Below, piece by piece: positions 1-64,000 of a stretch of 64,000 nt of DNA (positions within the stretch are counted from its first letter, which is position 1; each line of letters begins with the position of its first letter). The stretch covers positions 160,001-224,000 of the forward strand of contig JANNXA010000010.1 of the NCBI GenBank assembly GCA_031409275.1. The letters run 5' to 3'. The notes under the pieces are model-generated. The model made no database searches, had not been told where the DNA came from, and saw nothing but the letters and a program-made list of their open reading frames with translations. The position numbers were made by a program, and so were the translations under genes. The DNA is from Planctomycetota bacterium. Its GTDB lineage: Bacteria > Planctomycetota > B15-G4 > SIAN01.

Positions 1-1
1 G

Positions 2-1285
2 CTCGACGCCGACGGTCGCTTCAGGATCGACCTCACGAACGAGTACGACGAGGCGACGGTCAACGCCGAGCTGCGCCTCGTCGCCGGCGACGATCCGAAG
101 GGGCAGGCGCCACGGCCGCGGCGCGCACCGCTCGACGCGAACGTGAAGCTGCAATGCGCCCCTCGCGGGACCGATGACCTCGGCGACGTCAGCTTCCGCG
201 AACAGCGCCTGATCGTCGCCGGTCACGTCGTCGACGGTCAGGGCGCACCGGTCGCGGCGGCGTTCGTCGCGGTGCATGGCGCGACCCCGGCGGGCGGGGA
301 CGCATCGAGTTTCAGTGACGCTGAAGGCGCCTTCGCCATCTACGGACGCTTCCCGGCCGGGCCGTGCAGCGTCTCCGCGTCACGGCGGGGACTGATCGTC
401 GCCAACGTGCGCGACGTTGCGCTCGGGACGGTCGATCTGCGCCTCGAACTCGTGGCGGGAGGGGCCTGCGAAGGTTCGCTGCGAGCCGATGGGCCGCTGG
501 CGCCGAACTGGTTCCTCGCCGCCCTGGTTCCTGCCGGCAGTCACGAGCGCGTGAAAGCCGTCGTGCCGACGAAGGAAGGGCGGTTGCGCTTCCCGCTGCT
601 CCCCGCAGTGCCGCACGATTTCGTGCTGAGCTTCGCCAGCGATCCCGAGCGCCGCGAGCTGTTGCGGTGGACGGGCATCGAAGTCCGCCCGCACGAACTC
701 ACCTGCGATCCGCGGCTGATCGACCTCGATCCGGCCAACTGGATCGCGACGAGCGAGCTTCACGTCCACCTGCCCGACGGCGCCCCCGCACCGGAAGGCC
801 AGCTCCTCGTCGACCCGGACACGCGCAAGCCGAAGGGGCAGCTCGCGCTGGTGGACGGCATCGCCGTCGCGCCCTTCTTCGGAGATCAGGTCCGCTTCAC
901 GCTGCTCGTTCCTGGCTGGCGCAGCATCAGCGGCCAGCAACGCGCCGGCCGCCAGGACCTCACGCTCGAACCGCCGCTGCAGGCGACCGTCGTGGTCGGG
1001 GGAATCGCCCCGCGCGACGACGGCCTCGTCGTCACCGGACTCGAAGCGCGCCCGCAGTCGACCGCGCTGCGCCGGCTCGGGGCCATTGCGCGCGGCGCGT
1101 TGAACGAGGGTGTCGCCGAGCTCGCCCTGCCGGCCTACGGCAAGTACGAACTCCTGCTGCAGCTGATGCGGCGCGCTCCCGATGGCACCTGGCAGCCCGA
1201 CCCGAAGGGAACGCGCGAGGTGCGTGCGGGCAGCATCGACTTCAAGCAAAACGGCCCACAACGGTTCGAGGTGAAGGTGAAGTAG
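2..1285 (+). CDS. C-terminal part of a large protein with carboxypeptidase regulatory-like (CarboxypepD_reg) beta-sandwich repeats; 5' truncated by window edge
   Basis: Frame is open from position 2 to TAG at 1283-1285; contains the pattern 'IVAGHVVDGQGAPVAAAFV...SDAEGAFAI' typical of this repeat. Confidence 0.65.
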   Translation, partial: LDADGRFRIDLTNEYDEATVNAELRLVAGDDPKGQAPRPRRAPLDANVKLQCAPRGTDDLGDVSFREQRLIVAGHVVDGQGAPVAAAFVAVHGATPAGGDASSFSDAEGAFAIYGRFPAGPCSVSASRRGLIVANVRDVALGTVDLRLELVAGGACEGSLRADGPLAPNWFLAALVPAGSHERVKAVVPTKEGRLRFPLLPAVPHDFVLSFASDPERRELLRWTGIEVRPHELTCDPRLIDLDPANWIATSELHVHLPDGAPAPEGQLLVDPDTRKPKGQLALVDGIAVAPFFGDQVRFTLLVPGWRSISGQQRAGRQDLTLEPPLQATVVVGGIAPRDDGLVVTGLEARPQSTALRRLGAIARGALNEGVAELALPAYGKYELLLQLMRRAPDGTWQPDPKGTREVRAGSIDFKQNGPQRFEVKVK

Positions 1286-1320
1286 CGGCGAAACGCCGAC
1301 ACTGCAGCGCTCCCACGGTC

Positions 1321-3315
1321 TCAGCGCCCGTAGCCGAGCGCCTCGAGTTGCGCCGCGCGATCGCGACTCAGCTCGTCACGCGGCAGCGAAGCGGCCGGCC
1401 GGCGATGCGTGTGACGCGCCGACTCGGCGGCATGACGGCGACGCATCTCCTGGAACAGCTCCGGCCGCAGCAACACCAGGTTGTGGGTCTCCTGCGGATC
1501 GACCGCGAGGTCGTAGAGCTCCCACCGCTGCGTCGCACCGGGCGCGCCGTGAGCTGCCTCCCAGAGATGGACGAGCTGCCGTCGCGACAGCAACACCGAG
1601 GCGTGGCGCGCATCCTCCTGCGGCGCGAGGAGGGTCGGGTGGTGGAGCAGCTTGAAACGACGGGTGCGCACGCCGGTGATGAAAGCGGACGGATCCTTGC
1701 CGGCCTCGATCCATGCCACCGGCTCATCCGCCGGAAGCGCGTCGGAGGGAGCTCCCGCGTCGACCGCGGCGGTGCGACCGAGATCGCCTGCCAGCAGCTC
1801 TCCGGCCATCGAGCGGCCATCGAGTCCGTCCGGCACCTCGACGCCGAGCAGATCGAGCAACGTCGGCATCAGATCGACCCCCTGAACCAGCTCGGGGAAG
1901 GCGACCCCGGCGCGCAGCAGCGATGGCGCCCGCAAGAGCAGAGGCACGCGGACGTTGTTGTCGTAGGCGAAGAGCCCATGGTTGAAGAAGACGTTGCGCT
2001 CGGTCATCGACTCGCCGTGGTCGCCCATCACGACCACGAGCGTGTCGTCGCGACGGCCGGCCGCATCGAGCGCTTGCAACAGCACGCCGACCTGCTCGTC
2101 GACGGCGGCGATCGCCGCGTCGTAGCGCGCGACATAGAGATCGAGGTCGGTCGACCCCTCGTCGATCGCGGTGGAGCGCTTGATCTCGCCGAGGTACCAG
2201 TCGCCGATCGCGACGCGGCGATGGCGCTCGCGCCCCCACCACGCGTCGCCGACGTAGCGGTCGCGCCCTTCCGATGGCGGCTCGTAGGGATGGTGCGGGT
2301 CGAGGTAGTGGACATAGGTGAACGTGCGTTGATCCGGCCATGCGGCCAACGCTGCGCAGACGCGCGCGTTGACGGCGGCGGCGCTGGCGCGCTCCTGCCA
2401 CGAGTGGCCGACGAACTCGAAGGAGTGAAACCCCTGATCGAACTGGAACGGGCTGGCGAGCGTCGGGTTGGCGACGAAGGCCGTGGTGAAGAAACCCGAT
2501 CCAGCGAGCTGCTCGGCCAGCGTCAAGCAATCGACCGGCAACGGCGAGCCCTCGGCGACGATGCCATGGCGACTCGGCCAGGTGCCGGTGAAGAGCGAGG
2601 CGACGCTCGGCGCCGTCGATGGCCGCGCGGTGACGGCCTGCAGGCACTGCACGCCGCTCGCCGCGAACGCGTCGAGCTGCGGTGACGTGTGCCGGCCGTA
2701 GCCGTAGCAGGAGAGGTGGTCGGCCCGGAGCGTGTCGATCACCACCAGCAGCAGGTGGCGCGGAGGAACGAAGCCGGGAGGGGGCGGCCGCGACGGTCGC
2801 ACCGCCGCCACCTCGTTCGCCACCTCGTTCGCCGCCACGACCGCCGTCTCCCGTTTCGCTTCGAGCTGCCACGTCGCCAGCGCGATCAGCGCCGCCAGCA
2901 GTGCGAGCCGCGGTCGCGATGCGAACCGAGCGCGCGCGGCCAGTGCTCCCAACAGCGCGCCACCGATCGCCAGCAACCCCACCGCGGCCACCAGCGGCAG
3001 CGGCGCGAGCGAACGCGCGGCGATGCGCGATGCGAGCGCCGCCGCAACGAGAGCGCCGATGGCGGGAGCGCGCATCGCGACCCGACGTCGCCACGGCATC
3101 GACGACAGCAGCAAGGCTCCGGCACACGCACCGATCAGCGAGTGCAGCAGCAACGCGAAGAGGAGCAGTGCGAGGGCCGGGCCGACGCCCCGCACCACTC
3201 CTCCGCGCGCCAACACCAGCACCGCGCCCAGCACCCCTCCGAACAGCGCGCCACCTGCGGCGCCCGCGAGCGCCCCTTCGATCGCTCGCGCAGCGGCCGT
3301 CTCGCGCCGTTTCAC
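1321..3315 (-). CDS. Membrane-anchored sulfatase-like / alkaline phosphatase superfamily enzyme
   Basis: About 5 N-terminal hydrophobic helices; motifs VIDTLRADH, STAPSVASLFTG, HYLDPHHPY, GDHGE, C-terminal LEALGY; GTG start overlaps the upstream TGA (GTGA, 3312-3315). Confidence 0.85.
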   Translation of the reverse strand: MKRRETAAARAIEGALAGAAGGALFGGVLGAVLVLARGGVVRGVGPALALLLFALLLHSLIGACAGALLLSSMPWRRRVAMRAPAIGALVAAALASRIAARSLAPLPLVAAVGLLAIGGALLGALAARARFASRPRLALLAALIALATWQLEAKRETAVVAANEVANEVAAVRPSRPPPPGFVPPRHLLLVVIDTLRADHLSCYGYGRHTSPQLDAFAASGVQCLQAVTARPSTAPSVASLFTGTWPSRHGIVAEGSPLPVDCLTLAEQLAGSGFFTTAFVANPTLASPFQFDQGFHSFEFVGHSWQERASAAAVNARVCAALAAWPDQRTFTYVHYLDPHHPYEPPSEGRDRYVGDAWWGRERHRRVAIGDWYLGEIKRSTAIDEGSTDLDLYVARYDAAIAAVDEQVGVLLQALDAAGRRDDTLVVVMGDHGESMTERNVFFNHGLFAYDNNVRVPLLLRAPSLLRAGVAFPELVQGVDLMPTLLDLLGVEVPDGLDGRSMAGELLAGDLGRTAAVDAGAPSDALPADEPVAWIEAGKDPSAFITGVRTRRFKLLHHPTLLAPQEDARHASVLLSRRQLVHLWEAAHGAPGATQRWELYDLAVDPQETHNLVLLRPELFQEMRRRHAAESARHTHRRPAASLPRDELSRDRAAQLEALGYGR

Positions 3316-4028
3316 CGGAGTTCCTGCCAGGCGAGCAGCGCTCCCACCAGCGCCGCCGCAACGAGACTCGCACGCGGAATCGAACGCGCCACGCCCGGCT
3401 TCCTTGCGCACGCAAGCAGCGTCAAGGCCACCAGGCTCGGCGCACCCCACTTGACGACGTGCGGCAGATCGAGGCGGACGATCAAGACCACGGTGAGCGC
3501 GTAGAAGTACGACGCCACCATGCGCTGCACGTGCAGCCGCATCGGCGTTGCCGACGTCGCGCCGCCGCGCAACGTGGCGCGTGCCTCACTCACCGCGATC
3601 AGCGCGAAGAGCAGCCCGAGCCACCCGACGACCGGGTCCTTCTTCACCAGCGCGACCAGCACTCCCGCCAGCAGGAACTGCAGCAGCAACGCGATGGCGT
3701 CGCCGATCCCGGAGGTGAGCCGTCCGTCCACGACCCGACGCCGCACCGCGCGCCAGCCGAGGAATCCCTGCGCCGCGCCCAAGAGGTTGAAGGCGAAATC
3801 GCGTTTGAAGCGCCACGAGAAGAGCTCGTCGTGCGCGAAGGTGAACCACGATCCCGACAGCCACAGGAGCCCCATGCCAACCACGTAGGCGATTCCGGCT
3901 CGACGATGCAGCGTCCCGCCCTTGCGCGTCAGCAGGGCGAGCGGGCCGAGCACGAAGATGGTCGGCCATCCAAGGCAGCGATGGACCAGACGCAGCCCAT
4001 CTGCGAAGAGGGCCGGATCGTCGCTCAC
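3312..4028 (-). CDS. Integral membrane protein (DUF2306-like)
   Basis: 6-7 hydrophobic segments; 'KGGTLHRRAGIAY' and 'HVQRM' motifs resemble this family; GTGA overlap at 4025-4028. Confidence 0.65.
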   Translation of the reverse strand: MSDDPALFADGLRLVHRCLGWPTIFVLGPLALLTRKGGTLHRRAGIAYVVGMGLLWLSGSWFTFAHDELFSWRFKRDFAFNLLGAAQGFLGWRAVRRRVVDGRLTSGIGDAIALLLQFLLAGVLVALVKKDPVVGWLGLLFALIAVSEARATLRGGATSATPMRLHVQRMVASYFYALTVVLIVRLDLPHVVKWGAPSLVALTLLACARKPGVARSIPRASLVAAALVGALLAWQELR

Positions 4029-5005
4029 GCGGCGCTCCAGGGACGATGCCACGCCTGCAGCAGCGGCCGCAGCCAACGCGGCGGTCCGGCGGCGCGCCGC
4101 TCCTCCCGCCAGCGCGGCCGGTGGAGCGCGCCATCGAAGAGGTCGCCGTAAGGCAACCGCCACTGAAGCAGCGTCGCGTGGTAGCGCACCACGTCGGCGG
4201 CGCGCGCGCGAAGTTCGTCGCCGTCGAACCCGCGCGGCCGCGCCCGCCCGGTCACCACCGCTGCGGCCGCCGAAACCAGAAGTGATGCGCAAGGCAGTTC
4301 GAGATGGCGCCGCAGCGCCTCGGCGATCCGAGCGCGTGCCTGCTCGAATCGCCGCCATCCCTGCGCCGCGACGGCGTGGGCGGTCGCCAGATCGGTCGTC
4401 GCGAGCAGTTCGGTGCGCAACTCGGCGATCGCCGCACGGTGCTCGTCCGCGCCCGCCTCGACGCCATCGAGATCGGCGAGCGCGCGCAGCGACCGCCCCT
4501 GCGACCACGCTGCTGCGAACAGGCTCGTCATCGCCAGCGGCCGCAGATTCGCGACGCGCGCCGCGAGCCGCTCGTGGCGCACCTGCGCCTCGAGCAGGCG
4601 CGCCAGCTGCGCGACGCGACTCGTGCGCGGCGTCGGCAGGTCGAGGAGCGGAGCGCCTGCGCCGCCGCGCCACCGCTCGCGCGAAGGCACCAGCGTCGTC
4701 CAGGCCAGCACGTCGAGAGTCGGCGGTGGCAGCATGTTCGGCTCGTGGCGAAACAGCGGCGCGAAGCGCCCTGGCAACCGGGTGCGCGCCGAGAAGTAGG
4801 CCGAGTTGTCGAGCGCGATGGCAGCGGGCACGACCAGCAGGTCGAGGTCCGAAAGGCCGGGCGCCCCGACCTCGCCGACCTGCCAGACCGCACGGGCGCG
4901 CGGAGCCACCGCCGCGGCGTAGCGCTGCGCCGCATCGTCGTAGAGCGCGCGCGGCAAGGTCCGTGGTGGCGCGACGAACGATGGGGCCATCGCGTCGCCA
5001 CTCAT
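4025..5005 (-). CDS. Hypothetical protein with Pol-beta-type nucleotidyltransferase-like motif
   Basis: 'VWQVGEVGAPGLSDLDLLVV' resembles hG[GS]...DxD; ATGA overlap with the GT4 stop at 5002-5005. Confidence 0.55.
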   Translation of the reverse strand: MSGDAMAPSFVAPPRTLPRALYDDAAQRYAAAVAPRARAVWQVGEVGAPGLSDLDLLVVPAAIALDNSAYFSARTRLPGRFAPLFRHEPNMLPPPTLDVLAWTTLVPSRERWRGGAGAPLLDLPTPRTSRVAQLARLLEAQVRHERLAARVANLRPLAMTSLFAAAWSQGRSLRALADLDGVEAGADEHRAAIAELRTELLATTDLATAHAVAAQGWRRFEQARARIAEALRRHLELPCASLLVSAAAAVVTGRARPRGFDGDELRARAADVVRYHATLLQWRLPYGDLFDGALHRPRWREERRAAGPPRWLRPLLQAWHRPWSAA

Positions 5006-6150
5006 GCCGATGCCGCGCGCGCCGCGGCCGACTCCCACAAGTCGTGGTAGCGGCCGACGACCTGCGACGCCGAGAAGCGCTCCTCCACGCGAGCGCGGCC
5101 CACCTGCCCCATGGCGCGCGCCTGCTCGGGAGCGGCGAGCCGCTCGACGAGCAGATCGAGCAGTCGCGCCGAATCGCCGATCGGCACGAGGTGTCCCGTG
5201 ACGCCCTCCTCTACTACGTCCGCGATCCCGCCCGCGGCATAGCTCACCACCGGCAACGACGCGGCCATCGCTTCGAGCAGCACGCGACCGAGTCCTTCGA
5301 CCCGCGGTGCGTGCACCATGGCGTCGGCCGCCGCCAGCACCGTGAAGATCTCGTCATGCCAGCCGACGAGGCGCAAGGCGTGCGCGCAGCGAAGCGCCTC
5401 GGCGCGCGCGATGAGCCGCGCCGCAACGCCATCGTGGTCGCGGCCGACCAGGACGAGGACCAGTTCGGGCAGCTGTCGCAGCGCACGCGGAAGCTCTTCG
5501 AGCAGCTGATCCTGGCCCTTGGCGCCGAGCCGCGTCACGACCGACACGGCGACCCGCTGCGACGGCTCGAGCGCGAGCCGGCGCCGCAGTTCGTCGCGAC
5601 GCGCGCGCAGCTCGCTCGCCTGCGCGAGCCGCTGCGGCGTCACGAAGTGGCCGATCACCTCGACCTGCTGACCGGGCGCGTGGTCGTGGACGTGCCGCCG
5701 CAGCGCCTGCGAAAGCGCGACCACGCCGTCGAGCTGCGCGATCGAGCGGCGGCATCGCCAGCGCATCCAGCCATCGCCACCGAAGCGACCGAAACCACGC
5801 ACCGTCGAGAGGCGCGCGACGCCGCGGCGCGCGGCGAGCGTGATCGGCTGCCGACAGGAGGTGAGCGTATTCTGGTTGAAGTGCACCACACCGCGCGCGG
5901 TCGCGAGTCCCGACGCGATGCGGCGCCGCCCGCGCCAGTCGAACGTCCCCTCGATCTGCGCGCGATCGAGGCAGCGAGCGCCCGCCTGCTGCGCACGCCG
6001 GACGACGCCGTCGTACTCGCTCCAGCTTGGCGCGATGAAGCTGGCGGCAACGCGGCGGCGATCGAGCCGTTCGATCAGTTCGACCCAGGAGTACTCGGCG
6101 CCGCCGACATGGTGAGAGTCGAGGAGGAAGAGCAGCGGCAGAGCGTGCAT
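5002..6150 (-). CDS. Glycosyltransferase family 4 (GT-B)
   Basis: N-terminal GGAE; 'EGLGRVLLEAMAASLPVV' E-x7-E motif; TGATG overlap at 6148-6152. Confidence 0.92.
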   Translation of the reverse strand: MHALPLLFLLDSHHVGGAEYSWVELIERLDRRRVAASFIAPSWSEYDGVVRRAQQAGARCLDRAQIEGTFDWRGRRRIASGLATARGVVHFNQNTLTSCRQPITLAARRGVARLSTVRGFGRFGGDGWMRWRCRRSIAQLDGVVALSQALRRHVHDHAPGQQVEVIGHFVTPQRLAQASELRARRDELRRRLALEPSQRVAVSVVTRLGAKGQDQLLEELPRALRQLPELVLVLVGRDHDGVAARLIARAEALRCAHALRLVGWHDEIFTVLAAADAMVHAPRVEGLGRVLLEAMAASLPVVSYAAGGIADVVEEGVTGHLVPIGDSARLLDLLVERLAAPEQARAMGQVGRARVEERFSASQVVGRYHDLWESAAARAASA

Positions 6151-6755
6151 CACCGGACGCCGATCGATTCCGCGGCGACTTCGTGCGCCTGCCGCGAGCG
6201 CCGCCAGCGCCGCCGGCCGGCGATCCAAGCGCAGAGCGCAAGCGCGACGGCGAACGCCGCGACGCGCGGGTGGCCGATCGCCAGCAGGAGCGGCGCCAAC
6301 AAGCCGCGAGCGACCGCGCGCGCCCACGGCCGATCAGCGATCCACGCGGCGAGCGGCGGCGAGGTCCGCTCGTACCACGCCACGAACGCGCGTCCCGCTC
6401 GATGGGGGCGCAAGTGGGCGTCGCGGAACTCCCGTAGCGCCGCCACCTCCGGTTCGAGCGGAGAACCGAACGCCGCTGTCGCGACGAAGCAACGCGAGCC
6501 ACCGCCGCCACCACCGCCACCGCTGCTCGGTGGCCGCGGCGTCACGCTCTTGGTGCCGATGCGACCAGCGGCGTCGTAGTCGTAGGAGATCGTGGTCGCG
6601 CCGTCGTAGGTCAGGCGGGTCAGACGATCGTCGCTGTCGTAGCGATAGGTCTGCACCTGGCGCTGCGGCACGACTTGCGGTGCCGCCAGCAACGTGGCGG
6701 AACAGGTGAACTGAAGCACGAAGGCGGTGAGCTGCATGGTGAATCTCCGGGTCAT
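6150..6755 (-). CDS. Small secreted protein: signal peptide + single YD-repeat unit + Gly linker + CFI-box-CTERM domain
   Basis: 'TYRYDSDDRLTRLTYDGATTISYDYDAAGRI', then 'GGGGGGGSRCFVATAAFGS...LREFRD...GRAFVAWYERTSPPLA', then a hydrophobic segment and a basic RRRWRR tail; ATGA overlap with the RHS stop. Confidence 0.85.
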   Translation of the reverse strand: MTRRFTMQLTAFVLQFTCSATLLAAPQVVPQRQVQTYRYDSDDRLTRLTYDGATTISYDYDAAGRIGTKSVTPRPPSSGGGGGGGGSRCFVATAAFGSPLEPEVAALREFRDAHLRPHRAGRAFVAWYERTSPPLAAWIADRPWARAVARGLLAPLLLAIGHPRVAAFAVALALCAWIAGRRRWRRSRQAHEVAAESIGVR

Positions 6756-9700
6756 TCGTCGCTGCCGAGATGGGCGAACGCCTCGAGGAAGTCGCTGGCG
6801 ACGTCGTCGGCGCGCGCGCGACGCGCCGCGTCCGACACGGCGCCCGGCACCTCGGCGAAACCGACGAACATCTCGACCGCGAGCAGCTTCTCGATCGCAA
6901 GGCGTGCATTGACGCCATCGATCGCAGGGGGCAGCGGCTCGTCCGTCGCGAGACGTGCGACGGAGCGGTCGAGCCAATCGGCGAACGGCCGCCGATCGAA
7001 GCCGAGGAGGCGATCACCGAAGTAGCCCGATGCGCCCGCCAGCAGCGTTGCGGGCGGCGCCGCCGCGCCTCGACCCTGCGCCTCGAGCGGGCCGATCAGC
7101 GTCGACAGATCGAGCGTCTGGCCGCTGTGACAGAGGATGCAGGTCGTGGCGCCGAGCGCCAGATGCATCACGAGGGCGACGTTCTGCCGATTCGCGGCGC
7201 TCGTCAGCACTCCGTCGAGATCGAACCGGCGAGCGAGCGAGCGACCGTCGAAACGCGAGTCGCCGCCGAGCCAGCGGTTGTCGAGTCCGCCGCCGATCGC
7301 CGTCGCGAAGGTGTCGAGGGCGACTGACACCGACTCATCTGCGCGGCCGAGTCGGCCACCCGGCTGCGGGAAGCGGCCGAGTCCATAGGGCGTCGCACCA
7401 AGCTGCGCGAGCCAGCCGAAGTCGCGGATCGGCTGCAACGTGCTGCAGTGAGCGGTGTCCCAAACGCGGTCGCCGAAGGCGACTCCGACACCGAGCGAAA
7501 GGGCGAAGTCGCGACCGCCGAGCGCGAGATCGGCGTACGGGTAGCTCGTGCTCCCACCGAGCGTGCCGAGCAGTTCGCCCATCGGACCCCACGCGTAGGC
7601 GTCGCTGATCGCGCCCGCCGCGTCGGTCTCGAACAGCGTGTTGCCGTTCTCGTCGAAGTGGTAGTACTCGCGCGCCGAAGTGGACAGGTCGATCGACCAG
7701 AGCAGCTCGCCCGTCGGCGTCGCGACGTAGGCGTGCGATGGCACGCCGCCATCGCTCATGAAGCCGAGGCTCGGCCGCGTCGTCGCGTCGTTCCAGGTGA
7801 ACTCGGTCAGCGGCCCGAGGTTCACGCGACCGCTCAACACCCGCCCGAGCCCGTCCCACGTGAAGTCGTAGCTGTCCGTCCCATCGTTCGCGCCGACCAG
7901 CCGGCCCGCGCCATCCCACGAGTAGCTGCGCGTGCCGTCGCCCGTCCGCCGTCCGAGCGCGTCGTAACTCAACGCCGCGTCCTGTCCCGCGGCGTCGAAG
8001 ACGCTCGTCATGACCCCGACGGCGGGCAAGCCGACCACCGGCTGCAGCCGATCTGCGGTGACGATGCGGCCGGCGTCGTCGCGCGTGAATTGCAGATCCG
8101 CCATCGATCCGGACGAGCCGTCGACGCGGAAGCGCGCCAGCCATCCGTCGTTGTCCCAGTCGTAGCGCTCGAGCACGCCGTTGCCGAAGGTGCGGGAGGC
8201 CAGACGGCCGGCGGTGTCCCAGGCGTAGTCGACGCTGCCGACGCCGCCATCGCCGACATGCGCGAGCCGCCCCGCGAGGTCGTACTGGTAGCTCACGATC
8301 AGGCCGGGCTGCAGCGTGGTGGTGAGCAACCTGCCGGCCAGGTCGCGAGTCGACGCGATGCCGTTGCTGATCTCGACGCGGCCGACGTCGTCGCGCGAAA
8401 TCGCGACATCGGTCGCCGACACGATCCGGCCATCGTCGTCGTGCAGCCACTCGATCGTCGTGCCGTCGCTGAAGTTCGCCTCGGCGAGCTCGCCGCGATC
8501 GCTCCATTGCAGGTCGACGTGCGCGGCGCCCGGCAGGTCGACGCGGCTCGGAAGACCGCGCACGTCGAGCGTCGTCAGCCACTCCCGTCCCACCGGGTCG
8601 ATCGCGCCAACGACGTCGCCACGCTCATCGCGGTTGCGCGCGAAGCGGACGCCGCCACCGCTGCCGACGCCGATGGAGCGCCCGCGCGAGTCGCGGTCGA
8701 TCGTCATCGTCTGGCCACCGTTGAGCGTCGCCGCCTCGATCACCGCGCCGCTCTCGTCGCGAGTGAAGCGGGTGCGCGCCCCCTCGCCGCTCGTCGTCTC
8801 CGCCACGCGCCCGTTGCGGTCGCGCGTGAAACGCTGCTCGCGGCCCTCGGCGCTGGTGATTCGCGTGAGCTGGCCGCGGCGATCGCTGGTGAAGGTCGTG
8901 CGCGCGCCATCGGCCGCATCGAAGCTGGCCAGCACATCCTCGTCGTCGTAGCCGAGCGAGTAGTCGAGGCCGCTGCCATCCGTCGCGCCGAGCAGGCGAC
9001 CGCTCGCGTTCCACGCGAGCTGCAACGAGATCCCGCCGCCATCCGTCACCGAGGACGGTCGACCGAGCACATCGAACTGGATCGTGGCGCTGCCGCCCTC
9101 CGGATCGAGGACCGCCCAGACGCGATCCATGCTGTCGTAGCTGAAGCTGAACGTGCGCGAACCCGGCAGCTGCACCGTCTGCAGGTTCGAGTTCATGTCC
9201 CACGCCAGCAGCGTCGTCTCGCCGATCTCGTCAGTGATCGACGTGAGGCGATCGAGGTGGTCCCAGACCGCGTGACGCATCGCGCCGCCCGACAACATCA
9301 CGTCGGTCAAGCGACCGAGCGCGTCGTAGTCAAAGCCGGTCGTCTGCCCCGCCGCATCGACCACGTGGTCGAGCAGCAGATCGGAGCGCCACCCTGCCAG
9401 GCGCACGCCGCCATCGGGCGCGGTCGCCGTCAGCACCTCGCCGCGCGCGCCGTACGTGCGGCTCCACACGCCGCCGCCGAAGTCGGTTCGCGTCAGGACG
9501 TTGCCGGCGGGGTCCCAGGTGAACTGCTCGAACTCGCCACCCGGGGCCGTGATGCGCGTCACGTCATGGAACGTGAAGCCGGACGCGACGCGCGCGCTCC
9601 ACTGCCAGCGCGTCACCGACCCATCGGGTGCCGTGACGCTCGCCGGAAAGCCCGACGCCGAGTCGAACGCAACGGTCGAGCGATCGCCGCGACGATCGAC

Positions 9701-11101
9701 CACTTGCGTGCGGCGCCCCGAGCTGTCGTAGCTGAGGGTGGCGGCCTTGCCGTTCTCGAACTGCAGTCGCGTCAGCCGGCCCGAGGCGTGGGTGTGCTGC
9801 TGCGTCGCGAACGTCGGCTCCGTGATCGTCGTCGTTCCCGCGCCGTCGTCGTAGGCGAACGTCCGCAAGTTGCCGACCGCGTCCTGCTGGCTGACGACGC
9901 GACCGCCGCTGTCGTAGGCCTGGGTCCACGGCACGTTGCCCTCGGGACGGGTGGTCGCCGCCAGCAGCGCGCGCCCCGGCAGCGTCGCCGAGTAGGCGAA
10001 GTGGGTGGCGCCGCCCTCCGCATCGGTGACCGTCGCGAGACGGCCCGATCCGTCGTAGGCGTAGCCGACCGTCCGCGTGCCGTCCGCGAGTTGCTGGAGC
10101 CGGCTGTTCGCGTCGTACGCGAGGGTGAACGCGCGGCCGAGCCCGTCCGCGACGCCGCTCAGGCGACCCGACGTGTAGCTCAGCGTCAGCGCGTTGCCGC
10201 GGCCATCGGCGACCTGCGTCATGCGACCGTTCGAGTCGAAGGTGCGCAGCACGTGCTGCTCGGGATCGCGAAGCACGAAGCCGCCGCTGCTGCCGTCGAT
10301 CAGCGCGTACGGCTGATCGCTGCCTTTGACTCGCGTCCAGGTGGTCGTGAACGGGCTGCGCTCGAAGCGGAGCTGACGGCCATCGGCGGCGGTGATCTCG
10401 ACCGCTTCGCCAAGATCAGCGAGCGACCACTCGAACGAATGGCGCCAGCCCGCGCCAAGTCGCCCGGTGGGCAGGCCGTCGGCGACGAAGCGCGACGAGT
10501 AGCGACGCGCGAAGCGCAACGGCAGCGGGCCGCGCAGCAGGAGGTCGGGGCGCTCCTCGACGAAGAGCTCGCCGGTCGCGGTGGCGACCGGATCGCCCGC
10601 GATGCCGCCAAACGGCAGGTTCCCGAAATTGGACGCGTCCAGCGCCACCGCGACCGAGACGACGTGCGGCGAGTAGGGCGAGCAGTTGTTCTCCTGGCAC
10701 GGCCCGCTCTTGCCGACGTCGGCGCCGACCCAGCAGATCTCGAGCGACGCGTTCTGCGCGACCTGCAGCGACGGCTCGGCCACCACCGCGAAGATCTGGT
10801 CGGCGCGATCGCGCACCGTGATCGTCGTACCGCCGCCGGGCAGCAGCGAACCGTCGCCCTTCGCCATGTCGAGCGCGTAGACCTTGAACACGGCACTGTT
10901 CGTGCTCTTGGCGGTGATGTCGGCCTCGCAGCCGCCAAGGTCGACCACGAAGACGAAGCCGGTGGTGCCCGGCCGCAGTTCGATGGCGTTGGGCGTCACG
11001 TCGTGCGCAGGAAGTTCGCTGGCGCAGAACGCGACGCAAAGCGCAGCCACGCTGGCACGGCAAAGCGAACGCAAGGGTGGCGCGAAGGATCGAAACGGCA
11101 T
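6752..11101 (-). CDS. Secreted RHS/YD-repeat protein with DUF6531-like domain, degenerate RHS core and C-terminal CxxCH
   Basis: Signal-peptide-like N-terminus; 'GDPVATATGEL...PLRFARRYSS...LGAGWRHSF'; dozens of YDxxGR repeats; CILCH at 7127-7141; alternative start at 11128. Confidence 0.9.
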   Translation of the reverse strand: MPFRSFAPPLRSLCRASVAALCVAFCASELPAHDVTPNAIELRPGTTGFVFVVDLGGCEADITAKSTNSAVFKVYALDMAKGDGSLLPGGGTTITVRDRADQIFAVVAEPSLQVAQNASLEICWVGADVGKSGPCQENNCSPYSPHVVSVAVALDASNFGNLPFGGIAGDPVATATGELFVEERPDLLLRGPLPLRFARRYSSRFVADGLPTGRLGAGWRHSFEWSLADLGEAVEITAADGRQLRFERSPFTTTWTRVKGSDQPYALIDGSSGGFVLRDPEQHVLRTFDSNGRMTQVADGRGNALTLSYTSGRLSGVADGLGRAFTLAYDANSRLQQLADGTRTVGYAYDGSGRLATVTDAEGGATHFAYSATLPGRALLAATTRPEGNVPWTQAYDSGGRVVSQQDAVGNLRTFAYDDGAGTTTITEPTFATQQHTHASGRLTRLQFENGKAATLSYDSSGRRTQVVDRRGDRSTVAFDSASGFPASVTAPDGSVTRWQWSARVASGFTFHDVTRITAPGGEFEQFTWDPAGNVLTRTDFGGGVWSRTYGARGEVLTATAPDGGVRLAGWRSDLLLDHVVDAAGQTTGFDYDALGRLTDVMLSGGAMRHAVWDHLDRLTSITDEIGETTLLAWDMNSNLQTVQLPGSRTFSFSYDSMDRVWAVLDPEGGSATIQFDVLGRPSSVTDGGGISLQLAWNASGRLLGATDGSGLDYSLGYDDEDVLASFDAADGARTTFTSDRRGQLTRITSAEGREQRFTRDRNGRVAETTSGEGARTRFTRDESGAVIEAATLNGGQTMTIDRDSRGRSIGVGSGGGVRFARNRDERGDVVGAIDPVGREWLTTLDVRGLPSRVDLPGAAHVDLQWSDRGELAEANFSDGTTIEWLHDDDGRIVSATDVAISRDDVGRVEISNGIASTRDLAGRLLTTTLQPGLIVSYQYDLAGRLAHVGDGGVGSVDYAWDTAGRLASRTFGNGVLERYDWDNDGWLARFRVDGSSGSMADLQFTRDDAGRIVTADRLQPVVGLPAVGVMTSVFDAAGQDAALSYDALGRRTGDGTRSYSWDGAGRLVGANDGTDSYDFTWDGLGRVLSGRVNLGPLTEFTWNDATTRPSLGFMSDGGVPSHAYVATPTGELLWSIDLSTSAREYYHFDENGNTLFETDAAGAISDAYAWGPMGELLGTLGGSTSYPYADLALGGRDFALSLGVGVAFGDRVWDTAHCSTLQPIRDFGWLAQLGATPYGLGRFPQPGGRLGRADESVSVALDTFATAIGGGLDNRWLGGDSRFDGRSLARRFDLDGVLTSAANRQNVALVMHLALGATTCILCHSGQTLDLSTLIGPLEAQGRGAAAPPATLLAGASGYFGDRLLGFDRRPFADWLDRSVARLATDEPLPPAIDGVNARLAIEKLLAVEMFVGFAEVPGAVSDAARRARADDVASDFLEAFAHLGSDE

Positions 11102-11210
11102 GGAGCAGCTCCCGGATCGCCCGCGCATGAAGTCGCGGGGGCGTCAGGAGAGACGGGAAGCGCTCGCAGGAGCGGACACGGCCGGGACGCGCCCCGGGCG
11201 GCGCCCGGGT

Positions 11211-11797
11211 TCAGCCGCCGTGGCCGCGCCGCGCGATCTCGAAGCAATCACGAAAGCGGGCCAGCGCGCGCTGCCGCGCCTTCTCGGCGGCGTCGCGACC
11301 GATCGACCACTGCGCCGCCTGCTCGGCGACGTCGAGGCCAGCGCAGATCCCCTCCACCAGCGCGCGATCGCGGGGCAGAAGCATGTCGAGCGCCAGCGCG
11401 GCCAGCGAGAGCTGCTCGCGACGCACGGCGAACGTGGACGGACCGGTCACCGAGGCCGCGAGCTCGCGAATCGCGCCGAGGTCGGCGCTGTCGTGCGCGC
11501 CGCCGGCGAGCCGCAGCACCTCACCGCCACGCCGCTTCAGCGCCAGCCAGTGGTCGCGACGATCGGCGAGCCAGCGCTCGCCGGCGGTGAAGAGCCAGGC
11601 GCGCTGCGCGGCCTCGTTGCCTTCGCTCGGGCGCGCGTCGCGTTCGAGCAGGTGCGCGCAGATCCCCTGCGCGAGATCGTCCGCTGTCTCGAGCCGCAAC
11701 AGCAGCCGGCCGGCGCGACGACGGACGAAGTCGGACAGGAGCTCGAGCTCCTCGCCGAGCCAGCCTCCGAGGTCGATGCGCGCATCGCGCGGCTGAC

Positions 11798-11801
<4 letters not shown>
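11211..11801 (-). CDS. ECF-type RNA polymerase sigma factor (kinase-associated, planctomycete-like)
   Basis: Region 2-like 'ADDLAQ...AWLF'; 'TGPST' linker; region 4-like 'LLPRDRALV...VAEQA...AAEKARQRAL'; ATGA overlap with the kinase stop. Confidence 0.8.
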
Positions 11802-14839
<3,038 letters not shown>

Positions 14840-14870
14840 GGCGGCGCAGTTTGCGCCGCGAAGCGCGTCC

Positions 14871-15923
14871 CTACCAGCGCAGCAGCAGCAGTTCCGAGCA
14901 GAAACCGGGTCCCATCGCCAGCATCACGCCGAGCTTGCCGGGCAACGGGCGGCGCCGCAGCAGCGTCTGCTCGAGGATCAGCAGCACCGAGGCGCTCGAC
15001 AGGTTTCCGACCTTTTTCAGGCTCTCCCACGAGAGCGCGAGATCCTCGTCCGTCACGCCGAGCGAGTCGCGCGCTCCTTCGAGCACCTTGGGGCCGCCCG
15101 GATGGCAGACCCACGACGCGATGTCGCGCCGCGTCAGCTTCAGGTCGGCGAGGAACGCGTCGACGTCGGGGCCGAGGCGCTCGCGCGCGACCTTCGGCAC
15201 CGCCGAGGAGAGGACGAGGCTGAACCCCTTCTCGCTGATGCGCCAGCCCATCACCTCTTCGGTGTCGGGGTAGAAGACCGAGCGCGTCGCGACGATGGTC
15301 GGGCCGTTCGCGGCGCGGTCGGCGCCGACCACGATCGCGCAACTCGCGCCGTCGCCGAAGAGGCCGCTCGCGATCACGTTGGCGATGCCGGTGTCGCCGC
15401 GCTGCACCGTGAGCGAACAGAGCTCGACGCTCACCACCGCCACCACGGCGCGCGGATCGCCGCGCACGAAATCGGCGGCGCGCGCGACCGCGGCTGCGCC
15501 GGCGACGCAACCGAGCCCGAACAGCGGCATGCGCTTCACGTCGCGGCGCAGCCCCATGCGATTGACCAGGCGGGCGTCGATCGAAGGACTCGCCAGGCCG
15601 GTCACGGTGGTGAAGACGATCGCATCGACGTCCTGCACCGCGAGGCCGGCGCGTTCGAGTGCGAGCGTCAACGCGCGCTGCGCGAGGTCGGTGGCGGCCG
15701 AGATCCAGGCGTCGTTGAAATCGCCGAAGGTCGTGAACTCGGCGTAGCGCTCGAGCGGGAAGGCGAGGTGGCGGCCGTCGACCTGCACGTGATCGTGCAG
15801 CGCGTCGAGGCGGCGCAGCACGGCCGGCGCATCGCGCCAGACCACCTCCCGCAGGTAGCGCGTGAGCGTCGCCTGATCGTAGTAGTGAACCGGCAGGGCG
15901 CTGGCGACGGCGGCGATCTTCAC
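14871..15923 (-). CDS. Type III polyketide synthase (chalcone/stilbene synthase family)
   Basis: Catalytic triad contexts FGLGCVAG, CHPGGPK, GNLSSAS; LFGDGA; AMGPGFCSE. Confidence 0.93.
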   Translation of the reverse strand: MKIAAVASALPVHYYDQATLTRYLREVVWRDAPAVLRRLDALHDHVQVDGRHLAFPLERYAEFTTFGDFNDAWISAATDLAQRALTLALERAGLAVQDVDAIVFTTVTGLASPSIDARLVNRMGLRRDVKRMPLFGLGCVAGAAAVARAADFVRGDPRAVVAVVSVELCSLTVQRGDTGIANVIASGLFGDGASCAIVVGADRAANGPTIVATRSVFYPDTEEVMGWRISEKGFSLVLSSAVPKVARERLGPDVDAFLADLKLTRRDIASWVCHPGGPKVLEGARDSLGVTDEDLALSWESLKKVGNLSSASVLLILEQTLLRRRPLPGKLGVMLAMGPGFCSELLLLRW

Positions 15924-15957
15924 AGCGAAGCGAACTCCATCGGGGACATGACGGCGA

Positions 15958-16345
15958 TCATTCGAGCAAGCTGCGACGCAGGGCCAGCCGACCAACCTCG
16001 ATCTCGAGCTGCAGAAAGCCGGGCGCGGCGCGCAAAGGGACCGGCTCCTGATCGCCGAGATCGAGCGCCTCGTCGATGATGCGCCAGCGACCCGAGAGCG
16101 TCTGGAACTGCGGCGACGACTCGCCCTGCACCAGAGCCGCGCCGGTGTACTCGCCGACCGCACGGGTACGCAGCTCGATCCACAACGTGACCGTCGGGTC
16201 GACCGAGATCACGCGGATCGTCAACTTGCCCGACGCTCGACCGTTCACCGTCTGCTACGTCGAATCGACAACGGCCTCGTCGAAGCCGCTCCACTCGAAC
16301 ACGATCGGGCGATGGGCAGCGACGTCGACGTGCTCGCGGGGCGTT
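15958..16345 (-). pseudogene. Possible gene remnant interrupted by an in-frame TAG
   Basis: Protein-like 'EHVDVAAHRPIVFEWSGFDEAVVDST*QTVNGRASGKLTIRVISVD...' continues in the same frame across TAG 16255-16257; no clear start. Confidence 0.3.
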
Positions 16346-16554
16346 GGCGATGAAGTCGGGGATCGGGCGGTCGCAGCGTGAGCGGCGTGGCGCTGCAGGC
16401 GACGCGGCGCACCGGCGCGGCGACGCTGCGGTCGGGCCACCGCGTACAGCGGCGATTGAGCGGCGCCGGAGGCCGCGTGGACGGGGCCGTCACGACGACG
16501 CGCGCCGGTGGCTCGCTGCGGCTGCCGGCGAGCCAAGGAGCTCTCGTGGCGCGC

Positions 16555-16752
16555 TTACGTCTTCTTGACGAAGATCGAGCGGCCGACCCATCCCCAGATC
16601 GCGCCGAGGAAGCCGGCAAGGCAGGCGATGACGGTCGCGCGCAACGCCGCATCATCGAGTTGCGAGACGCCGCTGAGCTGAGGCGCGATCAGCCGATCGG
16701 CCACGAGGCCGACGATCACTGCACCGGTCAGGCAGGCCACCAGCATCCGCAT
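16555..16752 (-). CDS. Small two-TM membrane protein (65 aa)
   Basis: Two hydrophobic helices; GGAG about 7 nt upstream of ATG. Confidence 0.65.
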   Translation of the reverse strand: MRMLVACLTGAVIVGLVADRLIAPQLSGVSQLDDAALRATVIACLAGFLGAIWGWVGRSIFVKKT

Positions 16753-16846
16753 CGCGCGCTCCAGGAACCGACTGACTCGATCGTCGGCTGCCGCCGGCCC
16801 GGTCTTGAGTCGGGAGCCGCGCCAAATTCCCCGCGGGTGGCGCCCA

Positions 16847-16923
16847 TGGTGTCCCCGGCGGGAGTCGAACCCACGGCCTTCGGTTTAGGAAACCAACGCT
16901 CTATCCATCTGAGCTACGGGGAC
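16847..16923 (-). tRNA. tRNA-Arg (anticodon CCT)
   Basis: Reverse complement GTCCCCG TAGCTCAGATGGATAGAGC G TTGGT-TTCCTAA-ACCGA AGGCC GTGGG-TTCGACT-CCCGC CGGGGAC ACCA: full cloverleaf with encoded CCA. Confidence 0.97.
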
Positions 16924-16935
16924 GAAGGCGGCGGG

Positions 16936-16941
16936 ATTGTA
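16936..16941 (-). promoter_or_regulatory. Putative -10 box (TACAAT) of the tRNA-Arg gene
   Basis: TACAAT on the minus strand about 12 nt upstream of the tRNA 5' end; no canonical -35. Confidence 0.4.
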
Positions 16942-17181
16942 CTCGCGCCCCCGGCCGCACCGCCGCGCGCGTGGCGCGACCGCCACGTTTTTGGCGACGC
17001 CAGTGACGCTCGAAGTTCCTTTCCGCTGAACGCGAAGGAGTGGCGTTCAGGCAACCGCCACTCCTTCCTTCGGTGGCCCGTTCACCGTGCATCTCCCTCC
17101 CGAACGAACGACTCGAGCGCCTCTCCAAAGCGTGCGTCCCGCGACCCCCTCAGGCTCCGGCGCAGTCGCCAAGGGGCTTTC

Positions 17182-17850
17182 GTGACTTGCCCTGGCGACC
17201 CCCCGCTTTGCCACCTCGCGCGCCGCGCGCAAGGCGGAGCTGCGTCCGATTGGGCCGACCTCCACCGCACCCTGAAGGACTTCGTCTTCTGGGCGGTCCA
17301 GCGCCGCTTCTCTTCGGCGTTGCGCCGGCAGATCGAGCCGCGTGACCTGGCGCAAACGGCCTGGCTCGTGATCTTCCAGAAGCTCCCCAAAGTCGAGCTT
17401 CGGGACGACGCGTCCCTGCTCGGCTGGATCCGCAGCGTGCTCGAGAATCTCGCGACCGACCTCGAGCGGCGCCTGCTCCAACAGCGACGCGACCACCGGC
17501 GCGAGGTCGACCTCGCCAGCGTGCTGCGCGAGCTCGATGGCGACCTGCCGGCGGCGCTTCAGACCGCGACCGCCGAGCACGTCGACCGCTCCTGGGTCAG
17601 CCAGGAGTGCGCGGAAGCGGACGCCGCCATCGAGCGGCTCAATGAGCCAGACCGCGAGGCGTTCCTCCGCGTCCAAGTGCTCGGCTGCAGCGTCGCCGAA
17701 GCGGCCCGCCAGCTGAACGTGCCGGAGTCGACGGTCAGGCGCCGGGTCGAACGGGCGCGCGCGACCCTCGCCGCGATGCTCGGCGCAGCGAGCGGCGGCG
17801 AGGCCCGCGAAGAGGCCCGCAGCCATGTCCGCGAGAGGGACGCTCGCTGA
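17182..17850 (+). CDS. ECF-type RNA polymerase sigma factor
   Basis: 'LARRAQGG...IEPRDLAQTAW...GWIRSVLEN' and 'LNEPDREAF...SVAEAARQLNVPESTVRRRVERAR'; start approximate. Confidence 0.88.
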   Translation: MTCPGDPPLCHLARRAQGGAASDWADLHRTLKDFVFWAVQRRFSSALRRQIEPRDLAQTAWLVIFQKLPKVELRDDASLLGWIRSVLENLATDLERRLLQQRRDHRREVDLASVLRELDGDLPAALQTATAEHVDRSWVSQECAEADAAIERLNEPDREAFLRVQVLGCSVAEAARQLNVPESTVRRRVERARATLAAMLGAASGGEAREEARSHVRERDAR

Positions 17851-17865
17851 CCACTCGCTTCGGCG

Positions 17866-18177
17866 CTATTGCGCCGGCGCGACGAACGGCGGCGGGTCAC
17901 ACCGCGAAGCGGCCGCCGATTCGGCCACGCCACGCGATGCCACCCCCCTCAACCGCTGCTCGAAGCGCTCGAGGCGTTCGAAGCCACGGGCGAGGATCGT
18001 CCACTCCGCGTCGAGGGCGGGTTGGTCCCGCCGCAGTTGCGCGAACTGCGTCGCGCCTGGAGTCGGGCAGACCTCCAGGAGCTTCGCAAACAGGCGCTCG
18101 GCTTCGAGCTGCCGCTGCTGCCGGGCATGCTCAACGCTGGAGGGGCGATCCTCTACGGTCATCCAATCCTTGGCCAT
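17866..18177 (-). CDS. Small hypothetical protein resembling the N-terminal pre-kinase segment of planctomycete Ser/Thr kinases
   Basis: 'AERLFAKLLEVCPTPGATQFAQLRRDQPALDAEWTILARGFERL'; convergent with the ECF gene. Confidence 0.45.
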   Translation of the reverse strand: MAKDWMTVEDRPSSVEHARQQRQLEAERLFAKLLEVCPTPGATQFAQLRRDQPALDAEWTILARGFERLERFEQRLRGVASRGVAESAAASRCDPPPFVAPAQ

Positions 18178-18450
18178 CCGATGCTTCGGTGATGAACGGC
18201 CGCTTCCACGAACGCCGCCGTTCAACGCCACCCCAAGGGAACGCCCCATACGCCGCGCCGAACTGCCGCGCCGACCGCGTCCCTCGGGGAACTCACTCTT
18301 TGTTCCGTCGGTCACGCCGCCCGTGCGGCGCTACCCTCGAGAACCCCTCTGCCTATGGGAACGGCGTCGCCGCTCGTATCCGCCGTCGCTGCGGGAAAGT
18401 CCTCGTCCCTCGGGCGGCGAGCACGATGCGGGTCGACTAGGAGCCGGTAG

Positions 18451-20781
18451 ATGTCCCAGATGTGCGCCAAGACCGCCCGCCCTGGAGTTCGGGCGTGGCT
18501 CGCCGTCCTCCTCGCCACCTGCATCGCGGGACTCCGGGCACCACGGCTGCCGGCGCAAGGAATGCCCGCACCGAGCAAGGTCGAGTCTTGGATCTCGCCG
18601 CTCAACCAGAAGCGCATGAAGATCGAGTGGGAGGGGCCGCCCGAATACAAGGCGAAGAAGCTCCCCGACGGGTCGAGCGAGGCTCCGCGCTCCCCATGGC
18701 CCTTCCTGCTCTACGTGAAGGACGTCGACAGCAAGGAGGCGCAGAAGATCAGCGCCGTCGTCTTCGCCGATGCCCGCATCGCACTCGCCTCGTTCGCCGT
18801 CAAGTTCGTCCAGCTGCCGCCCGACCGCGCCATCGAACTCCCCTACCTGAAAGGGGTCGCCGGGCTGAAGGACCCGATGCTGCTGGTGATCGACCGCGAT
18901 TTCAAAGTGGTCGGCGTCGTCGACGAGTGGAAGAACTTCGACGACAAGGGGGTCCTGCCGCTGTTGCAGAAGGTCTCCGACGCGACCTACCCGGTGAAGC
19001 TCGCCGGCTTCCTTGGCGAGCTGATGAAGCTGATGCAGGACGGCGAGAAGAGCTGGAAGCAGGAGGAGCGGGTCGCCGAGCTGCAACGCAAAGCGGGCTG
19101 CGCCGACCCGGCCAAGCAGAAGGCGCTCGACGAAGAGTGCGACAGGCTCGAGAAGGAGATCGAGGAGGCCAATGCGGCGCTCGCCAAGCGCGAGGCGGAG
19201 CTGCGCGCCAGCTTCGTCGCGCGCGAGCCCGAGGCCGCGGCGCTGCCCGAGACCTTCGGCAGCGGCCGCAACAAGCGCAAGCTCACGCCGGCGGAGATCG
19301 AGGCGATCGCCTCGTACCGCGAGTTCGCCCGCAACGAGAACCCGATCGTGCGCGCGGCGGCGGTCGAAGACCTCGGGAGCATCGACACCGGCGCGATGGT
19401 CGAGTTCATCCTCAGCGCCTGCAACGACGTCGACGATCGTGTCGTCGAGGCGGCCGGGCGCGCGCTCGGGAGGATGAAGAGCGACGAGTCGCTCGGTGCG
19501 CTGCTCGCCGGCCTTGACCACCAAAACGCCAAGGCGCGTTTCGCCGCCGCGTACGGCTTCTCGCGCATCCATCGCGCCTACCCGCCGGCGGTGCCGAAGC
19601 TGCTGTCGATCCTGCGGACCGGCGATGACGATCAGCGCCGCGCGGCGATCCAGGCGCTGGCGAACATGAAGGATGCGTCGACCGTCGACGCCTTGATCGA
19701 GGCGCTCGCCGACAAGATCCCCGCGCTGCGTGTCATCGCCGCCGAGGCGCTCGGCACCTTGAAGGCCGCCAAGGCGGCGCCGGTGCTGCTGGCGCAGGTC
19801 GAGACGGCCAGCGACTGGGCGCTCCAGAAGGTCGCCTGCGAATCGCTGGCGGCGCTGCGCGACGTCGCCACCATCGAGCCGCTGCTCCGGCTGTTCGAGA
19901 CGCGCGAAGGGGTCCTGCTCGAAGCGCTGCACAAGACGCTCGCCTCGATCACCGGCGAGGACTTCGGCATGGACGCCGCGTTCTGGCGGCGTTGGTGGGA
20001 CCGCGCGGGCGCCGGCTTCGTCCTGCCGACCGACGACGAGCTGGCCAAGAAACGCGACCGCCTCGAGGCCAACAACGCGAAGTACAAGCGCCCCAACACG
20101 AAGACCTACCACTCGATCGACACGCTCTCGAAGCGATTGATCTTCGTGATCGATACCTCGTCGAGCATGGGCGACAAGATCACCATCACCGATTCGGCGA
20201 CCAAGGAGCAGGTCGAGGCGTTCGGCAGCCGCGTGAAGATGGACATCGCCAAGAACGAGCTGATCGCGCTGCTCGGCACGCTGGAGAACGACGTCGAGTT
20301 CAACATCATCACCTTCGCCGGCAGCGCCAAGCCGTGGCAGGACGGCCTGGTCAGCGCCTCGCAACGCACCGCGGCGATCAAGTTCGTCAGCAAGCTGCAG
20401 CCGCTCAAGGCGGCGGCGACCGGAGGTCGCGCCAGCGGCCCCACCACCGGCAGCGACGAGCAGAAGACCAACACCTACGGCGCGATCCTCGCCGCCTTCG
20501 GCTTCGCCGATGAAGGGTCGCCCGACTGGAAGAAGCGCGGCAAGGTCGACACGATCTTCTTCGTGACGGACGGCTTGCCCACCACCGGCCAGATCGTCGA
20601 CGTGCCGAAGATGATCGACGCCGTCTGCGAGATGAACCGCAGCCGCGGGATGACGATCCATCTGGTCATGTTCGACGCCGACGCCGCACGCCGCCTCGAG
20701 GGACTTGCCACGCGCAACGGCGGCAAGTGCGTCGTGCGCAACTTCGAAAGCGGGGGCCCGCCGCCACCCGACGGGAAGTGA
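18451..20781 (+). CDS. Secreted HEAT-repeat + von Willebrand A domain protein
   Basis: Signal peptide; HEAT repeats (VRAAAVEDLG, RRAAIQALA, RVIAAEALG); VWA MIDAS 'FVIDTSSSM', 'TNTYGAI', 'VTDGLP'. Confidence 0.88.
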   Translation: MSQMCAKTARPGVRAWLAVLLATCIAGLRAPRLPAQGMPAPSKVESWISPLNQKRMKIEWEGPPEYKAKKLPDGSSEAPRSPWPFLLYVKDVDSKEAQKISAVVFADARIALASFAVKFVQLPPDRAIELPYLKGVAGLKDPMLLVIDRDFKVVGVVDEWKNFDDKGVLPLLQKVSDATYPVKLAGFLGELMKLMQDGEKSWKQEERVAELQRKAGCADPAKQKALDEECDRLEKEIEEANAALAKREAELRASFVAREPEAAALPETFGSGRNKRKLTPAEIEAIASYREFARNENPIVRAAAVEDLGSIDTGAMVEFILSACNDVDDRVVEAAGRALGRMKSDESLGALLAGLDHQNAKARFAAAYGFSRIHRAYPPAVPKLLSILRTGDDDQRRAAIQALANMKDASTVDALIEALADKIPALRVIAAEALGTLKAAKAAPVLLAQVETASDWALQKVACESLAALRDVATIEPLLRLFETREGVLLEALHKTLASITGEDFGMDAAFWRRWWDRAGAGFVLPTDDELAKKRDRLEANNAKYKRPNTKTYHSIDTLSKRLIFVIDTSSSMGDKITITDSATKEQVEAFGSRVKMDIAKNELIALLGTLENDVEFNIITFAGSAKPWQDGLVSASQRTAAIKFVSKLQPLKAAATGGRASGPTTGSDEQKTNTYGAILAAFGFADEGSPDWKKRGKVDTIFFVTDGLPTTGQIVDVPKMIDAVCEMNRSRGMTIHLVMFDADAARRLEGLATRNGGKCVVRNFESGGPPPPDGK

Positions 20782-20844
20782 CCGAGCGCGCGCCGCTCGC
20801 GGCGGCGAAGCGCCCGCTCAGCCGACGCGCCTTCGCGTGGCCCG

Positions 20845-22056
20845 CTACCGCCCCGCGTACTCCTTCAAGACGTATTCGCGCCAGCGTTGGTAGAGGACGC
20901 TCGGGCTGCAGCCGAACGCCTCCTGGATGAGCTCGGCCGGCTTCAGGTTGCGCTGCAGGTCATCCATCGGCTCGAGGATCTTGGTGAAGCGGACCGGCTC
21001 GGTGTCGATCAGCCACTTCACCACCGACCACGACAGGCCGTTCTCGACGCCCGAAAGCTCACCGGGTTGCAGCTTCTCGCACCACTGCGCGAAGGGCGAA
21101 TCTTTGTCGCGCCTCACCAGCGTGAAGATGATCGCCTCCCAATCGGGCTTGGTGAAGTCGGTCGGCGGCTTGCCTTCGGCCCAGCAGAAGTTGTTCCAGC
21201 GGATGTTCTCGCGCCGCTCGTAGTAGTGGCCGAGCCCCTCCTCGATCCACGCCGGCGTCTCGCGGAAGTAGTTGTTGTAGCCGTCGATCAGCAGGTGCGC
21301 GGTGTTGTGGAACACGTGGTTCGCCAACGCGCCATCGCCGCGCGCGACTTGCTGCGCGACGATGCTTTCCGCAACGGAGAGCAGGATGAAGTTCGGCTTG
21401 TCCTGGATGTGCCACTGCACGCCGCCCTTGTCGTTGCGACCGCCGACGTAGCGGTCGACGAAGTCGTGGTGCTGCGTGTAGTCGGCGAACAGGTAGATCT
21501 CGTACATCCCCGGCATGCCGAGGTTCGGCTGCGTGTTGTTGGTCAACGCGGAGAAGTGGGCGTACTGCCGCTCGAGGCGGATGTGGTACAGGTGCAGCCG
21601 CTGATGCGCGGTGAGCTTCGCCCCTTCCGGGCCGAAGGTGACACCCGGCTGGATCGTCTTCAATCGATCGAGGTCGAAGCGTGCGAAGACGCTGTCGTTG
21701 TACTTGGCCGTGCTCGGCCCGAGCGTCGAGAAGATCTTGAAGTGCGGCGTCTGGATCGCGACCCAGTCCTCTTTCTTGATGTTGAGCTGCTCCGCCACCT
21801 TCGCGGCCGGCTTGTGCAGCAACTCGAGCTCGCGCGCCTCCGCCGGTCGCAACTTCTCCTCGATGCACCACGGGCACCAGAACGGTTCGAGCTCGATCTT
21901 GAGCGGCGTGGTCGGCGAGCGCGGATTGCAGTCGTCGAGCGGCGTCTTCGGCTTGTCGTCGTCGCCCGCGCGCGCCGGAGTGGCGACGGCCGGCAGCGCC
22001 GCCAGCAACGCCGCTCCGATCGCGAAGCCCGCCATCCTGTTTCGCGCGCACTTCAC
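20845..22056 (-). CDS. Secreted gluzincin-like protein with HNxxH instead of HExxH
   Basis: Signal peptide ending PARA; CPWC; 'VFHNTAHLL...PAWIEEGLGHYYE'; GTGA overlap at 22053-22056. Confidence 0.7.
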   Translation of the reverse strand: MKCARNRMAGFAIGAALLAALPAVATPARAGDDDKPKTPLDDCNPRSPTTPLKIELEPFWCPWCIEEKLRPAEARELELLHKPAAKVAEQLNIKKEDWVAIQTPHFKIFSTLGPSTAKYNDSVFARFDLDRLKTIQPGVTFGPEGAKLTAHQRLHLYHIRLERQYAHFSALTNNTQPNLGMPGMYEIYLFADYTQHHDFVDRYVGGRNDKGGVQWHIQDKPNFILLSVAESIVAQQVARGDGALANHVFHNTAHLLIDGYNNYFRETPAWIEEGLGHYYERRENIRWNNFCWAEGKPPTDFTKPDWEAIIFTLVRRDKDSPFAQWCEKLQPGELSGVENGLSWSVVKWLIDTEPVRFTKILEPMDDLQRNLKPAELIQEAFGCSPSVLYQRWREYVLKEYAGR

Positions 22057-24167
22057 CGGATCACCTCCGCCTTCTGGCAGCACTCGCCCAGATCGAGCGC
22101 GTCGAGGACTGCGAGTCCCTCAATCACCTTGCCATAGACCGTGTAACGCCCGTCGAGGTGCGGCGCCGGCATCAGCATCGCGAACCACTGGCAGCCGCCG
22201 CTGTCGGGGCCGGCATTGGGCATCCCCACCACGCCACGCTCGTAAGGCAGGGGACCGATCTCGTCGCGCACGACGACGCCTCCAGTGCCCCAGCCGTCGC
22301 CGCGCGGATCGAAGCCCTGCACGACGAAACCGCTGACGATGCGGTGGATCGGCAGTCCGTCGCAGGCGCCCGCTTCGACGCGCTCACGGAAGAGCGTCGC
22401 GTGCCGCGGCGCCGCGGCCGCCAGCAACTGCATCACCACGACGCCACCCGCGAACTGCAATCGCACGCGCGGGTCGGCGGATGGCGCAAGCCACTCGTCG
22501 GCATCGACCTCCACGGTCTCCGCGCTTGCCGCCGGCACCGGTTGCGCCCGCGCCGCAGCCAGCGCCGCGCGTCCCGCATCGCTGTCGACTTTCGCCAGCT
22601 CTTCCTGCGCCGCCGCGCGCACCGCCGCCGCCGGATCGCCGGCCGCGTGGCCGAGGAACGGCAGCGCCTCCGCGCCGGCCAGCTTCGCCGCCGCGTGCAC
22701 CGCGTTCGCGCGCGCCTCGGCCCGCTCCTCGCCCGACAACGCGTCGAAGCGTTGCACGAGCGGCGCCAGATCCTCGGCGCGCCCGACCGTCTTCAGCAGA
22801 TCGAGCGCGTTGGCCGCCACCGCGAAGTCGGGGTGGCTCGCCGCCGCCAGAGCCAGCGGCCGCAGCGACTCCGCCGCATCGCCGACCACCGCGGCGAGCG
22901 CGCTCCACGCCTCGCTCGCCACGTAGCCATCGTCGTCATGCGTCGCCTGCAGCAGCGCCGCACGCGCCGACGCCATCGACGTTCCCGTCGCTGCGCCCAA
23001 CGCACGCACCGCCGCGACCCGCTCGTGGCGATCGGCGCTGGTCCGCGCCGCGACGAGTGCGACGCGCGCCACTGCCGCGTCGCCTCCGAGCGCCGCCTGC
23101 CCACGCCACGCCTCCGCACGAACCAGCCGCTTCGAATCGTCTCCAGCGCTCTCGCACGCGGTCCGCGCCGTGACGCGATCCTCGTCCGTAGCGGTCGCCG
23201 CATTCGCGCGCGCCACCAACGCCGCCAGCGCCGCAGCGCGAAGGTGATGGTCGCTGGCGCGCTGGAGGCGGGTGGTCGCCGCGACCAGCGCGGCACGCAC
23301 GACGGCCGGCTCGATCACCGGATCGAGCCGCCCCAACGCACTGGCCGCCTGCGCCGCCACGAAAACCTGCGGGTCGGCCAGCAATCCGACCAACCGTCCC
23401 GCCCGCTCCACCGGCTGCTCGGAAAGCCGCCCAAGCGCGAGCGCCGCGAAGAAGCGCGCCTCCTCGACGCTCGACTGCGCGGCCAGGCGCACCGCGGGCA
23501 GGCGACCGTCGCACTCGATCTCGGCGGTCGCATAGGCCGCCTTCCATGCAACCGCCGGATCGCGATCGGCGACCAATGCAGGCAACGTCTGCGCCAGCAC
23601 GACGGCCACCGCGCCGTCGATGGGACCGCTCGCGCTGGCCGGTCGGCGTCGGCCGATCAGGCGCGCCAGTCCCAGCAGCGCCGCGCCGCGAACCTCCGCC
23701 ACCGGATCGGCGAGTCGCGCCACCAGGTTCGGCGCCAGTTGCGAGGTGCCGAGCTTGCCGAGCGCCTCGACCGCGCGCATGCGCTCCGTCGCAGCTGCCG
23801 CGTCAAGGAATCCCATCACGACGTCGGCCGCTTCCGGGTCGCCGATCTGTCCGAACGCGAAGAGGAGGTCGCCGCGAACGGCGCTCTCCACCTCGACGGC
23901 CAGCGCGCGCCGCAAGGCCGGCACCAGCTCGCGCGCGCGGATCCGTCCGATCGAGCGGGCGGCGGCGCTGCGCAGCTTCGCGTCGCCGCGCAGCAACGAT
24001 GGGTCGAAACGCGCGGGCTCGCGGCACCGCTCGCTCTCCAATCGCATCAGCTCGAGCTGCTGCTGCTCGCTGGCGGTGTGGCAACCCGTGACGCCAAACC
24101 ACGCGGACAGCAACAGAGCGGTCGCCAACACCGGAGCGGGTCGCGTGCGGTGATTCGTAGCGCCCAT
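22053..24167 (-). CDS. Lipoprotein with HEAT repeats and C-terminal cyclophilin-type PPIase
   Basis: Lipobox VTGC; HEAT repeats; 'HRIVSGFVVQGFDP...GMPNAGPDSGGCQWF...HLDGRYTVYGKV'. Confidence 0.88.
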   Translation of the reverse strand: MGATNHRTRPAPVLATALLLSAWFGVTGCHTASEQQQLELMRLESERCREPARFDPSLLRGDAKLRSAAARSIGRIRARELVPALRRALAVEVESAVRGDLLFAFGQIGDPEAADVVMGFLDAAAATERMRAVEALGKLGTSQLAPNLVARLADPVAEVRGAALLGLARLIGRRRPASASGPIDGAVAVVLAQTLPALVADRDPAVAWKAAYATAEIECDGRLPAVRLAAQSSVEEARFFAALALGRLSEQPVERAGRLVGLLADPQVFVAAQAASALGRLDPVIEPAVVRAALVAATTRLQRASDHHLRAAALAALVARANAATATDEDRVTARTACESAGDDSKRLVRAEAWRGQAALGGDAAVARVALVAARTSADRHERVAAVRALGAATGTSMASARAALLQATHDDDGYVASEAWSALAAVVGDAAESLRPLALAAASHPDFAVAANALDLLKTVGRAEDLAPLVQRFDALSGEERAEARANAVHAAAKLAGAEALPFLGHAAGDPAAAVRAAAQEELAKVDSDAGRAALAAARAQPVPAASAETVEVDADEWLAPSADPRVRLQFAGGVVVMQLLAAAAPRHATLFRERVEAGACDGLPIHRIVSGFVVQGFDPRGDGWGTGGVVVRDEIGPLPYERGVVGMPNAGPDSGGCQWFAMLMPAPHLDGRYTVYGKVIEGLAVLDALDLGECCQKAEVIR

Positions 24168-24170
24168 CGC

Positions 24171-24707
24171 TCACTTCTTCTCGCTGAAGATCAACTCGCG
24201 CTCGACCTTCCAATCGCCGTCGCGCCAGAACCAGGTCGTGCTGGTGAAGCCATCCTCCTCGAAGCACGAGGTGCTGCGCACCTTTGCGGTCTGCTGTTTC
24301 CCCGCGTGGTTCACCCCTTCGAACAGGAGCGTCCCATCCGCTTCCTCGACGACGGTGCCGTCGATGTAGCCCCCGGTCGCATTGAAGTACCACCAGCGAA
24401 TCGCCGCGGTCGCCGCATCGAAGCCGTAGATCGTCTCGCCTTCGTAGACGACGTGGCCGGCGGCGTCGCGGACGTGGTGGACGTTGCGCAGGAACTTGCG
24501 GCCGAACATCCACTCGTAGTGCTGAGTGTCGGTCAGCCCGCCGGTCGGGAACTTCGCGATCCAATCACGCCCGACGAAGGGTTCCATCACCGCCAGCGGA
24601 TCGGCCGCGGGCGCCTGCTGGCGAACTTCGGCGGCCATCCTCGTTGGCGCAGCCATCAGGCCGGCGCCAACCCAGGTGCCGATCGCAAGGGCGAGGAGCG
24701 TCCGCAT
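24171..24707 (-). CDS. Secreted hypothetical beta-barrel protein (DUF1579-like)
   Basis: Signal peptide; 'MEPFVGRDW...YEWMFGRKFL...IYGFDAA...WWYFN' pattern. Confidence 0.6.
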   Translation of the reverse strand: MRTLLALAIGTWVGAGLMAAPTRMAAEVRQQAPAADPLAVMEPFVGRDWIAKFPTGGLTDTQHYEWMFGRKFLRNVHHVRDAAGHVVYEGETIYGFDAATAAIRWWYFNATGGYIDGTVVEEADGTLLFEGVNHAGKQQTAKVRSTSCFEEDGFTSTTWFWRDGDWKVERELIFSEKK

Positions 24708-24972
24708 CGATCTCGTCTCCGTGGGGGTGGACCGCGAGCCGTCGAGATTCTGCCGCCGCGTGTGAACGGCGCCATGCAGCGGCGTTCATTCCGCGGCACC
24801 TGAGAAGACCGCCGGAAGCGGGCGAACCCCTCCGCAGGATCGATGCAGTCGTGCCGAAGGGGGGCGGCGGGCGCGGCTCGTCTCCCTCACGCCTCCGGCG
24901 GCACGCACGCGTCGCCCCGGCGCTCCCCTTCGGATTGCATCACCGACTACTGCATCGCCGGCTGGCTCGCCG

Positions 24973-26355
24973 TCATTCCCAGCGCGCCTGCAACGTGACC
25001 TTGTCCTTGCCGCGCAGGACGAGGAGCGGCACGTCCTTCTTGCTCGGCGCGCCACCGATCAATCGCCGCAACGACACCTGCACGTCGTCGCTCGACAGCT
25101 CCTTGCCATCGATCGTGAGCAGGATGTCGCCGACCTGGAGCCCCGCCTTCGCGCCGACGCTGTCCGGCTCGAGCTGCTTCACCTCGTAGCCGCCCTGCTC
25201 GCGCGCGAATCCGAGCTCGACCATGCGCTCGATCGACACGGCGCCGTCGCCGCTGACTCCGAGTCGCTTCGCGCGGCCGCGCGCCTCCGTCCTCGGCTTG
25301 GCGTAGGCGAGCTTCTCTTCGCAGTTCGCGGTGTTCCAGAGCAGGAGCGTCGCGAAGCGGCCGATCGCCGCCATCTGGTCGTACTCGAGCTTGTCCGGCG
25401 AGTCGCTGATGCGGTGATAGTCGGAGTGCATGCCGGTGAAGATGAAGGTCGTCGGCACGTTGACGTCGAGGAAGCTGGCGTGGTCGGAGTCGGGCTGGTA
25501 GCCGCTCTGCAGCTTGAAGTCGAGATCGGGCGCCGCGGCGCGCGACGCCTCGATCAGGCGCGGCCACAAGTCGTTCTCGAACGAGCCGGTCGCCGCCATC
25601 TCGATGGGCTTGCCCGAGTTGCGGCCGACCATGTCCATGTTCAGCATCGCCACCGTCCGCTCGATCGGGATCGCAGGCGCGCGGCAGTAGTGCGCCGACC
25701 CGAAGAGCCCCTGCTCCTCGGCACTGAACGCGATGAAGACGATGGAGCGCCGCGGCTTCACGTTGCCAGCGGCGAACGCCTGCGCGACTTCCAGGAGCGT
25801 GCAGGTTCCCGACCCGTTGTCGTCGGCGCCGTTCCAGATGGTGTCGCCCCCCGCCGGCCCGCCGATGCGCCCCGCATCGAGGCTCTGCGCGGTACCGACG
25901 TGATCGAAATGGGCGCCCACCACGACCACCTGTTCCTTCAACTTGGGGTCGCTCCCCTCCCACATGCCGACCACGTTCTGCGTGCGCGCCTGCTGGCCGC
26001 GAGCGCCGCCGCGCACCTGGAACTCGAAGTGCTGAAGGAAGGTGCCGTCGTCGCCGAGCGGCGTGAGGCCGAACTCCTCGAAGCGTTCCGCGATCCAGTC
26101 GGCGGCCTCGTCGTTGCTCGGCTCGCCGGCGCAGCGGCCGAGGCGCTCGTCGCTCGCGAGCCACTTCTCGTAGTCGCGCAGGTCGTCGGCCGAGATGGTG
26201 GCCAACGCCGGCTGCAACGGATGGTCGGACGCCAACGGCACCGGCCGCGGCTTCTCGGCAGTGGCAGGCACCGCTTCCTGGAGCGCAGGAAGCGCTGAGG
26301 CCAGCGCACTCGCAAGAGCCGCAACGAGGAGCGTCGATCGAATCGCCTGGTTCAT
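24973..26355 (-). CDS. M28 family aminopeptidase with C-terminal PDZ domain
   Basis: GAHFDH, NGADDNGSG, AEEQGLFGS, LNMDMVG, SDH, YH; PDZ 'KAGLQVGDILLTIDG'; ATGA overlap. Confidence 0.92.
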   Translation of the reverse strand: MNQAIRSTLLVAALASALASALPALQEAVPATAEKPRPVPLASDHPLQPALATISADDLRDYEKWLASDERLGRCAGEPSNDEAADWIAERFEEFGLTPLGDDGTFLQHFEFQVRGGARGQQARTQNVVGMWEGSDPKLKEQVVVVGAHFDHVGTAQSLDAGRIGGPAGGDTIWNGADDNGSGTCTLLEVAQAFAAGNVKPRRSIVFIAFSAEEQGLFGSAHYCRAPAIPIERTVAMLNMDMVGRNSGKPIEMAATGSFENDLWPRLIEASRAAAPDLDFKLQSGYQPDSDHASFLDVNVPTTFIFTGMHSDYHRISDSPDKLEYDQMAAIGRFATLLLWNTANCEEKLAYAKPRTEARGRAKRLGVSGDGAVSIERMVELGFAREQGGYEVKQLEPDSVGAKAGLQVGDILLTIDGKELSSDDVQVSLRRLIGGAPSKKDVPLLVLRGKDKVTLQARWE

Positions 26356-28307
26356 GAGCCGCTGACTCCCTGCCCTTCGAGTACGCCGACGTCGATTCGA
26401 CTCGGATGGTTCTGGTCGCGCCAGACCCGATGAGTGGCCGGCACGAAGTCGGCGGGCGCCGCTTCGAAGATGTTCTCGACGTAGTGCTGAGGGTTGCGAT
26501 CGACCAGCGGGAACCAGGTGCTCTGGACCTGGATCATGATCCGGTGGCCCTTGCGGAAGGTGTGCAGCACATCCTGCAGCGGCAGCTTGACCAGCGCGGG
26601 CTCGCCGGGCACGAACGGAGCCGGCGTCGTGTAGCTGTCGCGAAAGCGGCCGCGAATCACCTCGCTGCGCACCAGCATCTGGTAGCCGCTCATCGGCCGT
26701 TGCGTCGGATCGGCCTTCGCGGCCTCCGCATCGGCCCCCTCGTACTCGAAGTCGCCGGGATGGACGTCGACCAGCTTCACCACCCAGTCCGCGTCGCTGC
26801 CGGTCGTCGAGACGTGGAGTTGCGCCAACAGCGGTCCCGCCAACGTGAGGTCGGCGGCGAGCACTTCGCTCTGCCAGGTCAGCACATCGGGACGGCGCGA
26901 CGCGAACCGCTGATCGTCGGTCATGTACTTCTTCGCCATGCCGAGCTCGACATCCTCGAGGAACGGCACCGGCCGACTCGGATCGCTGACGAACTCGTCG
27001 AAAGCGACCGCTTCGGTGGGCGGCGCATCGAAGGCGAGGCGACCACCGCTTAGGAGATGGAGCGCCCGCATCCGCGTCCCTTTCGGCGGCCATGCGGCGA
27101 AGCGCTGCCAGACGTTGCGACCGGTCTCGAAGACCGTCGCTTCGGCCGGCGCCGCGAGCGGCTGACCGCGCAGGTGGCGCTCGAAGAACGGGAACTCGAC
27201 CTCCTCGCGGTACCACAGCGACTGCTTGCCGCCGAAGCGGACGTTGCCCAGCCGGTCGCCATCGCCGCGCGCCCAGCCACCATGCGACCACGGCCCCATC
27301 ACCAGCGAGTTCTCGATGCCGGGGTTCAGTTGTTCGAGCGCGCGATAGACGTGCAACGGTCCGTAGAGATCCTCCGCGTCGAACCATCCGCCCACCGTCA
27401 GCATCGCCGGCGCCGCTTTCCGCAGATGCGGCAGCAGGTTGCGCGCCTGCCAGTAGGCGTCGTAGTTCGGATGCGCGGCGAGGACGTTCCAGTACGGCAC
27501 GCGCCCTTTGAACCAGTCGCGGTCGGCGTTTCGCAACGGTCCGAGGTCGAGGAAGAACTGGTATCCGTCCTTCGTCTTGAACTCGACCGCCGGTGGACGC
27601 CGCTCCGAAGTCGGCCCCGGTCGCGGCACGCCAAACCCGTTCAGGAAGAGGAAGGCGTGGGGCAGGAAGAAGGCGCCGTGATGGAAGAAGTCGTCGAAGA
27701 ACCAGTCGGCGATGGGCGCCTGGGGCGAAGAGGCCTTCAGCGCTGGATGGGCGTCGATGCTGCCGACCGCCGCATAGAAGCCGGGGTAGCTGATCCCCCA
27801 CAAGCCGACGCGGCCGTTGTGGCCGGGGACGTTCTTCACGATCCAGTCGATGGAGTCCCAGGTGTCGGTCGACTCGTCGATCAAGGCACCCGGCTGCGCC
27901 GCCATCTGCGGCCGCATGTCATCGAAGGTGCCGCCCGACTTCCAGCAACCTCGCACGTCCTGATGGACGACGATGTAGCCCTGCTCGACGAAGCGACGAC
28001 TCGGGCCGATCGAGTCGGGGAAGTTCGCTTCGCCGTAGGGCGAGCACGAGTAGGGCGTGCGCCGCATCACGATCGGGTGCGCTTCGTTGGTCGCCTTGGG
28101 CAGGTAGATCGCAGTGAACAGCTCGACCCCGTCGCGCATCGGGATCATCCGTTCCCACTTCGAGTAGAGCTCGGCGATCGGCGGCACGGCCGGCGTCGCG
28201 CTCGCGGGCGGCGGCGGCACGACCGTCTGCGCCCATGCGCTGCTACCAAGCGCGAGCGCAACGAGCCACGCCGCCGACCGACCCGTTGCTGCAAACCACG
28301 ACTTCAT
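26352..28307 (-). CDS. CocE/NonD family hydrolase (alpha-amino acid ester hydrolase / peptidase S15)
   Basis: RTPY, QDVRG, nucleophile GISYPG, DAED, GPWSH; C-terminal PepX_C-like domain. Confidence 0.93.
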   Translation of the reverse strand: MKSWFAATGRSAAWLVALALGSSAWAQTVVPPPPASATPAVPPIAELYSKWERMIPMRDGVELFTAIYLPKATNEAHPIVMRRTPYSCSPYGEANFPDSIGPSRRFVEQGYIVVHQDVRGCWKSGGTFDDMRPQMAAQPGALIDESTDTWDSIDWIVKNVPGHNGRVGLWGISYPGFYAAVGSIDAHPALKASSPQAPIADWFFDDFFHHGAFFLPHAFLFLNGFGVPRPGPTSERRPPAVEFKTKDGYQFFLDLGPLRNADRDWFKGRVPYWNVLAAHPNYDAYWQARNLLPHLRKAAPAMLTVGGWFDAEDLYGPLHVYRALEQLNPGIENSLVMGPWSHGGWARGDGDRLGNVRFGGKQSLWYREEVEFPFFERHLRGQPLAAPAEATVFETGRNVWQRFAAWPPKGTRMRALHLLSGGRLAFDAPPTEAVAFDEFVSDPSRPVPFLEDVELGMAKKYMTDDQRFASRRPDVLTWQSEVLAADLTLAGPLLAQLHVSTTGSDADWVVKLVDVHPGDFEYEGADAEAAKADPTQRPMSGYQMLVRSEVIRGRFRDSYTTPAPFVPGEPALVKLPLQDVLHTFRKGHRIMIQVQSTWFPLVDRNPQHYVENIFEAAPADFVPATHRVWRDQNHPSRIDVGVLEGQGVSGS

Positions 28308-28381
28308 CGCTCGAGCCTCCATCAGGGTGCCGTCCCGTACGAGCGTCGTCGCGCCAAGTTGCGGGGCGCAAAACGGCGCTC

Positions 28382-29173
28382 TCAGTCGCGCAGCTGCGAA
28401 AGCCGCTCGTGGACGCGTCGACATTGCGGCAGCAGCGCGCGCGCCGCCTCGAGGTGACGCCGAGCCACGGCGAACTGCGGCGGATCGAGTGCGGGCAGCC
28501 ACCATCCGAGCAGCAGGTGCAGCGCCGCGTCGTCCGGCCACTCGATCGCTCCGCTCTCCCACGCCGACAACGCGTCGATCGGCTCGCCCACGCGCGCCAT
28601 CGCCAGCCCGAGCAACGCGCTCGTGCGCGGCGACTCCGGCACCGGGCCTGCATCAGCGCCCAGCATGCGGATCTCGGTCGCCCCATTCGCCAGCAGCGCG
28701 GCTCGGATCGCATCGCGCGTCGGATCGGGATCGAGCAAGCGCGCCACCTTCGTCCGCGCGTCGCGCTGCGCTCGATGATCGGCCCGATGGCACGCCTCCG
28801 CCCAGCCATCGAACAGGCCGGCCAGCGCAGCGGGCCGCCCGAACGCCAGCGCGACGGACGCCGCGCGCTCTTCGTGGCCGACCTCGACGGCGAGTCCGTG
28901 GCGAGCGAACGCCAGATCGAGCTGCGACTCGAAGATCGCCCACGCCGCCACTCCTGCGTGGAGCGGGTCGGGCACCGTCATCTCGGCGAGCTCCAACGTC
29001 AGCGCGGCGAGGTCGGGTGCGCGGCGCGCGGAGTCGCTTGCAACCGGCGACTCGTCGCGTGGTGAGGCGCCGCGACCGAGCAGCCAACCGAGGACGCCGC
29101 TGCCGCATGCGAACGCCAGCGTGTGGAGCACGAGACGCGCGATCGGCAACGGCGGCGAGCGACGCTCACTCAT
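28382..29173 (-). CDS. Membrane-anchored helical/TPR-like hypothetical protein
   Basis: N-terminal hydrophobic segment; 'LLDPDPTRDAIRAA'; TPR-like 'WPDDAALHLLLG...EAARALLP'. Confidence 0.6.
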   Translation of the reverse strand: MSERRSPPLPIARLVLHTLAFACGSGVLGWLLGRGASPRDESPVASDSARRAPDLAALTLELAEMTVPDPLHAGVAAWAIFESQLDLAFARHGLAVEVGHEERAASVALAFGRPAALAGLFDGWAEACHRADHRAQRDARTKVARLLDPDPTRDAIRAALLANGATEIRMLGADAGPVPESPRTSALLGLAMARVGEPIDALSAWESGAIEWPDDAALHLLLGWWLPALDPPQFAVARRHLEAARALLPQCRRVHERLSQLRD

Positions 29174-30827
29174 CGCGCTTCTCGCCACCGGCCTCGTCCT
29201 TCATTGGGGGGTGCGGGACTTCGATCCCGAGCAGCGCCGCCGCCTCCGCATGCAGCCGTAGGTACTCCGCATCGCGCCGCTCGACCACCGCTTCCGCCGA
29301 CTCGAAGTGGCGAAGCGCTCCGGCCGGGTCGCCGAGTTGCTGGCGCGTCATCGCCAGGAAAAGGTGATCGAGCGGTCCACCGCCGCGCGGCATCTCGAGC
29401 ACGATTTCGAGGACGGCGAGCGCCTGGTCGAAGTCGCCGAGCCGATACCAGGCGACCCCCAGCGTGTTGCGATACCACGCGCTCTCCGGATCGAGCGCGC
29501 ACGCGCGCTGCGCCAGCGTCAACGCCTGTCCAGGTCGTCGCAGCGACGGATCGCCGCTGTTGGCAAGCTCCCACGCCAGGTCGTTCACGATCTCCGCTTC
29601 GTACGGCGCGCTCCGCAGCGCTTCGCGCAACCCCGCGATCGCCTCGGCGAAGCGGCCGCGCGCAGCGAGCGACGCGGAGTGGTGGTCGCGCAACGACGGG
29701 TGATCCGGGTGGAGCGCGATGGAGGCGTCGAGCAGCGCGTCGGCTCGTTCGCGATTGCCCGACTCCAGGTAGGCGCGCGCCATCTCGTCTCTCGCGACCG
29801 GGTCGTCCGCGATCTCGAGCGCACGCTGGCACGCCGCGATGGCGCGGTAGTAGTCACCTTCCTCGAGCCACGAACTGCCGATCGCCGCGGCGGCGCGCGC
29901 GAGGCCGGGATCGAGCTTCAGCGCCTGCTCGAAGCGACCGCGCGCCTCGTCGAAGTAGCGGCCGCGCAGCAGCGCGAAGCCGAGCCCGAGAGCGACGTCG
30001 GCCGACGCCGGCAGCCGCCGCTCCGCCGCCTGCATCAGAGCGATCGCATCCGAGGCGCGGTCGCTCGCAAGCAGCAGGTGCAGCTCGAGGAACAGGGCGC
30101 GCTTCGCGGCCGGTCGCAGCGCGAGCGCGCCGGCCAACCACTCGCGCGCGCGACCATTGGCGGCAGCGCCTTGATCGAGCAGGAGCTCGGCAGCGACGAC
30201 ACGCAGCTCGTAGTCGTCCGGCACCGTGTCGACGACCCGTTCGAGCACTCTCAGCGCCGCGTCGGCCTCATCGATCTCCGCGAGGAGCGTGGCCAGCAGC
30301 GTCGCGGTCGCAGCGGGCCACGTCGCATCGAACGAGGCGGACGCGAAACGGCGCAGCGCCTCGAGATCGCCGTTCGCCGCACGCAGTCCGACGCGCAGCG
30401 GATCGGGGTCGGCGGCGTCGGCCTGAGCGCGGAGTCGCTGCGCCGCGTCGGCATCGCCCGCACGTCGCTCGAGCCGGGCGGCGGCATCGAACGCGGGCGC
30501 GAGCGCGGCGCTTCGCAAGACGGCCGGAGGCAGAGCAGCGAGCGCGGCACCGAGCCGTTGCGCCTTCACTCGCGGAGTCGGCCACCGCTCGACACGCGCT
30601 TGTGCCGCATCGCACGCCTCGAGCGCGGCAAGCTCGTCGGCGGAGAGAGTCGGAGCCATCGCCGCGGGCGAATCCGAACCTCGCCCGGCGCGCGAAGTCG
30701 CGGGAGTCGCGGGCGCGTGGACGAGTCGCGAAAGCGCGAAGCTCCCGGCGCCGGTGACACCAACCACCAGCACGATCGCCAGCGCAATGCCTGGGTTCGC
30801 TTCGCGGCTCACGGACGGTTCGGCCAT
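29166..30827 (-). CDS. Membrane-anchored TPR-repeat protein
   Basis: N-terminal TM; several TPRs; ends 'NDLAWELA...NTLGVAWYRLG...LFLAMTRQQLG'. Confidence 0.8.
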   Translation of the reverse strand: MAEPSVSREANPGIALAIVLVVGVTGAGSFALSRLVHAPATPATSRAGRGSDSPAAMAPTLSADELAALEACDAAQARVERWPTPRVKAQRLGAALAALPPAVLRSAALAPAFDAAARLERRAGDADAAQRLRAQADAADPDPLRVGLRAANGDLEALRRFASASFDATWPAATATLLATLLAEIDEADAALRVLERVVDTVPDDYELRVVAAELLLDQGAAANGRAREWLAGALALRPAAKRALFLELHLLLASDRASDAIALMQAAERRLPASADVALGLGFALLRGRYFDEARGRFEQALKLDPGLARAAAAIGSSWLEEGDYYRAIAACQRALEIADDPVARDEMARAYLESGNRERADALLDASIALHPDHPSLRDHHSASLAARGRFAEAIAGLREALRSAPYEAEIVNDLAWELANSGDPSLRRPGQALTLAQRACALDPESAWYRNTLGVAWYRLGDFDQALAVLEIVLEMPRGGGPLDHLFLAMTRQQLGDPAGALRHFESAEAVVERRDAEYLRLHAEAAALLGIEVPHPPMKDEAGGEKRDE

Positions 30828-30873
30828 GCCTTCGTACTGCCTCCGAAAGCGCGCACCATAGTCGCGCGGTTCG

Positions 30874-31037
30874 CAGCCCGATGGAAAACTCTCCGTGTCG
30901 CCCGGCGGCGTCTTTCAACCCGGCACTTCGTCGGAAGCTCTCGACAACTCCGTTCGAAGTTGGCTTCGAGCCTCCTCCTCGTCCCGACTCGAAATCCGCT
31001 CGCCGGACTCCCGACGACTTCTCCAACGGGCTGTTAG
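30874..31037. mobile_element. MITE-like element, degenerate copy
   Basis: Ends CAGCCCGATGGAAAACTC ... GACTTCTCCAACGGGCTG(TTAG); closely matches the reverse complement of 56002-56183. Confidence 0.8.
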
Positions 31038-31080
31038 AAAAGCCGCGCGACGCACCTGCCGCTCGCCACCGGAACCTCTG

Positions 31081-32547
31081 ATGCAAGTCCTCGAGCTCGC
31101 CCTTCCCGTCCTGGCTGCTCTCGCGCTTTCGCGCCAGGAGTTGCCCCTCCCCGCCGATGTGCTGCGCCTGCACTACCGCCAGCGCAGCGCGCCGGAAGAG
31201 GCGCTGCGACTCGGCAACGGACGGCTCGAAGCGCGTTGCTTCGGCGTCGCGCGCCAGCCGCGATGGTCGCTCGCCCATCACGGCATCGAGCGGATCGAGG
31301 CGGGCGTGGTCGAGATCGACTTCACCGAGGGTGGCGCCACCCTCGACGAAGAGCATCAGCTCCTATTCGACCAAGGAGTCGTCACCGCGACCTTCAGTGA
31401 CGGCGACCACCGCTTCCTTTGCGACAGCTTCGTCAGCCACGCCGATCCGCTGCTGGTGATCCGCCTGCGCAAAGAGGGCGGCCCCTTCTCGCTGCGCATC
31501 GGATGGCGCGACGCCGAGCGCTCCCCGGCGGTCGTCGCCGGCAACGACCGGCTGGTGATGGAGCGCGCGTCCCACCATGGAGCGCTGCAGATCAAGAGCG
31601 TCGGCGGCGTGCTCGCGAGCGACGGCACGACGCTCACCGCGACGGGCGTCTATGCCCTCGTCGTGCACTGCACGGTGGAGCCGAACGATCTGGCGGGCAC
31701 CGGCGCGCGCGCGATCGACGCGACGCTCGCGGCCGCCAGCGCACTTCCCTTCGACGATCTGATCGCGCGCCACGAGGAGGCGCGCGAGCTGCTGCTTGGC
31801 GACTTCGCGCTCGAACTCGGCGAGGTGAGCGACCTGCAACGCCGACGACTCGCGGCGACCGATCAGCGGCTGCGCGTCGTCGCGTCGGGTGCCGAGGATC
31901 CCGACCTGGTCGCCGCCTGGTTCCTCATGGCGCGCCATCGCCTCGCCTGCAGCGGACCGCTGCCGGACGAGCGGCGCGCCGCCGCGAGCTTGCTGGCCAC
32001 CCCGAGCCGCTGGCCCACGGCGCTGAAACCCACGGAGAGTTCGACGCCGCCGCGCGCGGAGGATCTGCAGCGCGTCGATGCGGCGCGTGCGCGCCTCGAT
32101 GGCGACGCCGCATGGGCCGCACTGTCGCCACGGCTCGCGAAACAGACGGCGAGCAACCTCGAGTTCGAGGGCCTCGACCCGATGCGGGGGCAACTCGACG
32201 CCGCCGCGGCGATCGCCAGCTTCCTGCTCGACGAGCAGGGCGAGACGCTCGCCCTCCTGCCCACGCTGCCGCGCACCTGGAGCGACGGCTTCCTGCGCAG
32301 CTTCCGTACCGCCAGCGGAGTCGTCGTCGATCTGCGCTGGAGCAATGGCGCGCTCGACGCCGCGCGCTTCCGAGTCGAAGCATCGCGGATGCTGCGCCTG
32401 CGATTGCCCGCCGGCGAGTTCGAGTTCCATGCCATGGGCGATGACGGCGAGCCCGGCGCCACGCTCCCCGCGGAGCGACCCGCGCCGCGGCAGATCGCCA
32501 TCGAAGCGCTGCCCACGCGGCCGCTGCTGCTGCTGCCCCGCCGCTGA
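31081..32547 (+). CDS. GH95 (alpha-L-fucosidase)-like protein lacking most of the catalytic barrel
   Basis: N-terminal 'LHYRQ...EALRLGNGRL'; 'TDQRL...DPDLVAAWFLMARHRL'; C-terminal 'LLPTLPRTWSDGFLRSFR...VDLRWSNG'; only 488 aa. Confidence 0.7.
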   Translation: MQVLELALPVLAALALSRQELPLPADVLRLHYRQRSAPEEALRLGNGRLEARCFGVARQPRWSLAHHGIERIEAGVVEIDFTEGGATLDEEHQLLFDQGVVTATFSDGDHRFLCDSFVSHADPLLVIRLRKEGGPFSLRIGWRDAERSPAVVAGNDRLVMERASHHGALQIKSVGGVLASDGTTLTATGVYALVVHCTVEPNDLAGTGARAIDATLAAASALPFDDLIARHEEARELLLGDFALELGEVSDLQRRRLAATDQRLRVVASGAEDPDLVAAWFLMARHRLACSGPLPDERRAAASLLATPSRWPTALKPTESSTPPRAEDLQRVDAARARLDGDAAWAALSPRLAKQTASNLEFEGLDPMRGQLDAAAAIASFLLDEQGETLALLPTLPRTWSDGFLRSFRTASGVVVDLRWSNGALDAARFRVEASRMLRLRLPAGEFEFHAMGDDGEPGATLPAERPAPRQIAIEALPTRPLLLLPRR

Positions 32548-32583
32548 CTTCGCCGCTTGGCAAGCAAGCCGCGCGGCGCCACT

Positions 32584-34230
32584 TCACGGCAGTGCCGCGA
32601 CCAGCTTCGCGCACAACGGTGCGGCCGACTGCACGCCGACGAGATCCGCCGATCCGCCGCCCGCGAGGTTGCCAAGCCACGCCACCACGACGTGCTCGTT
32701 GGCGACGGCGACGCACCACGCATCGCGCCGTCCCGACGACGTACCGGTCTTCCACGGCAGCGCACGCGACGATGGAAAGCCCGGCAGCGGCGGCCCCTGC
32801 GCGAGCCAGTCGAGCACCTGTTGACGCGCTGGCGCCCCCACTCCGACCTGCGCCTCCGGATCCGCGAAACGGGCGTAGGCGCGCGCCAGGCCAAGCGGCG
32901 ACACCGCCACCGTTCCGAGCGCGGCGGTGAGGTCGAGCGGACGCACGCCCGGTTCGAGTCGGAGCGTCAGGAGCAGTTCCGTGAAGCGCGCGAGTCCGAC
33001 TTCGGCGAGCAGCGCCACCGCCGGCACGTTGCGTGACTGCACCAGCGCGTCGCGCAACGCCTGCGCGCCGCGAAACGAGCTGTCGAAGTTGCGCGGCGCG
33101 AAGTCGCCAAACTGCTGCGCGGCATCGACCACCGGGGTGAAGCGATTCGCGGCGCCGCCATCGAGCGCCAGCGCGACCAGGAACGGCTTGAGCGTGCTGC
33201 CCGCGTCGCGCGGCGCGAGCGCCGCATGGGCGCGATCGCTGGCGAAGCGACGACCGCCGCAGATCGCCACGACCGCGCCGTCGCGGCGTCGTACCACCAC
33301 TGCCGCGAGCCCGTCAGCGCCCGCATCATCCTGGTCCGCGACCAGATGCTCGACGCGCTCCTGCAGTCCGCGATCCAACGCGGTCACCAGCTCGCCGCCG
33401 ACCGCACTGGCTCCGCGCAGCGCCGCTTCGCATGCCCATGGCGCGAGGAAGGGCCAGGGTCGCATGGCCGACGGCAACGGCGTCGCCTGCGCCGCCGCGA
33501 GCGCGCCGGCGTCGAGGACGCCTTCCGCCGCCATCCGCTTCAACAGCCGATCGCGCCGCTCGCGCAGCTCGATCGCGGCGCGATCGGGTCGCAGCCGCGA
33601 AGGCGCCGGCAACATCGCCACCAGCAGCGCCGCCTCTGCCGGCATCAGCTGCGACGCCGAGATCCCGAACCAACGCCATGCCGCCGCCTCGAAACCGCGG
33701 ACGCCGCCGAGCGGGACGCGCGTCACGTACTCGCGCAGCAGTTCCGCCTTCGTGAGCTGCCGCTCGAGCTGACGCGCGCGCAACAGCTCGACCAGCTTCG
33801 AGACGAAGGTGCGAGGTCGCGGCTCGGCGATCCGCACCAGCTGCATCGTCAACGTCGACGCACCAGAGACGACGTGGCCAGCGCCGAGATTGGCGACCGC
33901 CGCACGCAGCAGCGCGGCGAAGTCGATGCCACCGTGCTCCGCGAAGCGGCGATCCTCCGCGACGCGCAGGGCGTCCAACAGCACCGGCGCCACCGCGTCG
34001 AGTTCGACCGGAAGGCAGCGTTCGCCCTCGCGGTTGGCGGTGACGCGCAGCGCCGTGCCATCCGCCGCGCGCACCACCGTCGAGGCCCCCGCGCGTGCCA
34101 GCGCCGCAAGCGGGAATGGCCAGACGCAGTCGAGCAGCCGCTCGCCGAGCCAAGCGCCGCCCACGATCGCCAACGTGCCGATCGCTGCTCGCCGCCAACC
34201 GTCCCGCCAACCTCGCGGCGATCGCATCAC
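32584..34230 (-). CDS. pbpC: Penicillin-binding protein 1C
   Basis: GT51 motifs EDRRFAEHGGID and SGASTLTMQ; transpeptidase STLK, SRN, KTG; directly downstream of alpha-2-macroglobulin. Confidence 0.9.
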   Translation of the reverse strand: MMRSPRGWRDGWRRAAIGTLAIVGGAWLGERLLDCVWPFPLAALARAGASTVVRAADGTALRVTANREGERCLPVELDAVAPVLLDALRVAEDRRFAEHGGIDFAALLRAAVANLGAGHVVSGASTLTMQLVRIAEPRPRTFVSKLVELLRARQLERQLTKAELLREYVTRVPLGGVRGFEAAAWRWFGISASQLMPAEAALLVAMLPAPSRLRPDRAAIELRERRDRLLKRMAAEGVLDAGALAAAQATPLPSAMRPWPFLAPWACEAALRGASAVGGELVTALDRGLQERVEHLVADQDDAGADGLAAVVVRRRDGAVVAICGGRRFASDRAHAALAPRDAGSTLKPFLVALALDGGAANRFTPVVDAAQQFGDFAPRNFDSSFRGAQALRDALVQSRNVPAVALLAEVGLARFTELLLTLRLEPGVRPLDLTAALGTVAVSPLGLARAYARFADPEAQVGVGAPARQQVLDWLAQGPPLPGFPSSRALPWKTGTSSGRRDAWCVAVANEHVVVAWLGNLAGGGSADLVGVQSAAPLCAKLVAALP

Positions 34231-37200
34231 GGCGACACCTCGACGTTCGTCGATGGCAACGTGGCCTGCCGTCCGGGCTCGTACAGCGATTCGAGCTGCG
34301 TGGCACCGCTCGCAAAGCGGCCGGCGAAGACGGCGCGCACTCGGTGATGCAACGTGAAGCGGCCGGCCGGGTCGCGCACGTCGAGGAAGAAGAGCACGCG
34401 ATCATCACGCACTTCGACGTGGTCGAGCGCAGCGCCGGTGGCACGCGCTTCACGATCGCCGGGCGTCGGCTCGCTCTCGATCCCAGCGGGCAGCAGATCG
34501 GAGAGCAGCAGTTGCGGCATCGCTCCGGCAACGCGACCGTCGAGGAAGAGGTCGTAGAGTCGGCCGCGCCGCAGCGTCTCGCCCGCCGCGAGCTCGCGGC
34601 CGCTCTCGACATCGACGAAGCGGCGCGCCAGCGAGAAGTCGGGAAAGCCGCGCGCGGTCGATTCGACCGTGAGCCCTTGCACTTCGAGCGCCGCGAACCG
34701 CGCTCCGGGACAGTGCAGTTGCAACGCCTCGTGCGGCCGAACTCGGAACGAAACGGGCTCCCCGCAGCGCAGTTCCTGGCGCTGCGTGCCGATCTGAAGA
34801 AGCGCCGGCGCACCCGCTTCGCCGCTGGCGAAACGGGCGAAGTAGTCCGCGAGCGCCAGCATCAGCTGCGCCTGCTCCTGGGTGGTCGTCCGTTCCGGAT
34901 GGGCGATCGCACCGCGCAAGCGATCGGCGAGCGGGGCGAGCGCGCGGTCCGCGGGATCGAGCGCGAGCCGGACGCGCAGCTCGAGCGCCTCACGACGCAA
35001 CGGCGAGCCGAACGACTCGGAGGTCGAGGTCGTCGCAGCGAGGGAATCCGCCCGCGCCAACAGCGCGCGCGCCGTCGGCTCCTGCCCCAGTCGCACCGCG
35101 GCGAGCGCCAGCAGCAGCGCCCCTTCCCCATCGGGCGGCGCCATCGCCAGCGTTTCGAGCCGTGTGGCGAACGGTCGACCGCTGCGCGACAGCAGCTCGA
35201 TGGCGAAACACGCTTCGAGGTCGGCACGGCTCGCCGCGATCTCGCGTTCGATGAAGGAGCGGGCCCGGGCGACCGCGTCCGCTGGAACCGCGCGGCCGGC
35301 CGCCTGCGCGCGCAGCAGCAGGTCGAACGCCCACAGCGTGCCGAAGCGATGCGGTGCCGCGCCGCCCGGCCAATAGGAGAAGCCTCCACTGCCAAGCTGC
35401 ATCGACAGCAACCGCTCGATGCCGGCGGCAAGCAACGCTTCCGGGGGCTGCTCGCGGTCGTCCACCAGCTGCGGGAAGAGCTCGAGCGCCGCTAGCAGCG
35501 CGTGGCAGCGCGAGGCGGTCTGCTCGATGCAGCCGTGCGGATAGTCGATCAGCGCGCGCGCCATCGGTTCGAGCTGCCGATCGGGGCGCGTGTCGACCAC
35601 GAGCCGCACGGCGACGCTCTCACCGAGCCAGTCGCTGCCGAGCGTGAGCGCATGGTCGCCCGCGCTGAGCTCGAGCGCTTCACGGCGCCGCTCGAAGCGT
35701 GCACGCGGAGCGACCGGCACCGGGCGCACGACGCTGCGTTCGTGGCCACCACCGCGAACATCGACTCGCAACGTCCCAGCGCCTGCGAACGCGGTGGCCT
35801 GCAGCGCGAGCTTCCAGTCGCGCCGCTCATCGACCGCCAACGTGAAGGTGCCGCGCGCCGCCGCGCCATCGGCCAGCGCAAGCCCGTCGCCGACCTGCGC
35901 GCTCCACTCCAGTTCGAGCGCCGCTCCGGTCCGATTGCACAACGTCGCCACCGCCTCGGCACGATCGCCGGCACTCAATCGGCGCGGCGCCGCCAGCTGC
36001 AGCGAAAGCGGCGCGCTCACCTCGAGATCGCTGCCGGCGGCGCCCACCTGCATCGGACCCGCCGCGACGACGGCGACCCGCAACCGCCCTTCGTAGTCGG
36101 AAGGCAGCGGAAAGCGGAGCTCCGCATGCCCGTCCGCGTCGAGCACGACGTCGCCGCGAAACAGAGCCACCACTTCGATCGTCGTCGTGCCCAGCGCGAG
36201 GTTGGCGGCGACCAGCGCGTCATCGCCGCCGACGAGTCGCTCGAGCGGGAAGCGGGCGCCCGCGAGGAGCGCGACCCGGCTGTCGGCGCCGCGCGTGATC
36301 AGGCGACGCGGCAGCAGGAACTCCGCGCGCGGATCGGCGTCGCGATGGCGCGTCTGCTGCAACGTCCCGACATCGACCAGCGCAACGGTCGCCGCCGTCG
36401 CCCCGCGCGCGTCGATGGCGACGACGACGGTCGCACCGGGCTCGACGTGCGATGGCGCCGTGACCGCGACCGGCAGGAACGCCGCGCTGCGGTCCACCTG
36501 CAGCGGCAGCGCACCGACCAGCCAGTCGGGCGGCGTCGCATCGCGTCGCGCCTGCGGTCGCGTCAGCGTGACGACGGCATGGACGGTCGGTCCGAGTTCC
36601 TCGGCCGGCACCTGCAAGGTCAACGTCGAGCGGCCCGCCGCCACGGCGACGAGCCTCGCCCCGTGCAGCCGCTCCCCTTCGAGTGTGACCAGTGCATGAC
36701 CGGCGAATGGCGCGTCGACCGTCAGCTCGAACGCGCCGCCGGCGACCACCCGCTCCGGCCCGCTCAACGCCAACCGATCGGGGCGTGCCCCCGCCGCTGC
36801 GAGTTCGAGCTCGCAGCGTTGGCCACCGCCCCGCACGACCACCACCGGCCAACGGCCCGACGCCTCGATCCACGCCGGCAGCTCGACTTCGATGCGACCC
36901 GGCGTCGGCACCACCACGCGACGCGTTGCCACCACCTCGATGGCGACGCGCGACTCGAAGTTCCCGTCGCTGCCCCACTGCCATTGCCGCGCCTGCAGCT
37001 CGACGTCCACGGCGAGTGTGGTGTCGGGCGCGCCGCCGCACGCGACCACCTCGACGCCGCCGGCCAGCGGTCGCACGCCCAACGTCGTCCCGGCACGAAC
37101 GGCGCTGGCCACCGACTGCGTGCGCACCACGCGTCCCGATGGATCGTCGACCTCGGCCTGCAGCAGCACGTGCCACGCACCGATGCCGGCCGGCAACGGC

Positions 37201-39497
37201 GGGAGGGAACAGCGGACACGCGCCCGCCCCAGCGCGTCGGTCACCGTCTCGATCGGCGCGAGATCCCCCGGCGGAGTCCTTCGTTCGAGGTCGGCGAACG
37301 AGGCGTCCAGAAGTCCGCTTCCCGACGCGCCGTCGACCGGCGGCTCGAACCGCGCGACGTCGACCCGCGGTCGCACCACGACGCGTCGCCCCGCGGCGAC
37401 GCCGCCCGCCAGCCAGCGCGCCTCGAGCTGCCACTCGCACGGCTCACCCGCGACCAACGGCGCGAGCCACGCGCCTTGCGCTTCGAGTCGATCGGGCACG
37501 AAGGTCTCGACGAAGAGCGTCGCCTCCGCCAGGCGCGGCCGCGCCGCATCGTCGGGCGCGAGGCCGCCGCGCAGCAGCTCGACCCGCCAGGCGCCAGTGG
37601 CATCGGCGACCGACGTTTCGAACGTGAGCGGCAACAGGCCGCTGCCCGGCACCTCGAACTCCTGGCGCCGCCGCAGTCGCCCGCGCGCGTCGAGCCAGCG
37701 CGCGATCACCGGCACGCCCGCCGCCGCGCGGCCGTCGCGTTCACGGACGAGCGCCGTGGCGTCGATCGTCTGGCCTGGACGCACCAGCCCGCGCGTCGGG
37801 TGGAGCAGCACTTCCAGGCCGCCGATCGGCGTCGGCGGCGCGCCGCCGACCGGCAGATGCGCAAGGTCGACGCGGAACCGCTCGAGCTCGAGCCACGCGA
37901 CTTCGTCTCCGTGCGTCACCACCACGAGGTAGGGGACGCGGTCGTCCTGCGGCGCCGGCAACGTCAGCACGGCGAGCCCCTCGCCATCGGTGCGCCCGCG
38001 CACCAACCGTTGCCGCGTCGGGGTGTAGAGCGCGACGTCGGCGTCGGCGACCGCGAGGTCGCTCGCCAACGTGCGAACCGCGACGACCGCATCGCGGACG
38101 CCGACGCGCGCCGAAAGGCCCAGCTCGCTCACCTGCAGCAGGCGCCGCTCCGGCCAGCGGATTCCAGCCTCGGGCGCGGTCAGCTCGACCACGCAGGGGC
38201 CGACCGGCGGCGCTCCGAACAAGGCCGCGAGGTCGACGCGAGTGAGCGCCCCCTCGTTGCGAGCCGCCGTCACCTCGACGAAGGCGCGGCGCGGCGGCGC
38301 AGCCAACGACTCAAGGCTCGTGTCGACATCGAGCGCCAGCGCGACGACGTTGTTCGGGTAGATCGACCAGAGCGCGACCTCGAATCGCGGCACATTCACC
38401 GTCGCGACCTCGAGCTCCGCGCCGGCCGCGCTGGAGAGCACCTCGCCACGGCGCGCGAAGTCGAGCTGCGGACGACGGTCCGGAACGAAAAGGGCGTGCT
38501 GCTCGGCGGCGGCGAGGCGCAGCAAGCCGCGACCAGGGAAGTCGGTCGCGAGGTGCAGCGTCAACGCGCGTCCCGCCGGAAACGTGCCGCGAAGAAGGAG
38601 CGCCCCGTCGCGCAGCTCCGCCGCCCAAGGCGAAGACGGCTCGACGCGCACCAGCGCGGGATCGAAATCGACCAGCGCGTGGTTGAAGCGGATCGAGAGT
38701 CCCGACGCGGTCGCCTCGGCGCGACGGAAGCGCAGCGGTGCCGCCAGCTCGAGCGGGGCGCGGTAGGGCTCGCCCATCGGCAACGGGCCGACGGTCGAGC
38801 ACAACGTCGCCGCCAACGCGACTTCGACCTGCGGCGGCAGCGGCGTCGCGGGCGACGACTCGAGCTGCACGAGGTGGCGTGTCCCATCGCGACTCGTCAC
38901 GTGCGCGACCAGCGGCGCTCCTGTCGGCGCCGTCACGCTCAACGCGGTCTGCAACGCCGCCGCCGCGATGGGCAGGTCGAACTCGAGCGCGAAGGCGGAC
39001 GGAGCAGCGCTTCCCGCGGGCGGCGGCGCGAGCTGCAGATCGACGACGCGCGGCCCCGGTGCCGCGACGTCGAACTCGCGCGCGGGCTCGACGCAGCGAC
39101 CGTCGATCGCGACGAGACCGGCGGCGAGCCGAACCTGGGTGCGCCGCGCGCGAGGCAGCGGCTCGGCGAGCCTCACCTCGAGCGTCGTCGGCGAGCTCCA
39201 CCACAGCGACAGCGGCTGCGGCGGATCGAGCGTGACGTCGACGCCGGCGGTCGCGCCAGGCAGATCGAGCGCCGCCGCACCGACCATCGGCGTGGCGAAC
39301 TCGAAGCGCAGACGCTCTTGCGCGACGATCAACCGGATCGCGCCATCGGGCAGCGGTCGTGCATGCGCGAGCGCGACGCGCGAAGCGGTCTCGCGCCAGC
39401 CCGCCGTGACGACGATGCCGAGCGCAAACGAGATCCCCAGACCGAGCGCGACACGCGCCCGGGCAATGAATGGCGAAAACACCGTCCCCCTCCCCAT
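34227..39497 (-). CDS. Bacterial alpha-2-macroglobulin (YfhM-like)
   Basis: 1756 aa; 'RGLVRPGQ', 'VETFVPDRL'; thioester motif YPHGCIEQ; 'GGFSYWPG'; 'DLLPAGIE...EVRDDRV'. Confidence 0.93.
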   Translation of the reverse strand: MGRGTVFSPFIARARVALGLGISFALGIVVTAGWRETASRVALAHARPLPDGAIRLIVAQERLRFEFATPMVGAAALDLPGATAGVDVTLDPPQPLSLWWSSPTTLEVRLAEPLPRARRTQVRLAAGLVAIDGRCVEPAREFDVAAPGPRVVDLQLAPPPAGSAAPSAFALEFDLPIAAAALQTALSVTAPTGAPLVAHVTSRDGTRHLVQLESSPATPLPPQVEVALAATLCSTVGPLPMGEPYRAPLELAAPLRFRRAEATASGLSIRFNHALVDFDPALVRVEPSSPWAAELRDGALLLRGTFPAGRALTLHLATDFPGRGLLRLAAAEQHALFVPDRRPQLDFARRGEVLSSAAGAELEVATVNVPRFEVALWSIYPNNVVALALDVDTSLESLAAPPRRAFVEVTAARNEGALTRVDLAALFGAPPVGPCVVELTAPEAGIRWPERRLLQVSELGLSARVGVRDAVVAVRTLASDLAVADADVALYTPTRQRLVRGRTDGEGLAVLTLPAPQDDRVPYLVVVTHGDEVAWLELERFRVDLAHLPVGGAPPTPIGGLEVLLHPTRGLVRPGQTIDATALVRERDGRAAAGVPVIARWLDARGRLRRRQEFEVPGSGLLPLTFETSVADATGAWRVELLRGGLAPDDAARPRLAEATLFVETFVPDRLEAQGAWLAPLVAGEPCEWQLEARWLAGGVAAGRRVVVRPRVDVARFEPPVDGASGSGLLDASFADLERRTPPGDLAPIETVTDALGRARVRCSLPPLPAGIGAWHVLLQAEVDDPSGRVVRTQSVASAVRAGTTLGVRPLAGGVEVVACGGAPDTTLAVDVELQARQWQWGSDGNFESRVAIEVVATRRVVVPTPGRIEVELPAWIEASGRWPVVVVRGGGQRCELELAAAGARPDRLALSGPERVVAGGAFELTVDAPFAGHALVTLEGERLHGARLVAVAAGRSTLTLQVPAEELGPTVHAVVTLTRPQARRDATPPDWLVGALPLQVDRSAAFLPVAVTAPSHVEPGATVVVAIDARGATAATVALVDVGTLQQTRHRDADPRAEFLLPRRLITRGADSRVALLAGARFPLERLVGGDDALVAANLALGTTTIEVVALFRGDVVLDADGHAELRFPLPSDYEGRLRVAVVAAGPMQVGAAGSDLEVSAPLSLQLAAPRRLSAGDRAEAVATLCNRTGAALELEWSAQVGDGLALADGAAARGTFTLAVDERRDWKLALQATAFAGAGTLRVDVRGGGHERSVVRPVPVAPRARFERRREALELSAGDHALTLGSDWLGESVAVRLVVDTRPDRQLEPMARALIDYPHGCIEQTASRCHALLAALELFPQLVDDREQPPEALLAAGIERLLSMQLGSGGFSYWPGGAAPHRFGTLWAFDLLLRAQAAGRAVPADAVARARSFIEREIAASRADLEACFAIELLSRSGRPFATRLETLAMAPPDGEGALLLALAAVRLGQEPTARALLARADSLAATTSTSESFGSPLRREALELRVRLALDPADRALAPLADRLRGAIAHPERTTTQEQAQLMLALADYFARFASGEAGAPALLQIGTQRQELRCGEPVSFRVRPHEALQLHCPGARFAALEVQGLTVESTARGFPDFSLARRFVDVESGRELAAGETLRRGRLYDLFLDGRVAGAMPQLLLSDLLPAGIESEPTPGDREARATGAALDHVEVRDDRVLFFLDVRDPAGRFTLHHRVRAVFAGRFASGATQLESLYEPGRQATLPSTNVEVSP

Positions 39498-39661
39498 CGC
39501 GAGCCCATCGGGCTCAGCTGATTCGCGCGGACGAAGTGCGCGTCAAGGGAACGGCAGCGGCCAATCGCCAGGCCAGCTGCGCTCCTCCCACCACCGGCGA
39601 CGCATCAGAGCCGCAATCCGGTGGACGTCAATCCGAGCGAAATGCGGACAGCGTGATCGCG

Positions 39662-41011
39662 TCAGGGCTGCGGCGGAACCGCTGCCATGTAGAGATGCGC
39701 GGCGACGGTGAAGTAGATCAGCAAGCCGCTGACATCGCAGAAGGTGGCGACGAATGGCGAGCACGCGGTGGCGGGGTCGAGCCGGAAAAAGCGCAAAGCG
39801 AAGGGCAGCGACGAACCGACCAGCGAGCCGAACAGCACGACGCCGGCGACGCTGAACGCGATCGTGAACGAGAGGCGCAGGTTGTGTTCGCCGTAGTCGT
39901 AGATGCCGAACCATTGCCAGGCGAGCACGCGGATGACGCCGATGCCCGCCAACAGCACGCCGAGCGCCACGCCCGAGCCGAGCTCGCGCCGGAAGACGCG
40001 CCACCAGTCGGCGAGGCGCAGCTCACCGAGCGCCAGCGCGCGGATCACCAGCGTCGACGACTGCGACCCGGAGTTGCCGCCGCTCGAGATGATCAGCGGC
40101 ACGAACAGCATCAGCACGCTCCACTGCTTGAGCGAGTGCTCGTAATGCTGCATCGCGGAGGCGGTGAAGGTCTCGCCGAGGAAGAGCACGGCGAGCCAGC
40201 CGAACCGCTTGCGCAGCAGCTCGACGAACCCGACTTCGAGGTAGGGCTTGTCGAGCGCCTCGACGCCGCCGAGCTTCTGGATGTCTTCCGTCGCCTCTTC
40301 CGTGACGACGTCGACGATGTCTTCCGCGGAGACGACGCCTTTCATCCGGCCCTCGGCATCGAGGACCGGGAGGGCGACCAGGTTCTTGCTGGAGAAGAGC
40401 GGCGCGATCTTCTCCTGGTCGAGGTCTTCGGCCACGGTGACGACATCGGTCACCATGACCTCCTCGATCCGCTTCGCCGCCGGCGCGGTCAGCAGCTGGC
40501 GGAACGAAAGCACGCCGCGCAGCTTCTGCTCGGCGTCGAGCACGTAGCAGTAGTAGATCGGGCGGTCCTTCTGCAGCGCCTGCTTGCGCAGGTAGAGGAT
40601 CGCCTCGTCGACGGTCATCTCGGGACGCAGCCGCACGAAGCGCGGGTTCATCAAGCCGCCGGCCTCATCCTCGGCGTAGGCCAACAGCGCGCGCACCTCC
40701 CGCAGCGAAACGTCGTCGAGCAGCGCCATCAGGCCGTCGCGCTCGCTGCGCGACGCTTGCTGGACGACGTCGGCCGCCTCATCGAGCGGCAGCAGTCGCA
40801 GCCACGTGCGGCGCGTCAGGTTGGGCAGCACCACCAGCAGCTGCGCCTGCTCGCGCGCCGTGAGGCCGAGGAAGAACTCCTCGGCTTCGTCTTCCGGCAG
40901 CAGCTTGAGCGCGTCGATGCGCTCGTCTGCGGACATCACCGACCACGCCGCGCGCAGGTCGGTGAGGACCTCGCTGGTTTCGGGAGTGAGCTGTCCTTCG
41001 GCGCGATCCAT
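39662..41011 (-). CDS. mgtE: Magnesium transporter MgtE
   Basis: 'YAEDEAGGLM', CBS pair, 'EEATEDIQ', 'GGNSGSQ', 'DPATACSPFVATFCD'. Confidence 0.95.
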   Translation of the reverse strand: MDRAEGQLTPETSEVLTDLRAAWSVMSADERIDALKLLPEDEAEEFFLGLTAREQAQLLVVLPNLTRRTWLRLLPLDEAADVVQQASRSERDGLMALLDDVSLREVRALLAYAEDEAGGLMNPRFVRLRPEMTVDEAILYLRKQALQKDRPIYYCYVLDAEQKLRGVLSFRQLLTAPAAKRIEEVMVTDVVTVAEDLDQEKIAPLFSSKNLVALPVLDAEGRMKGVVSAEDIVDVVTEEATEDIQKLGGVEALDKPYLEVGFVELLRKRFGWLAVLFLGETFTASAMQHYEHSLKQWSVLMLFVPLIISSGGNSGSQSSTLVIRALALGELRLADWWRVFRRELGSGVALGVLLAGIGVIRVLAWQWFGIYDYGEHNLRLSFTIAFSVAGVVLFGSLVGSSLPFALRFFRLDPATACSPFVATFCDVSGLLIYFTVAAHLYMAAVPPQP

Positions 41012-41169
41012 CGTGAGCGGGACGATAGCTCGCACGGCCTGCGCGAAGCGAGGGTGCAGCTGCCATTCCTTGCGGCGTCCGCAACGAGGACCTATGAGCC
41101 AATGCGGTTGCACGGCTCCGTTGCACGATCCGGCAGCGAGCCCCCACCACCCTTCATGAAGAGCACGCC

Positions 41170-41907
41170 GTGAGCGCCGCTGATCGACGCCCCTTCGAGT
41201 TCCTGCCGCGCCTCATCTCGAAGTGGGGCTTCTGTTCGCGCAAGGAGGCGGAACGGCTGGTGGCCGGCGGTCACGTCACCGTCAATGGCACCATCCGGCG
41301 CGACGTGCTGTGGAAGACCAATCCGCGCAAGGACGACGTCGCCGTCGACGGCCAGCCGGTGAAGCGCGCCGCGCTGCTGTACGCCAAGCTGAACAAGCCG
41401 CTCGGCGTGGTGACCACGATGAAGGACCCGGAAGGGCGGCCCACCGTCGCCGAACTCATCCCGGAACCGCTGCGCGGCGTGATGCCGGTCGGGCGGCTCG
41501 ACCAGGATTCGACCGGGCTGCTGCTGTTGACCAATGACCACGCGCTTGGCGATCGCCTGGTCGGCGCGCAGCGCCACGTCGAGAAGGTCTATCGCGTCGT
41601 GGTCGACGGAGCGCCCGCCGACGACCTCTTCGCGCCGCTGCGCGCGGGAATCGTGCTCGACGATGGCGAGCGCTGCCGACCCGCGCGGGTGACGGTGCAG
41701 GGCCGCGAAGCCGACACCACGCTGCTCGAGGTCGTGCTCGACGAAGGCAAGTTCCGGCAGATCCGCCGCTCGCTGGCGCAGGTCGGGCTGACCGTCCGCT
41801 CGCTCCATCGCCTGCGCATCGGCCCCCTCGAGCTGGGGGCGCTCGCGCCAGGAGCCGTGGTGGCGTTGTCGGCGACGGAACTCGCTTCGCTGCGTCGCTT
41901 GCGCTGA
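41170..41907 (+). CDS. rRNA pseudouridine synthase (RsuA/RluB family, S4 domain)
   Basis: 'CSRKEAE', 'LNKP', 'PVGRLD', 'EGKFRQIRR'. Confidence 0.93.
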   Translation: MSAADRRPFEFLPRLISKWGFCSRKEAERLVAGGHVTVNGTIRRDVLWKTNPRKDDVAVDGQPVKRAALLYAKLNKPLGVVTTMKDPEGRPTVAELIPEPLRGVMPVGRLDQDSTGLLLLTNDHALGDRLVGAQRHVEKVYRVVVDGAPADDLFAPLRAGIVLDDGERCRPARVTVQGREADTTLLEVVLDEGKFRQIRRSLAQVGLTVRSLHRLRIGPLELGALAPGAVVALSATELASLRRLR

Positions 41908-42138
41908 AGAACGCCGCGCGCCAGAGCGCGACGCGGCGCGCCCCGCGTCAGGAGCCTTCTCCCAGGCGGCCGGACGCACGACGCGCACGCAGCCGAACTC
42001 CGGCCTCGCGGCGCAACGCTGATCGCAAGGCGCGGGCCGCCGAACTCGCGGAGCGCGCCCGGGCAACCGCTCGCCAACGGGAACGAGCGGCCGTTGCGGG
42101 TCGCTCGCGTTACCGCGCCGTCACTCCTGGCGCATCGA

Positions 42139-42627
42139 TCAGACGACCAGCACGCTGATCCTGCCGGACGAGTAGCCCGAGATCGCCACTTCGAGGTCGA
42201 CGCGGCCGCCGGGCGCCTTCGCGAGCGCGGCGACCGCTTCCGGCAGTTGCGGGGCGGTCGTCACCGTGCAGAGCGCGACGCGCGGGGTCTTCTGCGAGTT
42301 GAAGAGCGCCGCCCAGACGTTCAGGACCTCGTGGAGGTTCTCCGCGAGGTTGTCCTCGATCTTGCCCGACTTCACGGCCTCTTGCGCGACGACCGGCGGC
42401 AACATCACCAACGCGGCCCCAGCGCTCGCCGCAAGCGGCAGATCGAGGATCAACGCCGCCGCCAGCTTTCCGCCAGCTTCGACGTAGGTCGCGACGACCA
42501 CCGGCTGCTTCGCCGCCGGCAACACCGGCTTGCCCGCCTTCGCGGTCGCCGTGCGGCCGATCAGGCCCGACAGCGTCCTCGCGACGACTCCGGCTTCCGG
42601 GAGGTGGTGGAGCAAGGTGGTCGGCAT
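42139..42627 (-). CDS. CheX/CheC-like hypothetical protein
   Basis: 'ENLHEVLNV' ExxN motif; last gene of the che cluster. Confidence 0.65.
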   Translation of the reverse strand: MPTTLLHHLPEAGVVARTLSGLIGRTATAKAGKPVLPAAKQPVVVATYVEAGGKLAAALILDLPLAASAGAALVMLPPVVAQEAVKSGKIEDNLAENLHEVLNVWAALFNSQKTPRVALCTVTTAPQLPEAVAALAKAPGGRVDLEVAISGYSSGRISVLVV

Positions 42628-42644
42628 GGGCAAAGCTCCGCGCG

Positions 42645-43127
42645 TCAGCTCGCCTTGAAACGGACGACCAGGAGATGGGCTTCGATCTCGCCCATCTTCA
42701 CCGCCACGGTGCCAACCTCCTGGCGATCGGAGGCGAGCAGGCGCCCCTGCATGAAGAGCGGCAGCCCGAGCTTGAAGCCCGGGACGCGCTCCGAGATCAG
42801 CCGTTTCACGGAACCACCGAGGATGTTGGCGATCTCGCCGACGGCATCGCACATGTCGGCATCGCTGATCTCCTCGCTCGGTTCCATGCACAGCATCTTG
42901 CGGGCAAGTGCGCGGCAGCCGTCGATCGACGCAACCACGCCGATCTGTGCCGAAGTCTCGTCGCCGACCAGCGCGACGTAGGAACCGACGTCGGTGACGG
43001 GTGCTTCCGTCGCCGAGGGGCCGACTGTGAAGGTCTGGCAACCGAGCTGCCCCGTGGCGAGTTCCTCGCAGGCCTGGACCGTGATCTGCAACCAGTCTTG
43101 CAGCGTGAACTCCTGGGTGACCGTCAC
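42645..43127 (-). CDS. cheX: Chemotaxis phosphatase CheX
   Basis: 'DAVGEIANILGGSVK...LGLP'. Confidence 0.88.
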   Translation of the reverse strand: MTVTQEFTLQDWLQITVQACEELATGQLGCQTFTVGPSATEAPVTDVGSYVALVGDETSAQIGVVASIDGCRALARKMLCMEPSEEISDADMCDAVGEIANILGGSVKRLISERVPGFKLGLPLFMQGRLLASDRQEVGTVAVKMGEIEAHLLVVRFKAS

Positions 43128-43489
43128 GATGCGAGCACCGGCTGGAGGACCTGCTGGAACGTCTCGGGCGTGAACGGCTTGGCGATCAGGAAGAGCGCGC
43201 CTGAGTCCATCGCCAGCTTGCGCATCTCGGGCGTGCCCTCGGTCGTCACGAAGCCGAACTTCACCGTCTGCCCTTCCGAGCGCAGCTTCTGCAGCAGCTC
43301 GATTCCATTCATCTCCGGCATGTTCCAATCGCACAGGACGAGGTCCGGTGGCGACGCCTTGATGGCGTCGAACGCCAGCGCGCCGTTTTCCGCTTCCTCG
43401 ACGGCGTGCTGTTCGAAACCCGCCTGCTTCAGCGTGCGTGCGACGATCTTGCGCATCGCCTTGCTGTCGTCGACCACCAGGATCTTCAT
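43124..43489 (-). CDS. cheY: Response regulator CheY
   Basis: ILVVDDS, DWNMP, TTE, KPFT. Confidence 0.92.
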   Translation of the reverse strand: MKILVVDDSKAMRKIVARTLKQAGFEQHAVEEAENGALAFDAIKASPPDLVLCDWNMPEMNGIELLQKLRSEGQTVKFGFVTTEGTPEMRKLAMDSGALFLIAKPFTPETFQQVLQPVLAS

Positions 43490-43574
43490 TCGCTTTCCTC
43501 GCGAGAGCTGAGTTGCAGCCATTTCTTCGGCGCAACGTCCCGGTTCCGTGGAGCGAAAAGTGTTCTGCGCGCGT

Positions 43575-44570
43575 TCATGGTTTGTAGGTCGTCGCGCGGC
43601 CGACGCGAACCGCTTTCCAGGACTCGTCGACGCCGAGCAGGCTCTCCGACGCGCCGATCATCAGCACACCGTCGGGCGCCAGCACGGCGCGGATCCGCTT
43701 CAGGATCTGCCGCTTGGTCTCGACGTCGAAGTAGATCAGCACGTTGCGCAGCAGCACGAGGTCGTAGGTCGCCATCGGCGGGAAGGGCGCGACCAGGTTC
43801 ATCTCGCGGAAGTCGACCAGCTCGCGCAGCTCTTCCTTCACGCGGTAGTCGTCGCCGACCGGCTCGAGCCACTTCCACGTCTGCGCATCGGCCATGCCGC
43901 GGCGTACCTCGAAGCTCGAGTACGTGGCCGCCTTCGCGCGGCGCACCATCTCGGCGCTCAGGTCGGTGCCGAGCAGCTCGAGCTTCCACGCTCCGAGCTG
44001 GATGAAGCTGTCGCGCATCATCATCAGCAGGCTGTAGGCCTCCTGACCGCTCGACGACGCCGCCGACCAGATGCGCAGCGTGCGCTTGCTGGCCCGCGCC
44101 CGCAGCAGCTCGGGCAGGATGGATCCTTTCAGTGCCTCGAACGGCTCGAAGTCGCGAAAGAAGCTGGTCTCGTTGGTGGTCAACGCCTCGACCACCTCGA
44201 CCGCGAGCTTGGGATCGTGGCCCAGCCGCAGCTGATCGAACAGCGTGGCGAGCTTCTCGACGTTGCGCCGCCGCGCGAGTGTCTTGAGTCGCGTCTCGAC
44301 CAGGTACTCCTGGCGCGGCTCGATCACGATCCCGGCCCGCTCGCGCACCAGCTTGCGGACGAGCTCGAAGTCGGCCGGGGCGACCAGGGACGGTGCCGGA
44401 GGAGCGGCGGCGATCGCGCGCACGGCAGGCGCGACCGATGCGTCCGCTGGCGAGTGGAGCAGCGGCGCCGCGATCGTTGCACGAATCGGCGGCAGCGGCT
44501 GCACTGGAACCGGCGCGCGTGGTGGCGAGAGCGGCGGCGGAGGTGAGTTCGACGGCGGCGGAGGGGTCAC
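43575..44570 (-). CDS. cheR: Chemotaxis methyltransferase CheR with Pro-rich N-terminal extension
   Basis: LTTNETSFFRD, WSAASSSGQEAYS, RNVLIYF. Confidence 0.95.
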   Translation of the reverse strand: MTPPPPSNSPPPPLSPPRAPVPVQPLPPIRATIAAPLLHSPADASVAPAVRAIAAAPPAPSLVAPADFELVRKLVRERAGIVIEPRQEYLVETRLKTLARRRNVEKLATLFDQLRLGHDPKLAVEVVEALTTNETSFFRDFEPFEALKGSILPELLRARASKRTLRIWSAASSSGQEAYSLLMMMRDSFIQLGAWKLELLGTDLSAEMVRRAKAATYSSFEVRRGMADAQTWKWLEPVGDDYRVKEELRELVDFREMNLVAPFPPMATYDLVLLRNVLIYFDVETKRQILKRIRAVLAPDGVLMIGASESLLGVDESWKAVRVGRATTYKP

Positions 44571-45883
44571 GAGCTCACCGGGACCTTGCGTGGCGCTCGA
44601 CCGCTCGTCGGAACGCGACAGAGGATCTCTGCGGCGATCTCGCCAAGCGGGAGCACGGCGTCGGCAAGACCGCGACCGGCGACGAAGCCGGGCATTCCCC
44701 AGACCACGCTGCTCTGCTCGTCCTGCGCCAGCACGGAACCACCGGCTTGCTTGATCGCCTCGGCTCCCTTGGCGCCATCACTGCCCATGCCGGTCAACAC
44801 CACTCCCAGCACGCGCTTGCCGTAGCAATGCGCCACGGACCGGAACAGCGGGTCGACGGCGGGGCGGCAGGAGTTCTCCGGCGCGTCCTGGTTCAACGTG
44901 AGCTTGAACTGACTGCCGGCGCGTTCGACGACCATGTGGTGATCGCCGGGCGCGATGTAGACATGCCCTGGCTCGAGGAGCATGCCCGCTTCCGCCTCGT
45001 GCACCTTGACCCGGCACTTGGTGGCAAGCTGCTGCGATAGCAGCTTGGTGAACAGCGGTGGCATGTGCTGCACGATCACGATCGGCAGCGAGAAGTCGCC
45101 GGGGATCGCGGGAAGCAGAACGTTCAGCGCCGACGGGCCGCCGGTCGAGACGCCGATCGCGACGATCTCAGGCGTATCGCCGGCCGAGAGGCGCGGCGCT
45201 TTGCGCGGGAAGCTGGTCGGCGTCGCGGACCGGGATGCGAGCGCTGGCGGCGCGTGGTGGACCGGCGCTGGCGCCGCGACACGCGGCGTCGGCAGGGCCG
45301 GAAGCTTCAAGCCGCGGATCCTGCCGCGGAAGTCGCTGCGTTGCGCATCGTCCCAATGCGGCGAACCGGGCGGACGCGGCTTGCCGCGGTGATCGAGCGC
45401 GGCGGGCGCCGCGGGTGCGATCGCTGCTGGCCGCGTCGCAGGCGCAGGCGCCACGGGGGTTCGCCGGGCGGCCGAACGCCCGCCGTGATGCTTCAACTTG
45501 TTGAAGAGGTCCTCGCGCAGCGCCTGCATCGCCTCGTGCAGGCTGGCGCTGTTGGTGGGCTTGGCGACGTAGTCGACGGCGCCCGCCCCCAACGCTTCGA
45601 GCGTCGCGGTGGCGCCACGTTGCGACAGCGTGCTGAACATGATGACCGGCAGCTTCGGCCAGCGCGCGAAGAGCTGGCGCGCCGCTTCGACCCCGTCCAT
45701 CTCGGGCATCTCGATGTCGAGCGTGACGACGTCGGGCGCCAGCGCCTCGACCTGCGTCAGCGCGAGCTTTCCGTTGGCGGCGGTACCCACGACCTCGAAC
45801 ATCGGGTCGGCGGCCAGCGTGTCGCACAGGATCTTTCGAACGACCGCGGAGTCGTCGACGACCAGCACCCGGATGCACCCCAT
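44567..45883 (-). CDS. cheB: Chemotaxis methylesterase CheB (REC + long linker + esterase)
   Basis: VVDDS, LDIEMP; GVSTGGP, VQHMP, GMGSDG. Confidence 0.95.
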   Translation of the reverse strand: MGCIRVLVVDDSAVVRKILCDTLAADPMFEVVGTAANGKLALTQVEALAPDVVTLDIEMPEMDGVEAARQLFARWPKLPVIMFSTLSQRGATATLEALGAGAVDYVAKPTNSASLHEAMQALREDLFNKLKHHGGRSAARRTPVAPAPATRPAAIAPAAPAALDHRGKPRPPGSPHWDDAQRSDFRGRIRGLKLPALPTPRVAAPAPVHHAPPALASRSATPTSFPRKAPRLSAGDTPEIVAIGVSTGGPSALNVLLPAIPGDFSLPIVIVQHMPPLFTKLLSQQLATKCRVKVHEAEAGMLLEPGHVYIAPGDHHMVVERAGSQFKLTLNQDAPENSCRPAVDPLFRSVAHCYGKRVLGVVLTGMGSDGAKGAEAIKQAGGSVLAQDEQSSVVWGMPGFVAGRGLADAVLPLGEIAAEILCRVPTSGRAPRKVPVSS

Positions 45884-45887
45884 CGGA

Positions 45888-46688
45888 TCACTCCGCACGC
45901 CCGGCGAGCGTCGCGGCCGTCTTCCGACAGGCGACGGCAGCGCGCGACATCGCGCGCGCCGACTCGCTCACGCGCGCCACGCCCTGGTCGATCTCGCCGC
46001 TCTCGCGTGCGGCGTCGGCGACACAGCGAGCGATCTCGGTCGTCGTCGCATTCTGCTCCTCGACCGCTCCGGCGATGCCGTTCTGGCTGTCGTGGATGCG
46101 CGCGATGATCCGCGAGATCGCGGCGATCGCGGCGACGGCGCTCTTCGTGTCGGCCTGGATCGACTCGACGCGGCGCACGATCTCCGTGGTCGCTTTCGCG
46201 GTCGCCCGCGCCAGATCCTTCACCTCGTTCGCGACGACCGCGAAACCCTTGCCCGCCTCGCCGGCGCGCGCCGCCTCGATGGTGGCGTTCAGCGCCAGCA
46301 GGTTGGTCTGTTGCGCGATCGACGAGATCACCTTCACCACGTCGCCGATCTCGGCGCTCGAGGCGCCGAGCCGCGAGACGGTCGCCGTGGTCGACTCCGC
46401 CGCCGAAACCGCCGAGCGGGCGACCTGCGCCGCCTCGCTGGTGTTCTTCGAGATCTCGCGGATGCTGGTCGTCATCTGCTCGAGGCTGCCGCTCACGCTG
46501 CGCAACCCCTCGCTGACACGGCTCGCGCCGGCGCCGAGCCGGCTCGCCTCGGTGGTCGTCGTCTCCGCGTCGCGGCCAAGATCGTCGGCGACGCGTGCCA
46601 GCTGCTGGATGACTCCGACCTGATCGACGCGCTCCGCGCCCGGCTCTGCGATCGGCGCGCGCGCGCTCCGCTTTTCGGCGATCGCCAT
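45888..46688 (-). CDS. Soluble methyl-accepting chemotaxis protein, signalling domain only
   Basis: '[37 protein letters not shown]'; no TM or sensor domain; 266 aa. Confidence 0.9.
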
Positions 46689-47188
46689 CAGAGTTCTCCG
46701 GCAGCGGCCGTTGCCGGCACTGCGTGATTGCGCGCGCCGTCGCGGGCGCCATGCGCGTTCAAGACGCTCGCGCCACTCGCGAGCGCCTTCTCCTTGTCGA
46801 GCACGAGGAGCAGCTGCCCCTCGAGCTTGTAGACACCCTTCAACACTTCGCGGACGACGCCGGGCACGGTGTCGGGCGTCCGCTCGAACCGCTCGGGCTC
46901 GGCCGTCACGACGTCGCCGATCTCGTCGATCAGGAAGCTGACCGCGCCGTGATCGCTGCACACGACCAGGTTGATCGGCGTCTCGCCCTCGCCGCGATCG
47001 GGCAGCGACAGGCAGGCGCGCAGATCGATCGCCATGACGATCTGGCCCCGCAGATTGAGCAGCCCGCGCACGATGCGCGGCGCCAACGGCACCCGCGTCA
47101 TGCTCTGCGGCAGGACCACCTCCTGGACCTCGGCAACGTCGATGCCGAACCGGTGGCCCGCCAGCGTGAACGTGCAGTATTGATGCAT
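46688..47188 (-). CDS. cheW: CheW
   Basis: '[12 protein letters not shown]...RVPLAP...GLLNLRGQI'. Confidence 0.95.
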
Positions 47189-47199
47189 GACGTTCTCCT

Positions 47200-49470
47200 T
47201 CAGGCGCCGGTCGCGACGGCCGCGAGATCGAACAGGCCCGGCTGCGCACGCTCGAGCGCCTGGCGCAAGCCGATCAGCTCGGTCACCTTCTCCTGCAGCA
47301 CCACGGACTCGCTGCCGCGGGATGCGCTCGCGGTCTGACGCACGCGAATCGCCTCGTAGACGATGTCGGGCACGCCATCGATCACGAGGCCGAAGTGGTG
47401 GCCCTCGAAGGCGTAGACGACGACGTGCGCGACGCCTTCGGCGCTCGTCCAGGACCGGTCACCGGCCGCGTGCACCAGCGGCATGATCTCGCCGCGGTAC
47501 TGCACCACCGGCTGATCACCGCCGAACTCGATCTGCTCGCGCTTGAACTCCTCGAGGCGCGCGGCGTCGGCCAACGGAACCGCCATGCGACGGCCACCGG
47601 CCTGGAAGACCAGGACGGTGCTGGGTTCGACGAAGTCGGCAGCCTCATCCTCGCCGCGCTTGTCGGCGATGCCGTGCTCCTGCATCTTGGTCACCACGCC
47701 ACCGGCATGGGCGACCCCGCACACGTCGAGGATCAGCGCCACGCGACCATCGCCCATGATGGTGACGCCGGCGTAGACCTCGATGCTCTTCAGCATCTTG
47801 CACAGCGGCTTGACGACGACTTCCTGCGTGTCGTAGATGTTGTCGACGACGAGGCCGAATTGCAGATCCTCGGCCTGCAGCACCACGATGTTCAGGCACT
47901 CGCGTTTGCGCGCGAGGATCTGCGCGCGATCGGCCTTGTCGCCGCTGAGCAGCGCATCGAGGTCGATCAGCGGCAGGAGGTTGCCGCGCAGCCGGTAGAC
48001 CGGCGTCCCCTGGATGCTCTCGATCGCCGTCGGCACCTGTTCGGCGTCGATGCGGATCAACTTGACCAGGTTCACCTGCGGAATGGCGAAGCAGCTTCCG
48101 CCCGAGACGACCAGCAGCGCCGGGATGATCGCCAGCGTCGGCGGGATCTTGATGCGAACGGTGGCGCCCTTGCCGACGTGGCTCTTCAGTTCGATGTCGC
48201 CGCCGATCTTCTCGACGTTCGACTTCACCACGTCCATGCCGACCCCGCGGCCGGAGATGTTGGTGACCTTCTCGGCGGTGGAGAAGCCCGCGAGGAAGAT
48301 CATCTGGATGGCGTCGCGATCGGACAGCGCGGCGGCCTGCTCGGGGGTCAGAAGCCCCTTCTCCAGCGCCTTCTTCTTGATGCGTTCGGGATCGATGCCG
48401 CCGCCGTCGTCGGAGATCTCGATGATGACCTGGCCGTTCTCCTGGAATGCGCGCAGCGTCACCACGCCTTCGGCGGGTTTGCCCTTCGCGGTGCGCGCCG
48501 CCGGCGTCTCGATGCCGTGGTCGATCGAGTTGCGGACGAGATGGGTGAGCGGGTCCTTGATCGCCTCGACGATGGTGCGATCGAGTTCCGTCTCCTTGCC
48601 CTCCATCTCGAGGCGGACCTGCTTGCCGCAGGCGAGCGATACGTCGCGCACGACGCGCGGGAACTTGCTCCAGACGTTGCCGATCGGCTGCATGCGCGTC
48701 TTCATCACGCCTTCCTGCAGCTCGGAGGTGATGACATTCAATCGCTGCATCGTGGCGGTGAGGCCGGCATCGCCCTGGTTCGAGGTCAGCTGCAAGATCT
48801 GGTTGCGCGCCAGGACCAGCTCGCCGACCAGGTTCATCAGCTGGTCGATCAGGCCGACGTCCACACGCAAGCTGGTCTCGGCGACGCCGTGCTTGCCGCC
48901 GTCCCCCGCTTCCGCTTCGGCGGGCCGCTTGGCCTCCACCGGAACCGCGGGTGCCACGACCAGCACGGCCACTGGAGCGGCGGCCACTGGCACAACAGCG
49001 ACGGGCGCAGCGACGACCGGCGCAGCAGCGACCGGAACCGGATTCAGTGGCGCAGCGGCCGGCTTGGCGGCGCCCGCCTTGCTGCGCGACTCGTTTAGTT
49101 GCGTGATGTGCGCCTTCAAGGCGTCGTAGCTTTCGTCACCCTCGCTGCCGTGATTCTCGATGCGGCCGAGGATCTCGCGCACGGCGTCGACGAGCTTGAG
49201 CAGCGCGGTGGTGAGTTCCCCGTCCAGCCCGAACGCGCCATCGCGCAGCTTGGAGAGCAGGCTTTCACCGACGTGCGCGACCGCTTCGAGCTTCGAGAAG
49301 CCGAGGAATCCGCACGTCCCCTTGATCGTGTGGATCGAGCGGAAGATGCTGGCCAGGCGCTTGGGATCGCCGGGGTTCTTCTCGAGCGCCACGAACTCCT
49401 GATCGAGGCGGTCGAGGTTCTCGGCGCTCTCGACGAGGAATTCGCGGACTAGATCGTCCATCTCGCCCAT
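47200..49470 (-). CDS. cheA: CheA histidine kinase with two CheW domains
   Basis: Hpt 'FRSIHTIKG'; 'LMNLVGELV'; '[12 protein letters not shown]'; '[10 protein letters not shown]'; tandem CheW-like domains. Confidence 0.96.
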
Positions 49471-49568
49471 GCCCCGCCTCCCGAACGACCGCCGCTGCAG
49501 CCCGCCTCGCGCGCCAATCTCGGCGCCTCATCGTCGGGGTGCGACAGAAGACTGAAGGAGCAAGGGAG

Positions 49569-50399
49569 ATGCCGGAGCTGCCCGAGGTGGAGACCACGCG
49601 GCGAGGCATCGCCCCGCACGTACTTGGCGCCGCGATCGTGCAGCTGGTGGTGCGCGACCGTCGCCTTCGCTGGCCGCTGCCGGCCGGCCTCGAAGCGCGC
49701 GTGGCCGGCGCCCGCATCGCCTCGGTCGAGCGGCGCGCGAAGTACCTGCTGCTGCCGCTCGCACGTCACGGTGCAACTGCCGGAACGCTGCTGCTGCATC
49801 TCGGAATGTCGGGCAGCCTGCGCGTGTTGCCGGCGACGACGCCGGCGCGACCGCACGACCACGTCGACCTGGTGTTGGAGAGCGGCCGCTGCCTGCGTCT
49901 CCACGACCCACGGCGATTCGGTTGCCTGCTGCTGATCGAGGGCGATCCGCACCAGCATGCGTTGCTGCGCGACCTCGGCCCCGAGCCGCTCGAACGCAGC
50001 TTCGACGGAGCGCTGCTGGCCGCGCGTGCCCTCGGTCGCAGCGCGCCGGTGAAGAGCTTCCTCATGGATGGCACCGTGGTCGTCGGTGTCGGCAACATCT
50101 ACGCCAACGAGGCGCTGTGGCGCGCCGGCATCGACCCGCGTCGCGCGGCGGGCCGCGTCGCGCGCGCCCGCTTCGACGCATTGGCTACCGCCGTGAAAGA
50201 GGTGTTGCGCGAGGCGATCGAGAAGGGCGGCACCACGCTGCGCGACTTCGTCCAGGTGGACGGCACCTCCGGCTACTTCCGCCTCGAACTCGCCGTCTAC
50301 GACCGAGCCGGCGCGCCGTGCCCGCGCTGCCACGCGGCGATCCGCGTCGCGCGAGTCGGCCAGCGATCGACCTTCTTCTGCACGCGCTGCCAACGCTGA
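49569..50399 (+). CDS. mutM: Formamidopyrimidine-DNA glycosylase
   Basis: MPELPEVE, HLGMSG, GVGNIYA, zinc finger CPRC...CTRCQ. Confidence 0.97.
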   Translation: MPELPEVETTRRGIAPHVLGAAIVQLVVRDRRLRWPLPAGLEARVAGARIASVERRAKYLLLPLARHGATAGTLLLHLGMSGSLRVLPATTPARPHDHVDLVLESGRCLRLHDPRRFGCLLLIEGDPHQHALLRDLGPEPLERSFDGALLAARALGRSAPVKSFLMDGTVVVGVGNIYANEALWRAGIDPRRAAGRVARARFDALATAVKEVLREAIEKGGTTLRDFVQVDGTSGYFRLELAVYDRAGAPCPRCHAAIRVARVGQRSTFFCTRCQR

Positions 50400-50484
50400 T
50401 CGGCGCGCCGCGCCAGCCGTATGATCCGCCGCTTCGCGACGCCGCGCCGCGGCCTTGCGTTCCGCTCCACCTCGCGAGACCTCC

Positions 50485-51930
50485 ATGCTGTCGATGCTCG
50501 TCCCGTTCGTGCTCGCCTGTGCCGTCGGTGACTTGCGCGATTCCGTCGTGAAGATCCACGTCACCGTGCGCGCACCCGACGCGATCCGGCCGTGGAGCAA
50601 GCAGCAGCCGACCGAGCAGTCGGGTTCGGGCGTCGTCCTCGAGGGCGGCCGCATCCTCACGAACGCCCATGTCGTGCGTTACGCGACGCAGGTGCGCGTG
50701 CAGCCGAACCAATCGAGCGAGAAGCTCAACGCCAAGGTGCGCGCGATTTCGGTGGGCATGGACCTCGCGCTGCTCGAGCTCGACGATGCGACGGCGCTCG
50801 CGACACGACCGGTGGCGACGCTCGCGACGACGCGACCGGCCGTCGGCGCGAAGGTCGCCGCCTTCGGCTTCCCGATCGGCGGCGACACGCTGTCGGTGAC
50901 CGAGGGATCGATCTCGCGCATCGAGTATGCGCCGTACAACGACGGCGAAGGCGGGTTGCGCATCCAGGTCGACGCCGCGATCAACCCCGGCAACAGCGGC
51001 GGCCCCGCCGCCGTCGACGGCCAGGTGGTCGGGCTCTGCTTCAGCGGCATCCGCGGCGCCGACAACATCGGCTACGTGATCCCGAGCGAAGAGCTGCGGA
51101 CGTTCCTCGACGATGCCGCGGACGGCAGCGTCGATGGCAAGCCGCGCCTCGACCTGCGCCTGCAGACGCTCGAAAACCCGGCGCTGCGCACGCGACTCGG
51201 CATCGACAAGTCGGTCACCGGGCTGATGCTCACCGGCACGCCGTCGGCGTCGACCGCGGGGCTCCTCGAGCCGTGGGACGTCGTGCAGCGCATCGGCCCG
51301 CACGCCATCGACAACGACGGCATGGTCGCCGGCGAGGATGGCCTGCGCCTGTCGTGGCAGTACTGGGTCGCCTCGATCGAGCACGACGGCAAGGTGGCGG
51401 TGACGGTGGTGCGCGGCGGCAAGCCACTCGACTTGCAGCTGCCCATCGCGCCGCGCGGCGCGCAATTGCTGCCCACACTGGGGAATCGCTACCCGAGCTA
51501 CTTCGTGTGGGGTCCGTGCGCCTTCTCGCCGGTCTATGCCGACTATGCCGGCGGCATCGTGCGCGGCGTGCTCGGCTCGAAGAGCCCGATCGTCGATCGG
51601 CTGGGCGATGACGTCGCCTTCGCCGGCGAGCAGCTCGTGATGCTCTGCTCGCCGCTCCTCCCGCACCAGCTGTCGAAGGGCTACGACGCCGGCCCGTTCA
51701 GCGTGGTCGGCAAGGTGAACGGCGTCGCGATCAACAACCTCGCCCACCTGGTCGAAGTGCTGCGCGACCAGAAGGACGAGTTCGTCGTCATCGAGTTCGC
51801 CGATCAAGGCACCGAGACGCTGGTCTTCAAGCGCGCCGACGTGCTGGCCGCGCAGGACGAGATCCTCGAAGACAACGGCATCCGCAATGCGTGCTCCACC
51901 GACCTCGAGAAGGTCTGGAAGAAGGAGTAG
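50485..51930 (+). CDS. Trypsin-like serine protease with PDZ domains (HtrA/Deg2-like)
   Basis: LTNAHVV, DLALL, INPGNSGGP; two PDZ-like domains. Confidence 0.92.
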   Translation: MLSMLVPFVLACAVGDLRDSVVKIHVTVRAPDAIRPWSKQQPTEQSGSGVVLEGGRILTNAHVVRYATQVRVQPNQSSEKLNAKVRAISVGMDLALLELDDATALATRPVATLATTRPAVGAKVAAFGFPIGGDTLSVTEGSISRIEYAPYNDGEGGLRIQVDAAINPGNSGGPAAVDGQVVGLCFSGIRGADNIGYVIPSEELRTFLDDAADGSVDGKPRLDLRLQTLENPALRTRLGIDKSVTGLMLTGTPSASTAGLLEPWDVVQRIGPHAIDNDGMVAGEDGLRLSWQYWVASIEHDGKVAVTVVRGGKPLDLQLPIAPRGAQLLPTLGNRYPSYFVWGPCAFSPVYADYAGGIVRGVLGSKSPIVDRLGDDVAFAGEQLVMLCSPLLPHQLSKGYDAGPFSVVGKVNGVAINNLAHLVEVLRDQKDEFVVIEFADQGTETLVFKRADVLAAQDEILEDNGIRNACSTDLEKVWKKE

Positions 51931-51933
51931 TCG

Positions 51934-52845
51934 ATGCTCGGCGCGATCCTGGCGGCCTGTCTCGCACTTCAGGAAGTCGGCGTTCCTTCGACGCGCGCGC
52001 CGTCGCTGCCGCCGGAAGAGTTCGCGGGCTGCTGGCAGGACGTCGCGGCACCGGGCCACTACCTCCTGCTCGAAGCGGACCGGCTGCGCGAGTTGACGGA
52101 CGGGCGACTCCTCTTCTCTCGCGCCGACTACGACATCGACCATTGCCTGCGCACGACGTGGGGTCGCCGCGTGCGCTGCGACTTCTCCTTCGACGGCGAG
52201 CTGCTCGTCGTCACCACCGGCGCCGACAGCGACCGCTTCCGCGCCGTCGCCGCGGACGCGACACCGGCGGCGCTCGACCCGCCGACACTCGCCTTCGCGA
52301 CGCCGATCGCGCTGCCAGCCGAGCGCGTCGCCGCCCTGCAAGCGGAGTTCGCCCGGCGCCGCGAGCTCGACCAGATCGTGCGCACCGATCCCAAGCGACA
52401 GGCCGAGATGGCGACGGTCGATCCCGACAACACCGCGTGGCTCACCAGGCTGGTGCAGGAGATCGGCTGGATCGACGTCGAGCGCTTCGGGAAGGAGGCG
52501 GCGGGCGCGGCCTTCCTGATCGTGCAGCACAGCGGCGACCTTCCGCTGATGATCGCCGCGCTGCCCATGATCGAACGCGACGTGCGGCAGCACGGGCTGA
52601 GTGGCGAGAACTACGCGCTGCTCTTCGATCGCCTGCAGGTGAACCTCGGGCGTCGCCAGCGCTACGGCTCGCAGCTCGGCAGCGACGAACAGGGGCGCCT
52701 CGTCGTCATCGCGCTCGAGGATCGTGACCACGTCGATGCGCTGCGCAAGGGACTCGGCATGGGGCCGCTCAAGCAGTACGTCGATTTCTTCCGCAGCGGT
52801 GCCGACCGGAAAGTCGTCGTCTACGAGGACGACGAGGTGAAGTGA
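51934..52845 (+). CDS. Secreted protein with DUF6624-like C-terminal domain
   Basis: 'DQIVR...DPDN...GW...AFLIVQH...YALLFDRL...QRYGSQ...LRKGLGMGPL'. Confidence 0.75.
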   Translation: MLGAILAACLALQEVGVPSTRAPSLPPEEFAGCWQDVAAPGHYLLLEADRLRELTDGRLLFSRADYDIDHCLRTTWGRRVRCDFSFDGELLVVTTGADSDRFRAVAADATPAALDPPTLAFATPIALPAERVAALQAEFARRRELDQIVRTDPKRQAEMATVDPDNTAWLTRLVQEIGWIDVERFGKEAAGAAFLIVQHSGDLPLMIAALPMIERDVRQHGLSGENYALLFDRLQVNLGRRQRYGSQLGSDEQGRLVVIALEDRDHVDALRKGLGMGPLKQYVDFFRSGADRKVVVYEDDEVK

Positions 52846-53711
52846 GCTCTCCGTTGCGCGTCGTCTCCCTCAATTGCAGCAACACCGAGATCGTCGCGGC
52901 GCTCGGCCTCGGCGAGATGCTGGTCGGCGTCGATGACGACTCCGACTTTCCCGTCGAGCTGCTGGCGCGGCTGCCACGCGTCGGCCGTGACCTCGACATC
53001 GACGTGGCGAAGGTCGCCGCGCTGCGCCCCGACCTCGTCCTCGCATCGAACACGGTGCCGGGCCACGAGAAGGTCATCGCGCGCCTTGCCGCGGCGGGAC
53101 TCCCCCACTACGCGCCCGAGACGATCACGCTGGCCGACGTGGCCACGGACATCCGCGAGATCGCGCACCGCCTCGGCTACGACGCCCGCGGCGAGACGGT
53201 CGCGCGCGAGCTCGAAGGAGCGGTGGCGGCGGCACTCGAACAGGTCGAGCGCGACGAGGAGCAGCGGCCGGGCGCCGCTTCGCGCCGGCCGCGCGTGCTG
53301 GTCGAGTGGTGGCCCAAACCGGTGATCGTGCCAGGACGACGCAGCTGGGTGACCGAGCTGATCGCGGCGGCCGGCGGCGAGAACCCGTTCGGTCGCGACG
53401 CCGCGAAGAGCCGACCGGTGCGCGACGACGAGGTGGTTGCCGCCGACCCCGACGCCGTCGTCCTCTGCTGGTGCGGCGTGAAGCCGGAGAAGTATCGAAG
53501 CTCGGTGGTGACCGGACGCGCGGCGTGGCAAGGCGTCGCCGCGTTGCGTCGCGGCGTGATCCGCGCGATCCCGGAGGCGTTCCTCGGCCGTCCCGGCCCG
53601 CGGCTGCTCGACGGGTTGCGCGCGCTGCAGCGCGTCGTCGTCGACGCACGAACCGCGAGGACGCGCGAAGAGGCCGAGCGGGGCTTCCCGACGCGCCAGG
53701 AATCGCCCTGA
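52842..53711 (+). CDS. BtuF/TroA-like helical-backbone metal/cobalamin-binding protein without signal peptide
   Basis: 'RVVSLNCSNTEIVAALG...LVGV...LRPDLVL...RPGPRLLDG'. Confidence 0.85.
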   Translation: MSSPLRVVSLNCSNTEIVAALGLGEMLVGVDDDSDFPVELLARLPRVGRDLDIDVAKVAALRPDLVLASNTVPGHEKVIARLAAAGLPHYAPETITLADVATDIREIAHRLGYDARGETVARELEGAVAAALEQVERDEEQRPGAASRRPRVLVEWWPKPVIVPGRRSWVTELIAAAGGENPFGRDAAKSRPVRDDEVVAADPDAVVLCWCGVKPEKYRSSVVTGRAAWQGVAALRRGVIRAIPEAFLGRPGPRLLDGLRALQRVVVDARTARTREEAERGFPTRQESP

Positions 53712-53713
53712 CG

Positions 53714-54334
53714 ATGGCGCTCCTCGAGGTTTCGTGGCGACCGAGCAGCACGCCGCTCGATGCGGCCACGGCCGCCTTCCTCGCGGACGCGCAGGCGCGC
53801 ATCGACGCCTTCTTCGAGGAGCGTTGGCAGGAGCCGATCGTCGGTTTCGTGCCCAGCGACTTCGCCAAGGTGTGGCCCGCGCTCGCCGCGCTGATCGAGC
53901 AGGAGCTGGCGCGGGGCATGCGCTTCTGCGAATGGGGCTGCGGCTTCGGCGTCGTGGCCGGTCTCGCCCGGCGACTCGGCTTCGACGCTCACGGCATCGA
54001 GATCGAGCGCGACCTGATCGACGCCGCACGGCCGCTGCTGGCCGCGCACTCCCTCGACGTGAAGCTCGCCTGCGGCAGCTTCATCCCGCCCGGCGGCGAG
54101 CGCCTCGCGGAGATCCGCGCCGAGATGGCGTGGCTGGTCATCGGCGGTCCCGACGGTCACGCCCTGCTGCAGCGTGAGCCCGACGATTGGGATGTCGTCT
54201 TCGCCTACCCATGGCCCGGCGAGGAGCATGTCGTCGAGCGGTTGTTCGATCGCTACGCCCGCGACGGCGCGCTGCTGGTCACCTATCGCACCGAGAAGGG
54301 CACGCGCGTGCAGAAGAAGAGCGGGCGGCGGTAA
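53714..54334 (+). CDS. Class I SAM-dependent methyltransferase
   Basis: 'FVPSD', motif I 'FCEWGCGFG', 'GIEIE', 'VFAYPWP'. Confidence 0.85.
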   Translation: MALLEVSWRPSSTPLDAATAAFLADAQARIDAFFEERWQEPIVGFVPSDFAKVWPALAALIEQELARGMRFCEWGCGFGVVAGLARRLGFDAHGIEIERDLIDAARPLLAAHSLDVKLACGSFIPPGGERLAEIRAEMAWLVIGGPDGHALLQREPDDWDVVFAYPWPGEEHVVERLFDRYARDGALLVTYRTEKGTRVQKKSGRR

Positions 54335-54499
54335 CGGCGGGAGCGGCTCGAGCTGGAGGTCCTTGCGGCCGACGTCGGTCTCCGCTGAATCGAACGAGTG
54401 AATCGAACGAAGTCGGCCGGGCGTGGTAAGTGCGGTTCTGAACAAGCTGCGACGCGAAGTACATTCACACGACCGCACTCGACGCTGGAGCTCGCCGCC

Positions 54500-56005
54500 A
54501 TGCCCTTCGCATCACCGCTCGCATGGATCACCGCGCTGACGATCGGCGCGCAGGAGACACCGGTGGCGCCGGTGGCGTCGGCTGATCCGGCCGCTCCCGC
54601 CACTCCCGTCGCTCCGCGCCAGCGCAGCGTCCTCTTCTATTTGATCGACACCTGTCGCGCGGACCACCTGAGCGTGAACGGCTACGAACGGCCGACGACG
54701 CCCTACCTCGAGGAACTCGCGGCGCGCGGCACGCGCTTCTCCCACTGCTTCTCGCAGGCGCCGTGGACCAAGCCGTCGATGTCGGCGATCCTCACCTCGT
54801 GCTATCCGACGGTGACCGGGATGACCGACCTCATGGCGCAGCTCGACAACGCCTTCGTGACGTTGCCTGAGTCGTTCCGCGACGCGGGTTGGCACACCGT
54901 CGGTTTCTCGGCCAACCCGATCATGGGCCGCTTCTCGAACTACAACCAGGGCTTCCGCCAGTTCACCGATGCCACGTCGATCATCCCCAACGGCGATCCG
55001 ATCGGCTTCGCCAGCGGCTCGGCGAGACGGCTGAACGACAAGGTCCTGCCGTGGATCGAGGCGAACGACCGCTGGCCCTTCTTCCTCTACGTCCACTCGG
55101 TCGACCCGCACGAGAACTACGAGCCGGCGCAGAAGTACCTCGAGATGTTCGCCGACCCAGCCGGCGAGAAGCAGTACCGCAGCTGGTGGAACGCGCTCTC
55201 CGCGCGGAAGGGGGCGCAGGCGGCGAACCGCTGCACGCCGACCAGCTTCGAGCTGGCGGGAGTGCCCGTCGACCCCTTCATCAAGTACGGAATCGACCTC
55301 TACAACGCCGACATCCGTGCCAACGACGACGAGATCGCGTTGCTGGTCGACAAGCTCGAGTCGAACCACGCGCTCGACGACATGATCGTGGTCGTGACCT
55401 CCGATCACGGCGAGGAGTTCATGGAGCACGGCAGCACCAGCCACGCCTTCTCGGTGTGGAACGAGCTGCTCCACGTGCCGTTGCTGATCATCGCGCCCGG
55501 CCTGGTGCCGGAAGGGCTGGTCATCGAATCGCCGGTCCAGTCGATCGACCTCTATCCGACCCTGCTCGACCTGGCCGGGATCGCGGCGCCGGAGGGGCTG
55601 CAGGGACGGAGCATGCGCCCGCTGCTGGAGGGACAGGAGCTCGAAGCGCGGCCGATCTTCTCCGAGAACCACACCGCGGCCGGCGGCGAGGCGATGCCGT
55701 TTGGACGGATGCTGAGCGTGATCGAGGGGCCGTGGAAGCTGATCTTGAACCTCGAATCGTCGGCTGGATTGCCACGGCCGCGCCGCGAGCTCTATCGGAT
55801 CGACCGCGACTTCGGCGAGCGCGAGGAGCTCGCGGAGGCGAACGCCGAGATCGCCGATCGGCTCGAGACCACGGTCCTGACCTGGTGGGCGCGCAACCGC
55901 GCGCGCCGCGAGAAGGTCGACGTCAAGAGCCTCACGCTCGATCAGTTGAAGGAGGCCGACCCCGCCACGCTCGAGCAGCTGCGCAAGCTCGGCTACGTGC
56001 ACTAG
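54500..56005 (+). CDS. Secreted sulfatase-like / alkaline phosphatase superfamily enzyme
   Basis: IDTCRADH, WTKPSMSAILTS, VDPH, SDHGE, C-terminal LRKLGY. Confidence 0.88.
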   Translation: MPFASPLAWITALTIGAQETPVAPVASADPAAPATPVAPRQRSVLFYLIDTCRADHLSVNGYERPTTPYLEELAARGTRFSHCFSQAPWTKPSMSAILTSCYPTVTGMTDLMAQLDNAFVTLPESFRDAGWHTVGFSANPIMGRFSNYNQGFRQFTDATSIIPNGDPIGFASGSARRLNDKVLPWIEANDRWPFFLYVHSVDPHENYEPAQKYLEMFADPAGEKQYRSWWNALSARKGAQAANRCTPTSFELAGVPVDPFIKYGIDLYNADIRANDDEIALLVDKLESNHALDDMIVVVTSDHGEEFMEHGSTSHAFSVWNELLHVPLLIIAPGLVPEGLVIESPVQSIDLYPTLLDLAGIAAPEGLQGRSMRPLLEGQELEARPIFSENHTAAGGEAMPFGRMLSVIEGPWKLILNLESSAGLPRPRRELYRIDRDFGEREELAEANAEIADRLETTVLTWWARNRARREKVDVKSLTLDQLKEADPATLEQLRKLGYVH

Positions 56006-56183
56006 CAGCCCGTTGGAGAAGTCACCGCGAGTCTGCCGAGCGAATTTCGAGTCGGGACGAGGAGGAGGTTCGAAGCCAACTCCCCTTGAGTTGTCGAGTT
56101 GCGAAGCACGTTCTGACTCCGACGAAGTACCGGCTTGAAAGACGCCGCCAGGCGACACAGGGAGTTCTCCAACGGGCTGCTAG
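56002..56183. mobile_element. MITE-like element with perfect terminal inverted repeats and flanking CTAG
   Basis: CTAG-CAGCCCGTTGGAGAA ... TTCTCCAACGGGCTG-CTAG; no transposase; second copy at 30874-31037. Confidence 0.88.
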
Positions 56184-56433
56184 CCGCCTGGCTTCATGAG
56201 CCGCTGCTGCGGCTCGCTGGCCGCCACGGGGCGCCGTCCGGCCGTGATATCTCCCGCGCCCCGCGCACCCTTGCGCCGCCGCGAGTCGCGCCGGCCGCCG
56301 GATCCCCTGCGCCCGGCGGCTTCCAGCCCCCTGGCACGCCGCTAGCATCCTCGCCTTTTCCGGCCTCGGCGGGCGCGCGCGGCATGCGGCGCGATCGGCG
56401 ACGGGCCGGCTGATCTGCGAGCCGGAGGGTTTC

Positions 56434-57126
56434 ATGGGCTGGGTTTGCCGGCTGTACCGATCCTCGATCGGCGCCAAGGCCGTGATGGCGCTGACCGGGA
56501 TCCTGCTCCTGCTGTTCCTGATCGCGCACCTGCTCGGGAACCTGCAGGTCTTCGCCGGCGCGGACGCCGTCAACAGCTACGCCGAGAAGCTGCAGAGCCT
56601 CGGCCCGCTGTTGTGGGTGGCGCGCATCGGATTGCTGGTGATCGTCGGCGTGCACGTGGTCACGGCGCTGCGGCTGGCGAAGGCCAACGATGCCGCGCGC
56701 CCCGTCGCCTACGCGAAGAAGGCGCACCGGCAGGTGAAGCCGCAAACGCGGACCATGGTGATGACGGGGCTGGTCATCCTCGCCTACGTCGTCTACCACC
56801 TCGCCCACTTCACCTGGGGCTTCGTGCTCCACGACTACTACGGCCAGACCGACGCGCTCGGCCGCCACGACGTCTACGCCATGGTCGTGCGCAGCTTCCA
56901 ATGCTGGTGGGTCTCGGCGAGCTACCTCGTCGCGATGGTGCTGCTGGCGCTGCACCTCTGCCATGGCGTGACCAGCGCGTTCCAGACCTTCGGCTTGAAC
57001 CACTCGAAGTACGCGTCCGCGCTGAAGCTCGCCGGCCCGGCGATCGCGACGCTGATCTTCCTCGGCTACGCCTCGATCCCCGTGGCCTGCTGGCTCGGGA
57101 TCGTGCACCTCGCGGAGGGCGCGTGA
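56434..57126 (+). CDS. sdhC: Succinate dehydrogenase/fumarate reductase cytochrome b subunit
   Basis: '[13 protein letters not shown]...HLLGNL'; His in each of several TM helices; 'HLCHG...FQTFG'. Confidence 0.93.
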
Positions 57127-59054
57127 TGAGCTTCGAAAGCAGCAAGCTCGACGGGCGCTGCCCGTCCGGGCCGCTCGAGACGCGTTGGGAGCGCTGCAAG
57201 TCGGAGTTGAAGCTCATCAACCCCGCCAACAAGCGCAAGTACAAGGTGCTGGTGGTCGGCACCGGGCTCGCGGGCGCTTCGGCGGCCGCCACGCTCGGCG
57301 AGCTCGGCTACCAGGTGCACGCCTTCTGCTTCCAGGATTCGCCACGGCGCGCCCACTCGATCGCCGCGCAAGGCGGCATCAACGCCGCGAAGAACTACCA
57401 GAACGACGGCGACTCGGTCTGGCGCCTCTTCTACGACACGATCAAGGGCGGCGACTTCCGCGCCCGCGAGAGCAACGTCCACCGCCTTGCCGAGGTCAGC
57501 CGCAACATCATCGACCAGTGCGTCGCGCAGGGCGTCCCGTTCGCGCGCGAGTACGGCGGGATGCTCGACAACCGCAGCTTCGGCGGCTCGCAGGTGTCGC
57601 GCACCTTCTACGCGCGCGGGCAGACCGGTCAGCAGCTCCTCATCGGCGCCTATCAGGCGCTCGCGCGGCAGATCGGCCTTGGCAGCGTGAAGATGTCGCC
57701 GCGCACCGAGATGCTCGACGTCGTCGTCATCGACGGCGTGGCGCGCGGCATCGTGGTGCGCGACCTCGTCACCGGCAAGGTCGAGTCGCACGTCGGCGAC
57801 GCGGTGGTGCTGGCGACCGGCGGCTACGGCAACGTCTTCTTCCTGTCGACCAACGCGAAGAACTGCAACGTCACCGCGACGTGGCGCGCGCACAAGAAGG
57901 GCGCCTTCTTCGCGAACCCGTGCTACACGCAGATCCACCCCACCTGCATCCCGGTGAGCGGCGACCACCAGAGCAAGCTCACGCTGATGTCGGAGTCGCT
58001 GCGCAACGACGGCCGCATCTGGGTTCCGAAGAGCAAGGGCGACCAGCGCGCGCCCGACCAGATCCCCGAGGGCGAGCGCGACTACTACCTCGAACGGCGC
58101 TACCCGAGCTACGGCAACCTCGCGCCGCGCGACATCTCGAGCCGCAGCGCCAAGTACGCGTGCGATGAGGGGCGCGGCGTCGGACCAGGCGGGCTTGGCG
58201 TCTACCTCGACTTCGCCGACGCCATCCAGCGGCTGGGCGAGGCGACGATCCGCGAGCGCTACGGCAACCTGTTCGACATGTACGAGCGGATCACCGGCGA
58301 GAACCCCTACCGCGTGCCGATGCGCATCTACCCGGCCGTCCACTACACCATGGGTGGACTCTGGGTCGACTACCACCTGATGAGCAACCTGCCCGGCCTC
58401 TTCGTGCTGGGCGAGGCGAACTTCAGCGACCACGGCGCGAACCGACTCGGCGCGAGCGCGCTGATGCAGGGGCTCGCCGACGGCTACTTCGTGATCCCCT
58501 ACACGCTCGGCCACTTCTTCGCGTCGACCAAGCTCGCCAAGGTCACCACCGACCACGCCGAGTTCAAGAAGGCGGAAGCCGAGGTCAACGGGCGCGCCAA
58601 CCGGCTGCTGTCGATCCAAGGCAAACGGACCGTCGATTCGTTCCACCGCGAGCTCGGGAAGCTCATGTGGGACGAGGTCGGGATGGCGCGCAACAAGGAA
58701 GGGCTCGAGCGCACCCTGGCTCGCATTCCCGCGCTGCGCGAGGAGTTCTGGAGCAACGTCATCGTCCCCGGCTCCGGCGCCTCGCTGAACCAGGCGCTCG
58801 AGCGCGCCGGCCGCGTCGCCGACTTCCTCGAGTTCGCCGAGCTCCTCACGCTCGATGCGCTGCAGCGCGACGAATCGTGCGGCGGCCACTTCCGCACCGA
58901 GCATCAGACCGAGGATGGCGAAGCGGTCCGCAACGACGACGACTACTGCTACGTCTCCGCCTGGGAGTGGAAGGGCGACGGCAAGCGCGCCGCCCTGCAC
59001 CAGGAAGCGCTCGACTACGAGTTCGTCCACCTCGCGACCCGGAGCTACAAGTGA
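57126..59054 (+). CDS. sdhA: Succinate dehydrogenase/fumarate reductase flavoprotein
   Basis: [49 protein letters not shown] overlap. Confidence 0.96.
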
Positions 59055-59845
59055 TGAGCGCGCACGCGAACATGAAGCTCACGCTGCACGTCTGGCGGCA
59101 GAAGGACGGCAACGATCCCGGCCGCCTGGTCGCCTACCCGAACATCGACGTCAGCCCCGACATGTCGTTCCTCGAGATGCTCGACGTGCTGAACGAGCAG
59201 CTCCAGGCGCGCGGCGAGGAGCCGATCGCCTTCGACAGCGACTGCCGCGAGGGGATCTGCGGCACCTGCTCGCTCACCGTGAACGGCATTCCGCACGGCC
59301 CGCGCAAGGGCACGACGGCCTGCCAGCTCCACATGCGCGCCTACAAGGATGGCGACGAGATCTTCATCGAACCGTGGCGCGCCAAGGCGTTCCCGGTGCT
59401 GAAGGACCTGATCGTCGATCGCAGCGCCTTTGATCGCGTGATCGCCGCCGGCGGCTTCATCAGCGCGCGCACCGGCGGCTGCCCCGACGGCAACGCGATC
59501 GCGGTCCCGAAGCACGAGGCGGATCAGGCGATGGACGCGGCGGCCTGCATCGGCTGCGGCGCTTGCGTCGCCGCCTGCCCGAATGCGGCCGCGATGCTCT
59601 TCGTCGGCGCGAAGGTGAGCCACCTGCGCCACCTGCCGCAGGGCCAGGCGGAGCAGAAGCGACGCGCGCTGGCGATGGTCGACCAGATGGACAAGGAGGG
59701 GTTCGGCAACTGCTCGAACTACCTCGAATGCGAAGCGGTCTGCCCGAAGGAGATCTCGGTCAAGGTCATCGCCGAGATGAACCGCGACTACCTCTCGGCC
59801 TCGCTGCTGCACGACGAGCGCAAGTCCGGCGGCGGCGGCGGATGA
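59054..59845 (+). CDS. sdhB: Succinate dehydrogenase/fumarate reductase iron-sulfur subunit
   Basis: [33 protein letters not shown]. Confidence 0.96.
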
Positions 59846-60921
59846 TCCTCGCCCGGGCCGCGCGGGTGCTGGCGCAGTTGGCGCTCGCTTGCGCTGCCGG
59901 CGAGGCGACCGTGCGCCTCGTCCACCTGAACGAGCTGGCGCCGCCCGAGATCCTCGACGAGCAGCGCCGCATGATCGGCGACCTCTCCGAGATCACCTGG
60001 TTCTTCGGTCGCGAAGGACAGGAGCCGCCGCCCGGTTCGCTGACGCAGATCGCGCCGGGCGGCCTGAGCTACGGCTGGTACGACCGCCCGCGCTGGAGCT
60101 ACTTCGATTCCCGCGGCTGCGTCGAGTACCGCATGAACTCGCTCGGCTTCCGGGACGCCGACTTCCCGCTTGAGAAGCCTGCCGGCGAGCTGCGCGTGAT
60201 CGCCGTCGGCGACTCATTCACCTTCGCCGCTGGCGTCAACCTCGCCGACTGCTGGGTGCAGCGGCTCGAGAAGAAGCTCACGACGGCGCGCGGCGCTCCG
60301 GTCGAGGTGGTGAACGCCGGCTTCTCCCGCGGCTTCCGACCGGAGAGCTACGCCCCCTGGCTCGCCGAGCAGGGCGTGCGCCTCGATCCCGACGCGTTGA
60401 TCGTCGGCTTCTGCCTGAACGACATCTCGACCGAGATCCCGATGTACGTGCCGCTCGCGCCGGACTTCCAGCCGTGGCTTGGCGGCGCGAGCCGATTGCT
60501 GACCGAGCTCCAGCGCACGCTCACCGGCTGGCTCGGCTCGCTCCATCCGCCGACGCCCACCGTCATCAAGGCGAAGCGGCTCGTCGCCGCCCACGCCGAC
60601 GAATGGGAGCGGACGCGGCAGGGGCTGCTCGCGATGCGCGACCTGATGCAGGCGCGCCATGGCCGGATGGTGGTCGCGATCCTGCCGATGTTCTCGCAAC
60701 TGCAGTCGGGCTACATGTTCGGCGAGCTGCACGCGCTGGTCCGCGACTTCTGCACCGCCGAGGCGATCGAGTGCGTCGACCTGCTGCCCGCCTTCCTCGG
60801 CAGCAACGAGCGCGACCTCTGGGTCCACCCCACCGACCAGCACCCCAACGACGTCGGCCAGGAGCGCATTGCCGCCACCCTCGCCGACTATTTCGCCAGC
60901 CACCCCCTGGCCCCCCGCTGA
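59842..60921 (+). CDS. SGNH/GDSL hydrolase family protein, membrane-anchored
   Basis: NSLGFR, GDSFT, VNAG, CLND, DQHPN; ATGA overlap with sdhB. Confidence 0.88.
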
Positions 60922-60960
60922 ACACGGGGCGTAGCTAGTCTCCTGCACTCGCCGATGAGG

Positions 60961-60985
60961 CGGTGGCGCGACCTGCCACTGTTTT
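60961..60985 (+). terminator. Weak candidate intrinsic terminator after sdhCAB-SGNH
   Basis: CGGTGGC-N7-GCCACTG hairpin followed by TTTT. Confidence 0.3.
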
Positions 60986-61003
60986 CGTCGCCATGGAGAG
61001 GCC

Positions 61004-62443
61004 ATGTCCCGCGCGCTCTGCTCGCTGCTCGTTGCGGTCGCCGTCGCGATCGCGTCGCTCGGCGCCGTCGCGCGCGACGGGCAGGAGACGCCCGCGCCGC
61101 CCCCCGCCGAACTGGGCACGGCCGAGGCCTCGGCAACGCGCGTCGAAACGCCGCGCGCGAACTTCATCCTGGTGACGCTCGACACGACTCGCGCGGACCA
61201 CCTCGGCTGCTACGGCTACGCGCGCGCGACCACGCCGAACCTCGATGCCTTCGCGGCCGAGTCGCTCCTCTTCGAGAACTGCTACGCCCCCATCGCCCAC
61301 ACGACGCCAAGCCATGCCTCGCTCTTCACCGGCGTCTTCCCGTACGAGCACGGCGTGCTGGCCTGCTCGTTCCGAGCCGACGAGCGAGTGCAGGAGCAGC
61401 GCGCGTTCGTCTCCACCGCGCGCCTGAAGAGCTACCCGCAGATCCTCGCCGACCACGGCTTCGCCACCGGCGGTTTCGTCACGGCGGCGACCACCAAGAA
61501 GGTGACCGGGCTTGCCGCGGGCTTCGCGGCGTGGGGCGAGCCGAGCGGTGAAGTGCGGGCCGGTGCCGAAGCGCTTTCGGAAGCGCTCGCCTGGCTCGAG
61601 ACCGCGCCAGAGCCCTTCTGCCTCTGGCTGCATCTCTTCGATGCCCACGCTCCGCCACGCGAGAAGAACGCGAAGCACGTGCAGAAGTTCCCGGCCGATG
61701 CGGCGCTGCGCGCTCACCTCGCGGAACGGAAGATCGATGGCGGGCTCGCCAACCTCGAGCGCGAGTTCGCCCTCTACGACGCCGGCGTGCGCCTGATGGA
61801 TGACCACTTCCGCGACCTGCGCGCCGCGCTCGTCGCGAGAGGCGCGTGGGACGACAGCGTCATCGTGGTCACCGGAGACCACGGGGAAGGGCTCTACCAG
61901 CATGGCGAGCGCACGCACGGCACCGTCTGGAAGGAGCAGCTTCACGTGCCGCTGATGGTGCGCGTGCCCGGCCACGCACCGCAACGCGTTGCGACGGTCC
62001 TCTCCACCATCGACATCCTGCCGACCGCGGTGACGCTCGCCGGCGCCACGCTGCCGTCCGACGAACTCCTGCTGCAAGCGCACGGCCACGCGGCGCTCGC
62101 CGAGGACTTCGAGGAGCGCCCGGTCTTCTCGATGTCACCGCCCAAACGCGGCGAGTTCTCGCTCTCGACGGCGCGCTGGCGGCTGATCCGGCGCAAGGGC
62201 GGCGAGTCGGAGCTCTATGACCTCGAAGCCGACCCCTTCGAGCTGCACGACGTCGCCGCGGCGCAGCCCGACATCACCGACCGCCTCGCCACGCTGCTGC
62301 GCCAGTCGATCGCCGAGCAGAAGCGCCGTCACTCCTGGTACCACGACGGCAAGGCGGTGACCGACGACCTGTCGGAAGAGGAGCGCGAGCGGCTCCGGAG
62401 GGAACTCGAGGCGATCGGCTACACCGAGGGCGATGACGACTGA
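61004..62443 (+). CDS. Secreted sulfatase-like / alkaline phosphatase superfamily enzyme
   Basis: LDTTRADH, HTTPSHASLFTG, FDAH, GDHGE, C-terminal LEAIGY. Confidence 0.88.
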   Translation: MSRALCSLLVAVAVAIASLGAVARDGQETPAPPPAELGTAEASATRVETPRANFILVTLDTTRADHLGCYGYARATTPNLDAFAAESLLFENCYAPIAHTTPSHASLFTGVFPYEHGVLACSFRADERVQEQRAFVSTARLKSYPQILADHGFATGGFVTAATTKKVTGLAAGFAAWGEPSGEVRAGAEALSEALAWLETAPEPFCLWLHLFDAHAPPREKNAKHVQKFPADAALRAHLAERKIDGGLANLEREFALYDAGVRLMDDHFRDLRAALVARGAWDDSVIVVTGDHGEGLYQHGERTHGTVWKEQLHVPLMVRVPGHAPQRVATVLSTIDILPTAVTLAGATLPSDELLLQAHGHAALAEDFEERPVFSMSPPKRGEFSLSTARWRLIRRKGGESELYDLEADPFELHDVAAAQPDITDRLATLLRQSIAEQKRRHSWYHDGKAVTDDLSEEERERLRRELEAIGYTEGDDD

Positions 62444-62452
62444 ACGCGAAGC

Positions 62453-63619
62453 TCACGGGCTCGCGGACGGGAAGACGTCGTAGCGCAGCCACCGGCATTC
62501 GATCGGGCCATCCATCAGCGGCATCTTGCGGCTCGCCTTCAAGCCGAGCAGGCGCGGCAGCTCAGGATTGCCCGACAGCACATGCGCGTGGCAGCCGAGC
62601 GCCTTCTGGTGCAGGAAGCGGCCGAGCGCATTCCACGAGTCGATCAGCTCCTCGCCTTCGCCGAGGCGCTGCCCCCACGGCGGATTGGTCACCAGCGTGA
62701 ACGGCGGCGCCGGCGGCACGAAGTCGTCGACCTCCGCATGCGTGAACGAGACCAGCCCCTCGACCTGCGCTTCGCGCCCGCTCCGCCGCGCCAGCTCGAT
62801 CGCCCCTTCGTGCCGATCGGCGCCCGCGATCGCGAACGGCAGCGCCCGCTTCGCGCGCTGCACCGCACCCTCCTTCATGATCGCCCACGTGCGCACGTCG
62901 AAGTCGGGGAAGCGCTCGAAGGCGAAGCGACGCAGCATGCCGGGCGCGCGGTCGGCGGCGATGCACGCGGCCTCCACGACGAACGTCCCCGAGCCGCACA
63001 TCGGGTCGACCAGCGTCGACTTGCGATCCCACGACGAGGCCAGCAGCAATCCGGCCGCGATCGCCTCGTTCAGCGGGCTCTTGACCTGGATCGGCCGCCA
63101 GCCGCGCTTGTGCAGGCTCTCGCCCGACAGGTTCACGTAGAGGCGCAGCCGATCCTTGAGCAGCGTGAGCTTGATCGGCAGATGCGGATCGTTGGTGTCG
63201 ACATTGGGCCGGCGCCCGAACTTCTTGCGGAAGCGGTCGACGATCGCGTCCTTCGCGGTGAGCGCGGCGAAGCCGGAGTGAGTGATGGCTGAATCGCGCA
63301 CCGACGCATCGATGGCCAGCGTGCCGTCCACATCGAGCCACCGCTCCCACTCGATCTCGGTGACCGAGCCGTAGAGCTCCTCCTTGATGCGCACCGGAAC
63401 GTCCAGCACGAGCTGCTGCACGCGCACCGCGGCGCGCAGCCAGAGGTTCGCCGCGTAGCCGAGGTTCTTGTCGCCGCGGAAGGCGACGCCGCCGCGACGC
63501 ACTTCGACGTCGCTCGCGCGCAGACCGGCCAGTTCCTCCGCCACCACCAGCTCGAGGCCGAGCGTGCAGGGGGCGAAGTAGTCGAACAGCGTCGCGCCGT
63601 CTTGCGCCGGCAGCGTCAT
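62453..63619 (-). CDS. THUMP-domain rRNA methyltransferase (RlmL-like, stand-alone)
   Basis: 'SGESLHKRGWR', 'DPMCGSGT', 'TNPPWGQR'. Confidence 0.92.
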   Translation of the reverse strand: MTLPAQDGATLFDYFAPCTLGLELVVAEELAGLRASDVEVRRGGVAFRGDKNLGYAANLWLRAAVRVQQLVLDVPVRIKEELYGSVTEIEWERWLDVDGTLAIDASVRDSAITHSGFAALTAKDAIVDRFRKKFGRRPNVDTNDPHLPIKLTLLKDRLRLYVNLSGESLHKRGWRPIQVKSPLNEAIAAGLLLASSWDRKSTLVDPMCGSGTFVVEAACIAADRAPGMLRRFAFERFPDFDVRTWAIMKEGAVQRAKRALPFAIAGADRHEGAIELARRSGREAQVEGLVSFTHAEVDDFVPPAPPFTLVTNPPWGQRLGEGEELIDSWNALGRFLHQKALGCHAHVLSGNPELPRLLGLKASRKMPLMDGPIECRWLRYDVFPSASP

Positions 63620-63999
63620 CGCAACGACGCCAGGAAGGCGACGAGGTCGCGCAGATCGCGCGGCTCCATGCGAGTGGCGAGTTCGGCCGGCATCGCCGAG
63701 AGGCCGATCCGTCGCGATTGGACGCCGCTCTTCAGCACCGCGAGCTGACGGAAGTCGACGGTCGCCACCCGCCAATGGGTCGCGTCCTCGCCGATCACGC
63801 GACCGTCGACCACCTGGCCATCGCTCATGACGAACACGGTCGAGTTGTAGCCCACCGCGGCGTCGCGATTCGGATCGACGATCGAAGCCAGCAGGTAGGT
63901 GGCATCGCGCCGCGCGGCGATCCCGGCGAGATCAGGGCCCGCTTCACCGGCGCCCTCGTTGCCGACCTTGTGGCACTTCACGCACTGCAGGTCATTGCG
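63616..63999 (-). CDS. C-terminal end of a PVC-type heme-binding CxxCH protein (truncated by window edge)
   Basis: 'QCVKCHKVG...AGPDLAGIA...LLASIVDPN...SAMP...DLVAFL'. Confidence 0.85.
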   Translation of the reverse strand, partial: RNDLQCVKCHKVGNEGAGEAGPDLAGIAARRDATYLLASIVDPNRDAAVGYNSTVFVMSDGQVVDGRVIGEDATHWRVATVDFRQLAVLKSGVQSRRIGLSAMPAELATRMEPRDLRDLVAFLASLR

Positions 64000-64000
64000 G

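Follow-up and report, generated by a model that had tools for sequence, protein, structure and literature searches.

A two-gene RHS cage in which a small protein with a predicted envelope anchor probably supplies an internal piece of the wall

Rhs polymorphic toxins carry a PxxxxDPxG cleavage motif with a catalytic aspartate (PMC8636562), and metazoan teneurins retain an uncleaved tail (PMC13018210). The YD shell of TcB-TcC, the BC component of ABC toxin complexes, is made from two polypeptides, and in a solved VgrG-Rhs core a loop takes the place of four strands present in a relative, with the container still called similar; the same account treats the exit of cargo from an RHS/YD shell as an unanswered question (10.1101/2024.02.26.582050). 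In Bdellovibrio, a small exported protein, Bd0108, binds an adjoining exported RHS-repeat protein, Bd0109, in a non-toxin role (PMC3818213). Among the papers searched, none describes a two-part RHS cage with a donated wall patch. Here we describe a candidate for such a system in the window (the whole 64,000-nucleotide stretch analysed), with the following features:

11798..14839, minus strand: Ser/Thr kinase with a C-terminal FGE-sulfatase-like domain, conserved upstream in the same four loci as the sigma factor
11211..11801, minus strand: ECF-type sigma factor (below cut-offs), conserved in this upstream position at four of five related CFI-box loci
6752..11101, minus strand: RHS/YD cage protein, 1449 aa, short-wall form (Pfam and AF2 monomer)
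11006..11101, minus strand: Sec signal peptide predicted for the RHS protein at aa 1-32 (sequence and mature start of homologues)
10637..11005, minus strand: Ig-like N-terminal domain, aa 33-155, with 4 invariant Cys
10364..10597, minus strand: DUF6531, N-terminal plug region, aa 169-246 (Pfam)
7730..10363, minus strand: YD-repeat spiral shell, aa 247-1124 (Pfam, model and structure comparison)
8000..8068, minus strand: gap in the wall and predicted partner docking site: the last strand at aa 1012-1019, then a linker with Pro at aa 1020-1034
7346..7729, minus strand: degenerate Rhs-associated core with neither aspartate motif (own genome, E 3.9e-9)
6755..7345, minus strand: C-terminal extension, ~197 aa, without a Pfam family; CxxCH at 7127-7141
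6150..6755, minus strand: partner gene, 201 or 195 aa, start at 6755 or 6737
6666..6755, minus strand: predicted signal peptide of the partner (sequence and hydrophobic leader in homologues)
6540..6665, minus strand: four-strand YD unit of the partner (putative wall patch), aa 31-72
6498..6521, minus strand: poly-Gly linker, eight glycines (sequence)
6288..6491, minus strand: CFI-box-CTERM domain, aa 89-156 (NF041770, 89.6 bits, cut-off 40)
6192..6269, minus strand: predicted transmembrane helix and Arg-rich tail (sequence)

The RHS protein matches Pfam RHS_repeat in 17 stretches (E 3.7e-67), and with its AF2 monomer (pLDDT 92.9, pTM 0.82) it is assigned to the RHS/YD containers, having a YD-repeat spiral shell with plugs at the N- and C-termini. 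A sequence-only reading of this DNA had proposed a signal peptide, and the prediction stands: the mature chain would begin A-H-D, a start kept in 11 aligned homologues. The "Cys-rich" N-terminal domain of that reading was overstated, amounting to four invariant Cys per ~125 aa; the predicted structure is an Ig-like beta-sandwich comparable to S-layer SbsC (VIA Z 10.9, rmsd 1.7, 87 aligned) and to MSP/PapD-type folds (VIA Z ~10). This single Ig-like domain is followed by DUF6531, and FN-plug and NHL regions are absent before the shell. As had also been read, the protein has no PAAR or VgrG family match; PF04717 has no match in the 93% complete genome, and a T6SS effector was rejected.

The RHS and partner genes overlap in an ATGA at 6755-6752, as previously noted. 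The partner start is ambiguous: 6755 gives a basic n-region, and the database protein begins at the next Met, 6737, with GGAG upstream. The layout first read from the letters was recovered in full, with a signal peptide, one YD unit (a single RHS_repeat/YD match, aa 39-73), the poly-Gly linker, a CFI-box-CTERM domain over the NF041770 cut-off, and a transmembrane and basic tail. By analogy, the CFI-box-CTERM likely holds the cage at the envelope. Elsewhere in the genome, a second, degenerate CFI-box-CTERM copy tags another secreted-type protein.

Compared with one-chain Rhs proteins, the RHS wall is ~40 residues shorter at aa ~1019-1034, where the linker (aa 1020-1034) stands in place of a four-strand unit, and the YD unit of the partner corresponds to the four absent strands. 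Measured from a conserved NG turn to the strand past the linker, this region spans 55-68 aa in short-wall loci versus 90-98 aa in long-form loci with a correctly read landmark, and in 120 RHS proteins taken as an independent set it came to 96-111 aa in 32 of the 37 measurable; the regex landmark left 77/114 core-bearing proteins in one set and 104/119 in the other unmeasured, and wrongly called short five proteins in which the unit is present by eye. With a regex adapted to the clade, the region was measured at 50-73 aa in 87 of 120 homologues. In hhalign comparisons of the clade with 17 one-chain Rhs proteins, 33 columns are deleted at template ~80-130, and the partner profile best matches template 77-126, a match tied with a second one in the canonical wall (52.6 vs 52.2). 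The repeat register of the YD unit was not fixed by phmmer against the PDB, and partner units fall in several registers in a mixed MAFFT alignment; YD units weakly match any RHS repeat. In the AF2 monomer, aa 1020-1034 form a coil of 15 residues over which the confidence drops.

In complex models fed with our own alignments, the partner docks exactly at this gap, scoring 0.76 in three runs against a best of 0.00 for three controls, although the pass may stem from likeness to solved one-chain cages (the tool's split-piece warning); the mark applied is reached by 116/157 solved complexes and 2/215 mismatched pairs. The runs share at least 90% of contacts, with a partner pLDDT of 84-85, and the interface (RHS aa 1012-1035 plus 775, 792-797 and 814-818) avoids the artificial cut at aa 287. 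Partner strand 1 pairs with RHS aa 1013-1019 and strand 4 with aa 1028-1031. Complex modelling had been proposed as a check by the sequence-only reading, and its idea of strand donation is borne out by the aligned deletion, the pairing, the fusions described below and this model, but at an internal wall gap and not at an open edge of the shell. Since the cage lacks a four-strand piece that its neighbour encodes, the pair likely forms one tethered cage rather than a toxin and antidote, and we consider it probable that the two proteins assemble by strand complementation into a single closed cage, likely tethered through the CFI-box.

A short-wall cage might instead close itself by the linker, in which case the partner docked on it would only be an accessory that tethers it or helps it fold. 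Consistent with this, the monomer model is confident without the partner, solved Rhs cores vary between four strands and a loop (10.1101/2024.02.26.582050), and two short-wall loci, L106 and L113, are partnerless over ~2 kb upstream and ~5 kb downstream, a search of the L106 genome giving no match at all. The loop of the VgrG-Rhs core may lie at the site of the gap described here. However, the size and motif of the unit fit the deletion, the model places it between two RHS strands, and a pure tether does not explain the untagged partners at L105 and L190; we regard self-closure as unlikely.

Adjacency is conserved, as the proposed pairing had implied: among 24 scorable short-wall RHS loci from several phyla, which were chosen by their RHS and represent related MAGs, not independent samples, the YD unit is present in 20 (17 separate, 3 fused), and it is found in 0/39 other Planctomycetota RHS. 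Two of the four short-wall loci without the unit end within 330 nt, and at L107 the unit is truncated. From the partner side, 14 of 19 signal-peptide and YD genes outside the training set adjoin a short-wall RHS and none a long-wall one, the remainder having no RHS in the fetched DNA (3) or an unscorable RHS (2). The partner may be a neighbouring gene, upstream in some loci, or an N-terminal fusion; unit-cage fusions occur in 6/120 homologues, and at L102, L110 and L111 the fused unit is separated from the cage by a sorting tag together with a second signal-like peptide. Partner tags over cut-off comprise CFI-box, T9SS type A, choice-of-anchor U and MYXO-CTERM; judged from these sequences, the anchor is swappable and the tag goes by lineage. 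The envelope tether originally proposed is likely for the CFI-box layout but is no general rule, the untagged partners making it optional. A plasmid tblastn returned distant RHS matches only.

That the small gene is an RHS fission relic or a chance neighbour without functional link seems very improbable. RHS loci do often hold fragments (e.g., L197), and a YD unit resembles any RHS repeat weakly, but the signal peptide is intact, the tags are lineage-specific and the adjacency extends across several phyla; chance adjacency was rejected. A metagenome scan with the partner alignment, which keyed on the CFI motif alone, yielded a control of 80 generic CFI-box loci, in which the CFI ORF contained a YD unit in 0/80 and one locus had an RHS nearby.

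Both autoprotease aspartate motifs are missing from the window RHS protein and from 8 close relatives, and the earlier description of a non-cleaving cage is correct for this subclade. As both motifs persist in 80/120 homologues, cleavage was lost specifically in this subclade, and non-cleavage as a trait of the whole two-part system was rejected. The CxxCH of the tail is conserved in 5/5 subclade members, and a cytochrome c assembly gene is present in the same genome; against Pfam, the tail matched neither a cytochrome nor a toxin domain. Across 29 tails searched, none reaches a Pfam toxin cut-off, with one weak Ntox10 match; PADLOC gave no match, and an Atlas search with the tail (best 0.85) was not informative. 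Directly downstream of the RHS gene there is no immunity gene; the YD/CFI-box gene is followed by a GT4 glycosyltransferase that is not kept as a neighbour in related loci.

These data also bear on an unusual toxin system, in which the tail would be an unrecognised toxin and the exported partner would seal the cage as a functional immunity factor. The partner sits at the immunity-gene position, the homologues that keep both motifs have variable tails, and Sec-exported teneurin-like proteins bear toxins (PMC13018210). We nevertheless judge this quite improbable, given the motif loss in the window copy, the tail searches above, and a partner that stays conserved against varying tails and can be upstream or N-terminally fused. 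Checked against Pfam and family profiles, as the sequence-only reading had suggested, the partner matches no immunity family, and an immunity protein was rejected.

In the closed, tethered cage that we favour, both proteins would leave via Sec, the four strands of the partner would fill the internal gap and close the cage, as modelled, the CFI-box-CTERM would anchor the assembly at the membrane or surface, and the uncleaved RHS tail would remain attached; the pair may be co-regulated by the kinase and the ECF sigma factor encoded upstream. A surface location and a teneurin-like function, as the sequence-only reading proposed, may apply. A patch that closes the wall would here also set the position of the cage, so that losing it would open the cage and release it. 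A broader proposal, possible but doubtful as a whole, is that two-part RHS cages are widespread, with an envelope-sorted four-strand hatch that anchors and seals and whose detachment opens the wall as a cargo exit route, and that the cage of this subclade is a non-cleaving, tethered redox or sensing device, controlled by the kinase and ECF factor and binding haem through the CxxCH of its tail, not a weapon. A separately encoded wall patch would offer a direct handle on cargo exit, as cages with and without it can be compared. It would likewise make sense of small "YD repeat-containing" proteins, a class that could then be read as pieces of wall, and a large exported protein would be anchored in trans via whichever sorting tag the lineage has; CxxCH or secretin-like tails point to non-toxin roles for RHS cages.

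Taken by fold, the RHS protein is equally close to T6SS Rhs cores and to teneurin-like proteins. With T6SS Rhs effectors (8QJA/8QJD, RhsA 7Q97, Tse5 8CP6, Rhs1 7PQ5) it shares the DUF6531 plug, YD spiral and core plug (versus 8QJA, Foldseek E 1.9e-61; VIA Z 27, rmsd 3.3, 839 aligned), but it has a signal peptide and Ig-like domain in place of PAAR/VgrG, leaves one piece of its wall to another gene, lacks the aspartate motifs, and has no recognised toxin tail or immunity gene. Teneurins and bacterial teneurin-like proteins are likewise YD shells that are exported and predicted to attach to the envelope; a teneurin-type structure gives VIA Z 29.1 but rmsd 24, and the TEN_YD-shell profile 17 bits (cut-off 50). 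The bacterial proteins cleave and have immunity genes, whereas the window pair is without FN-plug/NHL and would be anchored in trans. Bd0109, of ~550 aa, is not a full cage and is likened here by description, not sequence, and the consulted part of the account reports no YD unit or sorting tag for Bd0108 (PMC3818213). TcB-TcC joins two large halves end to end, whereas here a ~40-residue internal patch would come from a small anchored protein, a one-YD partner of 195-201 aa, and the pair itself is without TcA, SpvB or a propeller part. Finally, the partner has the same Gly linker, CFI box, TM helix and basic tail as CFI-box-CTERM proteins (NF041770), and differs from the generic ones (0/80 loci) in that its passenger is a single YD unit.

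The RHS locus consists of two genes on the minus strand, the small partner gene lying directly behind the RHS gene:

6752-11101, minus strand: RHS protein gene, 1449 aa; RHS repeats and DUF6531 (Pfam, NCBIfam)
6150-6755 or 6150-6737, minus strand: partner gene, 195-201 aa; one YD repeat; CFI-box-CTERM at 89.6 bits (Pfam, NCBIfam)

These matches agree with the sequence-only reading of the partner as one YD unit plus CFI-box-CTERM. Its claims that the RHS protein lacks PAAR and VgrG and that the partner is not a known immunity protein also held, with no PAAR, VgrG or immunity family found in either protein by Pfam and NCBIfam. The ATGA overlap with the RHS stop is real, but translation of the partner may instead start at the next Met. 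The proposed Cys-rich N-terminal domain does carry cysteines, four of them invariant, within an Ig-like fold. The genome's 11 RHS-repeat matches all fall within these two genes. Behind the partner lies a GT4 glycosyltransferase gene (6150-5002), whose start overlaps the partner's stop.

The RHS protein belongs to a clade with a gap in the cage wall. One-chain Rhs proteins carry four strands (Y-x-Y-D, G-R-L, Y-x-Y-D, G-N) shortly ahead of the core, which a short proline-containing linker replaces in this short-wall clade: the stretch between the landmarks spans 55-68 aa in short-wall proteins vs about 90-111 aa in one-chain forms, and profile alignment shows 33 columns deleted at the four-strand site. 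The partner profile best matches this deleted stretch, but is tied with a later repeat; among PDB sequences, Tse5 and Tse15 have their best-scoring stretch at this C-terminal unit (positions read by eye), others elsewhere.

AF2 (66-row alignment) modelled RHS aa 33-1232 as a confident cage (pLDDT 92.9, pTM 0.82) in which aa 1020-1034 form a coil. In complex with RHS aa 287-1232, the 48-residue unit scored 0.76 vs 0.00 for the best of three controls, with at least 90% contact agreement between runs and partner pLDDT of at least 83. Of 157 solved complexes, 116 reached the mark for this score, as did 2 of 215 mismatched pairs; a split piece may pass through likeness to solved cages, and the docking position is therefore the informative part. 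The unit was placed antiparallel between RHS aa 1013-1019 and 1028-1031, away from the cut end, at the site predicted from sequence ahead of modelling, in support of the strand donation proposed earlier.

Conserved pairs of an RHS gene and a short YD partner, which had been suggested as a check in other genomes, were recovered by an RHS-alignment scan of genome contigs. This yielded 29 loci (24 wall-scorable, four cut ahead of the core, one of another architecture) from Planctomycetota, KSB1, Desulfobacterales, Polyangiaceae, Bryobacteraceae, Rokubacteria, Verrucomicrobiota and others. A YD-unit profile, built on database proteins of which only one comes from these loci, detected a signal peptide and single YD unit in 20 of the 24 scorable loci, which are kin rather than independent samples. 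Seventeen units are separate genes (15 downstream and two upstream of RHS) and three are N-terminal fusions; two of the four remaining loci end within 330 nt of RHS, and L106 and L113 are true local misses. Among 120 RHS homologues, six carry the unit fused behind a signal peptide. Loci L102, L110 and L111 and proteins P0058, P0145 and P0158 are apparent one-frame polyproteins in which a signal peptide and the YD unit lead, a sorting tag carrying a TM and a basic stretch comes next, and a second signal-like peptide precedes the cage; a single gene could then supply both chains.

The unit was found in 0 of 80 generic CFI-box control loci. For a Planctomycetota control (401 genomes), 40 regions were picked by ORF size and flank among 150 of 1016 core matches; four regions had no scorable ORF, and 40 ORFs were scorable in all. 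The sole short-wall ORF (L141) has a partner, a match known before the count, and none was seen beside the other 39, six of which have a short flank on one side. Conversely, 14 of 19 signal-plus-YD genes outside the training set adjoin a short-wall RHS gene (10 called by eye), two an unscorable one, three none, and 0/19 a long-wall one. A further small-ORF match (L185), with no RHS nearby, was rejected by the signal-peptide filter. Distribution is patchy: the small gene occurs in 2 of 42 genomes of the order, and at least 8, at least 1 and at least 9 genomes had any match at E 1e-11 in three other phyla (121 genomes).

Several kinds of tag stand behind the unit: CFI-box-CTERM in five cases, T9SS type A and MYXO-CTERM in two each, choice-of-anchor U, and a PEP-CTERM-like sequence that scores below cut-off. 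Other units are followed by different domains or by nothing at all. The labels "PEP-CTERM-like" and "dockerin-like" are not backed by a family match above cut-off. Tagless partners suggest that sealing would be the partner's core role. A second protein elsewhere in the genome (contig C44; L002:1306-3186, minus strand) joins an unrelated large passenger to poly-Gly, a CFI box of degenerate sequence, a TM segment and a basic tail.

Cleavage of Rhs toxins takes place at aspartate motifs ahead of the tail (PMC8636562). The cage had been called apparently non-cleaving, which is supported for the window protein and eight close relatives, all lacking both motifs, but not for the wider homologues, 80 of 120 of which match both by regex. 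Neither motif was matched in 21/120, some of these being truncated or regex misses. The pattern marks loss of cleavage as derived within a small subclade. No toxin family reached its cut-off in 29 tails. CxxCH (window 7127-7141) is common to the five closest tails, otherwise divergent members of the non-cleaving subclade (5/5; ~1e-4 per tail by composition, the five being related). In L098 (9628-10371) the tail is a secretin-family segment (Pfam Secretin, 69 bits; cut-off 27.5), also seen in close relatives P0046 and P0047, with similar ends in P0048-P0050, L095 and L097; some secretin-tailed relatives keep intact cleavage motifs, and the segment would be a secretin-like cargo of the RHS cage. 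Tails of P0113, P0125, P0127, P0128, P0134 and P0139 end in short tandem repeats of ~8 residues, and homologue P0084, with a listed Hcp domain (PF05638), has a degenerate core with short repeats.

A kinase and an ECF sigma factor lie upstream of RHS in 4 of 5 CFI-box loci (window 11211-14839; L094-L097), those with degenerate cores; L098 has an intact core and no such pair. By analogy with PknS-EcfK (PMC13147305), the pair may control expression. A type III polyketide synthase (14871-16163) upstream of the kinase is kept in the same-genus locus.

Taken together, these results describe an RHS cage encoded by a conserved gene pair, with the missing wall piece likely supplied in trans. Both proteins would probably be exported by Sec, a route listed for some RHS toxins in PMC3482391. 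The partner would stay anchored through its TM tail or be sorted onward, its four strands completing the wall and its tag setting the cage's location; the tail here would likely stay attached, inside the cage or leaving near the patch. Completion in trans is weakened by partnerless short-wall loci and by the solved VgrG-Rhs core, which retains its container with a loop replacing four strands (10.1101/2024.02.26.582050); this loop region may adjoin or overlap the gap site here. In the searched literature, which omits most subscription papers, CFI-box had no match, "YD repeat" with "CTERM" returned only an Akkermansia proteome, and searches on split or in-trans Rhs, strand complementation and teneurin-like proteins listed no such two-part system. 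Comparison with teneurin-like and Bdellovibrio proteins draws on PMC13018210 and PMC3818213. The closest known folds to the modelled cage are T6SS Rhs cores; on the features tested, the two-gene cage lies outside the Rhs toxin-immunity class and is a new form of RHS/YD container.

Follow-up and report, generated by a model that had tools for sequence, protein, structure and literature searches.

RHS shells are generally regarded as vessels from which a toxin is cleaved and delivered, and the question raised by this locus is why one RHS protein carries a CxxCH haem-binding motif at the position of its cargo. The window, that is, the whole stretch of 64,000 nucleotides analysed here, contains one such gene on its reverse strand, and a preliminary description had proposed a c-type haem or metal site enclosed in or attached to the shell. 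The features of the gene, of its downstream partner and of its upstream neighbours are given in Table 1.

Table 1. Position and character of the RHS gene, its domains, the partner gene and the neighbouring genes in the window
Feature	Position	Strand	Remarks
RHS/YD-shell gene	6752..11128	(-)	ORF of 1458 aa; database start 11101 (P0003, 1449 aa)
Predicted Sec signal peptide	11006..11101	(-)	End LPA-HD, from homology with orthologue ends AAA-HD and LLA-HD
N-terminal domain, ~124 aa, 4 conserved Cys	10634..11005	(-)	No matching Pfam family
DUF6531 (PF20148), aa 178-255	10364..10597	(-)	Typical opening of RHS shells; Pfam E 1e-17
YD-repeat shell, 17 PF05593 stretches, Cys-free	7679..10345	(-)	Pfam and AF2
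Pro-rich linker, 28 aa, typical of the RHS lineage	7982..8083	(-)	Extra YD pair here in several other RHS proteins
Degenerate RHS core end	7355..7468	(-)	Arg1221 kept; Ile1234 and Gln1255 at the catalytic Asp positions; no DPxG, no TIGR03696
C-terminal tail, ~200 aa	6755..7354	(-)	Fast-evolving; helical in a low-confidence model; no family match
CxxCH motif (C1330, C1333, H1334)	7127..7141	(-)	CILCH, aa 1330-1334
His1322, candidate sixth ligand	7163..7165	(-)	His at -7 to -9 in 7/7 sequences; putative role
Partner gene, 195 aa	6150..6737	(-)	Starts 14 bp past the RHS stop
Single YD hairpin of the partner	6537-6641	(-)	Followed by a Gly linker
CFI-box-CTERM of the partner	6288-6491	(-)	NF041770, E 7.8e-26, 89.7 bits (cut-off 40)
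ECF-type sigma factor	11211..11801	(-)	Syntenic in G004; directly upstream of RHS; scores under family cut-offs
Ser/Thr kinase with FGE-sulfatase-like C-terminal domain	11798..14839	(-)	Syntenic in G004

By its domains and structural model, the window protein falls within the RHS/YD-shell folds, in which DUF6531 is followed by a long YD-repeat array modelled as a beta-spiral shell. The AlphaFold2 model of residues 262–1458, built on 45 sequences, had a mean pLDDT of 77 and a pTM of 0.74, with most shell blocks at 85–95, and its top Foldseek matches were Rhs shells (E about 1e-55 to 1e-44). The YD region is indeed devoid of Cys, as had been described (none from residue 149 to 1228). Sec export is predicted from a signal-peptide-like start, whose hydropathy peak was 2.5–2.8 in all four orthologues examined, the window's own copy being the least typical, and the four conserved Cys of the N-terminal domain probably form disulfides. 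The NCBIfam model of the RHS-associated core (TIGR03696) had no match in the window protein, in which the YD repeats were matched, and no paralogue of the RHS protein was found in its own genome.

The CILCH motif is real and is the sole CxxCH of the RHS protein. The "MH" reported to precede it is a loose description, the residues M1321 and H1322 being present but located 9 and 8 residues ahead of C1330 (MHLALGATTCILCHSG). Contigs from two more runs covered the motif without a differing letter (X3, 7127–7316; X4, 6634–7166), so that it is not an assembly error; both runs belong to the same study as the window, and their habitats are not independent. Homologue searches combined with an exhaustive HMM search yielded a family of five clusters and seven sequences, namely, the window protein, P0004, P0005 (with members P0124 and P0125), P0006 and P0129; the tail of the orthologue from G004, a genome of the same genus, is the P0005 tail and was counted once. 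The source label of P0005 points to Planctomycetota as the phylum of the window's host. All seven sequences contained exactly one CxxCH in the tail, 82–109 residues past the core Arg, and the two motif Cys were the only tail Cys in six of them. The preliminary description had allowed for a chance occurrence of a single motif, a reading that is not sustained by a frequency of about 1–2 per 10,000 tail shuffles, as compared with 7/7 family sequences. Identity to the window protein was 44–63% in the shell, 14–29% before the motif and 23–27% after it; since the two Cys and the His are fixed while the flanks fall to 14–29%, the motif is, judging from the alignment, under selection. The conservation check proposed for the motif thus came out in its favour, in 5/5 clusters. 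With P0005 as the reference, the nine residues from C1285 were 89% identical in P0004 (flanks 37–50%) and 78% identical in P0006 (flanks 17–33%). Among the 120 of 177 matches listed, CxxCH was found in two of the 116 other RHS homologues, P0014 and P0098, in both cases in the tail, and in none of the 87 with a late PxxxxDPxG.

A quick tree was computed from 37 RHS rows, the anchor being present in 37 of the 38 sequences chosen. The five clusters formed one branch in it (SH-aLRT 100), to which the nearest outgroup, P0007, was sister; the protease of P0007 is intact and its tail secretin-like. Judged by these sequences, the five clusters are kin with one origin, i.e., the motif was gained once and has been kept over time. 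The most distant shell, that of P0129 (44% identical), lay outside the set from which the profile was built, though the profile itself contained the motif. The family is rare. Among 42 genomes from the order, the profile of the four-sequence tail alignment A1 matched two, G000 and G004; the full-length RHS protein identified two loci in genome contigs, and a search of 1.84 billion proteins gave three matches, one of which, P0128, was dropped as an FN3-repeat artefact. Neither the tail query against genome contigs nor A1 against metagenome contigs confirmed a relative, and A1 against proteins of 432–2000 aa found nothing beyond four known clusters. The family is described from five clusters only; going by their records, these stem from uncultured sources.

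The second property of the family is the loss of the autoprotease. The core was aligned for the 85 proteins, out of 123, that contained the anchor. In 6/6 family rows, the columns of the two catalytic Asp contained Ile, Thr or Arg and Gln or Leu, respectively, with the core Arg kept, and both Asp were present in 57 of the 79 other aligned RHS rows. In P0129 these columns were Ala and Gln; both aspartates are thus replaced in all seven sequences. Five residues are deleted ahead of the former DPxG position, and TIGR03696 had no match in P0004–P0006 either. The intact RHS core with its bipartite DPxG aspartyl autoprotease, a feature of RHS polymorphic toxins, is therefore missing here. In RhsA, D1324N or D1346N each blocked both cleavage and killing, according to passages of PMC8765631, and the bipartite protease motif is described in sections of PMC13018210 as absent from mammalian teneurins. 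With both aspartates replaced, the tail would stay attached and is, as far as the alignment indicates, probably never released from the shell. The invariant His1227–Cys1228 pair of four clusters was considered as a ligand or a substitute protease; it is absent in P0129 and hence not essential. The aspartates were also absent in a second branch (10 rows, support 100) and in P0060, which implies, if the tree holds, that the protease was lost at least twice.

The tail itself matched no known family. No Pfam or NCBIfam match was obtained at E ≤ 0.1 and no known toxin family was found, in agreement with the preliminary description; searching A1 against Pfam and against PDB sequences (E ≤ 10) gave no match, and an Atlas search gave none at 0.9 or above. 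The AF2 prediction on six sequences was of low confidence. Foldseek of the tail model (pLDDT 43.6) returned nothing at E ≤ 0.001, and its matches at E ≥ 0.26, globins included, were not meaningful. Structure prediction, the check proposed for the C-terminus, was therefore successful for the shell and gave a tail of pLDDT below 50 with no fold match. One homologous tail, not swapped, is present in 5/5 clusters, so that no swappable toxin domain is seen. By analogy, a tail of ~21 kDa could fit a cavity such as that of BiTLP (~44,000 cubic angstroms in passages of PMC13018210), and a tail threaded out of the shell as in teneurins would be an equal alternative.

With regard to haem attachment, the motif had been called a substrate of cytochrome c maturation, with ccm genes in mind. 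The genome contains a CcsA-family gene (PF01578) with a WWD-type WGxxWxWD motif that adjoins a ResB-family gene (PF05140) on C33, and CcmE (PF03100) had no match in this 93%-complete genome; the machinery needed would thus be System II and not Ccm. A crude six-frame count gave 28 reading frames with at least three CxxCH in the genome. CcsA was also found in G004, as well as in 4/4 genomes whose related RHS protein has no CxxCH. A motif-context score trained on the window's own genome (AUC 0.87) placed P0004 at the 82nd percentile, alone in the haem range, and P0001, P0005, P0006 and P0129 at the 13th, 21st, 23rd and 1st percentiles, respectively, i.e., one of the five motifs was haem-like, three were ambiguous and P0129 was unlike haem motifs. 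There was no conserved Met or His downstream of the motif in the family alignment; an upstream His lies 7–9 residues before the motif in 7/7 sequences with varying spacing, and such a His was present in 47 of the 230 motifs of the genome's multihaem frames. We take such an upstream His as the sixth ligand to recall haem I of cytochrome c3. According to passages of PMC8112865, haem attachment by CcsBA extends to CXXCH peptides of only 9 residues and requires both thiols and the His, the helix being dispensable, so that any exported CXXCH would be expected to serve as a substrate. Two features of c-type cytochromes are therefore present, namely, a CxxCH conserved in 7/7 sequences and a maturation system in the genome, and no known cytochrome family or fold was matched by the tail in Pfam, PDB sequences, Foldseek or the Atlas. 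A covalent haem on the tail is, from the sequence features, on balance probable.

In the preliminary description the tail was taken for a standard RHS cargo, a view that overlooked the lost autoprotease as well as the gene immediately downstream. The product of this partner gene consists of a signal-peptide-like start, a YD hairpin, a Gly linker, a CFI-box-CTERM, a hydrophobic segment and an Arg-rich end; the partner in G004 is syntenic and 78% identical over residues 20–157. The gene downstream of RHS is not immunity-like, since it encodes a YD hairpin and CFI-box-CTERM in both G000 and G004. By eye, intact-protease relatives had no obvious downstream immunity gene either, which weakens the argument from its absence. 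Three tested features of RHS polymorphic toxins (autoprotease, swappable toxin domain and immunity gene) are accordingly lacking in the window protein.

The hairpin module was detected with one filter in eight of nine related-RHS loci (L031, L113, L137–L139, L141, L144 and L145) versus 0/15 other RHS loci from relatives, a comparison in which three of the eight loci are training sequences, four of the nine are one family and some controls end at contig edges. L140 failed the filter, yet a 28-bit match with a signal was seen there. A separate hairpin gene lies upstream in L137–L140 and downstream in L141, G000 and G004, and in P0021, P0023, P0037, P0072, P0045, P0051, L113 and L145 the signal and hairpin module are fused ahead of the RHS body (seven or eight ORFs depending on strictness, P0045 having no named signal). 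The order past the hairpin in the fused ORFs is sorting-signal-like segment, second signal-like segment, RHS body. The sorting segments behind the hairpin in relatives were MYXO-CTERM-like (17.4–19.6 bits, cut-off 20) or VPEP-type; those of L113 and P0021 are presumably PEP-CTERM and GlyGly-CTERM. In the hairpin-module relatives the second Asp is retained and CxxCH is lacking, which makes the hairpin older than the motif. A query of residues 961–1210 had matches in 7 of 401 genomes of the same phylum and in 3 of 401 of another phylum. A Pro-rich linker of 27–33 aa characterises the lineage, being found in about 60 of 71 aligned rows, and by eye an extra YD pair occupied this site in P0085, P0092, P0110 and P0116, which suggests that the hairpin may complement the shell strands at the linker site. 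Profile scores and alignment gave no single docking place, many repeats scoring. CFI-box-CTERM as a marker of RHS was rejected, as none of the 80 metagenome loci found via the partner (mostly via the CFI box) had an RHS/YD match; it is thus the hairpin, not the CFI box, that accompanies the shell.

To explain these data, we prefer, with confidence a little better than even, a retained, haem-bearing and tethered RHS shell that is exported and is not a delivered toxin. Sec would export both the RHS protein and its partner, and CcsBA would attach one c-type haem by thioether bonds before the shell closes, with His1334 and probably His1322 as haem ligands. The shell would then close around or beside the uncut tail, the partner hairpin would join the shell beta-sheet, and the CFI-box-CTERM end would anchor the shell at the envelope. 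The product may be a caged small-molecule redox or sensing site (of the O2, NO or peroxide type), possibly controlled by the upstream sigma factor and kinase. Because a wire cannot be made from a lone haem in a shell, a small-molecule site is favoured over long-distance electron transfer; killing is also not favoured. This role is the weakest step and is rather doubtful even given a bound haem. Broader still, and in our estimate unlikely, is a toxin-delivery shell domesticated into a single-chain haem nanocompartment, with the protease lost, the haem sealed inside and a YD hairpin completing and anchoring the shell in trans, as part of a wider undescribed two-part Sec-exported RHS lineage with interchangeable sorting signals and at least two losses of the autoprotease.

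A serious rival to haem, although we consider it fairly unlikely, is a retained tail in which the Cys pair, His1334 and His1322 bind zinc or a disulfide staples a poorly folded cargo. It would agree with the context score, which is not haem-like for four of the five motifs, with the failure to find a cytochrome fold for the tail, with the tails of other protease-dead RHS relatives, which end in CxWC(P/H) or have several CxxC, mostly without His, and with the CxxC of 10 of the 87 canonical tails (late PxxxxDPxG, among the matches listed). However, the His directly after the second Cys is invariant in 7/7 sequences, and an exported CXXCH is itself a CcsBA substrate in passages of PMC8112865, the genes being in the genome. 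We rate as improbable a polymorphic antibacterial toxin with a helical tail that is membrane-active or of another toxin type, set free by a different protease or active without release, the motif being structural with or without haem. Most RHS tails are toxins, the divergence of this tail far outpaces that of the shell, also between close members (69–90% vs. 96%), Sec-exported teneurin-like shells bear toxic helical tails in sections of PMC13018210, and a PT-TG cluster stood among the top Atlas rows (all below 0.9, a lead only). Yet both catalytic Asp are gone and RhsA killing requires cleavage (passages of PMC8765631), the tail is homologous in all members, the genome has neither a paralogue nor an orphan tail, no immunity-like gene is adjacent, and the tails share no hydrophobic helix (19-residue hydropathy maxima of 0.8–1.65 at differing places). 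Slightly less probable again is the reading of the motif as a cytochrome-gene scrap that was captured by a tail under loose constraint and has no function of its own. Related tails do hold short pieces of the Hcp, VgrG, secretin and metallopeptidase families, that of P0007 being secretin-like; however, the selection on C, C and H speaks against such a scrap, as does tblastn of four tails against the genome, which found no donor (best match elsewhere E 0.15).

The preferred reading, a retained haem-bearing shell, has several partial parallels. Like T6SS Rhs effectors and the BC shells of Tc toxins (RhsA 7Q97, Tse5 8CP6, Tse15, RhsP and TccC), the window protein combines DUF6531, a YD shell, a tail in the cargo position and the core Arg. 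Unlike them, it has a signal-peptide-like start, no PAAR or VgrG family match, neither catalytic Asp, no DPxG, TIGR03696, toxin family or immunity-like gene, a CxxCH in the tail and a separate YD-hairpin partner. With bacterial teneurin-like proteins and animal teneurins it shares the YD shell, many of those proteins carrying Sec signals, and mammalian teneurins, being without the cleavage motif, set a precedent for tail retention by a shell (sections of PMC13018210). It differs from them in having no FN-plug or NHL propeller (PF25023, 17 bits vs. a cut-off of 50), there being no room before DUF6531, and bacterial teneurin-like proteins, as described in sections of PMC13018210, keep the autoprotease and carry toxic tails. 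With monohaem c-type cytochromes of System II (CcsBA) it has in common one CxxCH, predicted export, helical surroundings and CcsA/ResB genes; unlike these, it has no family or fold match and no conserved downstream Met, and its motif lies behind a 1200-residue shell. The partner resembles proteins with C-terminal sorting signals (CFI-box-CTERM NF041770, MYXO-CTERM TIGR03901 and PEP-CTERM) in its CFI-box-CTERM above the cut-off, whereas its passenger is a single YD hairpin, in seven ORFs fused ahead of a second signal-like segment and RHS. Encapsulin cages with haem peroxidase cargo we take to be a functional analogy only, as shells with a haem cargo accessible to small molecules; their fold is not known to be related, the window protein being a single exported chain with predicted covalent haem.

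In literature outside subscription journals and supplements, nothing was found on an RHS or YD shell with cytochrome c, CxxCH or heme, or on the CFI-box, and searches on Rhs with MYXO-CTERM, Rhs with Planctomycetes and non-toxin Rhs gave, by title and start of abstract, nothing that describes an RHS haem shell. The word "heme" does not occur in the main text of PMC13018210, cytochrome or heme is not mentioned in the first 300,000 characters of PMC3482391, and the available text of the MYXO-CTERM preprint 10.1101/2023.06.07.544157 mentions neither RHS nor CFI. If the preferred reading is true, a natural bacterial shell with no protease and with a cofactor site would represent a non-toxin use of RHS, comparable to the case of mammalian teneurins, which have likewise lost the motif. 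It would also bear on the attachment of haem to a cargo before YD shell closure, and hence on YD shells as protein cages. The function of such a haem shell is a guess. A means by which RHS proteins exported through Sec may stay at the cell surface is suggested by the YD-hairpin partner, a point of relevance well beyond the CxxCH family.

As for the surroundings of the gene, the kinase upstream could possibly regulate the sigma factor. The order type III PKS, kinase, ECF sigma factor, RHS and partner is common to the window and G004, and past the partner the two have different genes.

The hairpin module, a signal-like start followed by a YD hairpin, was found not only as a separate gene but also fused ahead of the RHS body in the single ORFs of P0021, P0023, P0037, P0045, P0051 and P0072 and at two further loci (L113:5674-10359 and L145:5430-12290). 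In these fused ORFs, the signal and the YD hairpin were followed by a linker, a CTERM-like segment and then a second signal-like segment, which preceded the RHS body. To judge by sequence, they are apparent polyproteins, and since the hairpin, the CTERM-like segment, the second signal-like segment and the RHS body are contained in one ORF, internal processing into two exported products is predicted.

The nearest outgroup of the CxxCH family, P0007, had the N-terminal domain in common with it and an intact protease, and its cargo was a secretin domain (PF00263, E = 3e-22; tail about 1245-1494). In the RHS relatives of loci L113, L137-L141, L144 and L145, the second catalytic Asp was retained, the first catalytic position was Glu in several cases, and the tails were helical; reading by eye revealed no obvious small immunity gene downstream of the RHS gene at these loci. 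The catalytic aspartates were absent from the additional RHS proteins P0015, P0053, P0055 and P0060, the tails of which were of low complexity or internally repeated.

The catalytic aspartates were also absent from one RHS branch comprising P0008, P0009, P0011, P0014, P0016, P0022, P0040, P0127 and P0130, most members of which had a signal-like N-terminus. The C-terminal 250-400 aa of this branch represented a patchwork of whole or partial Hcp, VgrG pieces of 25-40 aa, HExxH metallopeptidase pieces and short repeats, and most of these tails ended in CxWC(P/H). The patchwork tails are possibly a greater surprise than the CxxCH motif of the window RHS protein.

In the same-genus genome G004, the partner gene adjoins the counterpart of the window gene at 2-1285; thus, the block that separates them in the window (see table) was either inserted there or lost in G004.

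Features of the window around the RHS and partner genes
Feature	Position	Strand	Remark
Sulfatase, unknown ORFs, GT4 glycosyltransferase	1321-6327	-	between partner gene and gene at 2-1285
Type III polyketide synthase	14871-16163	-	upstream of kinase; G004 copy 88% identical
tRNA-Arg(CCT)	16847-16923	-	farther upstream than the polyketide synthase
HEAT-repeat protein, 776 aa, C-terminal vWA domain	18451-20781	+	

Both G004 and the genome holding the window (G000) contained a second, divergent CFI-box-CTERM domain (G004:C24:103889-104056 and G000:C44:64487-64672, respectively), from which the CFxATAA box itself was missing. Contigs C33, C28, C30 and C43 of G000 carried large reading frames for multihaem cytochromes, in which the number of CxxCH motifs reached 23; two of these frames were on the same contig as the ccsBA-type genes.
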